Notes: generated by a model from the letters alone, not told the origin. A stretch of 64,000 nt of DNA from Promethearchaeota archaeon (GCA_008080735.1 SHMW01000011.1:1-64000); one strand, 5' to 3'; shown: positions 1 through 64,000, counted from the first letter of the stretch. A program made the numbers and translations.

Positions 1-193
1 GTTCCATATCGGTTAAATTGGGACCAATGAGTTCTACATTCTCGTCTTTAATATCTTTTTCGTCTCTAACTTTAACCAATTCGAAATGCTTTTCTATCTT
101 CGGTCCGCCGAGTTCCACATACATCTGTTTGGATCGGATACGTTCTCCTTCATAAACAGGCCCAACGTCTGTTGGCATGTCGCTAAAACTCAT
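1..193 (-). CDS. cdhC: Acetyl-CoA decarbonylase/synthase beta subunit (ACS), N-terminal part; runs off the window edge
   Basis: Not in the ORF track. Manual translation from ATG at 193 gives MSFSDMPTDVGPVYEGERIRSKQMYVELGGPKIEKHFELV..., matching the archaeal CdhC N-terminus (EGERIR..M.VELGGP). GAGGT SD upstream; lies directly downstream of cdhB. Confidence 0.92.
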   Translation of the reverse strand, partial: MSFSDMPTDVGPVYEGERIRSKQMYVELGGPKIEKHFELVKVRDEKDIKDENVELIGPNLTDME

Positions 194-240
194 AACATTT
201 ACCTCTTTAATTATTTGGTTAATTATATTTATTTAGTTAA

Positions 241-771
241 TTATAAATTTTCGATTAATTCTTCTAGGAATTCTTTCCATTCAGCATCATTGAGATTTGC
301 TAAACTAAATCGCGCGTTTGGATGTGCATATTTGTCCAATTCCACCGTTCTTACCCAATTTGTAAAGTTTTTAAGTCTGCTGAGTGTTTGGCTGCTGTAA
401 AATACAAGATGACCACCAAAAATAGCCATTTGATATTGGCCCTCTCCATCTAAGCCTTTCCAGTCTTTATCTGAGAGTCTATCTGTAATATTGATAAGAG
501 AAACATCATACAACTTATCAGCATCGATACTCTCCTTTAAACGCTTAAATACATGCCCCGTCGCAACGATATCGCAATCAAGTTTTTTCGCGATGTCAAT
601 GAAATAGTCGACAACCTTTTTCCCGTCAAGTTCCCAATTTAAGGATTCTGAGCCAATAACGAAGACTTTCTTTTTACCTTCTTTAATGATATTGGCCATC
701 ACCTTCGGATCTTTCACGGTCGTTCCCATCTCTGGTCCTGGGATGTTCGCTTTCTGATATGGTCTTGCCAT
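241..771 (-). CDS. cdhB: ACDS/CODH complex epsilon subunit
   Basis: 176 aa with ANIPGP start, VATGH, L.D..WKGLDGEG, LS.LKNF and HPNA.FS motifs typical of CdhB; adjacent to cdhC. Confidence 0.9.
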   Translation of the reverse strand: MARPYQKANIPGPEMGTTVKDPKVMANIIKEGKKKVFVIGSESLNWELDGKKVVDYFIDIAKKLDCDIVATGHVFKRLKESIDADKLYDVSLINITDRLSDKDWKGLDGEGQYQMAIFGGHLVFYSSQTLSRLKNFTNWVRTVELDKYAHPNARFSLANLNDAEWKEFLEELIENL

Positions 772-1190
772 ATTTCATCACTTTGAAATTTTGTATTATT
801 TGCTGTTTTAATTAATCTAATATACTATTATTTAGATTTATAATGTATCTAATAAAAAATTTGTTTTTATATTGATTTTGATTCAAGTATTTAAGTGAAT
901 CCGAGAAGTGAGCAGAAAGAGAGGTATCTAGGCGCATATAGGTGGTGAGTGAGAATGTGCGACTCCCGTCATTATGCGTGATACTAATGCCATCATCCAT
1001 AGGTATGAATGAGAAACAATATTAATATATATTCAAAATAGAGAGAATTACCCAGAATTATGACCTACTTGATTAATAAAAAATGCTATGATATGTATTG
1101 GTGTGTAATATGCAGATTTATAAGCTATGGAGTGATATTGATAGCTATTAGAGTGGGTAGTATTTAGGGATTAAGGATAAGTGATTAGTC

Positions 1191-1913
1191 ATGGTTTTTA
1201 ACCTAATTGATATCGTAAATGGGATTTTTAGTATGATTTTTGTTATCTGCTCGGTACTCATAGGAGTGAAAATCATCTTAAAATATCGTCCCACCAATAA
1301 TCCGACCTTTGTCTATATGGGATTGACTTGGATAGGTCTCACAAGCCCTTGGTGGGGGTCCACGATAGGCTTTGTAATTGGTCTATTCAATGATGGGCAA
1401 GGGATCTCTCTGAGTGCCTATCTGTTGATAACTATTACCTTATTACCGGTTTTTATCTTATTTTACCTCAAAGCCATCACAGATTTATTATGGCGTCAAG
1501 CGCAAGGAGTACTCATCATCACATATGGAATAGTTGGCGCTCTTTTCATGATTGCGTATATCTATTTTTCTCTCGTCGCGCCTGAGGTGGTGGGAGGATT
1601 AGAAAATCCCGTAGATATTCGCTATAATACATTTGCAAGTTATTATTTAATGCTGATAATTCTAACCTTCCTAATAGGAGGTGTTTTCTTTGGAAAGGCA
1701 TCCTTAAAGTCTAAAAATGCCTCTGTTCGTTTTCAGGGAAAATTATTGATCATTGCATTTTGCTCTTTTTCCATTGGTGCGTTTCTTGACGCCTCTATTA
1801 AATTGAACGTTATTGGCTTACTTATCACGCGCGGCATCCTAATTTCCAGTGCGCTAGAATTCTACACAGGATTTATATTACCCACGTTTTTACAAAAACG
1901 CTTTTTAGAATAA
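1191..1913 (+). CDS. Stand-alone ~7TM membrane protein (HisKA_7TM-like)
   Basis: 240 aa, about seven hydrophobic segments, no soluble domain. Confidence 0.7.
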   Translation: MVFNLIDIVNGIFSMIFVICSVLIGVKIILKYRPTNNPTFVYMGLTWIGLTSPWWGSTIGFVIGLFNDGQGISLSAYLLITITLLPVFILFYLKAITDLLWRQAQGVLIITYGIVGALFMIAYIYFSLVAPEVVGGLENPVDIRYNTFASYYLMLIILTFLIGGVFFGKASLKSKNASVRFQGKLLIIAFCSFSIGAFLDASIKLNVIGLLITRGILISSALEFYTGFILPTFLQKRFLE

Positions 1914-2044
1914 TGAGGAAAAGAATTATTGTGAATAGTAGGAATAGTAGGAATAGAGATTATCGTGAGGTTTAAGTTTTTTCCTTTCCTTTCCAAAATA
2001 AGTTTTTATTTTTAGATTCTAAAAATTAATATAAGGTTAGTTAT

Positions 2045-2344
2045 ATGTGTGAATTTAAAGTTTCGAATAAAAGTGATAAAGCCCAGATTGCGGAAGAGAT
2101 TCTTGTTTTATCATACTCCGATGAGAATGTCCTTCAATTACGGGATATTCTTGGAGTAGCCGAACAAGTGGAATCCGGACTCATCTATGATGTGAACACC
2201 TTAGATCAAACATGCAGCATCATCCAACATCCCCTCGTACAGCCCTTCATTAAATTGGTTGATAATCTCAGTTCCCAGAACGCTACGCCTGAACAGATTG
2301 ATGAAATTATAGATAAATTAGAGGATTTAAAAGCTGCGTTATAA
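2045..2344 (+). CDS. CooT-family nickel-binding protein with C-terminal helical extension
   Basis: N-terminal MCE.KV and L.DILG....V pattern of the CooT family; close to the cdh genes. Confidence 0.65.
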   Translation: MCEFKVSNKSDKAQIAEEILVLSYSDENVLQLRDILGVAEQVESGLIYDVNTLDQTCSIIQHPLVQPFIKLVDNLSSQNATPEQIDEIIDKLEDLKAAL

Positions 2345-2430
2345 TTCGAAAAGAATAAAAAGAAAAAAAAGAAGAGAGTTCACTTTAGCTCCATAATTAG
2401 TTCTTTTTCCAGTCGTTTTCTATAAGTAGG

Positions 2431-2712
2431 TTAATCTCCTGGCAAAATCTCTATTTCCATGGCAGAAACGTTGCTCTTCGAGCCATCTTTATTGGTCACT
2501 TCTTCCGTGTCGATTTTAATATTGCCATATTGTGCTCCCTTGGCAAACTTTCGAATCAACAATTCCCCAACATCGACTGCTCTCGAGATTGCTCTACCAC
2601 GAGCGAGAAGCTTTGTGGGTTTTCCTTCATTCAAACTTGTCATTGCACTCATCACATAACTCATAGAGCGTTTTTTGCCAATATACACGTTTGAATTATC
2701 ATCATCGGCCAT
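2431..2712 (-). CDS. albA: Alba DNA/RNA-binding protein
   Basis: VYIGKK..MSYV, LARGRAISRAVDV and NVSAMEI signatures. Start placed at the second ATG (GGTGA SD upstream); 2718 is possible. Confidence 0.95.
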   Translation of the reverse strand: MADDDNSNVYIGKKRSMSYVMSAMTSLNEGKPTKLLARGRAISRAVDVGELLIRKFAKGAQYGNIKIDTEEVTNKDGSKSNVSAMEIEILPGD

Positions 2713-2931
2713 ATTCATATCACCATTTATTTCTAAGTTGAAATCAATTTTTTCTTATTTTTTTAGTCTCAGTTCTTTTCTCTTTAGAACGAACTTTAGT
2801 ATATATGTAATTAAATTTATTTTAAGTTCTAATTAAAGATTGTGATTCTTAGGGATCTGAAAGAATGATAATAAAGTACCCAGAAGAAAATAAGGAGTAT
2901 TCATCAAAAGAAGAGTAAGGGAGCATTATTA

Positions 2932-3753
2932 TTATTTTCCAATAAAATTTGCATCGCGTTTTTGTTTAAGTGCTTCTAATGACTCCTTGAAATCTTTTGA
3001 GGTGAGGGTTTTAACCCAACCCTTATTCTCTAAATCTAGTTGTTCTTCAATTATATCTCTGAAATAGGCATGCATCGTTTTTTTCATCAGTTTGATCGAG
3101 AGACTTGGACCATGGGGTGGAATTAATTCTATTGCTTGAGCTCGAGTATATTCCATCAACTCATCTCCAGCCACGATCTCATTTACCATCCCTAAATCGT
3201 ATACCTCCTTCGCACTTAATTTATCCCCAAAATAAAACAATTCCTTTGCTTTTTGAAACCCTACATAAAAGGGTAATAGATAACTGGTCCCAAAATCCAT
3301 CATCACGGCTCTTTTCACAAAATAGAGTCCCACCCATGAATCCTCAGACATATAAATTAGATCAGAACACACAAGAGGAAAGGTGAAGCCTCCTCCTACA
3401 GCTAACCCATTTATAGCGGTGAGTATCGGTTTTTCAAAATCCCAATATTTCAAGCAGAGTTTTTTGGAGGCCATATCCCGTAGATTCATTTCTTTTTTGT
3501 ATTTGGTGGGAATTTCCTCGAACATTGTCTTACTGAAGTATCCTCCCGAGCAAAAGGCATTTGCTTCCTCACAGCCGGTCAGAATCATAACCTTCACCTT
3601 GTGATCCTTTTCTGCGTGATCGGCAGCATACCAAAGTTCCAGCAAAGTAAGCGGAGAAAGCGCATTTTTCCTTTCTGGTCGATTTAAGGTAACTGTGAGG
3701 ATCCCGTTTTCTTCCTTTTCATATTTAATATCTCTAAATTCATCAATTTCCAT
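2932..3753 (-). CDS. Enoyl-CoA hydratase/isomerase (crotonase) family protein
   Basis: TLNRPERKNAL, AFCSGG and AINGLAVGGG motifs; close paralog of 37075..37896. Confidence 0.9.
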   Translation of the reverse strand: MEIDEFRDIKYEKEENGILTVTLNRPERKNALSPLTLLELWYAADHAEKDHKVKVMILTGCEEANAFCSGGYFSKTMFEEIPTKYKKEMNLRDMASKKLCLKYWDFEKPILTAINGLAVGGGFTFPLVCSDLIYMSEDSWVGLYFVKRAVMMDFGTSYLLPFYVGFQKAKELFYFGDKLSAKEVYDLGMVNEIVAGDELMEYTRAQAIELIPPHGPSLSIKLMKKTMHAYFRDIIEEQLDLENKGWVKTLTSKDFKESLEALKQKRDANFIGK

Positions 3754-3855
3754 AGAATATATTAAGTGCTAATCGAATTAAAATGCTTTATACTTTTGTA
3801 GGTTTTTAAATCTCAAAAACGTATTTTCAACTATACAAAATTTAGATAATAGAAT

Positions 3856-4545
3856 GTGAAAAATATAAATAAAAATGAAAAAATGTCATTAAGAAAATCT
3901 ATAAATCAGCTAAGAGCAAAGGTTTTTGAGAGAGTGATTAGGGAGAAAGTTATAAAGTGTACAATGTATGCCTTGGTGGGAATTTATTTGTCCTTATTGA
4001 TAATTGGGCACATTGTTGCAAGTATTGCAACAGGTTATACTCTATGGGATAATTGGATTAGTGATCTAGGCGGGATTAAATATACACCCGCCCCCTATCT
4101 ATATGATATCGCGTGTATTTTTGCCGGAAGTCTTACCCTTCCCTTTGCATTTTACTTGGAGCATTTTTTAAGCCCTGATCTGAATAAGACTACACGAATG
4201 CGAATAAGAATTGTGGAATCCGCTTTTATATTCGGCTTCGTCGGATCACTTTCCTATATTGGAGTAGGAATTTTTAGTGAGGATCGGAGTTATTATGGAC
4301 TTCACGGATTGATGAGTGAACTTGCGTTTGGAGGATTTACATTAAGCGCGCTTTTTACAGGTTGGTTCGCGATGTTGTATGAGACTAAAATTCCCAAAAT
4401 ATTAGGCTTTTACGGCGCATTTGGACCACTAACCTTTCTTATCTTATTCATTGTTATCGGAAATCCTCTGTTTGAATGGCTTTTACTTTTTGCAATCCTT
4501 TTATGGATAATACCACTCTCAATAAGCATATTCCATGAAAGATAA
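3856..4545 (+). CDS. DUF998-like membrane protein
   Basis: GY....NWISDLG, VGIF.E and LH motifs, multiple TM segments. True start may be a downstream ATG. Confidence 0.7.
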   Translation: MKNINKNEKMSLRKSINQLRAKVFERVIREKVIKCTMYALVGIYLSLLIIGHIVASIATGYTLWDNWISDLGGIKYTPAPYLYDIACIFAGSLTLPFAFYLEHFLSPDLNKTTRMRIRIVESAFIFGFVGSLSYIGVGIFSEDRSYYGLHGLMSELAFGGFTLSALFTGWFAMLYETKIPKILGFYGAFGPLTFLILFIVIGNPLFEWLLLFAILLWIIPLSISIFHER

Positions 4546-4598
4546 GTAGAAATTAGAAAAAAATTTCATTTCTTTTTTTTTTAGTATTTTAGGTGTGC

Positions 4599-6284
4599 TT
4601 ATGAAGCATCCCAGCCGCCTTCTTCCCTAGCGTTTTCAATATCCTCTGGAACTCGTTCTTTCAGCGAAACATAATCTGTTTTAGCGACCCTATTTAGTGG
4701 AAACTCATCAATAAAAACGATAAGCGATGGTCGTTTATATGCTGCGATTCCTTTACAATGTTCCATGACCTCTTCTTTGGTGAGTGTTACTCCTTCCTTT
4801 ACTTTGATATAGGCAATAATTCCTTCTGTGAAGACATCATGCTTCGCTCCAACGATGGCTACCGATTCAACTTCATCTAGTTCTGCGATATACGCTTCAA
4901 CCTCTGGTGGAAATACTTGATACCCTTTTGGTTTGATGAGAAATTTTCTTCTCCCTTCTAAATGAAGACCATCCTCAGCTATGTAGCCCATGTCTCCCGT
5001 ATATAAAAAACCATCTTTAGAGAGAGTCTTTTTTGTCTCTTCTTCTTTACCAAAATAACCTAAAAATGTTTGAGGTCCCTTGTAGCAAATCTCTCCGATC
5101 TCACCTTTAGATAATTCTTCTCCGGCTGTACCGTCCGCGTTCATGGGTTTTCGAATCGACATCGGATAAATGGGAAAGTCAGTACCCAATGCGGTCACAA
5201 AATCCTCCCAGTTCTCTTTTACAGTTATATAGGAACAAAATCCAGAAGTCTCGGTTAATCCTAACCCGCCCCCAATTTGGGGTGCCATCTTCCTAAGCTT
5301 CTCTAAAAATGGACGATCCACAGATTGACCCGCGCAAATGACAAACCGTAGGTTGCTGAGATCATAATCTGAATAATTCGGCAATCTCCACTCCATCGCA
5401 TAGAGAGCTGGTATTTGACCCATTACCGTGGCTTCATATTTTTGTACGGCATCCAAAGTCTTTTCCGCATCAAATATATGTAATACGACGTTAGTTCCGC
5501 CACCAAAGAGAGTCGTGCAAAATTGCTCAGTAGTCCCTCCCACGTGGCTTGGTGGAAGATTTACGATCATAATATCTGTCTTTTCTAATCCGAACGCTTT
5601 CGCAAGACACATATTCTGACAGATAATACCTTCATTTTTAAGCATCGCGGGCTTAGGAAAGCCAGTACTGCCCGTAGTAAATACGATCATAACCGGATCC
5701 TTTCCACTCACTTTCGCACATTCCTCCCGATAATCCTTCATGGAATCAGGATTTTGCATTGCTTCTTTATATTCCTTTTCAGCTTTCTCGGCGATTTCAT
5801 AAGCTGGGAGTATACCTTTTCGATATCTATCATCAGGATCGCTAAATTGAACCACATATTTTAACCATGGACTATTTTTCCTTACTGCCGCCCCGATCAT
5901 ACCGAAATTCGCCGCCGTCGTCTTTCCAAGATGGCAATACATTTTAGCTTTATCTTTTAAAATTTCAAGGCAGCGCATAATTTCTGGTGGTTTTAATCGA
6001 AGATCAAGAGGTGTCCACATTACCCCAAGCTTGGCACATGCATATCCCAGAAAAATATGTTTATCCAAGTAAGGAAGCGATGTTACGCAAATATCTCCCT
6101 TACGAAATCCCATATTATAAAGTTTGAAAGCCATCACATCAATGTTTTGTTGAAATTCTTTATATGTATACTTTTCCCCCGTATCATATATAATAAACGC
6201 GTCTTTATCTGGTAGTTCTTCTGCCCATTTGTCAATAATGCCGCAAAGCGTATGAGGATATTGTTCAAATTCTTCTTGTGAAAT
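4599..6284 (-). CDS. Acyl-CoA synthetase (class I adenylate-forming), probably initiating at ATT 6284
   Basis: FTTGSTGFPK, GLTET and YTGD motifs. The frame is open 49 codons upstream of the track start (6137) and encodes the typical N-terminus (IIDKWAEELPDKDAFI.YDTGEKYTYKEF). There is no ATG, GTG or TTG before the in-frame TAA at 6302. Confidence 0.85.
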   Translation of the reverse strand: MSQEEFEQYPHTLCGIIDKWAEELPDKDAFIIYDTGEKYTYKEFQQNIDVMAFKLYNMGFRKGDICVTSLPYLDKHIFLGYACAKLGVMWTPLDLRLKPPEIMRCLEILKDKAKMYCHLGKTTAANFGMIGAAVRKNSPWLKYVVQFSDPDDRYRKGILPAYEIAEKAEKEYKEAMQNPDSMKDYREECAKVSGKDPVMIVFTTGSTGFPKPAMLKNEGIICQNMCLAKAFGLEKTDIMIVNLPPSHVGGTTEQFCTTLFGGGTNVVLHIFDAEKTLDAVQKYEATVMGQIPALYAMEWRLPNYSDYDLSNLRFVICAGQSVDRPFLEKLRKMAPQIGGGLGLTETSGFCSYITVKENWEDFVTALGTDFPIYPMSIRKPMNADGTAGEELSKGEIGEICYKGPQTFLGYFGKEEETKKTLSKDGFLYTGDMGYIAEDGLHLEGRRKFLIKPKGYQVFPPEVEAYIAELDEVESVAIVGAKHDVFTEGIIAYIKVKEGVTLTKEEVMEHCKGIAAYKRPSLIVFIDEFPLNRVAKTDYVSLKERVPEDIENAREEGGWDAS

Positions 6285-6473
6285 TTTTAATCTCCCCTTT
6301 TAAATTAGTCATATTCACGCTATAATAAGAATCACTATCAATTAACTCTTAACTTTATAATTTTTAATATAAATTTCTCTCTCCAGAGGAAATGAATACC
6401 TAACAATATTACGATTTTTATAGCTCTAAACTATTTATCTAATGGAAATCGGTTTTTTTATCTTTCCATCTGT

Positions 6474-7205
6474 TCATTCTTTAATTTTTGGCCGGAATTT
6501 TAACATGAAAAAAATGATTCCCCACATTAAGAAGAGTGTTATTACTCCAAAAACCCACCCTCCTTCACTGGAAGTGAGATCTATTAACCAATCAAGAGCA
6601 AAAACACCACCTAACGCATAAATAAACATCATGAAAAATCTTCCTACGTACATCCATAATAAGGTTTTTTTCATATCATAGTTAGCAACGCCTAAAGGAA
6701 CCATAAGAGTAGAATCTGGTAAAGGGGTTAAGCCAAAAAGAATAATTATTCCAGGAATTGCGCGATCATATTTGAGAATTAGCTGATGCCAACGATTTTC
6801 TTCTTTTTCTTCTTGCATCACTGTTTCCGCCCCTCTGCCAATAGTATAATCAACCATATCCCCCATCGTGTTTGCGAAAGTTGCAAATGCGACTAACAAT
6901 ATAATCAAGCCCCAAGCAGGAAAACCTAATAAACTAATCCATGCTGAGGAGAATAGTGTAATGGGTAAAGGATACGGAATTGGAACTGGAACTAATGCTC
7001 CCAGAAAACAAACTAACATAGTAAAGGCAAAAGACAAGATATAGTTAACATTTCCCAAAGCATCTGCATCAAACCAATTTCCAATATTAAAAACCTCCCC
7101 AAAATCTGGATATAAAATACAAAGAACTGCGATAATTATGACAATTAGCAAGAATATGAGCAGAAATAGATTTATTTTTAGTTGAGAATTTTTTGATTGA
7201 GTCAT
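6474..7205 (-). CDS. DedA/VTT (SNARE-associated) family membrane protein
   Basis: GD.V.Y.IGR and LTPLPD....VPLG..NY motifs. Confidence 0.8.
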   Translation of the reverse strand: MTQSKNSQLKINLFLLIFLLIVIIIAVLCILYPDFGEVFNIGNWFDADALGNVNYILSFAFTMLVCFLGALVPVPIPYPLPITLFSSAWISLLGFPAWGLIILLVAFATFANTMGDMVDYTIGRGAETVMQEEKEENRWHQLILKYDRAIPGIIILFGLTPLPDSTLMVPLGVANYDMKKTLLWMYVGRFFMMFIYALGGVFALDWLIDLTSSEGGWVFGVITLFLMWGIIFFMLKFRPKIKE

Positions 7206-7319
7206 GATCTAATTTCAATTCAGAGTACTAGAAATTAATAAAAAGAAGAAATGACTCTATTTAAAATCCCAATATTTTGTTAGGATGATATGATAAAAAC
7301 TGACATTGTCTAAGAAAAT

Positions 7320-8108
7320 TTAAGAATTTATATTTCTCACGATATTTCTGAAATGTTCAATAAATTTCTCCTTATCCTCGTGCTCATACCATGCTGATGC
7401 CTGCTTTTCCAATTCATATGCCTTATCATATGATTTATCTAAGAAATGATTCGCGCATAACTTGATTGCATTTAAAACGGTTTGATTTTTCGTCGATATA
7501 AAACGAGCCTTATCTAATGCTTTTTTCATTAAATCCTCTTGATTTTCTGCGATTTCATCAATAAAGTTTATTTCTAAAGCTTTTTGAGCGCTAATTCTTT
7601 CCACCCACATAAGTAAACGCTTTGTCCAATTAATCCCTATTATCTTAGTGAATAGAATTACACAACCAGTACCTGGAAAGATTCCAGAATAAATTTCGGG
7701 CATCTGGAAGAAGCTCTCTCGAGTAGCAATTCTGTAATCACAACATTCTACAAATACCGCACCTTCCCCCATAGTCCGGCCATTTATCGCACATATCGAA
7801 GGTTTTCCATTGAAAAGCAACTCACAGACTTCCGCAGCAGTGCCTTCTAGTTCTTTTACAGCTTTATGATCACTGCCATCAATAAAATCGAGATCCATCC
7901 CAGTACTAAATGAATCTCCCTTATTTGTGAGTAAAACCCCCCGTATTTTTTTCTCTTCTTGACAGTATTCAATTGCTTTTTTCAGATTTCGCAATAGATC
8001 GATTGTGAAGGCATTCGAACGGTGAATTCGATTTAAGGCAATTATACCAAACCGTTTTTTTGTTGAAAATTCAATATCTTTCCCAAAATCCAAATCCTTG
8101 CTTGTCAT
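7320..8108 (-). CDS. Enoyl-CoA hydratase/isomerase family protein
   Basis: FSTGMDL, AING...GEG and PE...GIFPG motifs. Confidence 0.9.
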   Translation of the reverse strand: MTSKDLDFGKDIEFSTKKRFGIIALNRIHRSNAFTIDLLRNLKKAIEYCQEEKKIRGVLLTNKGDSFSTGMDLDFIDGSDHKAVKELEGTAAEVCELLFNGKPSICAINGRTMGEGAVFVECCDYRIATRESFFQMPEIYSGIFPGTGCVILFTKIIGINWTKRLLMWVERISAQKALEINFIDEIAENQEDLMKKALDKARFISTKNQTVLNAIKLCANHFLDKSYDKAYELEKQASAWYEHEDKEKFIEHFRNIVRNINS

Positions 8109-8206
8109 GAGGTTATTATCTAAAGTTTTTTAAGAAATTATTATAATTTATATTAGTTTAGTTAATTATTAGTGTTCTGTATAAATAAAAAAGCTATCAT
8201 CCTAAC

Positions 8207-10324
8207 ATGAATCGGAAATCTCTTGAAGTCACACGCGATTCGCAAAATAGTGGACTTCTCAGAAAAAAGGATTTAATCTCCTCAAAAAATCTTAAGGAAA
8301 TATTTCGCAATCTAAATAATCATCTGTATAGTAAACTAAAAAATACCGATACAGATACTAGGACCCGCTCTAAAGAAATCGTAAATTTGTTATTTTGCAA
8401 ATTATTGGATGAGATGAGTAAAAATCAAGATGATATTCTTGATTTTCAAATAAAACTAGAAGAGAACCCTCATGAGCTTTCAAAGCGAATTCAACAATTT
8501 TTTCAAGAAAAAGTTCTCAAAAATTATGATGGAATCTTCCGCGAAAATGAGTCAATCCATCTCACACCTGACCTAATTTATATGACTGTGAACCAGTTGC
8601 AGCATATTTCTCTTATGAACTCTTCTCATGATATTTTTAAAGATGCATTTGAAATATTTGTGAGTAAGATATTGAAGGATGAAGGAGGTCAATTCTTTAC
8701 TCCTTCGAACATCGTCTCTTTTATGGTGGAATACTTGAATCCATCCCTATACTCAAAAATATTGGATCCCGCATGTGGGCACGGTGGTTTCCTTTTAGCT
8801 GCGAGAGATTTATTAGAAAAAAAGCTAAATGATAAAAATAAAAAATCTACGAAACAGAAATCCCAATATCAAAATATCGTATCAAATTTATATGGAGTAG
8901 ATAAAGATCTTTTTCTAACCAAAATTGCTGCGCTTTATTTAGAAATTCTTGGAGGAGAAAAACCACATATATTTTGTGAAGATTCTTTAAATCCAAGTGA
9001 GTATCATGCCCATGCGAAAATGATAATTAAAAATGACTTTTTTGATTATATCTTAACGAATCCTCCATTTGGATCAAAAATTCCTGTGGATGAAAAGGAT
9101 ATCCTCAAGAATTACGAATTAGGGCATATCTGGAAAAACTATAGCAATTCAGGTTGGAAAAGAACAGAGAAATTAACCAAGCAACAACCCCCGCAGATCC
9201 TATTTATAGAAAGATGCATTCAGCTGTTAAAAGACGGTGGGAAGCTTGGTATAGTATTACCGGAAGGAATTTTTGGAAATCCTTCTGATCGCTATATTTG
9301 GAAATACCTTAAATCAAAAGGAAAGATTTTAGCAATTATCTCATTGGGTCAAAACGCATTTCAACCCTATACTTGTAATAAAACTAGTATATTATTTTTT
9401 CAAAAAATATCAAATCCTCCAAAAGATTACTTTATAGAATTTGCACTGGTTGAAAATGTGGGGCATGATAAAGATGGGAAGATAATTTATAAGTTAAACA
9501 AGGATGGCAGTCCCAAAAAAGATTCAGAAGGAAAAACCATTATAAACGATGATTTGGATACACTCAACAAAAATTTGACTAAAATAAAGGAATTTAGCTA
9601 TTCAGAAGAGCAAAATGTTTTTAAAATGAAAGTAGCTGATATACACAATAATATTTTTATTCCAAATTATTATCTAGGAATAGAGAAGCGATTGGAGAAA
9701 TTAGCTTCAGATGATAATTATGATCTTAAAACTATTCAAGAATTAATCAATGATGGAATAATTTATACTAATCGAAATGGCTATATTCCTCGTGGGGATG
9801 AGATCGGCTCGAAGGTTTATGGATTAGGAGATATTCCTTTCATTCGTACCAGCGAAATTTCTGACTGGCAAGTTAACCTTGATTCCAATAAAAAGACTTC
9901 TGAGGAAGTATATAAGCAATATGAGGTTAAGCAAAATATCGAAATTGGGGATATCCTTCTTGTTAAGGATGGAGGACCGAATTTAATAGGTCGAACCGCA
10001 TTTATTACCAAATTGGATACCAAAATCATCATCCAAAGTCATATATATCAAATAAAAACTTTAGGAAATGAAGATGCTATAGATGCTTATTTATTATTGT
10101 TTTTGCTGAATCTCGATATAGTCCAAAAACAAATAAAATCCGTCACTTTTATTCAAGGGACTATCGCGACGATAGGAAATCGGATTATGGAGCTCAAGCT
10201 TCCTATTCCCAGAAAAAAAACCAAGCGAAAAGAGATTTCCAATACTATTAAAGAAATTATTCAACAAAAAGTACAATTAAGAAAGAAGATAACTTCATTA
10301 TCGTTAAACTCGTTTTTTTCTTAA
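8207..10324 (+). CDS. N6-adenine DNA methyltransferase fused to a C-terminal HsdS-like target recognition domain
   Basis: GQFFTP, LDPACGHGGFL (motif I) and NPPF (motif IV); C-terminal IPFIRTS.I, GDILL.K.G..IGR and LKLPIP TRD pattern. Confidence 0.88.
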   Translation: MNRKSLEVTRDSQNSGLLRKKDLISSKNLKEIFRNLNNHLYSKLKNTDTDTRTRSKEIVNLLFCKLLDEMSKNQDDILDFQIKLEENPHELSKRIQQFFQEKVLKNYDGIFRENESIHLTPDLIYMTVNQLQHISLMNSSHDIFKDAFEIFVSKILKDEGGQFFTPSNIVSFMVEYLNPSLYSKILDPACGHGGFLLAARDLLEKKLNDKNKKSTKQKSQYQNIVSNLYGVDKDLFLTKIAALYLEILGGEKPHIFCEDSLNPSEYHAHAKMIIKNDFFDYILTNPPFGSKIPVDEKDILKNYELGHIWKNYSNSGWKRTEKLTKQQPPQILFIERCIQLLKDGGKLGIVLPEGIFGNPSDRYIWKYLKSKGKILAIISLGQNAFQPYTCNKTSILFFQKISNPPKDYFIEFALVENVGHDKDGKIIYKLNKDGSPKKDSEGKTIINDDLDTLNKNLTKIKEFSYSEEQNVFKMKVADIHNNIFIPNYYLGIEKRLEKLASDDNYDLKTIQELINDGIIYTNRNGYIPRGDEIGSKVYGLGDIPFIRTSEISDWQVNLDSNKKTSEEVYKQYEVKQNIEIGDILLVKDGGPNLIGRTAFITKLDTKIIIQSHIYQIKTLGNEDAIDAYLLLFLLNLDIVQKQIKSVTFIQGTIATIGNRIMELKLPIPRKKTKRKEISNTIKEIIQQKVQLRKKITSLSLNSFFS

Positions 10325-10422
10325 ATACTCAGCTAGTCAGCTAGATCAATAGTTGAAATTAAAGTTTTAAATACTCTGAGTGAATAATTATAATAACATT
10401 TTAACAATTTGACTAAATAAAA

Positions 10423-12219
10423 ATGACTCAACAAGAAATCTCAGATGAATATATAGACCAACCTTGGATGGAAAACTGGCCTGAAGAAGTGCCACGACAT
10501 ATTGATTATCCAGAAATCTCCTTAGGTGAATTTATAAGGGAAACTGCCGAAGAATATCCCAATTCTCAAGCGATCTGGTTTGAGGGATGGGGATGTACCT
10601 ACAGGGAATTAGATCAAATGATCGATCAATTTGCTACCACATTATCGAAAATGGGAATAAAAAAGGGTGATGTAGTTGCGATAGATTTACCCAACACACC
10701 CCAATTTATTATAGCTTTCTATGGAATCTGTCGAATTGGAGCGATTGCAAACCCAATCATCCCATTAAATCGATTCGTAGAAATTGTTCATCAAATAAAT
10801 GATTCTAAGGCTAAAGTATTATTAATACTTGATTCTCTTTATGAAGAGCATCTACATGGTAAAGATCTTAGCAAAATGCCCAGCTTAGAAACGATTGTAA
10901 TGACTGGTTTGGCAGAATATCTTCCAAAAATAAAAGCCGTTCTTGGAAAACTTCTCGGTAAGATTCCTTATATGAAGGAATGGCCTACAAAAGTCGGGAA
11001 TATTCAATTTATTGAACTCCAACACCTCTTAGAAAAAGGAACTCCAATTGATCTTCCCGAAGTGGATATTAATGTCAAAAATGATACTGCAGTTTTAATC
11101 TATACTGGAGGAACGACTGGTGTACCGAAAGGAGTGAAAACTTCTCATTATAATTTAATTGTAAATGCTATTCAAGCTAACGAGTGGAGTCAAAAGCAGC
11201 TACCCGAATTGGAGAACACTCTTGGAAAAGGGGGGATGTTTATAGTACTCCCTCTTGCGCACTCCTTCGCACTTTCCATAGGTATGAATATTGCAGTCAG
11301 TAATGGATATAAAATGATTTTATTTCCACAACCTCCGGCTCCAATCTCTAAGATGCTAAAAGTGATTAAATCACAAGGCGCAACATTTGGACCTGGTGTT
11401 CCCACCCTCTGGAACAAAATCAATCTGGATCCAAAATCCGAAAAGTTCCGGGGAGAGTTGGAATCATTGGTAGCATGTTTGAGCGGAGCTTCAGCTCTTC
11501 CATTAGAAGTCAAACAAGAGTTCGAGGCGATCACAGGCTCAAGAATTATTGAAGGATATGGTATGTCCGAGACATCCCCATTACTCACAGCTTCTCCTTT
11601 CCATAAATATAAAGAAAACACCGTGGGGTTTCCCGTCAGTGATTCTTACATAAAGATAGTCGATCCAGAAGAGGGAAAGGAAATATTGCCCCAATGTCCT
11701 AAAGAAGATTGTTCTGAATGTGGGATAGAAGAAGCAAAATACATCGGGGAAATCTGTGGAAGTGGACCACAAGTGATGTTAGGCTATTTAAATAAACCAG
11801 AAGCGACTGAAAGAGCATTGAGAAGCGATGACCACGGAAGAATTTGGTATTATACCGCAGATATCGGATGTATTGATAAAGACGGGTATTTACATATTAA
11901 GGATAGAAAGCGAGATATGATCAAATACAAAGGTCATTCGGTATTTCCAAGAGAAGTAGAAGATCTTATCTATATGCATCCCGCGGTAAATGAGGTAGGG
12001 GTAGTAGGAGCGCCAGATCCGGAGTCCGGGCAAACTATTAAGGCATATATTTCTTTAAAAGAGGAGTATCAAGGTAAAATTTCTGAAGAAGAAATGATGG
12101 AGTGGTGTAAAGAAAATATTAGTCCATATAAATACCCGCGAATCATTGAAATCATTCCAGAAATTCCAAAATCCGTGGTTGGTAAAATTTTACGAAGAGA
12201 ATTACGAAAAGAAGAATAA
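10423..12219 (+). CDS. Long-chain fatty acid-CoA ligase
   Basis: YTGGTTGVPKG, EGYGMSET, DRKRDMI and GKILRR motifs. Confidence 0.92.
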   Translation: MTQQEISDEYIDQPWMENWPEEVPRHIDYPEISLGEFIRETAEEYPNSQAIWFEGWGCTYRELDQMIDQFATTLSKMGIKKGDVVAIDLPNTPQFIIAFYGICRIGAIANPIIPLNRFVEIVHQINDSKAKVLLILDSLYEEHLHGKDLSKMPSLETIVMTGLAEYLPKIKAVLGKLLGKIPYMKEWPTKVGNIQFIELQHLLEKGTPIDLPEVDINVKNDTAVLIYTGGTTGVPKGVKTSHYNLIVNAIQANEWSQKQLPELENTLGKGGMFIVLPLAHSFALSIGMNIAVSNGYKMILFPQPPAPISKMLKVIKSQGATFGPGVPTLWNKINLDPKSEKFRGELESLVACLSGASALPLEVKQEFEAITGSRIIEGYGMSETSPLLTASPFHKYKENTVGFPVSDSYIKIVDPEEGKEILPQCPKEDCSECGIEEAKYIGEICGSGPQVMLGYLNKPEATERALRSDDHGRIWYYTADIGCIDKDGYLHIKDRKRDMIKYKGHSVFPREVEDLIYMHPAVNEVGVVGAPDPESGQTIKAYISLKEEYQGKISEEEMMEWCKENISPYKYPRIIEIIPEIPKSVVGKILRRELRKEE

Positions 12220-12365
12220 TCCAAACAATTCTTTATTTTTTTAATCAATTTTTTAAGGACGACAATAAATTCTGTGTTGAGAATTGACATGAAATCTGAA
12301 ATTTTATAATCTATAACTATTAACTATTAATTTTCAAATATCTTAAAAAGGAATAACTCAATAAC

Positions 12366-12632
12366 ATGGTGAAATCAATGCCTCAAGAAGTACCAGACAC
12401 AGAAGAAAATATGAATATTTGCAAGCAGTTTTGTGGACCATGTCCTACCTTTAAACCCAATAAATTGAATGAGATTGAACCTCACGCGCTCTTTTGTGCT
12501 AGAGGAGCGTCAGAAAAACCACAGAAAGAGATAGAAGAAAAAGCGTGTAATTGCTTTGACTGTGGAGTTTTTAAGAAATATGATTTAAAGGGTGGGTGGT
12601 TTTGTATCTACGGAACTCAAGGAAAAGAATAA
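12366..12632 (+). CDS. DUF2769-like small Cys-rich protein
   Basis: C...CGPCPTF, LFCARG.S, CNC..C.VF..Y.L...FC pattern. Confidence 0.75.
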   Translation: MVKSMPQEVPDTEENMNICKQFCGPCPTFKPNKLNEIEPHALFCARGASEKPQKEIEEKACNCFDCGVFKKYDLKGGWFCIYGTQGKE

Positions 12633-12762
12633 CCTATAATTCTAATAAATTTTTTTTTTAAATTATGTGCTTTTAATCCTAACTAATTCTTCTCAAATCC
12701 TTGATCGTGATACTTTTATATAGTATATTTTATAATCTTTATTTATAATCTATAAAAGTGAA

Positions 12763-14565
12763 ATGAAAAAAATGTCAGAAGATATTCCAAAACCTTGGTT
12801 AAAAAGTTATCCAGAAGGAGTTCAAGAATCATTAGAATATAGTTGGATGTCCTTAGGAGAGATGTTTGATAAAACTGTTACTGAATTTCCAAATTCCCAG
12901 GCAATTTCCTTTGAAGGATGGAGTTGCACATATAGTCAATTAAATGAGATGGTAGATAAATTCGCTACTGCACTCTCAAAAATGGGTGTCGGAAAAGGAG
13001 ATGTGGTTGCGGTGGATATCCCAAATATTCCCCAATTTGTTATTGCTTACTATGCCACGGTAAAGTTAGGTGCCATCATAAATCCAATTATTCCTTTACA
13101 CAAGTTTGTTGAGATCGTATATCAAGTCAATGATGCGAAAAGTAAAGTTCTAATAATATTAGATGCTCTTTATGAAGGGTATTTACAAGGAAAAGATCTC
13201 AGTAAGATGGACACACTCGAACATGTGATTATGACAGGTATCGGAGAGTATTTGCCCAAAATTAAGGCAATTCTGGGAAAACTTTTAGGAAAAGTGCCGT
13301 ATATGAAGGAGAAATTGTGGCCGGATAAGGTTGGGGAAATCCAGTTCCATAAATTTCAAAATTTACTGGAAGAAGGAACTCCGCCCAATGTTCCAAATGT
13401 CGATATAAACGCGAAGGAAGATGTAGGAACGTTAATATACACTGGAGGAACTACTGGAGTCCCTAAAGGTGTAAAACTGTCACATGCTAACCTAATATGT
13501 AATGCCGAGCAAGCTGTGGAATGGTTATATTCACAAGTACCAAAAACGAGGGAATTAAGAGGAAAAGGTGGATCTGGATGTGTTATTCCATTTGGACACG
13601 TGTTTGGTTTAAGTACGGCTATGAATCTGGGAGTATATTCCGGATATAAGCTGATTTTATTCCCTTCACCTCCAGAAAAACGATCAGACATATTAAAAAA
13701 ATTATTGAACGAGGATGCGGTCTATATGCCCGCCGTGCCTACGCTTTATAATCAAATAAACCAAGATGCGGATTCAGAAAAATATAAGGGTAAATTTGAA
13801 ACACTGGCAGCTTGCCTTAGTGGCGGGTCTTCACTTCCACCAGAAGTAAAACGTAAATTTGAAGCCCTTACAGGAGCACTAATTATTGAAGGATACGGAG
13901 CAAGTGAAACTGCACCAATAGTTACTGGTAATGTATTTGAAGAGGAAAAATATAAACTAGGTTCTCCAGGTTTACCAGTTTCCGATACCCTGATTAAGAT
14001 TATGGATGTCGAAGAAGGGACTGAAATGCTTCCCATTTGCCCTCATATGAATTGCGATGATTGTGACCCAGAAGAATCAGAAAAATATATTGGAGAATTA
14101 TGTGTAAATGGCCCTCAGATAATGCTTGGCTATTATGGAAAACCAAAGGCAACTGAAAGAGCATTGAGAAAAGATTCGAAAGGGCGAATCTGGTACTACA
14201 CCTCAGATATCGCTTGTATTGATGCTGAAGGTTATTTGCATATCAAGGATAGAAAACGTGATATGATAAAATATAAAGGACACGGGGTGTTTCCCGCTGA
14301 GGTGGAAAATCTTATCTATCAGCATCCAGCAGTGAACGAAGTAGGGGTTGTAGGAGCACCTCACCCGTCTGGAGTCGGAGAAACCATAAAAGCTTATATC
14401 TCAATAAAACCAGATTATCAAGGTAAGATCACAGAGGAAGAGATGTTAGAATGGTGTAAGGAAAATATATCTCCTTATAAATATCCGAGGGAGATACAAT
14501 TCATCGAGGAACTGCCCAAAACGCTTGTTGGTAAAATAAAGCGTAGAGAACTTAAGGAAGAATAA
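12763..14565 (+). CDS. Long-chain fatty acid-CoA ligase (tandem paralog of 10423..12219)
   Basis: Same motifs, with long near-identical stretches (EYLPKIKA.LGKLLGK.PYMKE; HIKDRKRDMIKYKGH). Confidence 0.92.
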   Translation: MKKMSEDIPKPWLKSYPEGVQESLEYSWMSLGEMFDKTVTEFPNSQAISFEGWSCTYSQLNEMVDKFATALSKMGVGKGDVVAVDIPNIPQFVIAYYATVKLGAIINPIIPLHKFVEIVYQVNDAKSKVLIILDALYEGYLQGKDLSKMDTLEHVIMTGIGEYLPKIKAILGKLLGKVPYMKEKLWPDKVGEIQFHKFQNLLEEGTPPNVPNVDINAKEDVGTLIYTGGTTGVPKGVKLSHANLICNAEQAVEWLYSQVPKTRELRGKGGSGCVIPFGHVFGLSTAMNLGVYSGYKLILFPSPPEKRSDILKKLLNEDAVYMPAVPTLYNQINQDADSEKYKGKFETLAACLSGGSSLPPEVKRKFEALTGALIIEGYGASETAPIVTGNVFEEEKYKLGSPGLPVSDTLIKIMDVEEGTEMLPICPHMNCDDCDPEESEKYIGELCVNGPQIMLGYYGKPKATERALRKDSKGRIWYYTSDIACIDAEGYLHIKDRKRDMIKYKGHGVFPAEVENLIYQHPAVNEVGVVGAPHPSGVGETIKAYISIKPDYQGKITEEEMLEWCKENISPYKYPREIQFIEELPKTLVGKIKRRELKEE

Positions 14566-14568
14566 CCT

Positions 14569-14610
14569 GTTTTTATTTTTTTTTGTTTTTTTTGTTTTTG
14601 TTTTTTTTAT
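14569..14610 (+). terminator. Archaeal oligo(T) terminator tract
   Basis: About 40-nt T-run (TGTTTTTATTTTTTTTGTTTTTTTTGTTTTTGTTTTTTTTAT) directly after the ligase stop codon. Confidence 0.6.
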
Positions 14611-14860
14611 CATTATCTTAAAACGCGATTGAAGGAGATTATAGAAAAGCAGTGATTTTTAATTCTTTTTTCAGAAAAAATTTAATATTTAAAAATTGCA
14701 GTCATTTTCTAAAAAAGATTGGAAATTTTTATTAGATAACCCTTATTTATTTTAATTCGATTTAAATAGCAATGCATTTTCTAATTAGGAATGGAGAATA
14801 TAGAAAAATATTACACGGATTACACTTAGTTAATTCTTATCAATTCAATTATATTTAGAA

Positions 14861-15331
14861 TTAAAAATTTTCAAAAAAGTATCTTCTTATCTCATCAAAT
14901 TTTTTTTCAATTCGGGAAAATTTATCTTTATTCCTGTCATTGCTCTTACTTTTTATCTCCTTTCTTAAATCTATATGTATTTCTGGCTTGTGAAGTTTTT
15001 GGTTACTTTCTCTTCCAAAGAATAACTCAAAAATAGAATTTATCCCAGAAAAATCGAAAAAATCATCTCTATGAAACATTGAGGATTCAGTATAGAGATT
15101 GGATTGTTTTTTGTTTTTTTTTCTTATAGGGATATTTTTCCCTTTATCTTGGATGTTCTCAAATGCTCGTTGGACTTCCATAAATTTTTTTTGTGAATTT
15201 AGTCCTTCTTTATTCAAATCAGGATGATATTTTTTTGCTAATCTTCGATATGCCAGCTTGATTTCCTCTTCCGATGCATCTTCATTTATTCCCAATACCT
15301 TATAATCATCTTTGCGTGTTTTCATGTTCAA
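14861..15331 (-). CDS. J-domain protein (type III DnaJ-like)
   Basis: DDYKVLG...[19 protein letters not shown]; no Zn-finger or substrate-binding domain. Confidence 0.88.
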
Positions 15332-15501
15332 AACACCAGCTTTAAGGCAATTTATGTTTATTTATCCCTCTCACATGTAAAATAACTCAAATCTTCCTAT
15401 TTAAATATTTTCCCCATAAGCAATATCCATAGAATGCGGTTTAATCAGATTTTAAGTAATTAGGATTAATAATTATTCTAAAATCGAATTGCTTATTTAA
15501 A

Positions 15502-15756
15502 TTATTTTCGTGAAAAAGGTAAAAGGCGGATTGCCCCTTCTGGACAACGATGAAAGCAAACGCTACATCCACCACAAGATACGTTCGTTTGGATAGTAAT
15601 ACCCTTTCCATCGTTATTAAAAGCTCTAATTTTTAAGGGGCAGTAGATTACACAAGTTCCGCATGATACGCAAAGCTTTAAATCAGTAACCGCTCGATAA
15701 ATCGTTTGCGATAATTCCTTAATTTTATCTTGTAGAGATTTAGATGCTTCCGGCAT
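15502..15756 (-). CDS. 2x[4Fe-4S] ferredoxin
   Basis: CVSCGTCVIYCP and CGGCSVCFHRCP motifs. Confidence 0.9.
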   Translation of the reverse strand: MPEASKSLQDKIKELSQTIYRAVTDLKLCVSCGTCVIYCPLKIRAFNNDGKGITIQTNVSCGGCSVCFHRCPEGAIRLLPFSRK

Positions 15757-15854
15757 TTATTCTTAAATTAATAAGTTAATTATTATGTAAAAAAAAATAA
15801 TTGAAAAAAATATGGTTATTTTATATAAATTATAACGTAAGGTTTTAAAAACAT

Positions 15855-16877
15855 TTATGATACTCTTGAACAAATATCTTTAAAGATTTTTTCTGCCCCT
15901 TTAGTGAAACTGGTAATAATATCATCTACATCGAGTATTTCGTTAATTAAACCACAAGTCTGACCGACCGGTATAGCTCCATCCTCAACGTCACCTTTAG
16001 TATAGACTATCTCATAACGATACAAATCTTCTAAATATTCGTCCATATCGTAGGACATTTCTTGGGCAATCTTTTCTTCCTTGGAGATGACCTCACCATG
16101 CTCCATGGCGTATTTATTTTTTAATAGTCGAATTGGACCAAATCCTCCTGTTGTTAAAATGGTATCTCTTGCTGTTGCGGGCGGAATTAAATCTTTATAA
16201 TTTTGGTGAAATTCACTTTGCTTCGAAGCAATAAATCTTGTTCCCATGGCTATAGCATCAGCACCCATCGCTAAACCAGCTGCCAATCCCTCCGCGCTTG
16301 AATATCCCCCACATGAAACTAACAATTTTTCAGGATACTTTTTTGCTACTTGTTGGGTAAGAACTAAGGTAGAAATTTTCTCATAAGATTGATGACCCCC
16401 TCCTTCCGTTCCTGTTGCTACAATTCCATCACATCCCGATTCAACTATTTTATCGACTAACCACAATGCTGGACCAACGTGTAAATGATACATATTCGGA
16501 GCCTTTTTTTTCCACATAGCGGAAGCTTTTCTGGGGCTTCCCGCTGAAGTCAATGCATAAATGCATTGCTCTCTTAGACGAGGGTCTTTTTTCCTCCACT
16601 CGGGAATCTTTCTCAACAAGATCTTGTGATCTGTTTGTACTCGAGCAGTTCGTACATTAAAACCAAATGGTTTATCTGTGTGTTCGACCACATAATCGAG
16701 CTGAGCTTTAAAATCTTTGACAGATCGTTTCCCTCGAAGCGTTGCATGGCTTAATACTCCTAAACCCCCTGCCTCAGAAGTCGCAACCGCTAATTCAGTG
16801 GTATAAAAAGGTCCCATTGGTGCACTGAGAATTGGATATTTAATTCCAAACTTTTCTGTTATTCGTGTTTTAATCAT
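15855..16877 (-). CDS. Nitronate monooxygenase / FabK-like FMN-dependent reductase
   Basis: IKTRITE.FGIKYPILSAPMG, G.EGGGH and MGTRFIAS motifs. Start placed at ATG 16877. Confidence 0.88.
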   Translation of the reverse strand: MIKTRITEKFGIKYPILSAPMGPFYTTELAVATSEAGGLGVLSHATLRGKRSVKDFKAQLDYVVEHTDKPFGFNVRTARVQTDHKILLRKIPEWRKKDPRLREQCIYALTSAGSPRKASAMWKKKAPNMYHLHVGPALWLVDKIVESGCDGIVATGTEGGGHQSYEKISTLVLTQQVAKKYPEKLLVSCGGYSSAEGLAAGLAMGADAIAMGTRFIASKQSEFHQNYKDLIPPATARDTILTTGGFGPIRLLKNKYAMEHGEVISKEEKIAQEMSYDMDEYLEDLYRYEIVYTKGDVEDGAIPVGQTCGLINEILDVDDIITSFTKGAEKIFKDICSRVS

Positions 16878-16961
16878 TTTTTCCACTTTTCATATTATTA
16901 GGGTTATTATAAACATATTTCGATCTTTTCACTAAAAAAGGTATCTATATTAGATCGGTTT

Positions 16962-17110
16962 TTATAATGTTTCATTGAATTCATTAATAGCCTCAAACAT
17001 AGCAATGATTTTTTGAGGGGGGACATCTGGTAAAATATTATCAATTGTGTTAAATACATACCCCCCGGAAAATAGATTCAAGTAATTATTTTATATATCT
17101 TCTTGCAAAA
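16962..17110 (-). pseudogene. C-terminal remnant of a uroporphyrinogen decarboxylase/MtaA-family gene
   Basis: Manual translation QEDI*NNYLNLFSGGYVFNTIDNILPDVPPQKIIAMFEAINEFNETL* matches the family C-terminal motif. In-frame TAA at 17091-17093 and no recognisable upstream body. Confidence 0.7.
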
Positions 17111-17213
17111 GGATTAGATTACCAGAAAATTGCAATTAAATCTAGAATCTTACTGCGTTAATTTAAATATTGTTTCTTATATATCTAATGTAAATATTGA
17201 ATGGTTGTGAAAA

Positions 17214-17936
17214 ATGTTATTTCAAATACTAGATATTGAAAGAATTTTGCAAGTGTTTATTGTTCAAGGTTTAATTATGATATTTTTCCTATATATCTCA
17301 TATCTAATTGTAAAAAGAGGGAAGAAAAGACTTAACATAATTTTCAGTATTGCCTATCTTTGCATAGCTTTGGGACTATTGATCAATATAATTTATGCAA
17401 TAGTTCTCTATGAACCAATCACTACCGTTCTAGCTTATGTTACTCATTATTTTTTAGCTATTGGTCCAGTATTTTTATTACTCTTTAATTTGATTGTCTT
17501 GAAATCAGAAAAGATAGTTAGTAAACCTATTCAAAATATTATGATCCTTGTCTATGGAATTATTTTCACATCAATCTTTTTCTTTATCCCTTTTAATGGG
17601 ATTACAATTAACTCTCTTACAAATTGGAGGTCGGTCTGGACATTAGAATTTTACATTTATTTTCTCACCATAATTACTCTGCTAACAACTATCCCTAACT
17701 TTTACAGTTCATTTAGGGTTTATTTCTCGTTTGAAAATCCTGAATTAGAGAAAAAATGGCGTTTTTTCTTAATTGGACTTGTAGGATTGTATTCGTACAT
17801 GTACGGTGCCTTCACAGCAAATTATATAAATATTCCTACTTTCCGCTTGGTCATGGGCATATTGGGCCTTTCTATCGCTGTATTTTTATATTTGATGTAT
17901 TATGGGGTTGGAAGGCAATTAGAAGAAGAAGCTTAG
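17214..17936 (+). CDS. Stand-alone ~7TM membrane protein
   Basis: 240 aa, about seven TM segments, F.NPEL.KKW.FFLIG loop before TM6. Confidence 0.72.
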   Translation: MLFQILDIERILQVFIVQGLIMIFFLYISYLIVKRGKKRLNIIFSIAYLCIALGLLINIIYAIVLYEPITTVLAYVTHYFLAIGPVFLLLFNLIVLKSEKIVSKPIQNIMILVYGIIFTSIFFFIPFNGITINSLTNWRSVWTLEFYIYFLTIITLLTTIPNFYSSFRVYFSFENPELEKKWRFFLIGLVGLYSYMYGAFTANYINIPTFRLVMGILGLSIAVFLYLMYYGVGRQLEEEA

Positions 17937-18020
17937 TACCTTTCTAAAATCAATCTTACATCTCATTTAGATTTTAGCTTTATTTTTTTTGGAGAAATTT
18001 TTCATTATTAATTCATTAGA

Positions 18021-18065
18021 TTTAAATAGTATACTGACCATTAGTTATTTAGTTACCGTTAGTAA
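18021..18065 (+). promoter_or_regulatory. TATA box followed by two 13-bp imperfect palindromes (putative TetR operators)
   Basis: TTTAAATA at 18021; TGACCATTAGTTA (18035-18047) and TTACCGTTAGTAA (18053-18065) precede an operon that includes a TetR gene. Confidence 0.5.
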
Positions 18066-18067
18066 GT

Positions 18068-18988
18068 ATGAAAAGTATGACTGCTGAATTATATTATTTC
18101 TCTGGTACCGGAAACTCTCTTTATGTTACAGATCAAATCTCCCAGAAAATTCCCTATTCAAATCTAATTCCCATTCCTGCACTTTTAAATGAGAAAAGTG
18201 ATGAGACTAAGAAAATCAAGAGGAATCATAAATCTTTTAAAACATCAGCGGATATTGTGGGTTTTATTTTTCCATGCCACGGAATTACTATTCCGGTTAT
18301 CGTAAGAAAATTTTTAAAAATGCTTGATATTGCCTCATCTGATTTTCTTTTTGCGGTCGTGACTCGCGGAGGGTCAATTTTTCGAGGTTTTTCGGCGATC
18401 AATAAAATAATTGCTAAACAAGATAAACAATTGGATGCGACGTTTGTAATTAATATGGGTATGAATGATCCAAAACTCAAGGAATTTTCAGTTCCCACAG
18501 AAGAGGAATTTAAGGAATTCGAGGAGAATGTCCAAAAAAAGGTAGAACTTATTCATAGAATAGTAAATAATCGAGGAGAATATCACGATAATATAAGTGG
18601 GATAAATTTTACTCGATATAAGTGGATCAATTACATATTAGAACGACTTATCCCCTTTTTTATGAACCATTATGCCACAGGAATGAAAAGCTACTTCTAT
18701 GTCGATTCAAAATGTACTAGTTGTGGTATATGTGAAAAGATGTGTTTGGCAAATAAAATTAAGCTAATTGACGATCAACCTATTTGGCAAGAAGATATGG
18801 AATGCTATTTGTGTTACGGATGCTTGAATTTTTGTCCTAATGAGGCTATTCAGATATATGATAAAATCTATATGAAATCATATACTCCCGAAAGGGGTAG
18901 ATATCCACATCCTTACGCAAAAGTGAATGACATGGTAAATCAGAAGTCTTTAAAGGAACTTGGAACTGATAAATATGTCATAACTTAA
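18068..18988 (+). CDS. EFR1-family flavodoxin-ferredoxin fusion
   Basis: YYFSGTGNS N-terminus; CTSCGICEKMC and CYLCYGCLNFCP clusters. Confidence 0.9.
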   Translation: MKSMTAELYYFSGTGNSLYVTDQISQKIPYSNLIPIPALLNEKSDETKKIKRNHKSFKTSADIVGFIFPCHGITIPVIVRKFLKMLDIASSDFLFAVVTRGGSIFRGFSAINKIIAKQDKQLDATFVINMGMNDPKLKEFSVPTEEEFKEFEENVQKKVELIHRIVNNRGEYHDNISGINFTRYKWINYILERLIPFFMNHYATGMKSYFYVDSKCTSCGICEKMCLANKIKLIDDQPIWQEDMECYLCYGCLNFCPNEAIQIYDKIYMKSYTPERGRYPHPYAKVNDMVNQKSLKELGTDKYVIT

Positions 18989-19003
18989 GAATGGTGATAG
19001 AAT

Positions 19004-19669
19004 ATACCGGAATTATCAAGAAGAGAGCGGGAAAAACAGAAAAGGCGGAATGAGATTTTTGAAGCCGCAAAAAACCGATTTTTCAATGATACTTATGATA
19101 ATGTCTCAATGGATGCCATCGCAGAAGATATTGAGCTTTCTAAAGCCACGCTTTATCTCTATTTTGAGAATAAAATCTCCTTGTTTTTTGCCATTGTTAT
19201 TGAAGGGATGCAAATTCTCAAGAGCACATTAAAGAATGCCGCTAAAAAGGGTTCAACGGGTTTGGATAGAATCTTAAGCATATTTCATGCATACTTTGAC
19301 TATATTGAAACCAATTCTGATTATTATCGACTCAATTTATCCTCCAGGGCACCCCGTTTTGCGAAACTGCTTCAAAACCAAGAAGAGAGTGAACCTATGG
19401 TCAAAAACGCAGATACCTATATTCAATTAACGAAGGATCTATTTGGCATAATCCTTAAGGCAGTTAATAAAGGGGTTAAGGATAAAACCATTAGAAAAGA
19501 TTTGGATCCTGTCCAAACCGTAATGTTTTTGGGTACAGCAATCGAAGACATGGCATATATCTCCCCCGAATACAAAATGCTTTTAGATATGCGAGGGATT
19601 CCGACCGAGCAATATTTAGATCATACGATCAATATATTATTAGATGGAATAGCGAGCAAAAAAAAGTGA
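19004..19669 (+). CDS. TetR/AcrR family transcriptional regulator, probably initiating at ATA 19004
   Basis: HTH SMDAIAEDIELSKATLYLYFENK. Helix 1 (SRREREKQKRRNEIFEAAKNRF) lies upstream of the track ATG at 19109. In-frame TAG at 18998; GGTGA SD at 18993-18997. Confidence 0.85.
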   Translation: MPELSRREREKQKRRNEIFEAAKNRFFNDTYDNVSMDAIAEDIELSKATLYLYFENKISLFFAIVIEGMQILKSTLKNAAKKGSTGLDRILSIFHAYFDYIETNSDYYRLNLSSRAPRFAKLLQNQEESEPMVKNADTYIQLTKDLFGIILKAVNKGVKDKTIRKDLDPVQTVMFLGTAIEDMAYISPEYKMLLDMRGIPTEQYLDHTINILLDGIASKKK

Positions 19670-20124
19670 AATTCTACTATTTAGATATTTCTTTCTTTAT
19701 TTTTAGCTCTCTATAAGATTATATCCTTTTTTCTCCATTTTGATAAACTATGAGAATTATATTAGAAAACTATTAAAAGTAGAAAAAATTGACTAATAAA
19801 TTATTTTTTAAATAAAAAAAATAAGGGGGAAACGCGATTTTTTAAATGGTATAGACCAATGGCGGGAAATTTCAAAGAATTATCTTTCCTAATTTAATGC
19901 TTAGATTGGTTCTTAAAATTAGAACTAATATACCTCTATTTTCAACAAATTAACATTTCTAAAAAAAAAAAAATCTCCCAAATGAGTTGATTGATTCAGT
20001 AGAATATAACCAATTTTCATGAGATATTTATCAGTATTAAAGAATTAAATAATCTCTCGTCTAATAGTAATTCAACAAAAATAATTAAAACCTAATGAGA
20101 GAAAAAAAAATGGTGATTATGTAA

Positions 20125-21384
20125 ATGCCACCTAAAGTTGGAATAATAGGTGTAGGAATCACGCCATTTCGGGCGAGATATCTCGACAAAACCTACTTCG
20201 AGCTAGCCTTTGATGCAACAAAATTAGCTTTAGATGATGCAAATAAAAATGATGCTAATATAACGCATCATGATTTAGAAACCACAGTATATGGTATTTA
20301 TAATGAATTATTTGAGAGACAATTTATGCCAGATATCTTCACCAATAGTTATATCGGGATGAATGATAAACCAGGAACAAGGATCGCAAGTGGGGGGGCA
20401 ACTGGAGGCTATACAGTAAGGATGGCTTTCGCAGAAGTCGCATCTGGATTATCAGACTTATGTTTATGTATTGGCCTGGAAAAATGTAATGATTGCTATG
20501 ATGAACAAACGGGTACGACAACTCCCGAGGTACTCAACGCTATTGCTTATTCTGCAGATATGACCTATGAATACCCTATGGGGATGATGGCGGCAAGCTC
20601 GTATGTTTCGATGGTAAATGCGCATCATGACGAATTTGGAAACCCCACTGAGAAACAGATGGCATTAGTAAGTGTGAAAAATCATGGAAATGCTATGAAA
20701 AATCCGAAAGCTCAATCTCCCATGGAAATAACAGTCCAAGATGTATTGAATTCGAGAATAATTTGTTATCCGTTTAAGATGCTCGATTGTTGCCTTTATT
20801 CAGAAGCCTCTGCAGCACTAATTTTAGCAAGTGAGCAGAAGGTAAAAGAACTCGGAATTGATAACCCGATCTGGATCACTGGAGTTGGTGCTGCCAATAC
20901 CGATTGTTTTATTGGAAATCGTGAATCATTGGGAAGGCTATATTCTAACATCAATGCTGCAAAAGTTGCCTATAAGATGGCTGGACTGGATTATAATAAT
21001 ATCCGAAACCAAATCGATTTAGCGGAACTTCATGATGCGTTTTCGGGACAAGAAGTTATTAGTTATGAAGAACTTGGATTTGTTCCATTCGGGGAAGGTG
21101 GTCCTTGGATTGAAAATAGTTATGAAAAACCTGGAGAAGGCCCATGGATTGACGGAGAACTACCTTGCTGTCCTTGCGGGGGATTAATAGGCTGTGGCCA
21201 TGCAGTCGGAGCAACAGGCATAATGTCAACCGGAGAAGCGGCTTTGCAACTACGAGAAGAGGCGGGAAACCATCAAGTTCCCATTGAAAAAGGAAGAGCA
21301 ATCTCACACAGTATTGGCGGGCCAGGAGCCGCATATGCGGCCGTAATTGTAATGGAAAATGAGGAGGGATTAGCAAAAAAATGA
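20125..21384 (+). CDS. SCP2/SCPx-type thiolase-fold protein
   Basis: VSVKNHGNA.KNP.AQ, ELHDAF and GHAVGATG motifs; lacks the N-terminal nucleophilic Cys (RIASGGATGG). Confidence 0.9.
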   Translation: MPPKVGIIGVGITPFRARYLDKTYFELAFDATKLALDDANKNDANITHHDLETTVYGIYNELFERQFMPDIFTNSYIGMNDKPGTRIASGGATGGYTVRMAFAEVASGLSDLCLCIGLEKCNDCYDEQTGTTTPEVLNAIAYSADMTYEYPMGMMAASSYVSMVNAHHDEFGNPTEKQMALVSVKNHGNAMKNPKAQSPMEITVQDVLNSRIICYPFKMLDCCLYSEASAALILASEQKVKELGIDNPIWITGVGAANTDCFIGNRESLGRLYSNINAAKVAYKMAGLDYNNIRNQIDLAELHDAFSGQEVISYEELGFVPFGEGGPWIENSYEKPGEGPWIDGELPCCPCGGLIGCGHAVGATGIMSTGEAALQLREEAGNHQVPIEKGRAISHSIGGPGAAYAAVIVMENEEGLAKK

Positions 21385-21884
21385 CGAATAAGAATTTTGA
21401 AGCTCATGAAATAAGAGATGAAATCAGTATCAATTATAAATATTCTCTTGGGTCTCAAAGCAAATTTTTTATCGATTTAATGAATGATAAGAAACTACAA
21501 GGCACAAAATGTAAGAAATGCGGAAAAATATGGATGCCTCCGCGAATGGGCTGTTCTGATTGTTTTGAAGATACAGAATGGATAGAATTACCTCATAGAG
21601 GTGAAATTATGGTTAGTACAATTGTGTGGTACACCACCTCAGACTTTATCCAGAAAATTCCTTATGGTATTGCGTTCATTAAGCTCGATAAAGCTGATAC
21701 AGGTATGCTCCAAGGAGTATTTTCAGAAAACTTGGTCCCATCGAAACTTAGAAAAGGGCAACTAGTACGGGCAGTCTTTAAAACAAAAGAAAATCGTGAA
21801 GGCAAAATGACGGACTTCTTTTTTGTACCAGAGGAAGAGTACGAGACATGGATTAATCAACCGGAATATGAAGGAGGTGAATAG
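21381..21884 (+). CDS. DUF35 Zn-ribbon/OB-fold protein (thiolase partner)
   Basis: GTKCKKCG...MPPR..CSDC; overlaps the thiolase stop codon. Confidence 0.9.
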   Translation: MTNKNFEAHEIRDEISINYKYSLGSQSKFFIDLMNDKKLQGTKCKKCGKIWMPPRMGCSDCFEDTEWIELPHRGEIMVSTIVWYTTSDFIQKIPYGIAFIKLDKADTGMLQGVFSENLVPSKLRKGQLVRAVFKTKENREGKMTDFFFVPEEEYETWINQPEYEGGE

Positions 21885-21885
21885 A

Positions 21886-22251
21886 ATGGGTGTCGCTAAA
21901 GAAAACTTAGAGGAAATAATCGAAAAAGTCAATCAGAATGAAAAAGCCAGAAATGTTTTTGTTACAAATGTAGCCGGAAAAGATGTAAATTGGGATATGA
22001 CATTCCAATTCAACCTGGATCAAGAAGAGCCCTTTTATTTGGAAGTAAACGAGAGAAGCGGAAAACTCCATGAAGGAAAAATTGAGAATCCAAACATAAT
22101 TCTAACCGGTGATAATGAGGCCATCGTAAGAATTTGTAATGGAGAAGGTGATTTTACCCATGCAATAAGTCGTGAACAGATTACCGTAGAAAAGGGAAAA
22201 GTTATGGATGTTATTCGACTTACTAGGGCCATAACAGCCGCCTTGAGATAA
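21886..22251 (+). CDS. SCP2 sterol/lipid-binding domain protein
   Basis: FQFNL....FYLEV, ENPNIILTG and I.VEKG pattern. Start ATG 21886 follows a GGAGGTGA SD. Confidence 0.8.
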   Translation: MGVAKENLEEIIEKVNQNEKARNVFVTNVAGKDVNWDMTFQFNLDQEEPFYLEVNERSGKLHEGKIENPNIILTGDNEAIVRICNGEGDFTHAISREQITVEKGKVMDVIRLTRAITAALR

Positions 22252-22393
22252 TTAATCTTTTTCAATAAAAATTTTAATCAACACTTTTTATTTATATTCT
22301 AATTTAATTCAATTGTGCTTTGAGCAACTACTTATAATAACATTTATATCCAATTTTTTTTATAAATAGGTAAACAAAACAAGGAGATCGAAA

Positions 22394-23206
22394 ATGAGTC
22401 ATTTAAGTGAAATAGAAGAGACTATGCTCGGACCATTATGGGCAAGAGCAACTTACTCGAAAAGATTTCCCGAATTATTGGACGATAAAAAAGCTATCGA
22501 AATAATCGAAAATGTGGAATACGATTTCAAAAAGATGGAGGATGCATTAGGAGAGTGGAGAGCTGTGGGATTAATGATCAGAGCACGCAGATTTGATGAA
22601 GCGGCAAAAAAATATATCAAAGAAAATCCTTATGCTATCGTTATAAATATTGGAGCTGGACTTGATACAACCTTTTCGAGAATTGATAATGGAAAGATTA
22701 AAATGTATAATATAGATTTACCTGAAGTAATAAAATATCGTACTCAATTGATTCCTCCTCATGATCGAAATCAAAATATTGAATCTTCAGCATTTGAGGA
22801 GGATTGGATTAATCAAATCGATTATAGTGAAGAGAAAGGTATTTTTTTTATTGCGGGAGGATTTATTTATTATTTTGATGAAAAAACAATCTCATCTTTT
22901 ATAGAAAAATTAGCAGATAAATTTCCTGGAGGAGAGATAGTTTTTGATGCGGTCTCTTCATTAGCAATGAAAAAAGTAAATAAGAGAGCAGAGAAAGCAG
23001 ATTCGGATTTAAGATTTAAATTGGCAATTGATGATCCTCAAGAACAGATTCCACTATGGTCTGATAAAATTAGAATTAAAGCATGTTTTGTGATTGGAGA
23101 CCGCGTTTCAACAAGCAAAAATTGGAAATTAAAAACAAAAATTATGAACAAAATAAGCAATTGGCTTAAGACAGCACGAATAATTCGCTTAGAATTTGTA
23201 GGATAA
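22394..23206 (+). CDS. Class I SAM-dependent methyltransferase (LCM/TcmP O-methyltransferase-like)
   Basis: ETML.PLWARA, VINIGAGLDT.F.R and IDLPEVI motifs. Confidence 0.88.
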   Translation: MSHLSEIEETMLGPLWARATYSKRFPELLDDKKAIEIIENVEYDFKKMEDALGEWRAVGLMIRARRFDEAAKKYIKENPYAIVINIGAGLDTTFSRIDNGKIKMYNIDLPEVIKYRTQLIPPHDRNQNIESSAFEEDWINQIDYSEEKGIFFIAGGFIYYFDEKTISSFIEKLADKFPGGEIVFDAVSSLAMKKVNKRAEKADSDLRFKLAIDDPQEQIPLWSDKIRIKACFVIGDRVSTSKNWKLKTKIMNKISNWLKTARIIRLEFVG

Positions 23207-23403
23207 TTGATTTTATTTATATTTTTTACTTAAACCTCAAATATCTTTCATTAATCACGTATGAATAATATAACTATAATATAAAGCTCATTTTCAGAAT
23301 TGCAAATGACTATTATCAAATCAGAAAATATTAAATAGAATAAAGGAAAATCATATTTTATAATCCAAATTTTAACAATAAAAAATTAAATATCATAGAT
23401 ATT

Positions 23404-24954
23404 ATGTCACAAAGCTTACAAACCACTGAAACCAACGAAGATTTTGATGTGATAATAATCGGTGCTGGATTGGGGGGTTTAGGCGCCGCTTGTCAATTAG
23501 GACTAAGCGATAAGAACGTTCTCTTACTGGAAAAGCATAATGTTCCTGGGGGATTTGCCACTTCATTTGTACGTGGGCGATTTGAATTTGAAGGAGCGCT
23601 CCATATGCTAAGTGATATTGGAACACCTGAGGATCCCGGTGCTTTATATAGGTTTTTTAAACGAATTGGGTTAGTTCCCGATCTTTTAAAGTTTAAACAT
23701 ATACCCGAATATTATAGAAGTATATTCTATGATGGGTACGACACAGTTATTCCATATGGAGTTGAAGAGTATTTCAATAAGTTGTTAGAGTTATTTCCAA
23801 GTGAAGAGGATGGTATTAATAACTTTAGAGAAATATGCGAAGCAATCTATAACGGAATTCAATATATTGGTAGTCGTAGGGGGAAGGTCTCGCAGAAAGA
23901 CATTATCAAAGACCATCCGTGGATCGCAAGAGTCGTGGGACTAACCTTACAAGATATATTTGATAAATGCTTTAATAATAAACGACTTATTTCAGTTATC
24001 TCCCAGCCTTGGGGCTTTTTAGGGCTCCCTCCCTCAAGATGTAGTGCATACTCATTTCTCGGAATGACAATGAGCTATTTAGACAAAGGTGGAGCTTTTC
24101 CAGAAGGTAGATCTCATGCATTAACCAGTGGTATGGTTAAATGTTTCCAGAAAATGGGGGGAACAGTAAAATTTAATGCTTTAGTAAGTAAAATTTTGTT
24201 GAAAAATGATAAAATATACGGAGTAGAATTGCTTGATGGTAAACGATTTCATTCAAAAGCAATAATCTCAAATGTGAATCCGATTTGTACGATAATGCAA
24301 TTATTACCGGATGGAACTATTCCAGAAGGTTATAAAAAAAAAATATATGCACCAGAAATAGGCCCTTCTGGATTTTCTGTATATATGGGTCTTAACGCGT
24401 CACCCCAAGAATTAGGGCTTAAAGAACATGAAACATTTATTAATAAGGATGATGATCTTGACGCAGCCTACGATAGTTTTAGGAAAATCAGAGATCCTAG
24501 ATATATTGTTGCGGCATGTTATAATAATATAGATCCAACAATTTCTCCTCAAGGAACTTCACAATTAGTTCTAACCACCCTACAAATGGGAGATGAATGG
24601 CAAATCATCGCACCCGATCAATATCACAAAATCAAGGATAATTATGCTGATAAAATGATCCAGATGGTGGAAAATACTATTCTTCCGGACATCAGACAAT
24701 ATATCGAAGTAGCTGAAGTCGCCAGCCCTCTTACATATTATCGGTATTCAAAAAATTATAACGGAGCTATATATGGCTATCATCAAGACGTTTATAATAG
24801 TCCGATGATGAGATTAAAGAGCAAAACACCAATTAAAGGGCTCTATTTAGCGGGAGCATGGACAAATTTCGGAGGCGGTTTTTCTACATCTATATTGGGA
24901 GGCAGAGTCGCAGCTGGATTATATTTAAGTGATAATAAGGAGGGAGAAATTTAA
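23404..24954 (+). CDS. Phytoene desaturase (CrtI)/retinol saturase-like FAD oxidoreductase
   Basis: IIIGAGLGGL, LEKH..PGG.ATSF.RG.FEFE, SPLT..RY....GAIYG and GLYLAGAW motifs. Confidence 0.88.
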   Translation: MSQSLQTTETNEDFDVIIIGAGLGGLGAACQLGLSDKNVLLLEKHNVPGGFATSFVRGRFEFEGALHMLSDIGTPEDPGALYRFFKRIGLVPDLLKFKHIPEYYRSIFYDGYDTVIPYGVEEYFNKLLELFPSEEDGINNFREICEAIYNGIQYIGSRRGKVSQKDIIKDHPWIARVVGLTLQDIFDKCFNNKRLISVISQPWGFLGLPPSRCSAYSFLGMTMSYLDKGGAFPEGRSHALTSGMVKCFQKMGGTVKFNALVSKILLKNDKIYGVELLDGKRFHSKAIISNVNPICTIMQLLPDGTIPEGYKKKIYAPEIGPSGFSVYMGLNASPQELGLKEHETFINKDDDLDAAYDSFRKIRDPRYIVAACYNNIDPTISPQGTSQLVLTTLQMGDEWQIIAPDQYHKIKDNYADKMIQMVENTILPDIRQYIEVAEVASPLTYYRYSKNYNGAIYGYHQDVYNSPMMRLKSKTPIKGLYLAGAWTNFGGGFSTSILGGRVAAGLYLSDNKEGEI

Positions 24955-24955
24955 T

Positions 24956-26143
24956 ATGATGGAAGATATCAAGAAATTTCGAGAGGTCGAAAAGCAAAAA
25001 AAATGGCGTGAGGAGGTCCAAGAAATACCTCCATATATCGATAAATTCGATCGATTAAACAAGAGAATACATCCGGAATCGCAAGAATTAAGGTTAACCG
25101 ATATCAAGAAATTATCTCCCAACACTAAACTATATCGCTTCGTTTCGAATAATCCAAATAATCCATTAGCGGTTTTTAGAGCAGGTCAATATATCGGATT
25201 GAATGTAAATATTAATGGTGTGAGAACTGTCCGTCCATATTCAATTGTATCTTCCCCGAATCAAGCGGCATATTATGAATTGGGAATAAAGAGAAAAGAA
25301 GGTGGATTTGTAAGTCACTATCTTCTTGATTATGCTAAATTAGGTGATATATTTCAAGCAACAGAACCAATGGGTCAATTTCATTATAATTCGCTTTTTC
25401 ATGGAAAAGATCTGGTTTTTATCGCCGGTGGATGTGGAATTACACCATTTATGTCAATGATACGATATTTTACGGAATTGGATAATGATATAAATATAGA
25501 AGTACTTTATGGATGTTTAAATGAATTGGATATCTTGTTTCGAGAAGAATTGGACGATCTTAGCACAAGGAGAGAAAAATTTGATATCAAATACGTGTTA
25601 TCCGAAGCACACTCAGAATGGGGTGGACTTTGTGGGTTTATTACAAAAGATATCATCGAACATAACATCAAATCATTTAAAGAGAAGTTCTACTATATCT
25701 GTGGAAGTAAGGATATGTATGAATTTATTTTGAAGGAGTTAGAGCGATTATTAATTCCACGTCATCATATTATTTTTGAAGCCTTCGGAGTACCTGATGA
25801 CGTTAGTAAAATAATGGGATGGCCACAGTCTCTAAATTCTTCAAATCTTTTCCAGATAACTATAGAATATATTGATGAGGGTCAAAACAAAGAAACAATA
25901 TTTGAAGCAAATAGTACAGAGCCGCTTCTGAATAGTATTGAGCGTCAGAAAGATCTTCCTATTTCAATTAAAAGCGGATGTCGTTCTGGGATATGCGCAT
26001 TATGTAGGACAAAATTGCTTTCTGGAGAGGTATTTGTTCCACCAGATGTAACTATTAGAGAAGTCGATAATCAATTCGGGTATATCCATCCATGTGTTTC
26101 ATATCCAATCTCAGATTTACACTTAGACCTGAAGATGATATAA
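24956..26143 (+). CDS. FNR-type flavin reductase with C-terminal 2Fe-2S ferredoxin (PaaE/Hcr-like)
   Basis: RPYSI.S, GFVS, IAGGCGITP, YICG, CRSGICALC and C-terminal C motifs. Start ATG 24956. Confidence 0.9.
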   Translation: MMEDIKKFREVEKQKKWREEVQEIPPYIDKFDRLNKRIHPESQELRLTDIKKLSPNTKLYRFVSNNPNNPLAVFRAGQYIGLNVNINGVRTVRPYSIVSSPNQAAYYELGIKRKEGGFVSHYLLDYAKLGDIFQATEPMGQFHYNSLFHGKDLVFIAGGCGITPFMSMIRYFTELDNDINIEVLYGCLNELDILFREELDDLSTRREKFDIKYVLSEAHSEWGGLCGFITKDIIEHNIKSFKEKFYYICGSKDMYEFILKELERLLIPRHHIIFEAFGVPDDVSKIMGWPQSLNSSNLFQITIEYIDEGQNKETIFEANSTEPLLNSIERQKDLPISIKSGCRSGICALCRTKLLSGEVFVPPDVTIREVDNQFGYIHPCVSYPISDLHLDLKMI

Positions 26144-26211
26144 AATAAGGTAAAAAAAGAATTTTTTCATTCTCTCTTCATTTTTAGTATGCTTTTCAGG
26201 TAATAAGAAAT

Positions 26212-26619
26212 TTAAAGGAATTCCGTATCTATATTTTGTAAAGAGTTTACAATTTCTTGGGCTGCTCTCGTTGCTCTCATTAATTTTGCCATGTTTCCCG
26301 TTAACTTTAATTTTCCACTCATTACTCCTTGTATGGTGTCAAGCTCACCTTTGGCCACTTTAACAAAATTATCGTAGGGTCCCGCTAAAATAAATTCACA
26401 CTCCGGATTATCTCCTTCTTTAATAATATGCGTTCCGGTACACTCACCTTTATGAAGTCCTAAAAAAAATTTCACATCATGATCTAAAGGGCCACTTGGC
26501 TCCACATGTACTAACATATCACCCGTCCACCAAGCAGCAGCTTCTTTATACGCGGGATTATTATTGATAGCCTTACCAAATTCCTTAACCCACTCCTCAC
26601 TCAATATTTTGACTGCCAT
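26212..26619 (-). CDS. SCP2 sterol/lipid-binding domain protein
   Basis: SEEW....KAIN....Y..AA..W and G.LD.IQGVMSGKLKL.GNM.KLMR motifs. Confidence 0.9.
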   Translation of the reverse strand: MAVKILSEEWVKEFGKAINNNPAYKEAAAWWTGDMLVHVEPSGPLDHDVKFFLGLHKGECTGTHIIKEGDNPECEFILAGPYDNFVKVAKGELDTIQGVMSGKLKLTGNMAKLMRATRAAQEIVNSLQNIDTEFL

Positions 26620-26740
26620 TTTATTCCATCACATAAGTAAAATATTATTCTAAAGGAATTTTTGTCGTGATTCTATTTAAAAGTATGTTAATCCATTAAA
26701 AAAGAAAATAAAAAACCAAAAAAGAAAGTAAAAAGGTAAG

Positions 26741-28591
26741 TTATATGTTATCTAAATCCAATTCTTCCAGTTTTTCCGGACTTGGATACCCTGTTTCTGG
26801 ATCCCAGTCTCTCACTTGAAAATATAGTTTTTTCAATTTTTCAAAATCAGGAGTTTTTCCCGCAGAACCTCCCTCTTCTAAAGGTTTTAACAGAATCTGG
26901 GGTAATTTTTCATCCTCTGGTGTCAACCCCATTTTCAGATTAAAGAGGCGTTTCATTGTATAAATTCTCTCTCCAGTGGTTTTTATCCGTTCAATATCAA
27001 ATTCTAAACCAGTTGCAGTTTCAATCACCTTGGCAACCATATCCGGCGGAGGATTACTGAAAATACACAGCACGAGGGAATTATAAAGAGAACGATAATC
27101 ATACTCAATAGCACAATTTTTTGCCATTATCTCATCATCGCTATATTTATCTACCAATTCGATTCCTAAATCTTGAAATGGGAGTCCTAACAACACCATA
27201 TACATATCACACGCACAATGGCAAGGACCTCGAGTTGTACCAACAGAATAAGCTAAAGCCATTCCCCATGTATGGCGCAGATCATGATAAGGGACTTCTT
27301 GTCCGATTGCAGTCGCTATCTCATCTTGGGATATACCAAATTTCTCACCAACCGCATCCGACCCTTCAGCTAAAATGTCCCCAAAACCCTCCCTAAAAAC
27401 CATCTTCTTTACCATTTCTAAAGCAGGTTCAATCTCTCCCCATTCTGGTTCAAGACCATCAATATCATCGGAAGATATCTTGCCATTGTTATATAGATAA
27501 TATACAAATGCGATTGTACCTCCTCCACTTATAGTATCAATTCCATAATCATTACATAATGTATTCGCTTTTACAATAGATTTAAGATCATCGTTTAAAA
27601 TCAATGAGCCGAAACTGACTATTGTTTCATATTCTGGAGCTTCCACTTCCCCTTCAAAAGCATACTCTCCCTCAGCTACGGACGCCTTATGAGCACAACC
27701 AATTGGACAAGAATAACAAGGATATTGCTTAGTGTAGATCATTTCCGAAGCGGTTGCACCAGAGATATTAAATGCACCATCCCACTCTCCTTGCGTCCAA
27801 TATTTAATCGGAAGTTCACCCTCCATATTATATTTGTCTACACCACCGGGAGTTCCCAGCATTCCGAACATTTGTGTGGTGAATGAACTGTTAACATTAT
27901 CGATCATTTCACTCACTGCTTCTTTATATTGATCTGGCTTTGCAGCTTCGAATTTCTTCTTTGGACCTCTGACAGCAATCGCTTTCAATTTTTTGGATCC
28001 CATTACCGCCCCGATCCCAGTTCTCCCCGCAGCTTTCTCCTCTGAGGCGATGGTGGCAAATTTGATTAAATTCTCGCCCGCTTGCCCGATACATGCCACT
28101 CTTGTTAAATTGGTTCCAGAATCTTCTTTAATAATATCATGGGTTTCTAAGGTTCCTTTGCCCCATAAATGGGAAGCGTCTTTCAATTCTGCTTTTTCCT
28201 CTGTTATATTAAGATAGACAGGTTCATCAGAGGCACCTTTTATGATAATCCCATCATATCCAGCTTTTTTTAATTCAGGTCCAAAATAACCTCCACAGTT
28301 AGCTTCACCCCAAATGCCTGTGTAAGGTGATTTTGAACATACCGTAAATCTCCCAGAGGTAGGAGCATTGCTTAAACACAATGGACCAGTCATAAACATT
28401 AGAATGTTATCTGGGCCTAATGGATCGGTTTCTTCTTCAATGAAATCATAAAGATATCGTACAGCATATCCCGCAGCTCCCAGAAAATCCTTCGCAATCT
28501 CTACGTCGAGCGGAATTTCTTTTATCTCCTTGGATGTTAGGTCTATTTCTAAAATCTTCCCTATAAATCCTTTTATATCCACATAAATCAC
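26741..28591 (-). CDS. aor: Aldehyde:ferredoxin oxidoreductase (W/Mo-pterin)
   Basis: KSPYTG..GEAN.GG, AAGRTG.GAVMGSK.LKAI, CYSCPIGC, PEYET and GIDTIS motifs. Confidence 0.93.
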   Translation of the reverse strand: MIYVDIKGFIGKILEIDLTSKEIKEIPLDVEIAKDFLGAAGYAVRYLYDFIEEETDPLGPDNILMFMTGPLCLSNAPTSGRFTVCSKSPYTGIWGEANCGGYFGPELKKAGYDGIIIKGASDEPVYLNITEEKAELKDASHLWGKGTLETHDIIKEDSGTNLTRVACIGQAGENLIKFATIASEEKAAGRTGIGAVMGSKKLKAIAVRGPKKKFEAAKPDQYKEAVSEMIDNVNSSFTTQMFGMLGTPGGVDKYNMEGELPIKYWTQGEWDGAFNISGATASEMIYTKQYPCYSCPIGCAHKASVAEGEYAFEGEVEAPEYETIVSFGSLILNDDLKSIVKANTLCNDYGIDTISGGGTIAFVYYLYNNGKISSDDIDGLEPEWGEIEPALEMVKKMVFREGFGDILAEGSDAVGEKFGISQDEIATAIGQEVPYHDLRHTWGMALAYSVGTTRGPCHCACDMYMVLLGLPFQDLGIELVDKYSDDEIMAKNCAIEYDYRSLYNSLVLCIFSNPPPDMVAKVIETATGLEFDIERIKTTGERIYTMKRLFNLKMGLTPEDEKLPQILLKPLEEGGSAGKTPDFEKLKKLYFQVRDWDPETGYPSPEKLEELDLDNI

Positions 28592-28831
28592 TTTTATTTC
28601 TAAATTTAATGAAACTAAATTCTTTACTATATTAGTATGTTGTTTTATTGTTATTTTTTTTGTTTAAAAAATTATCTAGAAGAGACATCCCTCGAAATAT
28701 CTTTAATTTTTAAGGAAGGAATAATCTTCATCAGCAAATCTTTGAGTTACAAAATTTAAATTTAATAGAATGCCATTATAATTTAACAATTAAATTTTAT
28801 AAAATTAACACGAAGAGGAGTAAAAATTCAA

Positions 28832-30028
28832 ATGTGGTATTTTTATTCGCCAAATATTATTTATGGGGAAGATGCTCTTGACTTCATGGAAAATATTAAG
28901 GGAAATAAATGTTTTATTGTAACTGATAAGATTCTCGAAGAACTCGGGTACTTAAAGATATTAACTGATAAATTAGATGAGTTGGGAAAAGAATATGAAG
29001 TTTTTAGCGAAGTAGAACCAGATCCTAAGGCAGATGGCGTGCTAAAAGCTAGAGAACAATGCATTGAATACGCTCCAGAGTTAATCATCGCCCTTGGAGG
29101 AGGTTCTGTTATGGATACCGCCAAGACGGCTTGGGCTCTCTATGAATTTCAGGATATGACTTTAGATGACCTTCATCCGTTTAATCCTCAATTATATCAA
29201 GTTGGCGAGAAATCAGATCTGGTTGCGATTCCTACAACCTCTGGGACTGGAGCGGAGACGACCTTTGCGGTTGTTGTGTCAGTTGAGGAACAAGGGATGT
29301 GGAGAAAATCAATTCAAGCTCATAAAGGATTAATTCCCACCTTTGCTATTGTCGATCCTAGGTTTCCAGCAGGTATGCCTCCAAAATTAACCGCAGATAC
29401 AGGCTTTGACGCATTAGCACACGCACTTGAAGGGATGGTTTCTAGTTGGAAGAATGAATTCAGTTATGCGTTAGGGTTGAAGGCAATTGAAATGATCTTT
29501 GAATATTTGCCTATTGCCTATAGAAACGGTGATAATATGGAAGCGCGAGATATGATGCACCAAGCTGCCACGATGGCAGGTCTTGCATTCGGAAATGGAC
29601 AAGTACATATCGGTCATACACTCGGGCATAGTTTAGGTACAATCTTTCACACATCTCATGGCCGGGCTGTTGGTATTTTTCTCAAATACGTGACTCAATT
29701 TTGTCTCAATAATCCTGATGGGAATGAATCTGTAAATATTTATTCCAAAATGGCGAAACAATTAGGATGGGCGAACTGGGATGATCCGGATGAGAAGGCG
29801 GCCAATTCCGTAATTGATAAAATAAAAGAATTAGAAGAAAAGGTCGATATACCTCATAGTTTTAAAGGCGTTGGTCTCTCTAAAGATAAATATGAGGAAA
29901 ACATAGATAATATGGTGCAACTCTGTTTTATGGATGCAAGCGGTACGATGGCTCCAAGATCACCCAATAAGGCGGATTTTGAGAAACTGTATCGGTATGC
30001 CTATGAAGGAAAGGATGTAGATTGGTAA
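28832..30028 (+). CDS. Iron-containing alcohol dehydrogenase
   Basis: ALGGGSVMD.AK, IPTTSGTGAE, DALAHALE and GH..GH motifs. Confidence 0.93.
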   Translation: MWYFYSPNIIYGEDALDFMENIKGNKCFIVTDKILEELGYLKILTDKLDELGKEYEVFSEVEPDPKADGVLKAREQCIEYAPELIIALGGGSVMDTAKTAWALYEFQDMTLDDLHPFNPQLYQVGEKSDLVAIPTTSGTGAETTFAVVVSVEEQGMWRKSIQAHKGLIPTFAIVDPRFPAGMPPKLTADTGFDALAHALEGMVSSWKNEFSYALGLKAIEMIFEYLPIAYRNGDNMEARDMMHQAATMAGLAFGNGQVHIGHTLGHSLGTIFHTSHGRAVGIFLKYVTQFCLNNPDGNESVNIYSKMAKQLGWANWDDPDEKAANSVIDKIKELEEKVDIPHSFKGVGLSKDKYEENIDNMVQLCFMDASGTMAPRSPNKADFEKLYRYAYEGKDVDW

Positions 30029-30104
30029 TTTAGTAAATAATTTCAAGTCATTCTCTCTTTTTTTTAACCACAAATAGATATTTCTTTTTAACCTAAATGC
30101 ATTT

Positions 30105-32366
30105 TTAATAAGACTTTTTTATCGGGATTGAAATATAGAAAGTAGATCCTTGATTTCTTCCTTGAGACTCCATCCAGATTTTACCCCCATGAAGTTCAAT
30201 TAATTCTTTCGAAATATACAAACCTAATCCCGAACCATTAATTTCTAAGTCTAACCCTTGGCCATAGCGCTCTATTTTTCCGAATTGAGTAAATAATAAT
30301 TTTTTTTCAGCCTCAGTGAATCCAACTCCGGTATCATTTATTGATATTATATAGTAATCATCTTTTTTTTCCGATTTTATGCAAATTTCTCCATTTTCAG
30401 GAGTATATTTTATTGCATTTGATATCAAATTATTTAAGACTTCATAGATCTTTTCTTTTTCAAAATAAGTTTCAAGTTTATTGTGTAAATCTAGCTGGAT
30501 CTTTTGACCCCTCTTCTCTGCTAGGGGTTTTAATTCTTTTATAGTATATTTTATTAAAAAAACCAAATCCTCCTTTTCTTGATTGAGTTTAATTTTTCCA
30601 GATTCTAACTTAGAAGCTTCAATTAATTCTCTAACTAAATCTTCCAATCGTTTAGTTCCCTCCTTTATATTATGAGCAATCTTTAATATATCGTATGAAA
30701 GCTCATCTTGATATACCTCGAGTAAAAAGTCTGCATATCCCTTAATAGAGATTAAAGGAGTCTTAAGTTCATGAGTAATTCTCCGCAAAAAATCCGATTT
30801 AAGCTTATTGACTTTTTCCAACTCTTTTTGAATATTCTTTTTATCGGTTATATCGACAATAGTCACAAAAGAGGCATCTCTACCTTTATATGTAATATCT
30901 TTATAGAAAATATCAATCCATTTTACTTCACCAATGGAGGTGACCCCCCGAAATTCATAATGATTTCTTGCTTTTTTAGGATTGGTTTTTCTCAGTAGCA
31001 TTTGTTTTTTAACATATTCTAAATCATCTGGATGGATATATTTTTGAAAATCACTTGCTCTTTTATCCATCAAATCTTTCAGATCAAATTCAAATATATC
31101 TGCCCATTTTTGATTTACATATTTTATAGTATTATCTTGGACTATTTGAATTCCAGTTGAAGATTGTTCTGCGAGGCTTTTGAATAAAATTGCTGTTTCT
31201 TCCAAATCTTGTTCCATTAACTTTCTATCTGTGATATCAATTAAAATAATTAGATTGGCTTCTTTTTCATCATAAAGTATTTTCTTCGTTTGACTTTCAA
31301 CCCAAAACACCTCCCCTTCATTATTTACTATTCTAAACTCATAGGGTTCAAACTCTTTCGAATCATTCGCCGTTCTTTTAGTGTATTGGCCCATTACTTT
31401 ATCTCTGTCATCAGGATGGATGAATTCGGACAGAGTTCCGATATCAAAATGTTCCACTTGTGTTTCTTTAAGTCCTCCAAATTCTAATGCTTTTTTATTG
31501 ATGAACTTTAGCTCTCCATCTTGAACAATTTGGATTCCAAGAGAAGATTGTTCAGCTACTTTTCGAAATTTTTCCTCCGACTCTTCCAATCGCTTCTTAA
31601 TATACTTTTTCTCAGTTACATCTATTACCATACCTATATATTTGGAGATCTCTCCATTCTGATTGAAAACTGGAATCGCATGGTCTAATATATGTCGAGT
31701 TTCTCGCGTCTTTTTATGTATAATTCGAAATTCACTATTGTAATTCTCTTTATTTTTAAACGCTTTAAGATAATCATCTACAAATCTCCTTCTATCTTCT
31801 GGATGCACTATTTTGAACATTAACCTGGGATCATCACAAAATTCTTGAAGTGAATATCCCGTCCATTTTTCAAACTTTTTTGACATAAATTCTATGGTTC
31901 CATTCACATCGGTGTAAACAGAATATACAGCGAGAGGGAGGTTTTGAATGAGGCTCCGATATTTTCCTCCGACCTCAAAGAATCGGTTTTCTAATTCTTT
32001 TTCTTTTTTAATGCTTTTGGTAAACATTAAAACGTAATCTTGAGGTAGAAATTCGTAATTGATCTGAAGAAATTCTTCTTTTTCGATGGTGAGAGGTTTA
32101 TAGGGTAGTTCTTCTTCAATAGAAATTTTCTTATCAAGGCATCTCTTTAAATTACGTAGAATATGTGGTTTATCTTTAAAAATTACAGTGGCTTTCTCTC
32201 CTTTAATCTTTTTAATTTTTTGATTAGTCAGCTCGATTGCGGATCTGTTGTAATTAGTTAAAATAAAATCTTCCTGCCATCTTTTCCAAATAAAGCAAGG
32301 TAAAGGGATGGCATTAAATAGAAATCTCATTTTTTCTGGTTTATCGAATAATGAAGATTCATCCAT
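30105..32366 (-). CDS. Soluble multi-PAS sensor histidine kinase
   Basis: Repeated HP.D PAS/PAC units, THELKTPL H-box, NLISNAIKY, DTGVG and GSGLGL boxes. Confidence 0.93.
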   Translation of the reverse strand: MDESSLFDKPEKMRFLFNAIPLPCFIWKRWQEDFILTNYNRSAIELTNQKIKKIKGEKATVIFKDKPHILRNLKRCLDKKISIEEELPYKPLTIEKEEFLQINYEFLPQDYVLMFTKSIKKEKELENRFFEVGGKYRSLIQNLPLAVYSVYTDVNGTIEFMSKKFEKWTGYSLQEFCDDPRLMFKIVHPEDRRRFVDDYLKAFKNKENYNSEFRIIHKKTRETRHILDHAIPVFNQNGEISKYIGMVIDVTEKKYIKKRLEESEEKFRKVAEQSSLGIQIVQDGELKFINKKALEFGGLKETQVEHFDIGTLSEFIHPDDRDKVMGQYTKRTANDSKEFEPYEFRIVNNEGEVFWVESQTKKILYDEKEANLIILIDITDRKLMEQDLEETAILFKSLAEQSSTGIQIVQDNTIKYVNQKWADIFEFDLKDLMDKRASDFQKYIHPDDLEYVKKQMLLRKTNPKKARNHYEFRGVTSIGEVKWIDIFYKDITYKGRDASFVTIVDITDKKNIQKELEKVNKLKSDFLRRITHELKTPLISIKGYADFLLEVYQDELSYDILKIAHNIKEGTKRLEDLVRELIEASKLESGKIKLNQEKEDLVFLIKYTIKELKPLAEKRGQKIQLDLHNKLETYFEKEKIYEVLNNLISNAIKYTPENGEICIKSEKKDDYYIISINDTGVGFTEAEKKLLFTQFGKIERYGQGLDLEINGSGLGLYISKELIELHGGKIWMESQGRNQGSTFYISIPIKKSY

Positions 32367-32739
32367 TATAAAACCCCTGATTCCTTTTATTCTACAAAAA
32401 TTAAATGTAAATAATCTGCAAAAATAGTACCACTTATTATTTTTATAACCTTTCTTTTAAGAGGATTTAATTACTAATTTAGAGAATTTTTATAAAATTC
32501 TTTTTTTAATGGTTTCATAAATATAGCAAAAAAAATGATTACATTTATAAAGCAAACTGATCACTATCGTAACTTAGATTATTTATCTCACTATTATAGA
32601 TTCAGATATTTTTTTAATCAGCTATCGACTTAATTTATACTTCCAAAGGTTCTCTAGTAGAGATAATTCTGAATGGATAAAGTTTAGTGAAGAAATTTCA
32701 TTACCATATGAATTTTAAAATAATTGATCCTGTTCTTAA

Positions 32740-33357
32740 TTTAGAGCACCCCAGCGTCCAGAACGTATTAAATATTGCACAAGATATTTTAGATCAGAAT
32801 TCCGAAATTCCGAAATAAATGAGATTCTTTTTTCTGGGTTTATAAATGCGGTACAGCATATGAGTAAGGAAGTTATGGATGTAGGAGGATTATTGGATAT
32901 AAACATGGAAAAAGGTATAATGATTTTACACCATTCTCGCAATATTACCGTTGGATTAGTAGCTTCAAAATCGTCAAAGTTACTGAGAGAATCTTTATTA
33001 AAATTTTCAATGGATTTTGAAACTAAATTTAAATTTGAATTAAATCAATCAATTAAAGAGATGAATGCTTATAGCGGTGCTTGTGAGCTAATCGAGAAAT
33101 ATTTTTCAAACTTTCCATATCGAATTTTTACAAACAAGAAACAACCCTTATTACTTTCGGGAAAATTTACTCAGATTCCTAAAGAATTGGACGAGAGGAT
33201 AAAAACTACATTTCCTGATGAAAAAGAGTATGAATTCATTAAATCGGAATTACTTAAAGTTCCTCTCTATACTTATTCGGAATTTGAAAATTTATACAAT
33301 GAATTACAAGATGAGATGAAAAAAATTCCTAAAAAAGAATTTCACTTTCTGGATTGA
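32740..33357 (+). pseudogene. Longin-like domain fragment, probably 5'-truncated
   Basis: The frame is open from 32740. The longin-like helix (EILFSGFINAVQHMSKEVM) begins before the first ATG (32860), followed by beta strands and LRESL.KF...FE.KF. Confidence 0.5.
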
Positions 33358-33452
33358 GAAACCAATTGATATGATAATCATTTTTCAGTTTATAAAATAC
33401 CAAAAATGTATAACTAAAAATCCGAAAATAATAATCAAAAAAAAAAAAATGA

Positions 33453-33902
33453 TTAGATTGGTTTAAAATATTCAATATCCGTGATCTTTTTCTGACGTCG
33501 ATCTTTAAAGACAGCTTCAACTCGCATACCCTTTTTAAATTTCTCATGATCAGATTCATTGATAATATGCACGAATCCTGTATCGGCACCGTCCAGAACA
33601 ATGATTGCGTATCCAAAGGGCGGTTTTAAAGGCATAACATCGGTTGAGTGGTTGATAATTGTAAATCCTTCAACGGTTCCTTGCTTTCCTACTTCCGTCC
33701 ACTCTTCCATTTTTTCAAAACACTCAAAACATACCATTTTTGGAGGAACATATACCTTTCCGCATTTTGGGCATTTCACACCCATGATTTTATCTTCCTT
33801 TCCGATAGCTTCCATAAATCTCTCAACATAATCACCCGCTGTATGCTTATAAGGAACCTTAATTCTTCCTCTATATATTTTTTTCTCCTTTTCTTCACTC
33901 AT
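33453..33902 (-). CDS. DUF35 Zn-ribbon/OB-fold protein
   Basis: GVKCPKCGKVYVPP...CFEC, LDGADT and ITDI.YF motifs. Confidence 0.92.
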   Translation of the reverse strand: MSEEKEKKIYRGRIKVPYKHTAGDYVERFMEAIGKEDKIMGVKCPKCGKVYVPPKMVCFECFEKMEEWTEVGKQGTVEGFTIINHSTDVMPLKPPFGYAIIVLDGADTGFVHIINESDHEKFKKGMRVEAVFKDRRQKKITDIEYFKPI

Positions 33903-33918
33903 TTTTATTTACCTCCTT

Positions 33919-34404
33919 TTATTCCTCCCTGATTATTTCAAAATACGGAATATCTCCTAAGGTCCCTTCCATCTCGTCTTTAAAGACTGCTTTCACTCTC
34001 TGACCGATTTTCATTTTATTATGGTCCTTTTCATTGATAAAATGCATAGTATAAGTATCTGCACCGTCTAATTGAAAAAGTCCATATCCATATGGAAATG
34101 GTCTCATCCCTCCTGTTTGAGGATCTACAAATGGATAATTTACAACTGTAAAGCCTACTAAAGTACCAGTAGGAGGAACCTCAACCATATCATCCGCAGT
34201 CATACGAACTACACATTCTGCACATACACCACGTGGAGGAAAATGCATTTTTCCACATTTAGGACATTTACTTCCAAGTAATTTCCGTTCCTTCTTAAGT
34301 GTATCAAAAAATTTTACCGATAATTTTCCTATCGCATATTTATATGGAAGGTCAGTCTTCCATCTTATTTCAAATGGTTTTTCTTTTTCATTTTTTTTTC
34401 CCAT
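33919..34404 (-). CDS. DUF35 Zn-ribbon/OB-fold protein
   Basis: GSKCPKCG...FPPR.VCAEC and LDGADT motifs. Confidence 0.92.
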   Translation of the reverse strand: MGKKNEKEKPFEIRWKTDLPYKYAIGKLSVKFFDTLKKERKLLGSKCPKCGKMHFPPRGVCAECVVRMTADDMVEVPPTGTLVGFTVVNYPFVDPQTGGMRPFPYGYGLFQLDGADTYTMHFINEKDHNKMKIGQRVKAVFKDEMEGTLGDIPYFEIIREE

Positions 34405-34411
34405 TTTTTAA

Positions 34412-35605
34412 TCACCCCGGTGGTTCATTGCCTAATATAGCTAATTCGGTCCATAATGAGCCTCCAAATCCCATCGCGAGCGCCTTTTCTGCATCTGGCA
34501 CTTGTCGCTTTTCTCCCCGATCCATAACTTGTAACGCAGCTTCCGCTATTCGAACCAAAGCAGTTGCACCAATCGGATTAGTACTTAAAACTCCTCCTGA
34601 AGGATTGACAGGTAATTCGCCGCCCATTTGAGTGATGCCTTCTCTGAGAATTTCACCACCTTTACCAGGTTCAGCAAAACCCAAAGCTTCGGTCCAAGAT
34701 AATTCTGCCCAAGACGTTGGTTCATATACTTCTGCCACGTCTAAATCTTTTATTGGATCTTTTATCCCCGCCTTTTTATAAGCTTTTTTAGAGGCAAATG
34801 TGGCTGTGGGTAAATCATACATCTTATCATCGCATCCAAAGGTATAATAATGTGCAGTTGCAACGGAATGGAACCATGCTGGATTATCTCGGATCTTTTT
34901 AGCTTCACTTTCTTTAGCATAAACCACGGCACATGCGCCCTCGCTTTGAGGACAACAATCGTGGAGTCGTAATGGGTAAGAAATCGTTTGAGAACCCATT
35001 ACATAATCCAAGGTAATATTAGGCATTTGTAAATGCGCAAAAGGATTATTCGCAGCATTACTACGATTTTTCACTGTGACCATTGCTGCTGTCTCAGGGC
35101 TCACATTATATTCATTCATATACATATTCGCCATAAGCGCAAGCGGTCCCAATGCACCTGCAAGGGAAGGGCGCTCCCACACAGGATCAAAAGCAGTAAT
35201 GATACCAGTCGTTGCACCGCCTTCATTTAATTTCTCCCAGCCTACCACTAGCACTTTATCGTATATACCCGAGGCTACATTATAATATCCACTTATCCCC
35301 AAGGAACTCCCCGTTGTACCACCAGTTGCGATTTTCACAACTGGTTTCATAAACCCGGGGGCAGCATCAATTCCACACCACATCTCTGAGAAGTTAATAC
35401 CTTCGAAATGATCCATTTGGCATCTAACGTCGATAAGACGTTAAATGTTACCTATTAGAATAGCATCAATGTCTTTAGGCTCCAATTGAGCATCATCTAA
35501 AGCCATTTTTACTGCTTCATAGACCATTTCGGGGATATTCACATCCCTCCGTTTACTTCTGAACTTGGTTTGTCCGATTCCTACTATTCCTACTTTTTCT
35601 GGCAT
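34412..35605 (-). CDS. SCP2-type thiolase-fold protein (Ltp3-like), split: join(35447..35605, 34412..35416), 387 aa after removal of a 30-nt insert
   Basis: The track ORF (35416) lacks the thiolase N-terminus. That N-terminus is in the same frame from ATG 35605 (MPEKVGIVGIGQTKF...DIDAILIGN), which overlaps the upstream stop (TAATG) and has a GGAGGTGA SD. It is separated from the rest by an in-frame TAA at 35441-35443. Confidence 0.88.
35417..35446 (-). other. Putative 30-nt bulge-helix-bulge mRNA intron
   Basis: mRNA reads GGUA-AC^A-UUUAACGUC-UUAUC-GACGUUAGA-UGCC-AA^A-UG: a 4-bp central helix, two 3-nt bulges and a 9-bp inner stem. Canonical cuts restore GGU AAC AUG GAU. Confidence 0.8.
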
Positions 35606-36762
35606 TACTTTTCACCTCCAAAAATTAATACACAATTGCCCTGAGAACAGATTCCATTCATCCCATTTGCAAGTCCGAGATTTGCATTGGGAACTTGGCG
35701 TTTTTCAGCTTTTCCCATCAATTGAAGCGCGATCTCTGCCACGCGAATTAATCCATTTGCCATCGTGGGATTACTTGAAAGAACACCACCCGAAGGATTT
35801 ACGGGTATGGACCCGTTCATTTCAGTTTCACCGCTATCAATAAAATTGCCTCCTTGACCTTTCTTGCAAAAGCCGAGTGCCTCATAACTCATTAATTCAT
35901 GGGTTGAAAATGCATCATAGACCTCTGCCAAGTCCAATTCTTTCTTAGGATCTGTGATTCCCGCCATTTTATATGCTTCCTTCGCTGCTCCTTCTAATCC
36001 TATCAAATCGCTCATATTTCTATGTCCTAAGTAATATGCATCTGTACAACTTGCATAACCCTTTAACCATACGGGACTATCTGTTAACTCATTTGCCTTC
36101 TCTTCATTTGCTAATAACATTGCAACCGCACCATCAGAAAACGGTGGAAAATCTAATTCTTTCAAGGGAAATGCGACCATCGGAGAATTCAATACATCCT
36201 CTAAGGAGACCGCCTCTTGAAGATGGGCATAAGGATTCGATAAGGCGTTTTTTCGATTTTTCACAACAACCTTTGCCGCCTGCTCTTCTGTCACTCCATA
36301 CTTAGTCATATACATATTTGCCATCAGCCCCGCCGCAGAGATTTGGTCAAGACCAAGATGTCTTTGGAAAAACGGGTCGAAAATACTATTATTGATCAGA
36401 TATTGGTCACCCTCTGAACATTTAGTATGGGACACCACCAAGACGGTATCATATTCTCCGGAAAGCACTCGCATAGCACCATATACATATGCAAAGGCGC
36501 CATCTCCCGATACTCTTGATTCTGCCTTTCGTACGGATCCAACAGCATCTTGTATCGCCATATTTGCTATCGTTCGACCATCGTTGAAATCATTAGAGCT
36601 GGAAATGACACATCCAACATCATCATTGGTTATTCCCAATTGATTATGCAACTCTTTTACCACCTCAAATACAAGCTCCGATATGGTCAATTCGATCTTT
36701 TCCTGCTCATATTTAGATTGTGAAACACCACATATTGCTACGTTTCCTTCCATGACTTTCAC
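35605..36762 (-). CDS. SCP2-type thiolase-fold protein (Ltp4-like)
   Basis: S.DF.DGRTI, V.GDGAFA, VKNR.NA..NP.A, EVYDAF and PVNPSGG motifs. Confidence 0.9.
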   Translation of the reverse strand: MKVMEGNVAICGVSQSKYEQEKIELTISELVFEVVKELHNQLGITNDDVGCVISSSNDFNDGRTIANMAIQDAVGSVRKAESRVSGDGAFAYVYGAMRVLSGEYDTVLVVSHTKCSEGDQYLINNSIFDPFFQRHLGLDQISAAGLMANMYMTKYGVTEEQAAKVVVKNRKNALSNPYAHLQEAVSLEDVLNSPMVAFPLKELDFPPFSDGAVAMLLANEEKANELTDSPVWLKGYASCTDAYYLGHRNMSDLIGLEGAAKEAYKMAGITDPKKELDLAEVYDAFSTHELMSYEALGFCKKGQGGNFIDSGETEMNGSIPVNPSGGVLSSNPTMANGLIRVAEIALQLMGKAEKRQVPNANLGLANGMNGICSQGNCVLIFGGEK

Positions 36763-37074
36763 TTTTAATATATAATTTAATTTATGTAATTTTGTTATTA
36801 ATTGGAATTTATAGTAAATACTTTAATATGCAACTCAGAAATATTTAAAGCTTTCATCCAGTTTTTATTTAATTTTGATCAAATATCATAGATTATCTAA
36901 CAAATAATATAGGACGCTTGAATATCAGCTCAATTCTCACTAAACAGAACTTCTAATTTTGAATAAGGATTTTTTCAAAAACGAAAATCAAAAACGAAAA
37001 TTATAAATAAACTAAGAATTAATGCTATTTCACCAGTCATTAGTAGCATTGAAAAACAATAATAACTCATTAAT

Positions 37075-37896
37075 ATGAATGTCGAAGATTTTGAAGATGT
37101 AAAATATGATAAAGAGGATAACGGTATTTGCACCGCAATGATAAGCAGACCAGAGAGGAGAAATGCGGTTTCTTATGTGACCTTCCTTGAAATATATACC
37201 GTATTAGAAGATATGGAACAAGATAAAAACGCAAAAGTTTTAATCATTACGGGGGATCCCAAGGGAAATGCTTTTACCTCGGGAGGTTATTTTGAACCAA
37301 ATTTTTTCGAAAAAGTACATAAGGATATAAGGGCGGAAATTAACTTAATGGATATTGCCCAAAAGCGCACCTGCATGAGATTTTGGGAATTCTCTAAACC
37401 GGTAATCGCTGCAATTAACGGGATGGCAATTGGAGGGGGCATCTCTATGCCTTTAGCAGGTGCCGATCTGATCTATATGGCAGAAGATGCGTGGTTAGGG
37501 TTCTATTTTTCAAAACGAGCCATAATTGGAGAATTTGGGATGAATTTTCTTTTACCCTTCTATTTGGGATTCCAAAAAGCGAAAGAAATCCTGTATTTCG
37601 GAAAAAAAATAACTGCCAAACAGGCATATGAACTAGGTTTGGTCAATAAAGTTCTCCCTACAGATGAATTAATGTCTTTTACTCGTACACAGGCTTTAAA
37701 GCTGATACCGCCGAAAGCTCCTACTAAGTCTATTAACTTAATGAAAAAAATTATGCATAATTATTTTAGACCTATATTGGACCAGACTCTTGATTTAGAA
37801 AATCGCGGTTTAAGGAAAACGTTCCGTTCGAAAGATTTTAGAGAATCAATGAATGCTTTGAAAGAAAAACGAGAACCTCATTTTATTGGAAAATAA
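37075..37896 (+). CDS. Enoyl-CoA hydratase/isomerase family protein
   Basis: RPERRNA, AFTSGG and AAINGMAIGGG motifs; paralog of 2932..3753. Confidence 0.9.
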   Translation: MNVEDFEDVKYDKEDNGICTAMISRPERRNAVSYVTFLEIYTVLEDMEQDKNAKVLIITGDPKGNAFTSGGYFEPNFFEKVHKDIRAEINLMDIAQKRTCMRFWEFSKPVIAAINGMAIGGGISMPLAGADLIYMAEDAWLGFYFSKRAIIGEFGMNFLLPFYLGFQKAKEILYFGKKITAKQAYELGLVNKVLPTDELMSFTRTQALKLIPPKAPTKSINLMKKIMHNYFRPILDQTLDLENRGLRKTFRSKDFRESMNALKEKREPHFIGK

Positions 37897-38198
37897 AATA
37901 TTTAGCTTCAGATTTTATCCCTTTTTATATTTGAAGATATAAATCTTTATAGTTTTATTTTATAAAAAGAATTATTTAGATCTGAGCTTACTATCTGGAA
38001 TTAATTCAAAAATTTCTCATTTTCGTAATCTTTTCGATATAATCTTGGAATACTCTAAAGAGTGTGTTAATTTTATACTAAAAACTAAAAGAATCAATAA
38101 TAAACCATATTTATATGGAAATAACTTTCGATCTCGATCGATAAGATGAAAATTTATATAGGAAACTATCAATATTAATTGTTACAAATTGATTAAAA

Positions 38199-39941
38199 GT
38201 GAAAAAAATGACACAAGAACAAACATCTAAATATGCCCAAAGATTTTGGAAAAAGAATTGGGACGAAGGATTGGAAGACTTAGCCTATGAGGAATATAAT
38301 AAAACATTTCTTGAATTCATTTCACCAACTTTTCAAGATTTCCCCAATGTTATGGCGTATGCTTACTTAGGTATCGAACATACATTCAGAGAACTGGATG
38401 AGTTCTCTAATAAATTTGCGAATATGCTCTTAGATCAAGGATTTAAAAAGGGAGATATAGTAGGAATTAATCTTCCCAATACTCCCGAATATCTCATTTC
38501 GGTAATTGGGACTCTTAAGGCAGGGTGTATAGTCTCTGGGATCTCTCCTCTATTATCTGCAGTACAAGTTCAATATCAGCTAAATGATTTAGGGGCAAAA
38601 GACAAAAAAGTTGCTTTAGTTACTCTTGATGCCGCATTCGAAGCAAATATAATGAAGATCGCAAACAAAATTGAACGCACTGAGCTTATTATTACAACGA
38701 GTGTTGCTGGCTTTTTGCCAGGGTGGAAACGATTTTTAGGTAAATTATTGGGGAAAGTGCCAAAAGGGAAAGTCGTCCCTATCCCCGGGAAGACTGTATT
38801 TGATTTTCATAACGATGTATTGGCAAATTACCCCTCAATAAGTGTAAATGTTGATTTGACTCCAGATGATGTGGGATGGATACAATACACAGGTGGAACT
38901 ACTGGTCCGCCCAAGGGTGCGATGCTTACACATAGAAATTGTGTACATAATATAAAATCAGTCACTACATGGTTACATTGGAAACGGAACCAAGGCATCT
39001 TGTTATCTGGGTTTCCAATGTTCCATATCGCGGGGCTTACACTGGCAGAAGCCGGTCCTTCATTGGCAATCCCCCAAATTTTAATTCCAAATCCACGAGA
39101 CACCGCCCATATTGTTGAAGAGATGAAAAAATATGATGTCACCAATTTGGTTAATGTCCCGTCTCTATATCAGATGTTAATGAAAGAAGAAGAATTCCAA
39201 GAAATGGATCACTCTAATTTAGGTATATGTATCTCAGCAGCAGCGCCTTTTCCCAAAGAATCTCAAGTTGAGTTGGAAAAAATCATCGGAAAAGAAAAAC
39301 TATTAGAACTTTACGGAATGACAGAGACCTCCCCTGTTAGTACGATGAATCCAGCGAGAAAAGAGAAAAAGCTTGGAACTGTAGGAATGCCATTTTTAAA
39401 TGTAGAATGCAAAATCGTTAATCCCCAAACCAATGAATTAGTTCCCATTGGAGAAGCGGGTGAAATATGTATCGGTGGCCCATTAGTTATGAAGGGATAT
39501 TATAATAAACCAGAAGAGACCAAAAACGCGATTGATTCAGATGGTTTCATGCATACGGGGGATGTAGGTATTATGGACAAAGATGGATATATTCGAATTG
39601 TTGATAGGACAAAAGATATGATAAACGTGGGAGGATATAAAGTATTTTCGAGTAAAGTTGAGGATGAACTATCAAAACACCCCGCCATTGATATGATGGC
39701 ATTAATCGGCATTCCTCAGCCAGATAGACCGGGTTCGGAAATCGTCAAGGCCTATATACAAATCCATCCTGATTATCAATATCAAAGTGAAGACTCATTG
39801 AAGAAAGAAATCTTGGAATATGCTAATGAAATATTGGCTCCGTATGAAATTCCCAAGGAGATCCAATTCACAAAAGAGATTCCCCTCACGGCCGTAGGAA
39901 AAATTGATAAAAAAGTTCTTCGAAAAGAAGCAAGTGAATAA
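38199..39941 (+). CDS. Long-chain fatty acid-CoA ligase
   Basis: YTGGTTGPPKG, YGMTET, HTGD and VGKIDKK motifs. Confidence 0.92.
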   Translation: MKKMTQEQTSKYAQRFWKKNWDEGLEDLAYEEYNKTFLEFISPTFQDFPNVMAYAYLGIEHTFRELDEFSNKFANMLLDQGFKKGDIVGINLPNTPEYLISVIGTLKAGCIVSGISPLLSAVQVQYQLNDLGAKDKKVALVTLDAAFEANIMKIANKIERTELIITTSVAGFLPGWKRFLGKLLGKVPKGKVVPIPGKTVFDFHNDVLANYPSISVNVDLTPDDVGWIQYTGGTTGPPKGAMLTHRNCVHNIKSVTTWLHWKRNQGILLSGFPMFHIAGLTLAEAGPSLAIPQILIPNPRDTAHIVEEMKKYDVTNLVNVPSLYQMLMKEEEFQEMDHSNLGICISAAAPFPKESQVELEKIIGKEKLLELYGMTETSPVSTMNPARKEKKLGTVGMPFLNVECKIVNPQTNELVPIGEAGEICIGGPLVMKGYYNKPEETKNAIDSDGFMHTGDVGIMDKDGYIRIVDRTKDMINVGGYKVFSSKVEDELSKHPAIDMMALIGIPQPDRPGSEIVKAYIQIHPDYQYQSEDSLKKEILEYANEILAPYEIPKEIQFTKEIPLTAVGKIDKKVLRKEASE

Positions 39942-40080
39942 AACTTTAAATCTATTTTTTTTTTATTTTTGTTAATATCGCATTATCATTCTCACAGTGG
40001 TGAGTGAAGAGATTTTTAAATATCTCTGGAAGAAATACAAAAATGATGGATAAAACTTTGACAAGAAATAGTATTGGAGG

Positions 40081-40290
40081 GTGGCTATGAAAAAATCGTG
40101 GAAATTCATTATCTATACTATTTTATTCGTATCTCTTTATCTTATTTTTGAAATTTTCTTGGATATCACAATTTTTCCTCGCAATGAAGATCTAGTCGTT
40201 ATTTTTGCCTTTATCCTCTTTCTAATTTTACGTCTTTTAATAGTGGCTATATTTATCTATTTATTTTATCGAAATTATATAAAAGGGTAA
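40081..40290 (+). CDS. Small two-TM hypothetical protein
   Basis: Two hydrophobic segments; GGAGG SD upstream of the ATG at 40087. Confidence 0.5.
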   Translation: MAMKKSWKFIIYTILFVSLYLIFEIFLDITIFPRNEDLVVIFAFILFLILRLLIVAIFIYLFYRNYIKG

Positions 40291-40484
40291 TTAATTTTTA
40301 TTTCAATTTATTTTTACGCAATATTCTGCCTTTTTCTCCTTCTCAATTTTTATATTAATACGAAATCGAATATGAATGGTGATAATTTTTTTAAAATTTA
40401 AATAGGTAGTCAGAGAATATTTTATTTAACATATATACAAATAATTCAAATATTTGTAAATCCAAAAATAAAGAGTGAGAAAAT

Positions 40485-41375
40485 ATGGTTCACAGAACAG
40501 ATAATTTGGTAATCTCTGCGGCACTTGCTGGTGCGGTTACCCGAAAAGATCAAAATGAAGCAGTTCCCTATACTCCTGAGGAATTTGGAGATGAAGCAAA
40601 AAGATGCTATGATGCGGGAGCCGCAATTGTGCATATTCATGCCAGAGATGAACAAGGATTACCAACTCCAGACTTAGATATCATTCGAGAAACTTTAGAA
40701 AATATTAAAAAAAAAGCCCCCGACATTATAATTAACCTTAGTACTGCTATAAGTATTAATGCAACCGATAGGGAGAGGATTAAACCTGTACGCACCTTTA
40801 AACCACCTTTAGCCTCTTTAAATACGAACTCCATGAACTTTTCAGTTGCAAACTGGAAAACAGGAGAAGTTGTAATGGCTGCCGATAATGTATTTACAAA
40901 CACCTTCAAGACAATCCAACGATTTGCCAGCTATATGCAAAAAGCGGGAACTAAGCCCGAAATGGAGATATACGATATGGGTGGATTGTATAATATGCTA
41001 CTTCTGGATAAGCAAGAGGGCATGTTTGATCATCCATTACATTTCCAATGTGTGTTTGGTGTTTGCGGAGGTATCCCTTTCACGCCAATGAATTTTGCCC
41101 ACTTCCTTAGTGTCATGCCTGAGGATGCGACATGGAGCGTATGTGGTGTCGCGAATCAACAGTTTCAAGCGGCTCTGTCAGCAATCGGATGGGGTGGTCA
41201 TGTCAGAGTTGGTTTAGAAGATAACATCCGGATGCCGAATGGAGATCTAGCAAAAGGGAGTTGGGAACAAGTTGCCTGGGCGAAGCAAATGGCGGAAAAA
41301 GCAGGTAGAAATGTAGTTCAAGGAGAAGAAGCACGTAAGGAGTTCAATATCAAAAATAAAGAAGTTACCCTCTAA
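40485..41375 (+). CDS. Beta-keto acid cleavage enzyme (BKACE, 3-keto-5-aminohexanoate cleavage family)
   Basis: VPYTPEE, AGAAIVHIHAR, KPE.E.YD.G and GGHVRVGLEDN motifs. Confidence 0.93.
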   Translation: MVHRTDNLVISAALAGAVTRKDQNEAVPYTPEEFGDEAKRCYDAGAAIVHIHARDEQGLPTPDLDIIRETLENIKKKAPDIIINLSTAISINATDRERIKPVRTFKPPLASLNTNSMNFSVANWKTGEVVMAADNVFTNTFKTIQRFASYMQKAGTKPEMEIYDMGGLYNMLLLDKQEGMFDHPLHFQCVFGVCGGIPFTPMNFAHFLSVMPEDATWSVCGVANQQFQAALSAIGWGGHVRVGLEDNIRMPNGDLAKGSWEQVAWAKQMAEKAGRNVVQGEEARKEFNIKNKEVTL

Positions 41376-41496
41376 AAAAAATCTTATTATCATTTATTTT
41401 TTTTAATTTAATCTCATTTTTTAGAAGTATTCGTCTAATTAACTGCTAAGTTATAAAGAATTAGAAATAAAAAAAATAAAATATTATCTTAAAAAT

Positions 41497-41976
41497 TTAG
41501 ATTTCTTCGAAATAGAGAATATCTTTTATTACCCCCTCTCGTCGTTCTTTTGGTTTTAAAACCGCTTTAACTTTCGCTCCAATATGATCTTTATCTGGGT
41601 CTGTGGTCTTTATGATTCCTAACATCGCTCCATCTGTTTTTTCTATATCGATGAGAGCCACCATTTTTGGAGTTTTCATCTTTTTACCATGTGCGTTAAT
41701 CGTTGCAGTTGTGAATAATCGTATAGTCCCTTGTGCGGGAACTTCAGTCCAATTTTCATCTGGAATTTCCACGAAACAATCTTCGCAATAAAGTCGAGGT
41801 GGGAAAAAGATTTTCTCACATTTTGGACATATGGTGGCAAGAAATGAATCATTTCCTTTCAAATGCTTAAAGAATTTATCACCCGCAACACCACTAGGAT
41901 AAAGATAATCTGCTTGCATGTTTCCTCTCCAATGCGTTGGAGCCGTTGGATCGGTCTGTTTTTCTGTGAAAGTCAT
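41497..41976 (-). CDS. DUF35 Zn-ribbon/OB-fold protein
   Basis: CPKC...FFPPRLYCEDC and REG.I.DI.YF motifs. Confidence 0.92.
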   Translation of the reverse strand: MTFTEKQTDPTAPTHWRGNMQADYLYPSGVAGDKFFKHLKGNDSFLATICPKCEKIFFPPRLYCEDCFVEIPDENWTEVPAQGTIRLFTTATINAHGKKMKTPKMVALIDIEKTDGAMLGIIKTTDPDKDHIGAKVKAVLKPKERREGVIKDILYFEEI

Positions 41977-41978
41977 TA

Positions 41979-42518
41979 CTATTCACCTCCTCTTAACGGT
42001 TTGAAATATTTGATATCTGTTATTGAACCTTCTCGCTCCTCTTCTGGCTTCCAAACTGCTTTAACTTTCATGCCGATATGAATCTCATCTTTAGACATCT
42101 CTCCGAAATAATGCATAAAACCCATCGGATCAGGACGAGCACCATCTATTGAAATTACACCGATAAGGATTGGGTCCTCAATACGATTCGCGTTCGGGTC
42201 TAAGTATGAGATTGAATAGGTATTAATCGTTCCCGTATCCTTTAATTCAACCCAACCTTCAGTTGGTCCATAACAATATTCACAGAAGCTTCTGGGTGGG
42301 GTAATAACTCTATCACATTTATGACAATTGACCCCCAAGATTTTTCCTTCTTTAAGCCCTTGTAGGAATTTTGAATACGCAGGTCCTAAACTCCAACTAT
42401 ATTGGATTTCGGGTTCCCACCATGTATAAGTGATATTTTTTTGGTAAATATCCTTTGTACCTACATGTGTTCCAGGAGCATATGGAGGACTACTTTTATT
42501 ATCTTCTTTTTTTTCCAT
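41979..42518 (-). CDS. DUF35 Zn-ribbon/OB-fold protein
   Basis: CHKC....PPRSFCEYC and REGSITDI.YF motifs. Start ATG 42518 follows a GAGGTGA SD; the track start overlaps the thiolase. Confidence 0.9.
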   Translation of the reverse strand: MEKKEDNKSSPPYAPGTHVGTKDIYQKNITYTWWEPEIQYSWSLGPAYSKFLQGLKEGKILGVNCHKCDRVITPPRSFCEYCYGPTEGWVELKDTGTINTYSISYLDPNANRIEDPILIGVISIDGARPDPMGFMHYFGEMSKDEIHIGMKVKAVWKPEEEREGSITDIKYFKPLRGGE

Positions 42519-42523
42519 TTTTT

Positions 42524-43687
42524 TCACCTCTTTAATACCATAACGGTTGCCATTTGCATTATATCTCCCCAAGCTTGACCAACTCCGATTCTTGGGTCTC
42601 CAGGGATTTGTCTTTTTCCTGCTTTCCCAGCTAATTGCCAATATAACTCGCAAACCTTTTGTCCCATGGTTGCTGCGATCGGATTCCCTACACCAAGTAA
42701 ACCACCTGAAGGACAAATAGGTAAATCTCCATCTCTCTGGGTTACCCCTTCTCGCGTGAGGATTGGGGCTTCTCCTTTATCACAGAGCAGAAGTCCTTCC
42801 ATATGATGAAGTTCTTTATAATCAAACGGATCATATGGCTCAGCAAAATCGATTTCGCGACGAGGGTTAACAATTCCCGCCATTTTATATGCCATTTTCG
42901 CAGCGAGGGAAACATAACGAGGAAAATATAGATCACGATTAGTCCACATGGTACTATCTATATTATATCCCACTCCTTCTACCCAGATGGGGTCATCAGT
43001 ATATTGGTTCACGACATCTTCAGAGCAAAATATTAAAGCTGCTGCCCCGTCACTCGGGGGACTGATATCTAATCTTTGAACGGGCCATGCCATCATTTCA
43101 GAATTTAACACGTCATCGACGGTTATATTTGGATCTGCCAATTGCGCGCAAGGATGACCTACAGCATTTCGCTTATTCTTTACGGCTACTCGAGCAATAT
43201 CTTCTTTCTTGATATTATGCACGGTCATATATCGATTCATCTCCATCGCGAAAAGCCATACTAAATTTGGATTAAGTGGTCTGTCAATGACGGGATCCCA
43301 TATATGTCTAAATGCAGTTTGAGGGTGCGGATAACACGAACCCATTTTTTCCTCAGCTATCACCATACATATATCTGCAACACCGGAAGCTACATGCCAC
43401 CATCCAGCAATAGGGGCAAATACTCCAGTCCCTCCACCGTTGAACACTCTTACATAAGGCTTTCCTGCCCCTCCAGCACCATCAAGTAAATTTTCACCTT
43501 TCATGTGGATACCGTCAAAAGCATCTGGAGCACTTCCCATTACTATCATATCGATATTTTTCTTTTCAATGCCTGCTTCTTCCATTGCCATTTTTGCTGC
43601 TAAAAAGGATAATTCTTTTCCCGTCTCTTTTAATCGTCTTCGAAAGAGTGTCATTCCCGCTCCAATTACAGCTACATCTTTTTTCAT
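42524..43687 (-). CDS. SCP2-type thiolase-fold protein (Ltp3-like)
   Basis: GSAPDAFDG, GGGTG, VKNKRNA, EPYDPF and PSGGLLG.GNP motifs. Confidence 0.92.
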   Translation of the reverse strand: MKKDVAVIGAGMTLFRRRLKETGKELSFLAAKMAMEEAGIEKKNIDMIVMGSAPDAFDGIHMKGENLLDGAGGAGKPYVRVFNGGGTGVFAPIAGWWHVASGVADICMVIAEEKMGSCYPHPQTAFRHIWDPVIDRPLNPNLVWLFAMEMNRYMTVHNIKKEDIARVAVKNKRNAVGHPCAQLADPNITVDDVLNSEMMAWPVQRLDISPPSDGAAALIFCSEDVVNQYTDDPIWVEGVGYNIDSTMWTNRDLYFPRYVSLAAKMAYKMAGIVNPRREIDFAEPYDPFDYKELHHMEGLLLCDKGEAPILTREGVTQRDGDLPICPSGGLLGVGNPIAATMGQKVCELYWQLAGKAGKRQIPGDPRIGVGQAWGDIMQMATVMVLKR

Positions 43688-43702
43688 TTATTTTTTCACC
43701 TC

Positions 43703-44944
43703 TTAACCTCTTGTAAATATTGCCACTGCTCCACTTCCTGAGGGAATACCTCGCCAAGACTGAGCAAGTCCAATCTCTACATCATTTATTTGTCTTCTTC
43801 CGGCTAGTCCTTTAAGTTGTAATACAATTTCAAGCGATTTTTGAAGTCCCGTTGCCTCTAAACAGTTACCTATACCTAAGGATCCTCCCGATGGATTTAT
43901 TGGAAGAGAACCTTGAATTTCCAGAGCGCCTTCATCAAGTAATTCTTTCGCCTCTCCTTTTCTAGCTAAGCCCAATGCTTCAAGATGCTGTAATTCTTTA
44001 TAAGTGAATCGATCATCGATCTCCGCCACTTGGATTTCTTTTCGAGGATCTACTATTCCCGCCATTTTATAAGCCATCTGAGAGGCATCTTTTGCATACT
44101 GCGCTTCCATCCCTCTTGTAGCCAGCCAAGGAGTTTCTGAACTCCAACCGAATCCAGAAAGATAAATAGGTTCAACTCCCAATTCTCGGGCGAATTCTTC
44201 GTTCGCTAGCACAAAACAAATAGCACCATCCACATTTGGACTGATATCTAATCGTTTAAGTGGTTTAAAACAGTATTCAGATTTCATTACATCGTCCACA
44301 CTTATCTTTGCCTCATAATCAGCATAGGGAGTAAAATATGCATTCTTTTTATTCTTCACCGCTACTTTAGCACATTGTTCTTCAGTAGTATCAGTATTTC
44401 TTAAATAATGTTGCATTTCTAATCCCGCTAAGAAATACGGATGCATACGTTCCTCCTCATCAGTGCTTCCAACGAGAGGTTTCGGACTCTCTTCGCTATA
44501 AGAGGGCGAACCAGCATAATTTGGACGTTCTACAGGCCCGCTCACGGGACGATCATATAGAGGGTCAAATGCATGGAGCATTACATCTCCATAAGTGAGT
44601 AAATCTGATACTTTACTGTGTGCTTCGATTGAAACGACATTCATTAAACCTGTTTGTATTTGCATATAGGCATTTCCTAATCCATAAATTCCATCGCCAC
44701 AAACAGTGCAGCAAGGTCGCAAAAGAGCCCCGATCTGATCAGGGACAAATTCATCAAAGATACTAAATCCTTCCCAGTAATCCTCGGCACATGTTATAAA
44801 GCTGTCAATATCTCTTCTAGGATCAATTCCCGCATCCACATATGCCTTATTACATGCCTCATACATAATATCTTTCCAACTCATCCCCGGTGTCATACTA
44901 TTAAAGTCAGTATGACCAATTCCAATTACACATACTCGTGTCAT
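43703..44944 (-). CDS. SCP2-type thiolase-fold protein (Ltp4-like) with ~30-aa internal insertion
   Basis: EDYWEG.SI.DE, V.GDG, VKNK.NA and PINPSGG motifs. Confidence 0.9.
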   Translation of the reverse strand: MTRVCVIGIGHTDFNSMTPGMSWKDIMYEACNKAYVDAGIDPRRDIDSFITCAEDYWEGFSIFDEFVPDQIGALLRPCCTVCGDGIYGLGNAYMQIQTGLMNVVSIEAHSKVSDLLTYGDVMLHAFDPLYDRPVSGPVERPNYAGSPSYSEESPKPLVGSTDEEERMHPYFLAGLEMQHYLRNTDTTEEQCAKVAVKNKKNAYFTPYADYEAKISVDDVMKSEYCFKPLKRLDISPNVDGAICFVLANEEFARELGVEPIYLSGFGWSSETPWLATRGMEAQYAKDASQMAYKMAGIVDPRKEIQVAEIDDRFTYKELQHLEALGLARKGEAKELLDEGALEIQGSLPINPSGGSLGIGNCLEATGLQKSLEIVLQLKGLAGRRQINDVEIGLAQSWRGIPSGSGAVAIFTRG

Positions 44945-45273
44945 GTATTTTTCACACTTTTTTTGACAATATTTTTTTATCTTTTAATTTTCAATATATA
45001 GATAAAAGATTGATTGAAGAATCTAATAAAGCTTATTGTGGGATAAATTCCGCTTTTCAATAACTTAAAAATTAAACTGATTTCTTTATGAATTAAAGTT
45101 GGTTCTTATATTGAGACCCAAGGAAAAAAAACATTCTTCTATCTCTGAATTGAAACGCAATTTTACCGATTTTCAGATATTTTATAAAACAATTAGCTAT
45201 AAATAGTTGAATCCTTCTAAGTTAATATGTAGATATATTTCTAAAATACAGACAAAACAATTTGAGATAAAAA

Positions 45274-46620
45274 ATGGATACAAGACTTTCCGAATTTAGA
45301 GAAATTCGGATTACTAAGTATGTCCCGGAACTCGATATCTTGAATAATCCCATATTAAAAGCAAATGAAAAGAGATTTTTAGAGGACTTTTATGAATTTT
45401 TAGAAAATGATTTAGACGAGGATTTAAGAAAACTTGAGGAGCTCAATTATCACGTAGAAGAACCGATAGAGGATAAAAAGCAAGAAATTGTGATTGGAAT
45501 TATGAAAAAACTCTCCGATCATGGTTATTATAGCACAATAGGGACGGAAGATCCTGAGTATGAACTTGGTCCTATCATGAGAAATGCACTTATCGCTTAT
45601 GCTTTATGTGGAGGAAGATGGTCGGATTATTCTGAACGTTACATTGCGGGGAATTGGAGTATTGAAATGGGTAGGCTTGCGGGGGGCACCTTATACTGTA
45701 ACCCAGTAAATTATAAAGCGAATACCTATCAAAAAGAGAACTTTTTATATCCTGTTTCCAAGGAAGGAAATATTGGTGCGTCAGCAATGACAGAATTTAA
45801 TGCGGGAAGTGATATTTTTGATATGGAACTACGCTTAATGGAAGAAGATGATACCGTTGTAATTAAAGGCAAAAAAGTTTTTATTACAAACGGCTTAATT
45901 GCCAATTTCATCATAGTATATGGTCGTTTGAATAGCGGACAATTAGGCGCAGTTATAGTACCGACTGAGGATCTCTCTTTAAATGATTTTCGGGCAGCCA
46001 GAGTCTATACATATGGAATGAGGGATGCCTTCGTAAGTCGCTTAATCTTTGATAGAACGAAAGTTCCAAAAGAAAATCTTCTACGTGGAAACGGGATTGA
46101 TATAATGTTTCATCAATTGACTGAAGAACGCTTAGTGATAAGCGCAGAAGCATTGGGAGACGCGATGAAAAAGATACTATTTTCCCATACATGGGCTTCA
46201 CATAGAGAACAATTTGGGAAACGACTACATCAATACCAAGTTATACGATTTCCAATAGCGGAAAATATTCGGCAATTGAATTTGTTACTCTCAGCATTAT
46301 TTCAGTATGCAAGAACCCTAGATGAGAAACCTGAATTAGTGAGTTCGAAAATAATGGCAGCCAATACAATGGGATTAAAAATACAAACTACCGAATTAGC
46401 GTTCGAGAGTGCGCAGCATTGTTTCAGAACGATGGGAGGACGTGGGTTTATTCGCCAATATTCTAACCAAATCGGACTTTTGGACCCATATTGTATGATA
46501 CATGGTGGTGGTAGCAACTATGTTCTGGAGGACAGCGAGTCCCGACGATTCTTCAAAACCCGACCTACAAAGCCCGAGAGAACTGATGTGTTTCCAAGAA
46601 TAGATTTATTTTTCGAATAA
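45274..46620 (+). CDS. Acyl-CoA dehydrogenase family protein
   Basis: AMTE..AGSD, G.K.FITNG, REQFGK and MGGRGF motifs. Confidence 0.9.
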   Translation: MDTRLSEFREIRITKYVPELDILNNPILKANEKRFLEDFYEFLENDLDEDLRKLEELNYHVEEPIEDKKQEIVIGIMKKLSDHGYYSTIGTEDPEYELGPIMRNALIAYALCGGRWSDYSERYIAGNWSIEMGRLAGGTLYCNPVNYKANTYQKENFLYPVSKEGNIGASAMTEFNAGSDIFDMELRLMEEDDTVVIKGKKVFITNGLIANFIIVYGRLNSGQLGAVIVPTEDLSLNDFRAARVYTYGMRDAFVSRLIFDRTKVPKENLLRGNGIDIMFHQLTEERLVISAEALGDAMKKILFSHTWASHREQFGKRLHQYQVIRFPIAENIRQLNLLLSALFQYARTLDEKPELVSSKIMAANTMGLKIQTTELAFESAQHCFRTMGGRGFIRQYSNQIGLLDPYCMIHGGGSNYVLEDSESRRFFKTRPTKPERTDVFPRIDLFFE

Positions 46621-46719
46621 ATCAACTTTCTTTTTCTTAATTCACCTATAAATCTCCACTTTTACTATAAATTATCACAGAAGTATATTTTAAATAGAAT
46701 TTTTTATAGCTTATATATA

Positions 46720-47697
46720 ATGGAATTTTCATATAACTTCGAAAGTCTTGATATTACAAATATTATCGAGGATTACAAGGGAAAGCAATTAGATGATTTA
46801 TTTGAGACTCAGAAGGTAATTGAAAATGGATTAGGCGAATTTTTAGAGATTTCACGGGAGTGTGGCGAAATTAATCCTATAACATTGAATCTAAAGGCCT
46901 CTCGAAGAAGAATTCTCTGCAATCTCAAAACAGTCTATAATATCGGTGAAATTACTGAAAAGAGGTTTATCAATAAGGGTGTTAAAACACTCTATGATTT
47001 ACGGTATAATATACGTTTTAGAGAAGCTGCAAATGAGATGCTTTCTCTAATACAACGCAAAGATTTTCATAACCTTAACAGAAATAAATATGTCTATGAT
47101 TTAGATACCTCTTTTTGCTTTGATCAAGATGAGTTGCTATTTTTTGATATTGAAACGTTAGGGATATATGATAGTCCAATTATAATCATTGGTTTAGGAT
47201 ATTATAATAAAGAAGCATATCATATCCTCCAATTATTTGCAAGGGGGTTAGAAGAAGAAATTGCTCTATGTGAACATCTGAGAGCGGAAGTCTTGCCACG
47301 ATTTAAATGCTTTGTTTCTTATAATGGAAAAAGTTTTGATATTCCATATTTAGCGAATCGATTTTTATATTATTTTGACGAAAATCCGATGATTTCCGAA
47401 GGAGATACTCCATATAAAGATTTTAATACGAAATTTGGTCATATAGATCTCTATCATAATTGTCGACGAAAATTCAAAGGGAGATTTCCAGATTACACCC
47501 TCTCGACAATCGAAAAAGAACTGCTCAATTGGGAACGAGAGAATGAATTAGCAAGTAATTTAGTTGGAATATGTTATAAAAAATATTTGAAAGATCCGAA
47601 GAAATATATTGGATTAGTTAAAGAATGCATTGATCATAACTATTTTGATATTCTTTCACTTCCATTAATCTATAATAAATTGTTGGAATGCGTCTAA
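46720..47697 (+). CDS. RNase H-like (YprB / RNase_H_2) exonuclease
   Basis: FFDIETLG, SYNGKSFDIP, HIDL and HN..D motifs. Confidence 0.88.
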   Translation: MEFSYNFESLDITNIIEDYKGKQLDDLFETQKVIENGLGEFLEISRECGEINPITLNLKASRRRILCNLKTVYNIGEITEKRFINKGVKTLYDLRYNIRFREAANEMLSLIQRKDFHNLNRNKYVYDLDTSFCFDQDELLFFDIETLGIYDSPIIIIGLGYYNKEAYHILQLFARGLEEEIALCEHLRAEVLPRFKCFVSYNGKSFDIPYLANRFLYYFDENPMISEGDTPYKDFNTKFGHIDLYHNCRRKFKGRFPDYTLSTIEKELLNWERENELASNLVGICYKKYLKDPKKYIGLVKECIDHNYFDILSLPLIYNKLLECV

Positions 47698-47734
47698 TTT
47701 ATAATAGGTTATATACTTCTCTAATTTGATATAA

Positions 47735-48937
47735 ATGTATGAGAAGAGAAATGAATACGATTTTACCATAGAAACACTTAATTCTGTGAAATCAAAATTA
47801 GATGAGAAACTTGCAGCCAAATTGAAATCTAAACGAGTTTTTTTGGCTATTGATGGGTTTATAGATTCTCTTTATTCACTCATAAAATCTCGAAAGACTG
47901 CTGAAGATTATAAGAAATTTTCCACGATTAAAGAATTCGCCGATCGATTATATACTATAGCTGGAAGTTCAGGAAATATAGAATTACACCTAAAGAAGAA
48001 AACTTCTGGTGGGTTTGTTCCCAATAATGGGAAAGCCTTAAGTTCATTAGGAGTCAATCTTTTCTTATTTGGAGCATTAGGAATTCCCGAAACAAAAAAT
48101 GTTTTCTCATCACTAATAAATAAATCAAATGTGGATATTTGCTCTATCGCCAATCCGGGTAAAACTATCGGTTTAGAATTCTCGGATGGCAAAATTATGC
48201 TCTCTGATTTTAAAGGACTATTTGAGATATCGTGGGATACCATACAATCACGGATAAAAAGTGATAATCTAATCAAGGAGATAGAACACTCAGATGCAAT
48301 CGGATTTGGATATTGGTCTCTCAACAGTAGTATGACAAAGATCTGGAAAAAATTTAATAAAGAAGTCTTTCCATCCTTATCAAATTTAAATAAAAAATTC
48401 TTTTTCATAGATTTAGCGGATGTTAAAAAGCGCAGCTCTTCTGATATTTTAGAAATGCTTGATGTTGTAAAAAATTTAGAAGACCAAATTCCAGTGCTTA
48501 TGAGCCTTAATGATCAAGAGGCCATAGATATTTCGAAGACTATTGATGATGTCCCCTCAATTGATCCTAAGAAAGAAAAATTCAAGGGTTTTATCAACGC
48601 GGGAAATGATATCAATAATAAATTGAATTTATCTTATTTAGTAATACATTCTCCACACTTCGCAACAATTTCCTTAAAAAATAATGAAGGCCATTATTGG
48701 ATTACCGAAGGCTACACCGCGCATCCTTCATTTACAGTTTCAGCAGGTGATCATTTTCTTTCTGGAGTGGTTGCCGGATTATTGGGAAGATTAACTCCAC
48801 AAGAAGCCATTTTGGTTGGGAACGCTTTAACGGCAATTTTTGTTCGAATTGGCCGATCTCCAAGATTTAGTGAACTTGCACAATTCATTTCAAAATATAT
48901 TCATTATATAGACCAAGATGATCCTCAGTTCCCGTAA
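47735..48937 (+). CDS. PfkB/ribokinase-family carbohydrate kinase-like protein
   Basis: DGFID, GG...N, LN..EA and C-terminal AGDHF.SG motifs. Confidence 0.8.
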   Translation: MYEKRNEYDFTIETLNSVKSKLDEKLAAKLKSKRVFLAIDGFIDSLYSLIKSRKTAEDYKKFSTIKEFADRLYTIAGSSGNIELHLKKKTSGGFVPNNGKALSSLGVNLFLFGALGIPETKNVFSSLINKSNVDICSIANPGKTIGLEFSDGKIMLSDFKGLFEISWDTIQSRIKSDNLIKEIEHSDAIGFGYWSLNSSMTKIWKKFNKEVFPSLSNLNKKFFFIDLADVKKRSSSDILEMLDVVKNLEDQIPVLMSLNDQEAIDISKTIDDVPSIDPKKEKFKGFINAGNDINNKLNLSYLVIHSPHFATISLKNNEGHYWITEGYTAHPSFTVSAGDHFLSGVVAGLLGRLTPQEAILVGNALTAIFVRIGRSPRFSELAQFISKYIHYIDQDDPQFP

Positions 48938-49005
48938 ATAGATAGTTAGATTCATACTTAAGATCTATTAGACAAATCTTAATTACAGAGAATTCATTTA
49001 AACAC

Positions 49006-50688
49006 GTGATAAATATGGAAAGTAGACTATTTGATCAATCTTGGAATGTAAAGAATCGAGAAAATATTAAAACTAGATTAAAAGAAACTGAGTATGATGT
49101 GATAGTCATTGGAGCAGGTATAACTGGTGCAGGTGTAGCTCGAGAAGGTGCTATGAGAGGGCTTAAGATTGCTTTAGTGGACATGCAAGACTTTGCGGCG
49201 GGAACATCCTCAAGAAGTTCCAAGTTAGCTCACGGTGGGATACGCTATCTTTCCCATGGTGAGATGGACTTAGTGAAAGAGGCAACAACAGAGCGAAATT
49301 GGATGCAAGCTCATATTCCACACTTAATTCGTCCGATTCCCTTCTTATTTGTAAATTGGGAAGGAGGAAAATATAATGAACGTTCTATAAAATCAGCGGT
49401 AAAAATTTATGACTTTTTGAGCGATAAGGATCAAGAATTTAAAAATTATAAACAACATCAATGGTACTCAGCAGAAGAAGTCTTAGAATTGGAGCCTAAA
49501 ATTAAGAAAGAAGGTAATAAAGGAGGTGCGGTATATTATGATTGTAATGTGGACGATGCACGTCTTACAATCGAGACTTTAAAAGAAGCAGTCATAAGAG
49601 GAGCAGATATTATTAATTATTGTGAAGCCGTTGACTATAGTATAGAAGATGGTAAGATTACGGGTGTGAAATGTAAAGATAGAGAAGATGGTGAAGAATT
49701 TGAAATTAAAGGTACATTAGTAGTAAATGCGACGGGGATTTGGAGTGATGATTTATTGAATGTATATCCAGATGAAGTTCCCGAACCTTTAATAAGACCT
49801 ACTAAAGGCGTTCATCTTACTTATAAGCGTGAGGATGTGGGAAATGAAATGGCAACTATTATCACTTCTATTACTGATGAGCGAGCTTTTTTTGTCCTTC
49901 CAAGAGGCGACTATACCATAATAGGAACTACTGATACAGATTATAATGATGATTTAGCGAATCCATATTGTAATAAAGATGATGCGGATTATTTAATTAA
50001 ATCTGTTAGATATTACTTTCCAGACGCCAAACTAGAATACAAAGACTATTTGTTAGAAACATACGCAGGAATACGACCTTTAGTAAAGGAAAAAGGAAAA
50101 TCAGAAAGCGATGTATCTCGAAAACACGTCATCTTTTTTAATGAAAATGGACTGTTAACAATTGCAGGAGGGAAATTAACAACGTGGAGAGCGATGGCAG
50201 AAGATTTATTCAATGAAGTTGAAGAAAAAAATATCTTTCCCGATATCGAGCGAGAAAAAGGATTTTCCAAGCAAAAATTTGCTATCGCTCTAGAAAAAGA
50301 CGATTGGGAAGAAAAACGCAAGGAATATAACATAAATATTGATGATAAAGTGGCTGACCATCTCTATATGCAATATGGGCTTGGAGCACTCGAAATACTT
50401 AAATTAATTGAGGAGAATCCGGACTTAAAAGATCCTATAGTTGATGAGAATGAATTCATTAAAGCAGAAGTACTTTATTCGCTCCGTTATGAAATTACAC
50501 CGCATCTAATCGATGTCTTTTGCCGCAGAACAGAAATGAGTCTTTTTATAAATCATAAGAAACAATTTGAGGCGGCAAAAACGGTCGCAGATATAATGGC
50601 AGAAGAATATTCATGGAACGATGCGAAAAAAGAACAGGAAATACAACAATATATTGATTATGTAAAAAAAACCGTGGAATTTGTTTAA
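49006..50688 (+). CDS. FAD-dependent glycerol-3-phosphate dehydrogenase/oxidase (GlpA/GlpD family)
   Basis: IGAGITG, DFAAGTSSRSSKL.HGG.RYL, GTTD and GGKLTT.R.MAE motifs. Confidence 0.93.
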   Translation: MINMESRLFDQSWNVKNRENIKTRLKETEYDVIVIGAGITGAGVAREGAMRGLKIALVDMQDFAAGTSSRSSKLAHGGIRYLSHGEMDLVKEATTERNWMQAHIPHLIRPIPFLFVNWEGGKYNERSIKSAVKIYDFLSDKDQEFKNYKQHQWYSAEEVLELEPKIKKEGNKGGAVYYDCNVDDARLTIETLKEAVIRGADIINYCEAVDYSIEDGKITGVKCKDREDGEEFEIKGTLVVNATGIWSDDLLNVYPDEVPEPLIRPTKGVHLTYKREDVGNEMATIITSITDERAFFVLPRGDYTIIGTTDTDYNDDLANPYCNKDDADYLIKSVRYYFPDAKLEYKDYLLETYAGIRPLVKEKGKSESDVSRKHVIFFNENGLLTIAGGKLTTWRAMAEDLFNEVEEKNIFPDIEREKGFSKQKFAIALEKDDWEEKRKEYNINIDDKVADHLYMQYGLGALEILKLIEENPDLKDPIVDENEFIKAEVLYSLRYEITPHLIDVFCRRTEMSLFINHKKQFEAAKTVADIMAEEYSWNDAKKEQEIQQYIDYVKKTVEFV

Positions 50689-50776
50689 TTTTCTACTTTA
50701 ATTTTTTTAAAATTGGACTCTAGAAAAATAATAAATTAATAATCCTAATTATTCATATAATAATCAAAAAATATTT

Positions 50777-51448
50777 GTGATTCGAATGGTATTCCAAATT
50801 GATTATACAAATTTGATTTTAATTCCGATGGCAAGATTGGGAGCATTATTCTTGCTTTTTTTAGGGATTATATGGATTGTATATGGTGTATATGAAGGAA
50901 GACGCCGCGGATCTTACAAAGATCGCAAAGTGGAAGATTGGGATTTTAAAATTACCCGTTTCCTCAAAGCTTTAACCTATTTAGGATTTGTGGTTGGGGC
51001 CATAGCTATAATTTCTGGTGCTGCCCAATTGATCCTTAATGAACCACCTATTATGACGAAAAGTGACTTTATTGGGGATCATAGAAACATTTTTACAGCG
51101 GTTTTATTAATTGTTCTAGGCTTATTTACCTTCTTAAAACCTCTCAATGATCTCCCAATCGCCTCAATAATAGGATTAGCAGTGGCAACAATCGCAGTTA
51201 TTTTCATTTCACTAATGATCCCCCAAGAAGCATTAGAAATCATTGATGTGTTTATAGATTATAGAATAGTATTAGTGATAATTTTTATTATCATTTTTGC
51301 GGTCGCCGCACTAGTAATTAAATTTTACATCGGAGGTTTAATGGCCCTCAGTAAGGTCATTTCATGGCCACCCTTAGCGATTGGAATTGCGATTTTCTGT
51401 TTCTTGCAATCCTTCCTTCTATTAACTGCTGGATTCTCTCTACTCTAA
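50777..51448 (+). CDS. Hypothetical multi-pass membrane protein
   Basis: 223-aa ORF with about six TM segments. Confidence 0.7.
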   Translation: MIRMVFQIDYTNLILIPMARLGALFLLFLGIIWIVYGVYEGRRRGSYKDRKVEDWDFKITRFLKALTYLGFVVGAIAIISGAAQLILNEPPIMTKSDFIGDHRNIFTAVLLIVLGLFTFLKPLNDLPIASIIGLAVATIAVIFISLMIPQEALEIIDVFIDYRIVLVIIFIIIFAVAALVIKFYIGGLMALSKVISWPPLAIGIAIFCFLQSFLLLTAGFSLL

Positions 51449-51475
51449 TAATTTAAATTATTTTTTTCTCATTTT

Positions 51476-52588
51476 TTATAAAAAAGAAAATTTGTGTGAA
51501 GGATTTTTCTTAATTTTACCGATAATGTCATTTTCAAGATTATAATTACAGTTATTACACCTTTTCTCGTTTGTTATGTTTACTTCTGAAAATCTATATC
51601 CATCCCGTTTGATTAAAAGCTGTCCGCAATTTGGACAATAGGTATTGGCACCTTTTTCGTGCCGTGCGTTTCCAACATAGGGATAAAATAATCCTGTTTC
51701 TTTTGCGATGTTATAAGCCATATCTAAAGTCCTCAAAGGTGTGCGGTCTTGAGATGGCATCTTATAATCGGGATGATAAGCAGAAAAATGAGTTGGTGTA
51801 TCTTTCCCTAAATTCTCAACGACCCATTCACAAAGATTTCTAATATCTTCCTCATCATCATTTAAATCAGGTATGATCAAATTCGTCACTTCGACATGAA
51901 TTTCCCCTTCCTTAAATCTTTTTGCTGTATCTAAAACAGGTTTAACTGATTTTACACCACAAATTTTTTTATAAAAATCGTCCGTCATCCCTTTTATGTC
52001 TATATTCGCTGCCCCAATTCCGATATCTATTAATTCTTCAGTTGCTTCTGGAGTGGAAAACCCATTCGTGACTAAGATAGTTTGAATCTCTTCCTCATGT
52101 AATAATCGTGCTGTGTCTATAATCCATTCATGCCATATTAAAGGTTCATTATAAGTATATGCCAATGTTTTAGCTCCGCTCTTATTCACTTTTTTTACTA
52201 ATTCTTTAGGTTTCATTTCTACTAAAGACATTTCCCGATTTCGATAATCCTCAAAATCATAGCTACCTTTATCACCATCTTCAGACGGCGTTGCTTGACT
52301 AATAGACCAGTTTTGACAATGCAAACATCGAAAAGAACACCCAATTGAGGCAACGGAATAGGCAGTATGTCCCGGCCAAAAATTATACAATGGCTTTTTC
52401 TCAATTGGATCTAAACTCCCTTGGGAAATCATTGAGCCATAAATAAGGGTAAATAATTCCCCCTCTATATTTTTTCTTGTTCTACAGAAACCCACTTTTC
52501 CGGGAGTAATAACACATTCATTCGCGCATACATGACATTGGACTTTATTCTCCTCTAGTTTTTCCCATAATCGTGCTTTGACTTTCAT
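51476..52588 (-). CDS. amrS: AmmeMemoRadiSam system radical SAM enzyme
   Basis: VQC..C...C, DPIEKKPLY.F.PG, GCSFRCLHCQNW.ISQ and YTYNEP motifs. Confidence 0.92.
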   Translation of the reverse strand: MKVKARLWEKLEENKVQCHVCANECVITPGKVGFCRTRKNIEGELFTLIYGSMISQGSLDPIEKKPLYNFWPGHTAYSVASIGCSFRCLHCQNWSISQATPSEDGDKGSYDFEDYRNREMSLVEMKPKELVKKVNKSGAKTLAYTYNEPLIWHEWIIDTARLLHEEEIQTILVTNGFSTPEATEELIDIGIGAANIDIKGMTDDFYKKICGVKSVKPVLDTAKRFKEGEIHVEVTNLIIPDLNDDEEDIRNLCEWVVENLGKDTPTHFSAYHPDYKMPSQDRTPLRTLDMAYNIAKETGLFYPYVGNARHEKGANTYCPNCGQLLIKRDGYRFSEVNITNEKRCNNCNYNLENDIIGKIKKNPSHKFSFL

Positions 52589-52709
52589 ATCAACCTACCT
52601 CTTAACTAAATATTATATTTTCAATTTTTTAAGAATTAATAATATAAATTATTAATTTAGAATATATGTGATCTCTAGATGCTAAATCTATTAACTGAGA
52701 TGATGAATT

Positions 52710-53639
52710 ATGAGTTCTCAAGAACAGAATGAATTATCCGAAGAAAAAATCAAACAGATGATCAAAAATAAACAAAAAAAGTTACAAGAATTAGAGAAAG
52801 GATCTGAATATATAAAGGAATTAAGCGATATTGCCTTACTTCAATTAGAATTGGAGCAATATGAAAAGTCTGAACAAAATTTATTAACTTGCTTCGAACA
52901 CTTCCAAAAACAAAAAGATAGACTCGGACAAGCATCAGTATTAGGTATTTTAGGAACGTTATATTATAAGAGCGCTAATTATAAGAAATCTATCGAAACT
53001 TATGAGAAGGCTTTAAAGATTTATAGAGATTTAAGCCAAATTCAAGAACGAATTATGTGTTTGAAAGGAATTGGGAATGCATATATTAAACTAAATAAGT
53101 TGGATAACGCTTCTGATACATTTTTTAAATGTGCGGATATTTCTTCTAAAAATAAAGCTATGTATGATTTTTTAGATTGTTTAGGAAATCTGATCTTTAT
53201 TTTTGAAAAAAAAGAAGAATGGGAGGTAATATTTGAATTATATAATAAATCTCTAAAAGCCTTTCAGAAAATTAAAGACAAAAAGGGGATTATTACCTCC
53301 TATTTTAATTTGGGAATAATAAAAAAGAATAAAGAGCAAAAATATTCTGAAGCATTATCTTATTTTAAAAGAGGCACCAATTTGGCAATTGATGGAAACT
53401 ATTCTGAATTAATATTGAAAGGTCTCTCATATATAGGAGAGTCGTTTTATTATCTGGGCAAAATTAAAGAAGCCAAGGAGCAGTTTATCAGGGGATTGCA
53501 TTTAGCCGAAAAAATAAATGCGGGGAACGCTATCCAACAATTTAAAATTCTTTTAAATTCATTTGGACTGAATGAGCAAGAAATTCAAAAGGAGCTAGAA
53601 AGTTTTAGAAGCAAGAGAGCAAATAAAACAAAATCCTAG
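52710..53639 (+). CDS. Tetratricopeptide repeat protein
   Basis: Repeated LG.LY...Y..S...Y.KAL.I units of about 40 aa. Confidence 0.88.
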   Translation: MSSQEQNELSEEKIKQMIKNKQKKLQELEKGSEYIKELSDIALLQLELEQYEKSEQNLLTCFEHFQKQKDRLGQASVLGILGTLYYKSANYKKSIETYEKALKIYRDLSQIQERIMCLKGIGNAYIKLNKLDNASDTFFKCADISSKNKAMYDFLDCLGNLIFIFEKKEEWEVIFELYNKSLKAFQKIKDKKGIITSYFNLGIIKKNKEQKYSEALSYFKRGTNLAIDGNYSELILKGLSYIGESFYYLGKIKEAKEQFIRGLHLAEKINAGNAIQQFKILLNSFGLNEQEIQKELESFRSKRANKTKS

Positions 53640-53726
53640 CTATCAGAGACTTTTAATTATACACGTATATTTTTAAATAGGTAAAGTTCTATCTTATTTT
53701 TAAGAACGTTCTGCGGAAGATATAAA

Positions 53727-55154
53727 ATGAAATTATGTCCATATTGCGATAAACCAATTGAATCTCAATGGCGCTTTTGCCATCATTGTAATAAACCTCT
53801 CATTTCAGACTTGGAACACCGCCGCTCTAATAACAGACCAGATAGTGCTTATTTTACTGAGTATACTTCTTATGAGGGATATGACTATGAATCAGAGGAA
53901 CATTTTGATGTAAATGTTCTTGAAGATAAAAATATTGATGAAAAAATTAGTCAGGTTGATCAAAAAATTAACCAATCATCATACGGAGATAATATCGGTG
54001 ATTTATATCTGGAAAAAGCGGGTTTATACTACAAAAAAAGAGATTTATCAAAATCACTAAAAGAATTGGAACTTGCTTTAGAAACTTTCGACCACGAAAA
54101 TGATCAAGAAAAAATTGCCATTACTCACAACGAAATCGGTCTTTTAAAAGAGGAGATGGGATATTTTGATAATTCAATTTACCATTTCGATATTGCTATA
54201 AATATATTGAAAAATATAGAAGACAATATTAAATTGATCCAGGTGTATAATAATATCGGAAATGCATATTATCAGTTAAAAGATATCGAAAACTCATATA
54301 GTTTTTATCAAAAAGCTATAAAATTGGCTGAAGAAGAGAATATGAGATATGAGGAAATAAAATCATCGAGTAACATTGTAGAAGTTTTATTTGTTTTACA
54401 AGATTTTGAACGTATCAAAAAAATCCTAAAAAAAAATTATGAATTTTTCAGTCAGCATAATGATATCTTTGGCTTAATTAACACCTATTCTAAATACGGA
54501 AAATTGAATTTTTATTTGGGAGAGAGTTACTATGAAAAAGCGTATGAGTATTTGAATAAGGCATTGAATTTGGTCAAAAAGGTTGAATCTCAAATATCTG
54601 TTTACTCAAAATCTCGTATGCAATGGGAAATCTTTCTTTTTATGGGAAAGATTGATATCTTATGGAATCGTTTACAAAAGGCAGAAAATTATCTTTTGAA
54701 AAGTTTAGAATCAATACGAACATTTGAAATTGAAGAAGATAACATCAAAGAAAGCATTATATTAGAAGCTCTCGGTAATCTTTATGAAATGCAGAATGAG
54801 CATAGTAAAGCTATAGAATATTACAATTTATCAAGTGATATTTATTATAAGTTTGGGGAGGATTTTAAAACCGCAGAATTAAAAAGAAAAATTGCTCGGA
54901 TTTATCAAAACTCCCTCCATAACAATATGGAAGCCATTGATTTCTATGAAAATGCATTAGAGGTCTTTGAAAAATTAGAATATTTCAAAGAAATGGCACA
55001 AATCTATGATTCCTTAGGTGATCTTTATATTGATAGAGGCTTAACTGAAATTGCTCTCAACAATTTTGAACAAGCTAAATTTTATTATCAAGAAATTAAA
55101 GACAATTATCACACTGAATTGGTTGATGGGAAAATAAAGTCATTAATTCAATGA
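53727..55154 (+). CDS. Zn-ribbon + TPR protein
   Basis: N-terminal CPYC...FCHHC followed by TPR units. Confidence 0.88.
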   Translation: MKLCPYCDKPIESQWRFCHHCNKPLISDLEHRRSNNRPDSAYFTEYTSYEGYDYESEEHFDVNVLEDKNIDEKISQVDQKINQSSYGDNIGDLYLEKAGLYYKKRDLSKSLKELELALETFDHENDQEKIAITHNEIGLLKEEMGYFDNSIYHFDIAINILKNIEDNIKLIQVYNNIGNAYYQLKDIENSYSFYQKAIKLAEEENMRYEEIKSSSNIVEVLFVLQDFERIKKILKKNYEFFSQHNDIFGLINTYSKYGKLNFYLGESYYEKAYEYLNKALNLVKKVESQISVYSKSRMQWEIFLFMGKIDILWNRLQKAENYLLKSLESIRTFEIEEDNIKESIILEALGNLYEMQNEHSKAIEYYNLSSDIYYKFGEDFKTAELKRKIARIYQNSLHNNMEAIDFYENALEVFEKLEYFKEMAQIYDSLGDLYIDRGLTEIALNNFEQAKFYYQEIKDNYHTELVDGKIKSLIQ

Positions 55155-55183
55155 GAAATAGTTACTATCTTATCAAAACGGAT

Positions 55184-55825
55184 TCAATCCAAGAGAAAAT
55201 CGTCTTTTGTATAAGTCTTTTTACCGTATTCCTCGAAGCCAAGAGACTTAATAAATCCATAGGATACCTCATTATCCTTGTAAACTTCGCAGCGCAATTC
55301 ATTGACATCTTCTTCCTTGAAATAATTCCAGGCTGCTATACCTAATATAGTACCTAATCCTTTCCTTTGGTATCGTGGCAGCACGCCCAGACCCGCGATC
55401 ACGCCGATCTCGTTATTGTGACCTTCTCTGTCTAATATTATGAAACCTCCATCACTTCCATACACTTTCGCAATGAGAATTTCGGTTTCCGGATATTCAT
55501 GAATTTTCTTCAGCGACTCCAACTCTATGGGGCGAAATGGCTCGTTCGCGGTCATCCAAGCCCGATTATGAATCTGCATAATTGTTTCTAAATCTTCCTC
55601 CTTCGCTTTCCGTATTTTAGCGTTCAAGAAATTTTTTTCCACTCGCTTTTTAATCTCTTCTTCAAATTCTTCTGTTATTTTCTCCACGGGTAGTTTCATC
55701 TGAATATAAGTTAGCCCCTCTTTCTCAGCTTTCTCTTGCAAATTTTCTTCTGTACACGCAGCATCAAAACTCAGAAAGAAATTTCTGATCCGTTTTTGCT
55801 TTAGATTATCTCTTAATTCTGGCAT
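55184..55825 (-). CDS. GNAT N-acetyltransferase
   Basis: GVLPRYQRKGLG acetyl-CoA motif and N..S..F..SLGF. Confidence 0.9.
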   Translation of the reverse strand: MPELRDNLKQKRIRNFFLSFDAACTEENLQEKAEKEGLTYIQMKLPVEKITEEFEEEIKKRVEKNFLNAKIRKAKEEDLETIMQIHNRAWMTANEPFRPIELESLKKIHEYPETEILIAKVYGSDGGFIILDREGHNNEIGVIAGLGVLPRYQRKGLGTILGIAAWNYFKEEDVNELRCEVYKDNEVSYGFIKSLGFEEYGKKTYTKDDFLLD

Positions 55826-55895
55826 TTTAGAAATCCACTCTTATAGTGCTAAAAAATGAATACTCCCATAAAAAATTAGGTTAATAATGCTAAAC

Positions 55896-56567
55896 TTAGT
55901 CCTCAAAATCTTCTTTTCGATATCTCTTCACACCGAATTCTTCGAATCCCAATCCTTTAATAAATCCATATGAGACTTCATTATTTTTATAAACTTCTGC
56001 TCGCAACTCTTTAACATGTGGATGATTTTCCTTGATAAAGTTCCAACACGCCATTCCAACAATTGTTCCTAAACCCTTGCGCTGAAACTTTGGAATTACA
56101 CCTAAACCCGCAAAAATCGCGTATTCTTTATTCGGTCCCTCGAAATCTAAAATTGCGAAGGCGGCGTCTCTGCCATATATTTTTCCAATTAAAAAAATAG
56201 TATCGGGATCCTTAAATATCTTATCCAGCGTATCAACATCTATTGGTCTGAAGGGAGTATTGCTGGTCAACCAAGCTTGGTTATAAATATCCTTAATTAT
56301 GTCCAAATCTTTCTCTTCAGCTTCACGAATATTAGCGCGTATGATTTTATTCTCAATTTTATTTCTTAAGTTATTTTCAAATTCATCTGTGATTCTCTCG
56401 ACAGGTAGCTTTAGTTGAATGTATTCCATTCCCTCTTTTTCAACTTTTTGTAATTCCTCAGAAATTTCACCTTTTTCTTTCTTTTCTGTTTCCAGAGTAT
56501 GAAAGAATGCGCGTATCCTATTTTTTTTAAGTTCTATTTTTGATACGGGTGTCATATCCAAATCCAT
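55896..56567 (-). CDS. GNAT N-acetyltransferase (tandem paralog)
   Basis: GVIPKFQRKGLG; colinear with 55184..55825. Confidence 0.9.
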   Translation of the reverse strand: MDLDMTPVSKIELKKNRIRAFFHTLETEKKEKGEISEELQKVEKEGMEYIQLKLPVERITDEFENNLRNKIENKIIRANIREAEEKDLDIIKDIYNQAWLTSNTPFRPIDVDTLDKIFKDPDTIFLIGKIYGRDAAFAILDFEGPNKEYAIFAGLGVIPKFQRKGLGTIVGMACWNFIKENHPHVKELRAEVYKNNEVSYGFIKGLGFEEFGVKRYRKEDFED

Positions 56568-56574
56568 GTATTTT

Positions 56575-58224
56575 TTATTTTATATATTTATTGATATCTG
56601 CGCGAATTGCTTGATCAATATTCTCGTCAATAATATTTTTATTTCTGAGCATTGCCAAGCCTTTTTGCAATTGCTTTTCTATTGTGGGGTCATTGAGCAG
56701 ATTTTTATTTTCACTTGCAAATTCAAAATTGGATCGAATTCTCATATCATCCTCAATCTTTTCATTGATGAAATCCCTTAAACCCACTAACGCCTCAGAT
56801 GCCTCTTTATATAAACCCGAAGAATCTTTTGAATTAACTAAAACATAACCTGGAAAGACGATTTTCATATATTCTTCCATCATATCCTCATCTTCAATAA
56901 ACATCGCATAAAAAGGCATATAAATCCATTGAATCGGTTTAGCAAATAATTCTTTCTCATTATCTTCTAATGACCACTTTTTAAGATCTTCTGCCTCTTT
57001 AAGACAATCTTGTTTTTTTTGAAAAATTATTTTTTTAATTTGGTTGAACAAATCCTCAATTTTTTGCTTTTTCTGGGAAATTTCTTGGATTTTTTGCTCT
57101 TTTTCTGATTCGAATTTTGAAATTTTCTGGTCTCGAGTTAATAATTTCTCATCTAAATTCTCCTTGATATCTTTTAGTTTATTTTGTGCCTCCAAATCGA
57201 TTTTTGAAGCTTGTTGTTTGATTTCATCGAAATTTTGTTTTATTTCGGAAATATCAGATTTTAAATGAGAGATATTCTCATCTAAAAAGGAAAATTGAGC
57301 TTCAATGCTCGGAATTAAATTTTCAAAGGATTTCCTCTTCAGAACATCTGCATTACTGTAGAATCTATTTTTTTTTAGTATCTCTTCAAAATGTTGATCT
57401 AATGTTGTGAATTTTGTAGCCAAATTGTCGATTAAGCGCTTTTTCTCATTCAATTTCCATTGTTCTATCTTATCCTCTTCTAATTCCAGCTTTTCCTTTA
57501 CTTGTTCACCATCAATTGCTTGTGATGTTTTTTTTATTTGAGATTTATAGCGTGATTCCACATCTTTAAGCTCAACATTTAGGTCAATTAACCATTTATC
57601 AACCTTCTCTCCTATCAATCCGACTTGACTTTTCCATCTTTGTGCATTACCTTTAAGAGTATCTATTATTCCTCGATATTTCTCAGAGAGATCTAAGGCT
57701 TGTTCAGTTGTTAATGAAGTATCTAATGGCATATATCCCTCTATAGGCGCGTATTGCAGCTGAGATATAAGCATATCGAGGGTGGACAAGAATTCTGGAT
57801 TTACAAGTGATTGAATTTCAAAAGCTTGATATTCTGATTCCTCATCTTTACTTAATTCCTCTGCCTCTTGATCTTTATAACTCAACACATCGATAATTCG
57901 TTCCAGTTGTTCTATATGCGATCGATTATCAATATTTCTTAAAATATGACCTATTAAAGGTTGCCGTGGAGGATTGGTAAACTTTCCTTTTTTAGAAAAA
58001 ATCTTTACTCCATCGAGGATAATATGAGTAGAAATCACTCCAGGAATGGATAATAAGGGCCATAATAACCTAGAAAAAGAAAGTATTTTATGATTACTCT
58101 CTAAATCTTTCGCTAGTAAATGAAATGCGAACGTTAATTCATCATCATCTTGCAGAAAGGGGATTTGAGTTCCTTCCTTCATAAATAAGGGTAATATGTA
58201 TTGATTTCCGTGAATAGTTGACAT
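56575..58224 (-). CDS. Hypothetical protein with long central coiled coil
   Basis: 549 aa; K/E/Q-rich heptad region at about residues 175-420 flanked by globular ends. Confidence 0.75.
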   Translation of the reverse strand: MSTIHGNQYILPLFMKEGTQIPFLQDDDELTFAFHLLAKDLESNHKILSFSRLLWPLLSIPGVISTHIILDGVKIFSKKGKFTNPPRQPLIGHILRNIDNRSHIEQLERIIDVLSYKDQEAEELSKDEESEYQAFEIQSLVNPEFLSTLDMLISQLQYAPIEGYMPLDTSLTTEQALDLSEKYRGIIDTLKGNAQRWKSQVGLIGEKVDKWLIDLNVELKDVESRYKSQIKKTSQAIDGEQVKEKLELEEDKIEQWKLNEKKRLIDNLATKFTTLDQHFEEILKKNRFYSNADVLKRKSFENLIPSIEAQFSFLDENISHLKSDISEIKQNFDEIKQQASKIDLEAQNKLKDIKENLDEKLLTRDQKISKFESEKEQKIQEISQKKQKIEDLFNQIKKIIFQKKQDCLKEAEDLKKWSLEDNEKELFAKPIQWIYMPFYAMFIEDEDMMEEYMKIVFPGYVLVNSKDSSGLYKEASEALVGLRDFINEKIEDDMRIRSNFEFASENKNLLNDPTIEKQLQKGLAMLRNKNIIDENIDQAIRADINKYIK

Positions 58225-58341
58225 TTTTACATTTTCTCCCTACTAGTTATTTCAATATTTTTTATATAGGAATTTACCATTAAAACTCTTTCTATCAATG
58301 GAATTTAAAAATAAAAAATAGAATGAATCATATGGAATTTT

Positions 58342-59205
58342 TTATTTCAACGCTTCAAAGCTATTTCCGATAACAATCAATATTAATGAAAGAAGTATTA
58401 ATAAGGGTGGGACGAATGATTGGACGTTTGGCCAATTAAGCGCTTCGAATAGGCCTCGAGCTATTCTTCCTATATAATAAATTAAAAAACCAATTCCATT
58501 CAATACATAGGATCTCCTGAGAACACCGAAGGTTTTCCAGCCCAAATAGAGAAATATAAACGGAATTATTGCGATGAATAGAGGTTGAAAAATAAAATTG
58601 AACATAAAACGACCTACGGGATACTCGAATCCAAAAAGATTAATAACCTCGTTAGGAACTCCATATTTAACAGAAACAGATTCTTCGATTAATAACGCAT
58701 CTGGTAAGGTAAGAGCTAAAATACTGATAATTATAGGAAATAGCATTAATAATGCTCTCAACAGATACTTTACATATCTCTTATTTGCATATATGAAATC
58801 CATTATCTTATTATCGGTCTTTTTTATCGGTTCTTTTTCAAATTGTGTGTCTGGGGGGAATAATAAAATCCCAAGCATTCCCATTAAACATGTTGTTGCC
58901 ATCCAAGTTGAGAATGTTGCCGCACGGTAGGTAAGCATCAAGAGACTAACAACTAAGATATCATCACCTAATTCCTCAATGTAAAAATCATGGATAATAA
59001 AAAAAACTCGCGATATCGCTAATGCAATAAATAATAATGAAAAGAAGAACCAATAGGGTTTTTTGGATAATCTGAATCTCATTATCAGGAAATACGAAAA
59101 GATCAAGAAATAATAACCCACAATAACCATATAGAGACCTAACTCTATCGAATTATAAAATGTAAAATTTTCTAACAGATCATCTTGAAATAGGGTAAGT
59201 ATCAT
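58342..59205 (-). CDS. Stand-alone ~7TM membrane protein
   Basis: 287 aa, about seven hydrophobic segments. Confidence 0.7.
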   Translation of the reverse strand: MILTLFQDDLLENFTFYNSIELGLYMVIVGYYFLIFSYFLIMRFRLSKKPYWFFFSLLFIALAISRVFFIIHDFYIEELGDDILVVSLLMLTYRAATFSTWMATTCLMGMLGILLFPPDTQFEKEPIKKTDNKIMDFIYANKRYVKYLLRALLMLFPIIISILALTLPDALLIEESVSVKYGVPNEVINLFGFEYPVGRFMFNFIFQPLFIAIIPFIFLYLGWKTFGVLRRSYVLNGIGFLIYYIGRIARGLFEALNWPNVQSFVPPLLILLSLILIVIGNSFEALK

Positions 59206-59448
59206 ACCAATTCAACCTTTCCTTTAACATTTAAACAAATTTTAATTATCTTATCTAATTAACATTATTTATATATTTTTATTTCATTTCCCTATTATTT
59301 AATTTTATTGTTTTTATCTGTGAAAAATAGGAACTTCTCCACTTTCTAAAAATTCTAAAAGTTTGCTATGTTCTAAATAATATAGTTCAGCTATTAATGT
59401 CTCTATGAAAGTTTTAACTAAAATTAGTATTTTAAAAAAGGATTTATA

Positions 59449-60951
59449 ATGAAGATTAAAGATAATATCGAAACTTTTAATAGTTTAATCAAACGTCGAG
59501 GATTTATTTGGGGCCCTTCTCCTGAGATTTATGGAGGATTAGCTGGGTTTTATTCTATGGGTCCCGCGGGGATGGCCGTTAAGAATAATGTCCTTTCGAT
59601 TTTCAGAAAAGAGCTAAGATCTTATGGATTTGAGGAGGTAGAATGCCCCACAATAATGCCAGAAGTTGTTTGGGAAGCGTCAGGTCATTTGGAACGTTTT
59701 ATTGACCCAGTTTTAAAATGTAAGAGATGCAGTTCTGTTTATAGAGCAGATAAATTTTTAAAAGATGAGTTACCTGACTTAATGATAGACGGGCTCTCAT
59801 TTGCGGAGATGGAAGCTTTATTAGAAAAAAATGAAATAAAATGTCCAGATTGTGAGACTAGGTTCGAAAAAATCGAAGAATATAATTTAATGCTCAAAAC
59901 AAAAGTTGGAGTTGATAATATTGCATATTTACGACCCGAAACTGCCACAACAACATATCTTCTTTTTAACCGATTAGATCAAGTAATGAGACGCCGATAT
60001 CCTATAAAAGTATTTCAATATGGGAAAGCCTATCGGAACGAAATCTCTCCCCGACAAGGGGTCTTGAGAATGAGGTCCTTTGATCAATTTGAACTTCAAC
60101 TATTCATCAGCAAAGAACAAGAATTTAATTTTGAAGAATTTGAAGAAGTTAAAGAGAATGAATTGCCTCTATTAGATTGGGAGCTTCAGGAACAAAATAT
60201 CGATAAACCAAATAATAGAAGTTTAGAAGATGCGATTGAAAAAGGAATGTTAAAAAAACCTGCGTACGCGTATTGCCTTTTTCTTGCCCATTATCTTACG
60301 AAAAAGTTAGGATACCCCGATGAGGTAATTAGATATAGACAACACAGTCCCAATGAGCGAGCGCATTATGCGGATGATGCATGGGACTTAGAAATTTACA
60401 CAGAACAATATGGGTGGGTGGAAATCTGTGGTATCCATGATAGGACAGATTATGATTTAAAACGTCACGGAGCGTTTTCAAATCAGAATTTTGAAGTGGC
60501 TATGGGTTCAGATCCAAAAGAAAAAGAGGTACCCCAAATTTTGGAGGTAGCATTTGGAGTTGACAGAATTATTTACACATTACTTGAAACCAATTTTACT
60601 GTTGAAGAAGAGAGAATTAATTTGAAGTTGAAGAATTATCTCGCTCCAAACGTGGTAGCAGTATTCCCTTTAGTAAAAAATAAAGAAAATATTCGTAATT
60701 TAGCATTAAAAATTCACAATGATCTCCAAGATCATCTAATAAGCTCTTTTTATGATGAATCTGGATCGATCGGTAAGCGTTACAGGAGACAAGACGAATT
60801 AGGAACACCCTACTGTATCACAATTGATTATGACTCTTTAGACGATAATGCGGCTACAATACGAGATAGAGATACAATGGATCAAACTCGCGTTAAGATT
60901 CCAAAAATACCTGAAGTAATCAGAGAGAAATTGCTCAAAAGTAAACTATAA
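59449..60951 (+). CDS. glyS: Glycyl-tRNA synthetase (archaeal/eukaryotic alpha2 type)
   Basis: RRGF, EIYGG, YLRPETA, RNEISPRQG..RMR.F, AHYA and GSIGKRYRRQDE.GTP motifs. Confidence 0.96.
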   Translation: MKIKDNIETFNSLIKRRGFIWGPSPEIYGGLAGFYSMGPAGMAVKNNVLSIFRKELRSYGFEEVECPTIMPEVVWEASGHLERFIDPVLKCKRCSSVYRADKFLKDELPDLMIDGLSFAEMEALLEKNEIKCPDCETRFEKIEEYNLMLKTKVGVDNIAYLRPETATTTYLLFNRLDQVMRRRYPIKVFQYGKAYRNEISPRQGVLRMRSFDQFELQLFISKEQEFNFEEFEEVKENELPLLDWELQEQNIDKPNNRSLEDAIEKGMLKKPAYAYCLFLAHYLTKKLGYPDEVIRYRQHSPNERAHYADDAWDLEIYTEQYGWVEICGIHDRTDYDLKRHGAFSNQNFEVAMGSDPKEKEVPQILEVAFGVDRIIYTLLETNFTVEEERINLKLKNYLAPNVVAVFPLVKNKENIRNLALKIHNDLQDHLISSFYDESGSIGKRYRRQDELGTPYCITIDYDSLDDNAATIRDRDTMDQTRVKIPKIPEVIREKLLKSKL

Positions 60952-61083
60952 TTTTTTTCAAAAAATATACTCTATATATTTTCCTATCCTCTGTGTCTAG
61001 CAGAAAAAATTTTAATAATGCGCATTTTTTAGAAACATAATATCTTTTATTAAATTCATATCAAAACTAAAGTATTTTTATCG

Positions 61084-63762
61084 ATGAGACTCAAAAACGG
61101 TCGATATCTGTCAAGAACTAATATACGACGAAGAAAATTGTATATATTATCAATTTTATTGAGTTCGATCATTATTTTTAACTTCATATTATCAAGTTTT
61201 ATCAATTCTTCCCCTCTCGATTCTTTTGATAAGGGAGCCCGGGACGAAAATACATATTTTGCTCCAAAAACGCAAGATGTCCCATCTGATGTATTCGATG
61301 ATCCCTATACGGAAAATTTTGATGATATTTGGAACTTTTTTGAGTTAAATTTCAAATCGGATTTTGCACCATGGATTATAGATACATACTATAGAGAAAG
61401 CGATAGTGATGGTGGTACAATAATAGATGATCTCGTCTATTCACTTGAAAATCTATTGCTTTACAATACTTTGAAAAAATACAATCAAAGTCTTAGTTCC
61501 AGTCAAATTTACGATGCTTATCTTGATTTAAAGTCAACTAATCTATGGTATGAAGGGGAAGGGCAATATGGTTATGGATTTATCGAATCAGTCGATACCG
61601 CAACAGGCACCAGAAATACCAAGAGGAATTTGATTGACAATCTTATGCCTATTATTCTTTTAGTTGATAATATGCCAAGTTCTCCATCAACGGAATATAA
61701 AAATCACATTATCCAGATGCTTGACTTAATTAATTCCACAGATTTTTGGAACACAACAAATGGATATTTCTTGGATTATAATTCATCTACGGGAGATATT
61801 TATGCGCAAAGCAATTTATATGCTGTCTTAGCGACCTTAAAAGTCTCTCAAAAAACCAATTTCGATCAAGATATACGAGACCAAGCTTTTCTTTTGGCGA
61901 ATGAGACGATGAATACTTTAAATGAATACTTTTGGGACACGAGCGATTATGGCTACTATAATAGTAGTGATCAGAGTCTGACTAGTTTTAACACTACAAA
62001 AGATTTAAAGACAAATGCCCTTGGTATTCTAGCCTTAATAGAAATGTGGGTAGTAACGGATAATTCTGAATTTTTAACAAATGCCACTCTCTTATTCGAG
62101 ACAATTTATACTAGTAATTTAAAGAATGGCAATCTCTATCGAACATCTGTAGATAGTTGGGGCGGTAGCTGGACTTCAATTGTTGATCTTGATTATAATG
62201 CATTTATGATGATGGCTCTTCTCAAATTGTTTGATATATCTGCTAATCTTTCCTATTACAATAATGCCACTGCAATATATGAAGAATTCCAGAGTGTTTT
62301 TTACGATTCTACTAATAAGGCGTATAATAAAACAGATAGTTCTTCAAACAAAAATCTGCTTTCCAACTTAAGACTCACCGAAGCCTACCTAAAAGCATAT
62401 GAGCTATATCAGAAGACATCACTTTCCAGCCTATTCAATAAGAGTGGCTCTCCTCCCGAATTCATATTTAACGAGGAAGATTTAGTTACGATTGCTAACT
62501 ATACTTTTACCTCAAATGGAAATACATGTAATATTCCGAGTGCGAGCATAGGGTATCAGTTTGTATATCCAAATGGAACTTGGTTCCATGAAGAGATTCG
62601 CACGACAAACGAAAATGGGACCGACATATTTAGTTTTTCGATAAATGAATCATTACCGATTGGACAGGATTATTTTGTGTATATCTGGGCGAATTCAACC
62701 TATTTTGCATATACAGACACCTCTATGGAATTTACGGTTTCTTCCGGCATTAATTATATTTCTGGATTGGAGGATTTAACCTATTTATTCCAAGGAGAGC
62801 GAAGAAATATAACCATCACGTTTAATAATACCCGAGAAGAGGATGTAAATCTCACATTTTCCGTCGAAACCGAGAACGGAATATCTTCTAATTCACCTAA
62901 ACTTAAATTCCTAAACTCCTCAGAATTGAACGACCTATGGATTAACTTTTCTATTATCAGTACAGCGGAATTAGGACCTACCAATTTTTATTTTCTGTTA
63001 CAAAATGGGAGTACCTTATTTCTAAATTATACGGTAGAAGTGGAAATTAGAAATTCGCTCTATCTCTCAAGAATTGCATATGATCAAAAGGTGGTTGAAG
63101 GAGATATCTTTTATATATCTATAAATTTGGAAAACTTTTTGGTAAATGAGACTCAATCATTTAATCTAAGTTTTGTAGGGGATTATATTGACAATTTTAA
63201 GAAAGAATACTCTCTCTCAAAAGGAGAATTTATTACTATTTTCAAAAATCTTAACCTCTCAGAGGTGATTAATGAAAATTCTATTACTGTACAAATGCTT
63301 ATTTCTAAATCTTCCATAACTTTTTATAATCAGTCATTTACTCTTCAAGTGCTTAATAAACTAGAAGTCATACAAGCTTCATTTCCTTCCAGTGTTGCTC
63401 AATCATCTTCAGCCCAGTTTGTATTCAAAATTAGAAATAACAAACGTACCACTGAAGCTTTTTCGCTTTATATTAATAACCAACTAATACAAACTGAGCT
63501 AAATGAGTTAGTTCCGGGTGAAAATAGAATTCAAACAGGAATTGTCCCAACTATTAACCCCTATGACTTTAGTATAAAATCATACCAAATAGTAATAAAA
63601 GACGCGGAAGGGAATGAGCAACTAAGCTTTTATTGTGAGATTCAAGTAGTTCTATCGATTATGAATCTCATTCTATTTTATGTAGTGCCGATCATTATTC
63701 CAATTGCGATAGTATTATACTTTAAAAATAAAGAGATGAAAACCAAACTATTAAGGAGATAA
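61084..63762 (+). CDS. Large membrane-anchored cell-surface protein (alpha/alpha-toroid-like domain plus Ig-like repeats)
   Basis: N-terminal signal/TM segment, repeated Y/D...N...AL helices, beta-rich C-terminal half, many N-x-S/T sequons and a C-terminal TM with basic tail. Confidence 0.75.
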   Translation: MRLKNGRYLSRTNIRRRKLYILSILLSSIIIFNFILSSFINSSPLDSFDKGARDENTYFAPKTQDVPSDVFDDPYTENFDDIWNFFELNFKSDFAPWIIDTYYRESDSDGGTIIDDLVYSLENLLLYNTLKKYNQSLSSSQIYDAYLDLKSTNLWYEGEGQYGYGFIESVDTATGTRNTKRNLIDNLMPIILLVDNMPSSPSTEYKNHIIQMLDLINSTDFWNTTNGYFLDYNSSTGDIYAQSNLYAVLATLKVSQKTNFDQDIRDQAFLLANETMNTLNEYFWDTSDYGYYNSSDQSLTSFNTTKDLKTNALGILALIEMWVVTDNSEFLTNATLLFETIYTSNLKNGNLYRTSVDSWGGSWTSIVDLDYNAFMMMALLKLFDISANLSYYNNATAIYEEFQSVFYDSTNKAYNKTDSSSNKNLLSNLRLTEAYLKAYELYQKTSLSSLFNKSGSPPEFIFNEEDLVTIANYTFTSNGNTCNIPSASIGYQFVYPNGTWFHEEIRTTNENGTDIFSFSINESLPIGQDYFVYIWANSTYFAYTDTSMEFTVSSGINYISGLEDLTYLFQGERRNITITFNNTREEDVNLTFSVETENGISSNSPKLKFLNSSELNDLWINFSIISTAELGPTNFYFLLQNGSTLFLNYTVEVEIRNSLYLSRIAYDQKVVEGDIFYISINLENFLVNETQSFNLSFVGDYIDNFKKEYSLSKGEFITIFKNLNLSEVINENSITVQMLISKSSITFYNQSFTLQVLNKLEVIQASFPSSVAQSSSAQFVFKIRNNKRTTEAFSLYINNQLIQTELNELVPGENRIQTGIVPTINPYDFSIKSYQIVIKDAEGNEQLSFYCEIQVVLSIMNLILFYVVPIIIPIAIVLYFKNKEMKTKLLRR

Positions 63763-63764
63763 AA

Positions 63765-64000
63765 ATGAAACTGAATAAGAAACATATAGCGTGCGCAATA
63801 ATTCTTTTTTCAATATTTACAGGATTTTTGTTATGCCAACCTAATACAATCGATAAATCATCATATCACTCTGAAAAAATTAAAATCTCTCAGAAGACCA
63901 CAATCAGTGCTGAAAATATTTATGTGAATGATACGGTTGTAACCGCACTTTTTGATCAGGTTTTTATTGAAATCAATACAACAGAATTATCATATGCCAA
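63765..64000 (+). CDS. Secreted/surface protein, N-terminal part; runs off the window edge
   Basis: ATG 63765 after a GGAG SD; MKLNKKHIACAIILFSIFTGFLLC signal-like segment; open to the end of the window. Confidence 0.7.
   Translation, partial: MKLNKKHIACAIILFSIFTGFLLCQPNTIDKSSYHSEKIKISQKTTISAENIYVNDTVVTALFDQVFIEINTTELSYA

What the first reader, a model, noticed from the sequence alone, without database searches (positions are those of the whole stretch)
35414..35454. Candidate bulge-helix-bulge (tRNA-endonuclease-type) intron in an Asgard protein-coding gene
Seen in sequence: the gene at 35605 reads ...DIDAILIGN-I-STOP-RLIDVRCQ-MDHFEGIN... in a single frame. The mRNA is UA GGUA ACA UUUAACGUC UUAUC GACGUUAGA UGCC AAA UG. 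GGUA (35452-35449) pairs with UGCC (35422-35419) as a 4-bp helix. Each strand is followed by a 3-nt bulge (ACA, AAA). A 9-bp inner stem buries the UAA, and the outer exon helix is short (UA/UG). Established knowledge: archaeal EndA cuts BHB motifs after the second nucleotide of each bulge and RtcB ligates; the known archaeal mRNA example is crenarchaeal cbf5. Applying that rule removes exactly 35446..35417 (30 nt) and gives GGU AAC AUG GAU = IGNMDHFEGIN. The product is 387 aa, the same length as the paralog at 42524, whose GSAPDAFDGI aligns with a 1-residue gap. Both exons, the SD and the TAATG coupling are intact, which argues against decay. Inference: this is splicing-dependent expression of a metabolic enzyme in the lineage closest to eukaryotes, conceptually like non-spliceosomal XBP1/HAC1 splicing. 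I know of no description of this for an Asgard thiolase but cannot search the literature.
Basis: partly seen in the sequence, partly recalled or inferred. Interest (0 to 1): 0.96.

Follow-up and report, generated by a model that had tools for sequence, protein, structure and literature searches.

The report
tRNA-type mini-intron in Asgard thiolase gene
A thiolase-like gene of a Loki-type Asgard archaeon is interrupted by a 30-base hairpin shaped like the introns cut out by the archaeal tRNA-splicing enzyme. Relatives either keep this insert under selection or lack it exactly at the predicted cut points, so the mRNA is very probably spliced, which the papers I could search report for only one archaeal protein gene (cbf5).

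Summary
The minus-strand gene 35605..34412 is broken by an in-frame TAA inside a 30-nt insert (35446..35417). The insert folds as a 4-bp helix, a 3-nt bulge and a 9-bp stem, followed by a second 3-nt A-rich segment.

Comparative evidence supports an intron cut by EndA and rejoined by RtcB:
- Thirteen distinct variants from Promethearchaeota (Lokiarchaeia-type) genomes and metagenomes carry an insert of exactly 30 nt at this site, each with an in-frame stop.
- About 30 orthologs lack it and read G-N|M-D-H, the junction given by cutting after the second nucleotide of each bulge.
- Stem pairs covary, and RNAalifold finds the same fold independently.
- Both exons are under strong purifying selection (dN/dS 0.01-0.1).
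- The insert is 79% conserved where fourfold-degenerate sites are saturated (34%).
- The genome encodes a crenarchaeal-type EndA alpha subunit with the Lys/Arg loop for relaxed motifs, a second EndA paralog, and two RtcB.
- Four other genes in this genome, including its only RNase HII, are split the same way.

No RNA data could be obtained, so splicing is inferred. The outer helix is only 2 bp, so the motif is relaxed. XBP1/HAC1-like regulation is unsupported. This scan has reported similar mini-introns in other Asgard genomes.

The parts
35447..35605 (-). Exon 1 of the thiolase-like gene (53 codons, M1 to N53); its ATG overlaps the stop of the upstream paralog (TAATG).
   Evidence: Pfam Thiolase_N profile positions 1-52. 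dN/dS 0.01-0.06 between intron-bearing orthologs.
35417..35446 (-). 30-nt BHB-type intron in phase 0; carries the in-frame TAA at 35443..35441.
   Evidence: Absent exactly here in about 30 orthologs. 13 variants, all 30 nt. 79% mean pairwise identity against 34% at fourfold sites. Unique in the genome.
34412..35416 (-). Exon 2 (334 codons plus stop), starting with the conserved Met of G-N-M-D-H.
   Evidence: NCBIfam NF006180 profile positions 57-387 begin at exon-2 residue 2. dN/dS 0.02-0.11.
35449..35452 (-). Central helix H, 5' strand (GGUA, in exon 1: Gly codon plus first base of the Asn codon).
   Evidence: Pairs with 35419-35422. Exon-intron covariation U:A / U:G / C:G at the Gly third position.
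35446..35448 (-). 5' bulge ACA; predicted cut between 35447 and 35446.
   Evidence: Cutting after bulge nucleotide 2 gives the junction seen in intron-less orthologs.
35423..35445 (-). Inner hairpin h': 9-bp stem (35445-35437 with 35431-35423) and 5-nt loop (35436-35432).
   Evidence: 96.6% of cells paired across 13 variants; 3 pairs with changes on both sides. Predicted independently by RNAalifold.
35419..35422 (-). Central helix H, 3' strand (UGCC, in the intron).
   Evidence: 96% of cells paired.
35416..35418 (-). 3' bulge or loop AAA; predicted cut between 35417 and 35416. The third A is the A of the exon-2 ATG.
   Evidence: AAA in 12 of 13 variants, AGA in one.
35414..35415 (-). Weak outer helix h, 3' strand (UG), pairing with UA at 35454-35453.
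   Evidence: Only 2 bp; both pairs present in 8 of 13 variants. Not predicted by RNAalifold.
35605..36762 (-). Upstream thiolase-like paralog (41% identical), translationally coupled to exon 1.
33453..34404 (-). Two downstream DUF35-type genes (zf-ChsH2 + OB_ChsH2_C in orthologous loci), same operon.
   Evidence: Pfam labels on orthologous contigs.

Best explanation
The 30 nt at 35446..35417 are an archaeal endonuclease-type (bulge-helix-bulge, relaxed form) intron inside a protein-coding mRNA.

Inferred mechanism:
1. In the transcript, the last bases of exon 1 (GGUA) pair with UGCC near the 3' end of the insert, and the middle of the insert forms a 9-bp hairpin.
2. This presents two 3-nt unpaired segments, 4 bp apart on opposite strands.
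3. The host (alpha-beta)2 splicing endonuclease EndA cuts after the second nucleotide of each segment.
4. RtcB joins the exons and probably circularises the intron.
5. The product is GGU AAC|AUG GAU, an uninterrupted 387-aa thiolase-fold protein.

Without splicing, translation stops after 54 residues.

Shown here: the structure, its covariation, its selection, the exact agreement of predicted cuts with intron-less alleles, and the presence of the enzymes. Inferred: the cutting and joining.

The intron is most likely a constitutively removed passenger. Alleles gain and lose it through homologous recombination. I see no sign that it acts as a regulatory switch.
For: 1. Junction. 13 distinct variants from genomes and metagenomes carry an insert of exactly 30 nt at this codon boundary, each with an in-frame TAA or TGA. 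About 30 orthologs lack it and read GGN AAY ATG GAY. These include near-identical relatives (98% and 99% aa identity; L048 vs L064).
2. Structure. 94% of cells are paired, against 36-43% when the 3' partners are slid. Four pairs change on both sides, including an exon-intron pair. 0 of 500 shuffles reach the observed covariation score. RNAalifold returns the same 4 bp + 3-nt bulge + 9 bp fold.
3. Selection. All 7 genome-derived intron-bearing genes are otherwise intact. dN/dS is 0.01-0.11 in both exons with dS saturated. The intron is 79% identical pairwise, against 34% at fourfold sites of the same genes.
4. Dependence. The genome has no second copy closer than 41% identity.
5. Machinery. There are two EndA-domain genes. 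One is 1.8e-37 to the A. pernix catalytic alpha subunit, and aligns without gaps through the specific loop with Lys and Arg at the K44/R46 positions and His at the catalytic position. K44 is needed to cut relaxed BHL motifs (PMC3241643). There are two RtcB genes. 16 of 26 ARAGORN tRNA calls carry introns.
6. Not unique in this genome. Four other genes are split by 30-32-nt inserts with the same geometry, checked per exon with Pfam or by motif: an AMP/thymidine-phosphorylase-like gene, an ABC ATPase (32 nt, frameshifting), an AAA ATPase, and the only RNase HII.
7. Chance. A motif this good occurs at 4e-5 per position and strand.
Against: No RNA evidence:
- No contig with the spliced junction of this genome was found.
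- No 387-aa database protein is identical to the joined exons.

The motif is not canonical:
- The outer helix is 2 bp and incomplete in 5 of 13 variants.
- One lineage has an A.G mismatch in the central helix (2 of 13 variants).
- The single-sequence MFE fold prefers a slipped 11-bp stem.

Exon 2 begins with AUG, and in 12 of 13 variants a second in-frame UAA abuts it. A two-polypeptide expression mode therefore cannot be excluded from sequence alone. The insert length is a multiple of three, so frame alone does not force RNA-level removal in this gene.
Confidence: 0.85

Rival explanations
1. Split gene expressed as two polypeptides. Translation ends at the UAA in the insert (54-aa product) and restarts at the AUG at 35416 (334-aa product). 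The two pieces assemble into a thiolase fold, and the hairpin serves reinitiation.
For: Exon 2 starts with AUG. A second in-frame UAA directly abuts it in 12 of 13 variants. Public annotation calls the two ORFs separately.
Against: The Met is ancestral: it is present in all intron-less orthologs. The insert holds no Shine-Dalgarno-like sequence. This model explains neither the conserved 4-bp exon-intron helix with covariation nor the 3-nt bulges. It also does not explain why intron-less alleles differ by exactly the BHB-predicted 30 nt. Other split genes in this genome have no AUG at the start of exon 2 (DKHS|TGG, DEPT|TG) or are frameshifted, so a general RNA-level mechanism is needed anyway.
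Confidence: 0.05
2. Translational bypassing (hopping) over the 30 nt, as in T4 gene 60 or the yeast-mitochondrial byp elements. The peptidyl-tRNA takes off before the stop and lands before exon 2.
For: A stop codon sits right after a potential take-off codon, inside a hairpin, and the gap is short.
Against: Take-off and landing codons do not match. The codon before the stop is AUU, AUA or UUU in different variants, while the landing position would be AUG. The only matching AUU inside the insert is followed by another stop. Bypassing does not predict the conserved exon-intron 4-bp helix or the covariation.
Confidence: 0.03
3. Dead or dying gene, an assembly artefact, or stop-codon readthrough giving a 10-residue insertion.
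For: There is an in-frame stop. Two other thiolase paralogs (G000:C126 and one in G017) carry single TAA codons without any insertion.
Against: The same insert occurs in 13 independent assemblies from different studies. Both exons are under strong purifying selection at saturated dS. Most variants carry two in-frame stops, and the would-be 10-residue peptide is not conserved while the RNA pairing is.
Confidence: 0.02
4. RNA-level removal by an enzyme other than EndA/RtcB (another structure-specific nuclease and ligase), or a small mobile hairpin element whose excision is at the DNA level.
For: Enzyme identity is inferred, not shown. Presence and absence of the insert are patchy.
Against: The geometry and cut positions are those of EndA substrates. 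EndA with the broad-specificity loop and RtcB are both present. The insert has no other copy in the genome within 6 mismatches, which argues against an active mobile repeat.
Confidence: 0.05

Closest known systems
cbf5 pre-mRNA intron of Desulfurococcales and Sulfolobales (Watanabe 2002; Yoshinari 2006; Yokobori 2009, PMC2738675)
   Same: [quoted passage not shown] It is linked to a hetero-oligomeric EndA of broad specificity. Its distribution among related species is patchy, interpreted as gain and loss.
   Different: Different gene (thiolase-fold metabolic protein, not a pseudouridine synthase) and different phylum (Asgard/Promethearchaeota, not Thermoproteota). Here at least four other genes of the same genome are split the same way. 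Splicing of cbf5 was shown experimentally; here it is inferred.
Non-canonical tRNA introns of Asgard archaea (PMC11291895; bioRxiv 10.64898/2026.10.13.758758) and Thermoproteales
   Same: Same motif geometry, similar size range (about 12-50 nt), and the same presumed enzymes. Asgard EndA is the (alpha-beta)2 type with the L1 loop (PMC5829648).
   Different: The host RNA is an mRNA. [quoted passage not shown] Those papers do not report introns in protein-coding genes.
HAC1/XBP1 unconventional mRNA splicing (Ire1 plus tRNA ligase or RtcB)
   Same: Non-spliceosomal, protein-enzyme-catalysed removal of a short structured intron from an mRNA, followed by ligation by a tRNA-ligase-type enzyme. This comparison rests on my own knowledge.
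   Different: A different nuclease (Ire1, twin stem-loops) and a regulated frame switch in a stress response. Here nothing indicates regulation, and the nuclease would be EndA.
Translational bypass elements (T4 gene 60; byp elements of Magnusiomyces mitochondria)
   Same: A short, stop-containing, hairpin-forming gap inside an otherwise intact ORF.
   Different: Those elements require matched take-off and landing codons, which are not present here. They do not require a BHB geometry.

Membership tests
Archaeal EndA-type (BHB) intron | A 4-bp central helix flanked by two 3-nt bulges on opposite strands, each bulge 3' of its helix strand. | tested here: met
   GGUA/UGCC with ACA and AAA in the correct chirality. 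The helix is 96% paired over 13 variants, with exon-intron covariation. RNAalifold finds it.
Archaeal EndA-type (BHB) intron | Strict hBHBh' form: outer helices on both sides that close both bulges. | tested here: not met
   The inner helix h' is strong (9 bp). The outer helix h is only 2 bp and complete in 8 of 13 variants. The motif is therefore a relaxed HBh'/BHL form, which needs a broad-specificity EndA.
Archaeal EndA-type (BHB) intron | Cuts after the second nucleotide of each bulge give a functional joined RNA. | tested here: met
   The predicted removal of 35446..35417 gives G-N|M-D-H, identical to about 30 intron-less orthologs. NCBIfam and Pfam profile positions are continuous across the exons.
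Archaeal EndA-type (BHB) intron | The host encodes a splicing endonuclease able to cut relaxed motifs, plus an RNA ligase. | tested here: met
   Two EndA paralogs. The alpha-like one aligns to A. pernix EndA alpha with the specific-loop Lys/Arg and the catalytic His conserved (PMC3241643). Two RtcB genes.
Archaeal EndA-type (BHB) intron | Spliced RNA and excised (circular) intron detected; cleavage by EndA in vitro. | not testable with these tools
No spliced contig was found.
Pre-mRNA BHB intron (cbf5 type) | The host gene stays under purifying selection although the DNA-level ORF is interrupted. | tested here: met
   No other defects in 7 genes. dN/dS is 0.01-0.11 in both exons.
Translational bypass element | Matching take-off and landing codons flanking the gap. 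| tested here: not met
   AUU/AUA/UUU before the stop, against AUG at the landing position.
Repeated mobile hairpin element (MITE-like) | Multiple related copies in the genome. | tested here: not met
   No other copy within 6 mismatches of the own or the consensus insert in 4.1 Mb.

The most novel reading that the evidence does not exclude
This intron is one visible piece of a genome-wide mRNA-splicing layer in Lokiarchaeia-type Asgard archaea. Many protein-coding genes, including single-copy housekeeping genes such as the only RNase HII, would be expressible only after EndA/RtcB processing. These roughly 30-nt introns would spread and disappear through homologous recombination between alleles. 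Enzyme-catalysed mRNA splicing would then be routine in a close prokaryotic relative of eukaryotes.
Probability: 0.6. Interest if true: 0.9.

Novelty: new member of a known kind. Interest (0 to 1): 0.8.

Why it matters
In the papers I could search, archaeal protein-coding introns rest on a single gene, cbf5, in Crenarchaeota. This case is a second, well-supported one in a different phylum, and that phylum is the Asgard group from which eukaryotes are thought to descend.

The evidence here is unusually complete for a purely comparative case. It includes exact intron-less alleles, exon-intron covariation, selection on both exons and on the intron, and a matching endonuclease.

Together with four further split genes in the same genome, it implies three things:
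- Gene callers systematically mis-annotate such genes as fragments. Here they are called as a 54-aa "hypothetical protein" plus a 334-aa "thiolase C-terminal domain" protein.
- EndA and RtcB have mRNA substrates in these cells.
- Intron gain and loss in a prokaryote can be studied at population resolution. Alleles differing only by the intron exist at about 98% nucleotide identity.

It also gives a directly testable target (one junction, one 30-nt circle) for Asgard cultures or metatranscriptomes.

Tried and rejected
2. An exact search for this genome's spliced junction in JGI metagenome contigs found nothing. All 11 members of the protein cluster were read, and no 387-aa member equals the joined exons. 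The closest intron-less proteins are 379/387 and 377/387 identical and come from other strains. Neither result speaks against splicing.
3. A blind genome-wide scan for BHB descriptors that rejoin open frames did not separate signal from noise. Sense and antisense-control counts were about equal: 2804 vs 2838, and 77 vs 69 after adding coding-potential filters. I therefore give no genome-wide intron count. Individual hits were checked one by one.
4. From that scan, C40:20462 is a hisF/hisH-like gene boundary, a false positive. C43:27371 (an acyl-CoA-synthetase-like gene) stayed unclear.
5. The in-frame TAA codons in the paralogs at G000:C126 and in G017 are single-codon substitutions with no insert. 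They are not introns.
6. Rfam has no family at this site, and there is no tRNA in the window.
7. The insert has no other copy in the genome and I saw no flanking direct repeat.
8. The careful tree search did not finish within the time limit, so the quick IQ-TREE tree was used.

Full report
**What is in the sequence.** On the minus strand a thiolase-fold gene starts at 35605. Its ATG overlaps the stop of the upstream paralog in TAATG, and a GGAGGTG precedes it. After 53 codons ending GGT AAC, the frame runs ATT TAA. Twenty-four bases further an ATG (35416) opens a 334-codon frame ending at 34412. Exon 1 matches Pfam Thiolase_N positions 1-52. Exon 2 matches Thiolase_C_1 and, from its second residue, NCBIfam NF006180 positions 57-387 of 389. 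The two pieces are therefore contiguous parts of one protein, separated by exactly 30 nt (35446..35417). The bulges lie 3' of each central-helix strand, as in genuine endonuclease substrates. The outer helix is only 2 bp.

**Orthologs.** The window is contig C11 of a 4.1-Mb, 140-contig genome. Named relatives are Promethearchaeota (Lokiarchaeia-type) MAGs.
- Among 40 related genomes, the ortholog (80-96% identical) carries internal TAA stops in G006, G014, G017 and G018 and none in seven others.
- Alignment shows a 30-nt insert at the same codon boundary in those four and in the window. The others read GGN AAY ATG GAY without a gap.
- A scan of species-representative genomes added two more carriers (9R3_44, Loki_b31). 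It also added about 20 more intron-less orthologs, including Jordarchaeia, a Hermodarchaeota-labelled MAG, Methanolliviera and bacteria.
- Metagenome contigs found through the 334-336-aa truncated gene calls added six further variants.
- In total there are 13 distinct inserts. All are 30 nt, and all carry TAA or TGA in frame at the fourth codon.

**Structure.** On the 13-variant alignment A2, the proposed structure has 94% of cells paired, against 36-43% when the 3' partners are slid by 1-3 columns.
- Four pairs change on both sides (C-G to U-A, A-U to G-C or U-G, and others).
- No shuffle out of 500 reaches the observed covariation score.
- One covarying pair joins the third base of the exon-1 Gly codon to the intron (U:A, U:G, C:G). 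All 13 carriers use GGU or GGC, whereas intron-less orthologs use all four Gly codons.
- RNAalifold, given no hint, returns exactly 4 bp + 3-nt bulge + 9 bp.
- The outer helix is not predicted and is complete in 8 of 13 variants, so the motif is a relaxed HBh'/BHL type.
- One lineage (2 of 13 variants) has an A.G mismatch in the central helix.
- In the single sequence, the MFE fold slips by two bases.

**Selection.** The seven genome-derived carriers have no other stop or frameshift.
- Between them, dN/dS is 0.01-0.06 in exon 1 and 0.02-0.11 in exon 2, with dS above 1 or saturated. Exon 1 is as constrained as exon 2, which argues against a truncated protein starting at 35416.
- The insert itself is 79% identical pairwise, while fourfold-degenerate sites of the same genes are 34% identical. 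It is a selected RNA element.
- The genome has no closer second copy: the next paralog is 41% identical.

**Machinery.** The genome has two EndA-domain genes.
- One is closest to the catalytic alpha subunits of A. pernix, S. tokodaii and P. aerophilum.
- It aligns without gaps through the Crenarchaea-specific loop, with Lys and Arg at the K44/R46 positions and His at the catalytic position.
- PMC3241643 shows that this loop, and K44 in particular, allows cutting of relaxed BHL motifs. PMC5829648 reports the same L1 loop for Asgard EndA.
- The second paralog is divergent, as expected for a beta subunit.
- There are two RtcB genes, and 16 of 26 ARAGORN tRNA calls contain introns.

**The same thing elsewhere in this genome.** Following unchecked notes of this scan and my own scan, I confirmed four more split genes:
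- An AMP/thymidine-phosphorylase-like gene is split between DKHS and TGG by 30 nt (C49:14401-14365).
- An ABC ATPase is split in its Walker B motif, DEPT|TG, by 32 nt, which shifts the frame (C4:57754-57716).
- An AAA ATPase has one AAA domain spread over both exons (C18:6930-6894).
- The only RNase HII gene is split inside GIDEAG|RGP by 30 nt carrying TAA and TAG, with a perfect CGGG/CCCG central helix.

Their 3' sites are AA|A or AC|A. Exon 2 of these genes has no start codon, so a general RNA-level mechanism is required.

**Evolution.** On the gene tree, intron presence needs 7 changes, and well-supported branches alone force at least 3 (quick tree).
- Sliding identity shows mosaicism. An intron-less contig (L083) is 94-100% identical to this genome (mostly 97-100%) from 600 nt downstream of the site onward, but only 83-87% from -455 to +600.
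- L079 against L011 changes from about 84% to about 98% within 100-200 nt of the site.
- L048 (no intron) and L064 (intron) are about 98% identical on both sides. They show a cluster of six substitutions in the last 31 nt of exon 1, including the Gly third base that pairs with the intron.
- L045 and L064 share an identical intron in diverged genes.
- Presence and absence therefore seem to move by recombination between alleles.
- The insert has no other copy in the genome.

**Rivals.** Details and odds are in the Rival explanations section.
- Two-polypeptide expression cannot be excluded for this gene alone, because exon 2 starts with AUG. It does not explain the conserved exon-intron helix, the exact junction, or the other split genes.
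- Translational bypassing lacks matching take-off and landing codons.
- Pseudogene, artefact and readthrough are contradicted by selection, by 13 independent assemblies, and by double stops.

**Literature.** In the library searched, coding-sequence BHB introns are documented only for crenarchaeal cbf5 (PMC2738675 and its references). Work on Asgard archaea describes tRNA introns only (PMC11291895; bioRxiv 10.64898/2026.10.13.758758). Follow-up agents of this scan have reported similar mini-introns in other Asgard genomes. I did not test those reports.

**What is missing.** There is no RNA or protein evidence. Splicing, enzyme identity and any regulation remain inferred.

**Verdict.** Confidence that this is an EndA/RtcB-type mRNA intron is about 0.85. 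It is a new member of a known but almost unpopulated kind.

Noticed in passing
G000:C49:14365-14401 (L074): An AMP/thymidine-phosphorylase-like gene is split between DKHS and TGG by a 30-nt AT-rich hairpin, with central helix UAGC/GCUA and AC|A at both sites. Glycos_transf_3 resumes at profile position 11 at exon-2 residue 1.
   Followed up: partly
G000:C4:57716-57754 (L075): An ABC ATPase is split in Walker B (DEPT|TG) by a 32-nt hairpin insert that shifts the frame. The ABC_tran match ends exactly at the end of exon 1.
   Followed up: partly
G000:C18:6894-6930 (L076): An AAA ATPase has one AAA domain divided between two exons (profile positions 1-36 and 55-125) by a 30-nt hairpin insert with an AA|A 3' site.
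   Followed up: partly
G000:C1:84810-85454 (L091): The only RNase HII gene of the genome has 30 nt with TAA and TAG inside the catalytic motif GIDEAG|RGP. The central helix CGGG/CCCG is perfect and the inner stem is only 4 bp.
   Followed up: partly
L083 vs window; L079 vs L011; L048 vs L064: Identity profiles are mosaic around the intron site. A diverged tract of at least 1 kb (about 85% identity) spans the site in otherwise 94-100% identical genomes. In one pair, six substitutions cluster in the last 31 nt of exon 1. This suggests the intron moves or is lost by recombination between alleles.
   Followed up: partly
G000:C126:1778-2479 (L009); G017:C101 paralog (L014:343-1446): Two thiolase paralogs carry a single in-frame TAA with no insertion (in G017 at the position of an Ala codon in the window's paralog). 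They may be pseudogenes, sequencing errors or something else. They are not introns.
   Followed up: partly
window 34412-36762 (-): Neither thiolase-like protein of the operon shows a Cys at the position aligned to the nucleophilic Cys of the archaeal thiolase 7yvy (KIATGGTTGS here; the best PDB match, 4yzo, also lacks it). With two DUF35 genes downstream, the pair may not be a classical thiolase.
   Followed up: no
public annotation of orthologs: Database records annotate the carriers as a 54-aa hypothetical protein plus a 334-aa 'thiolase C-terminal domain-containing protein'. The intron is being missed by gene callers.
   Followed up: yes
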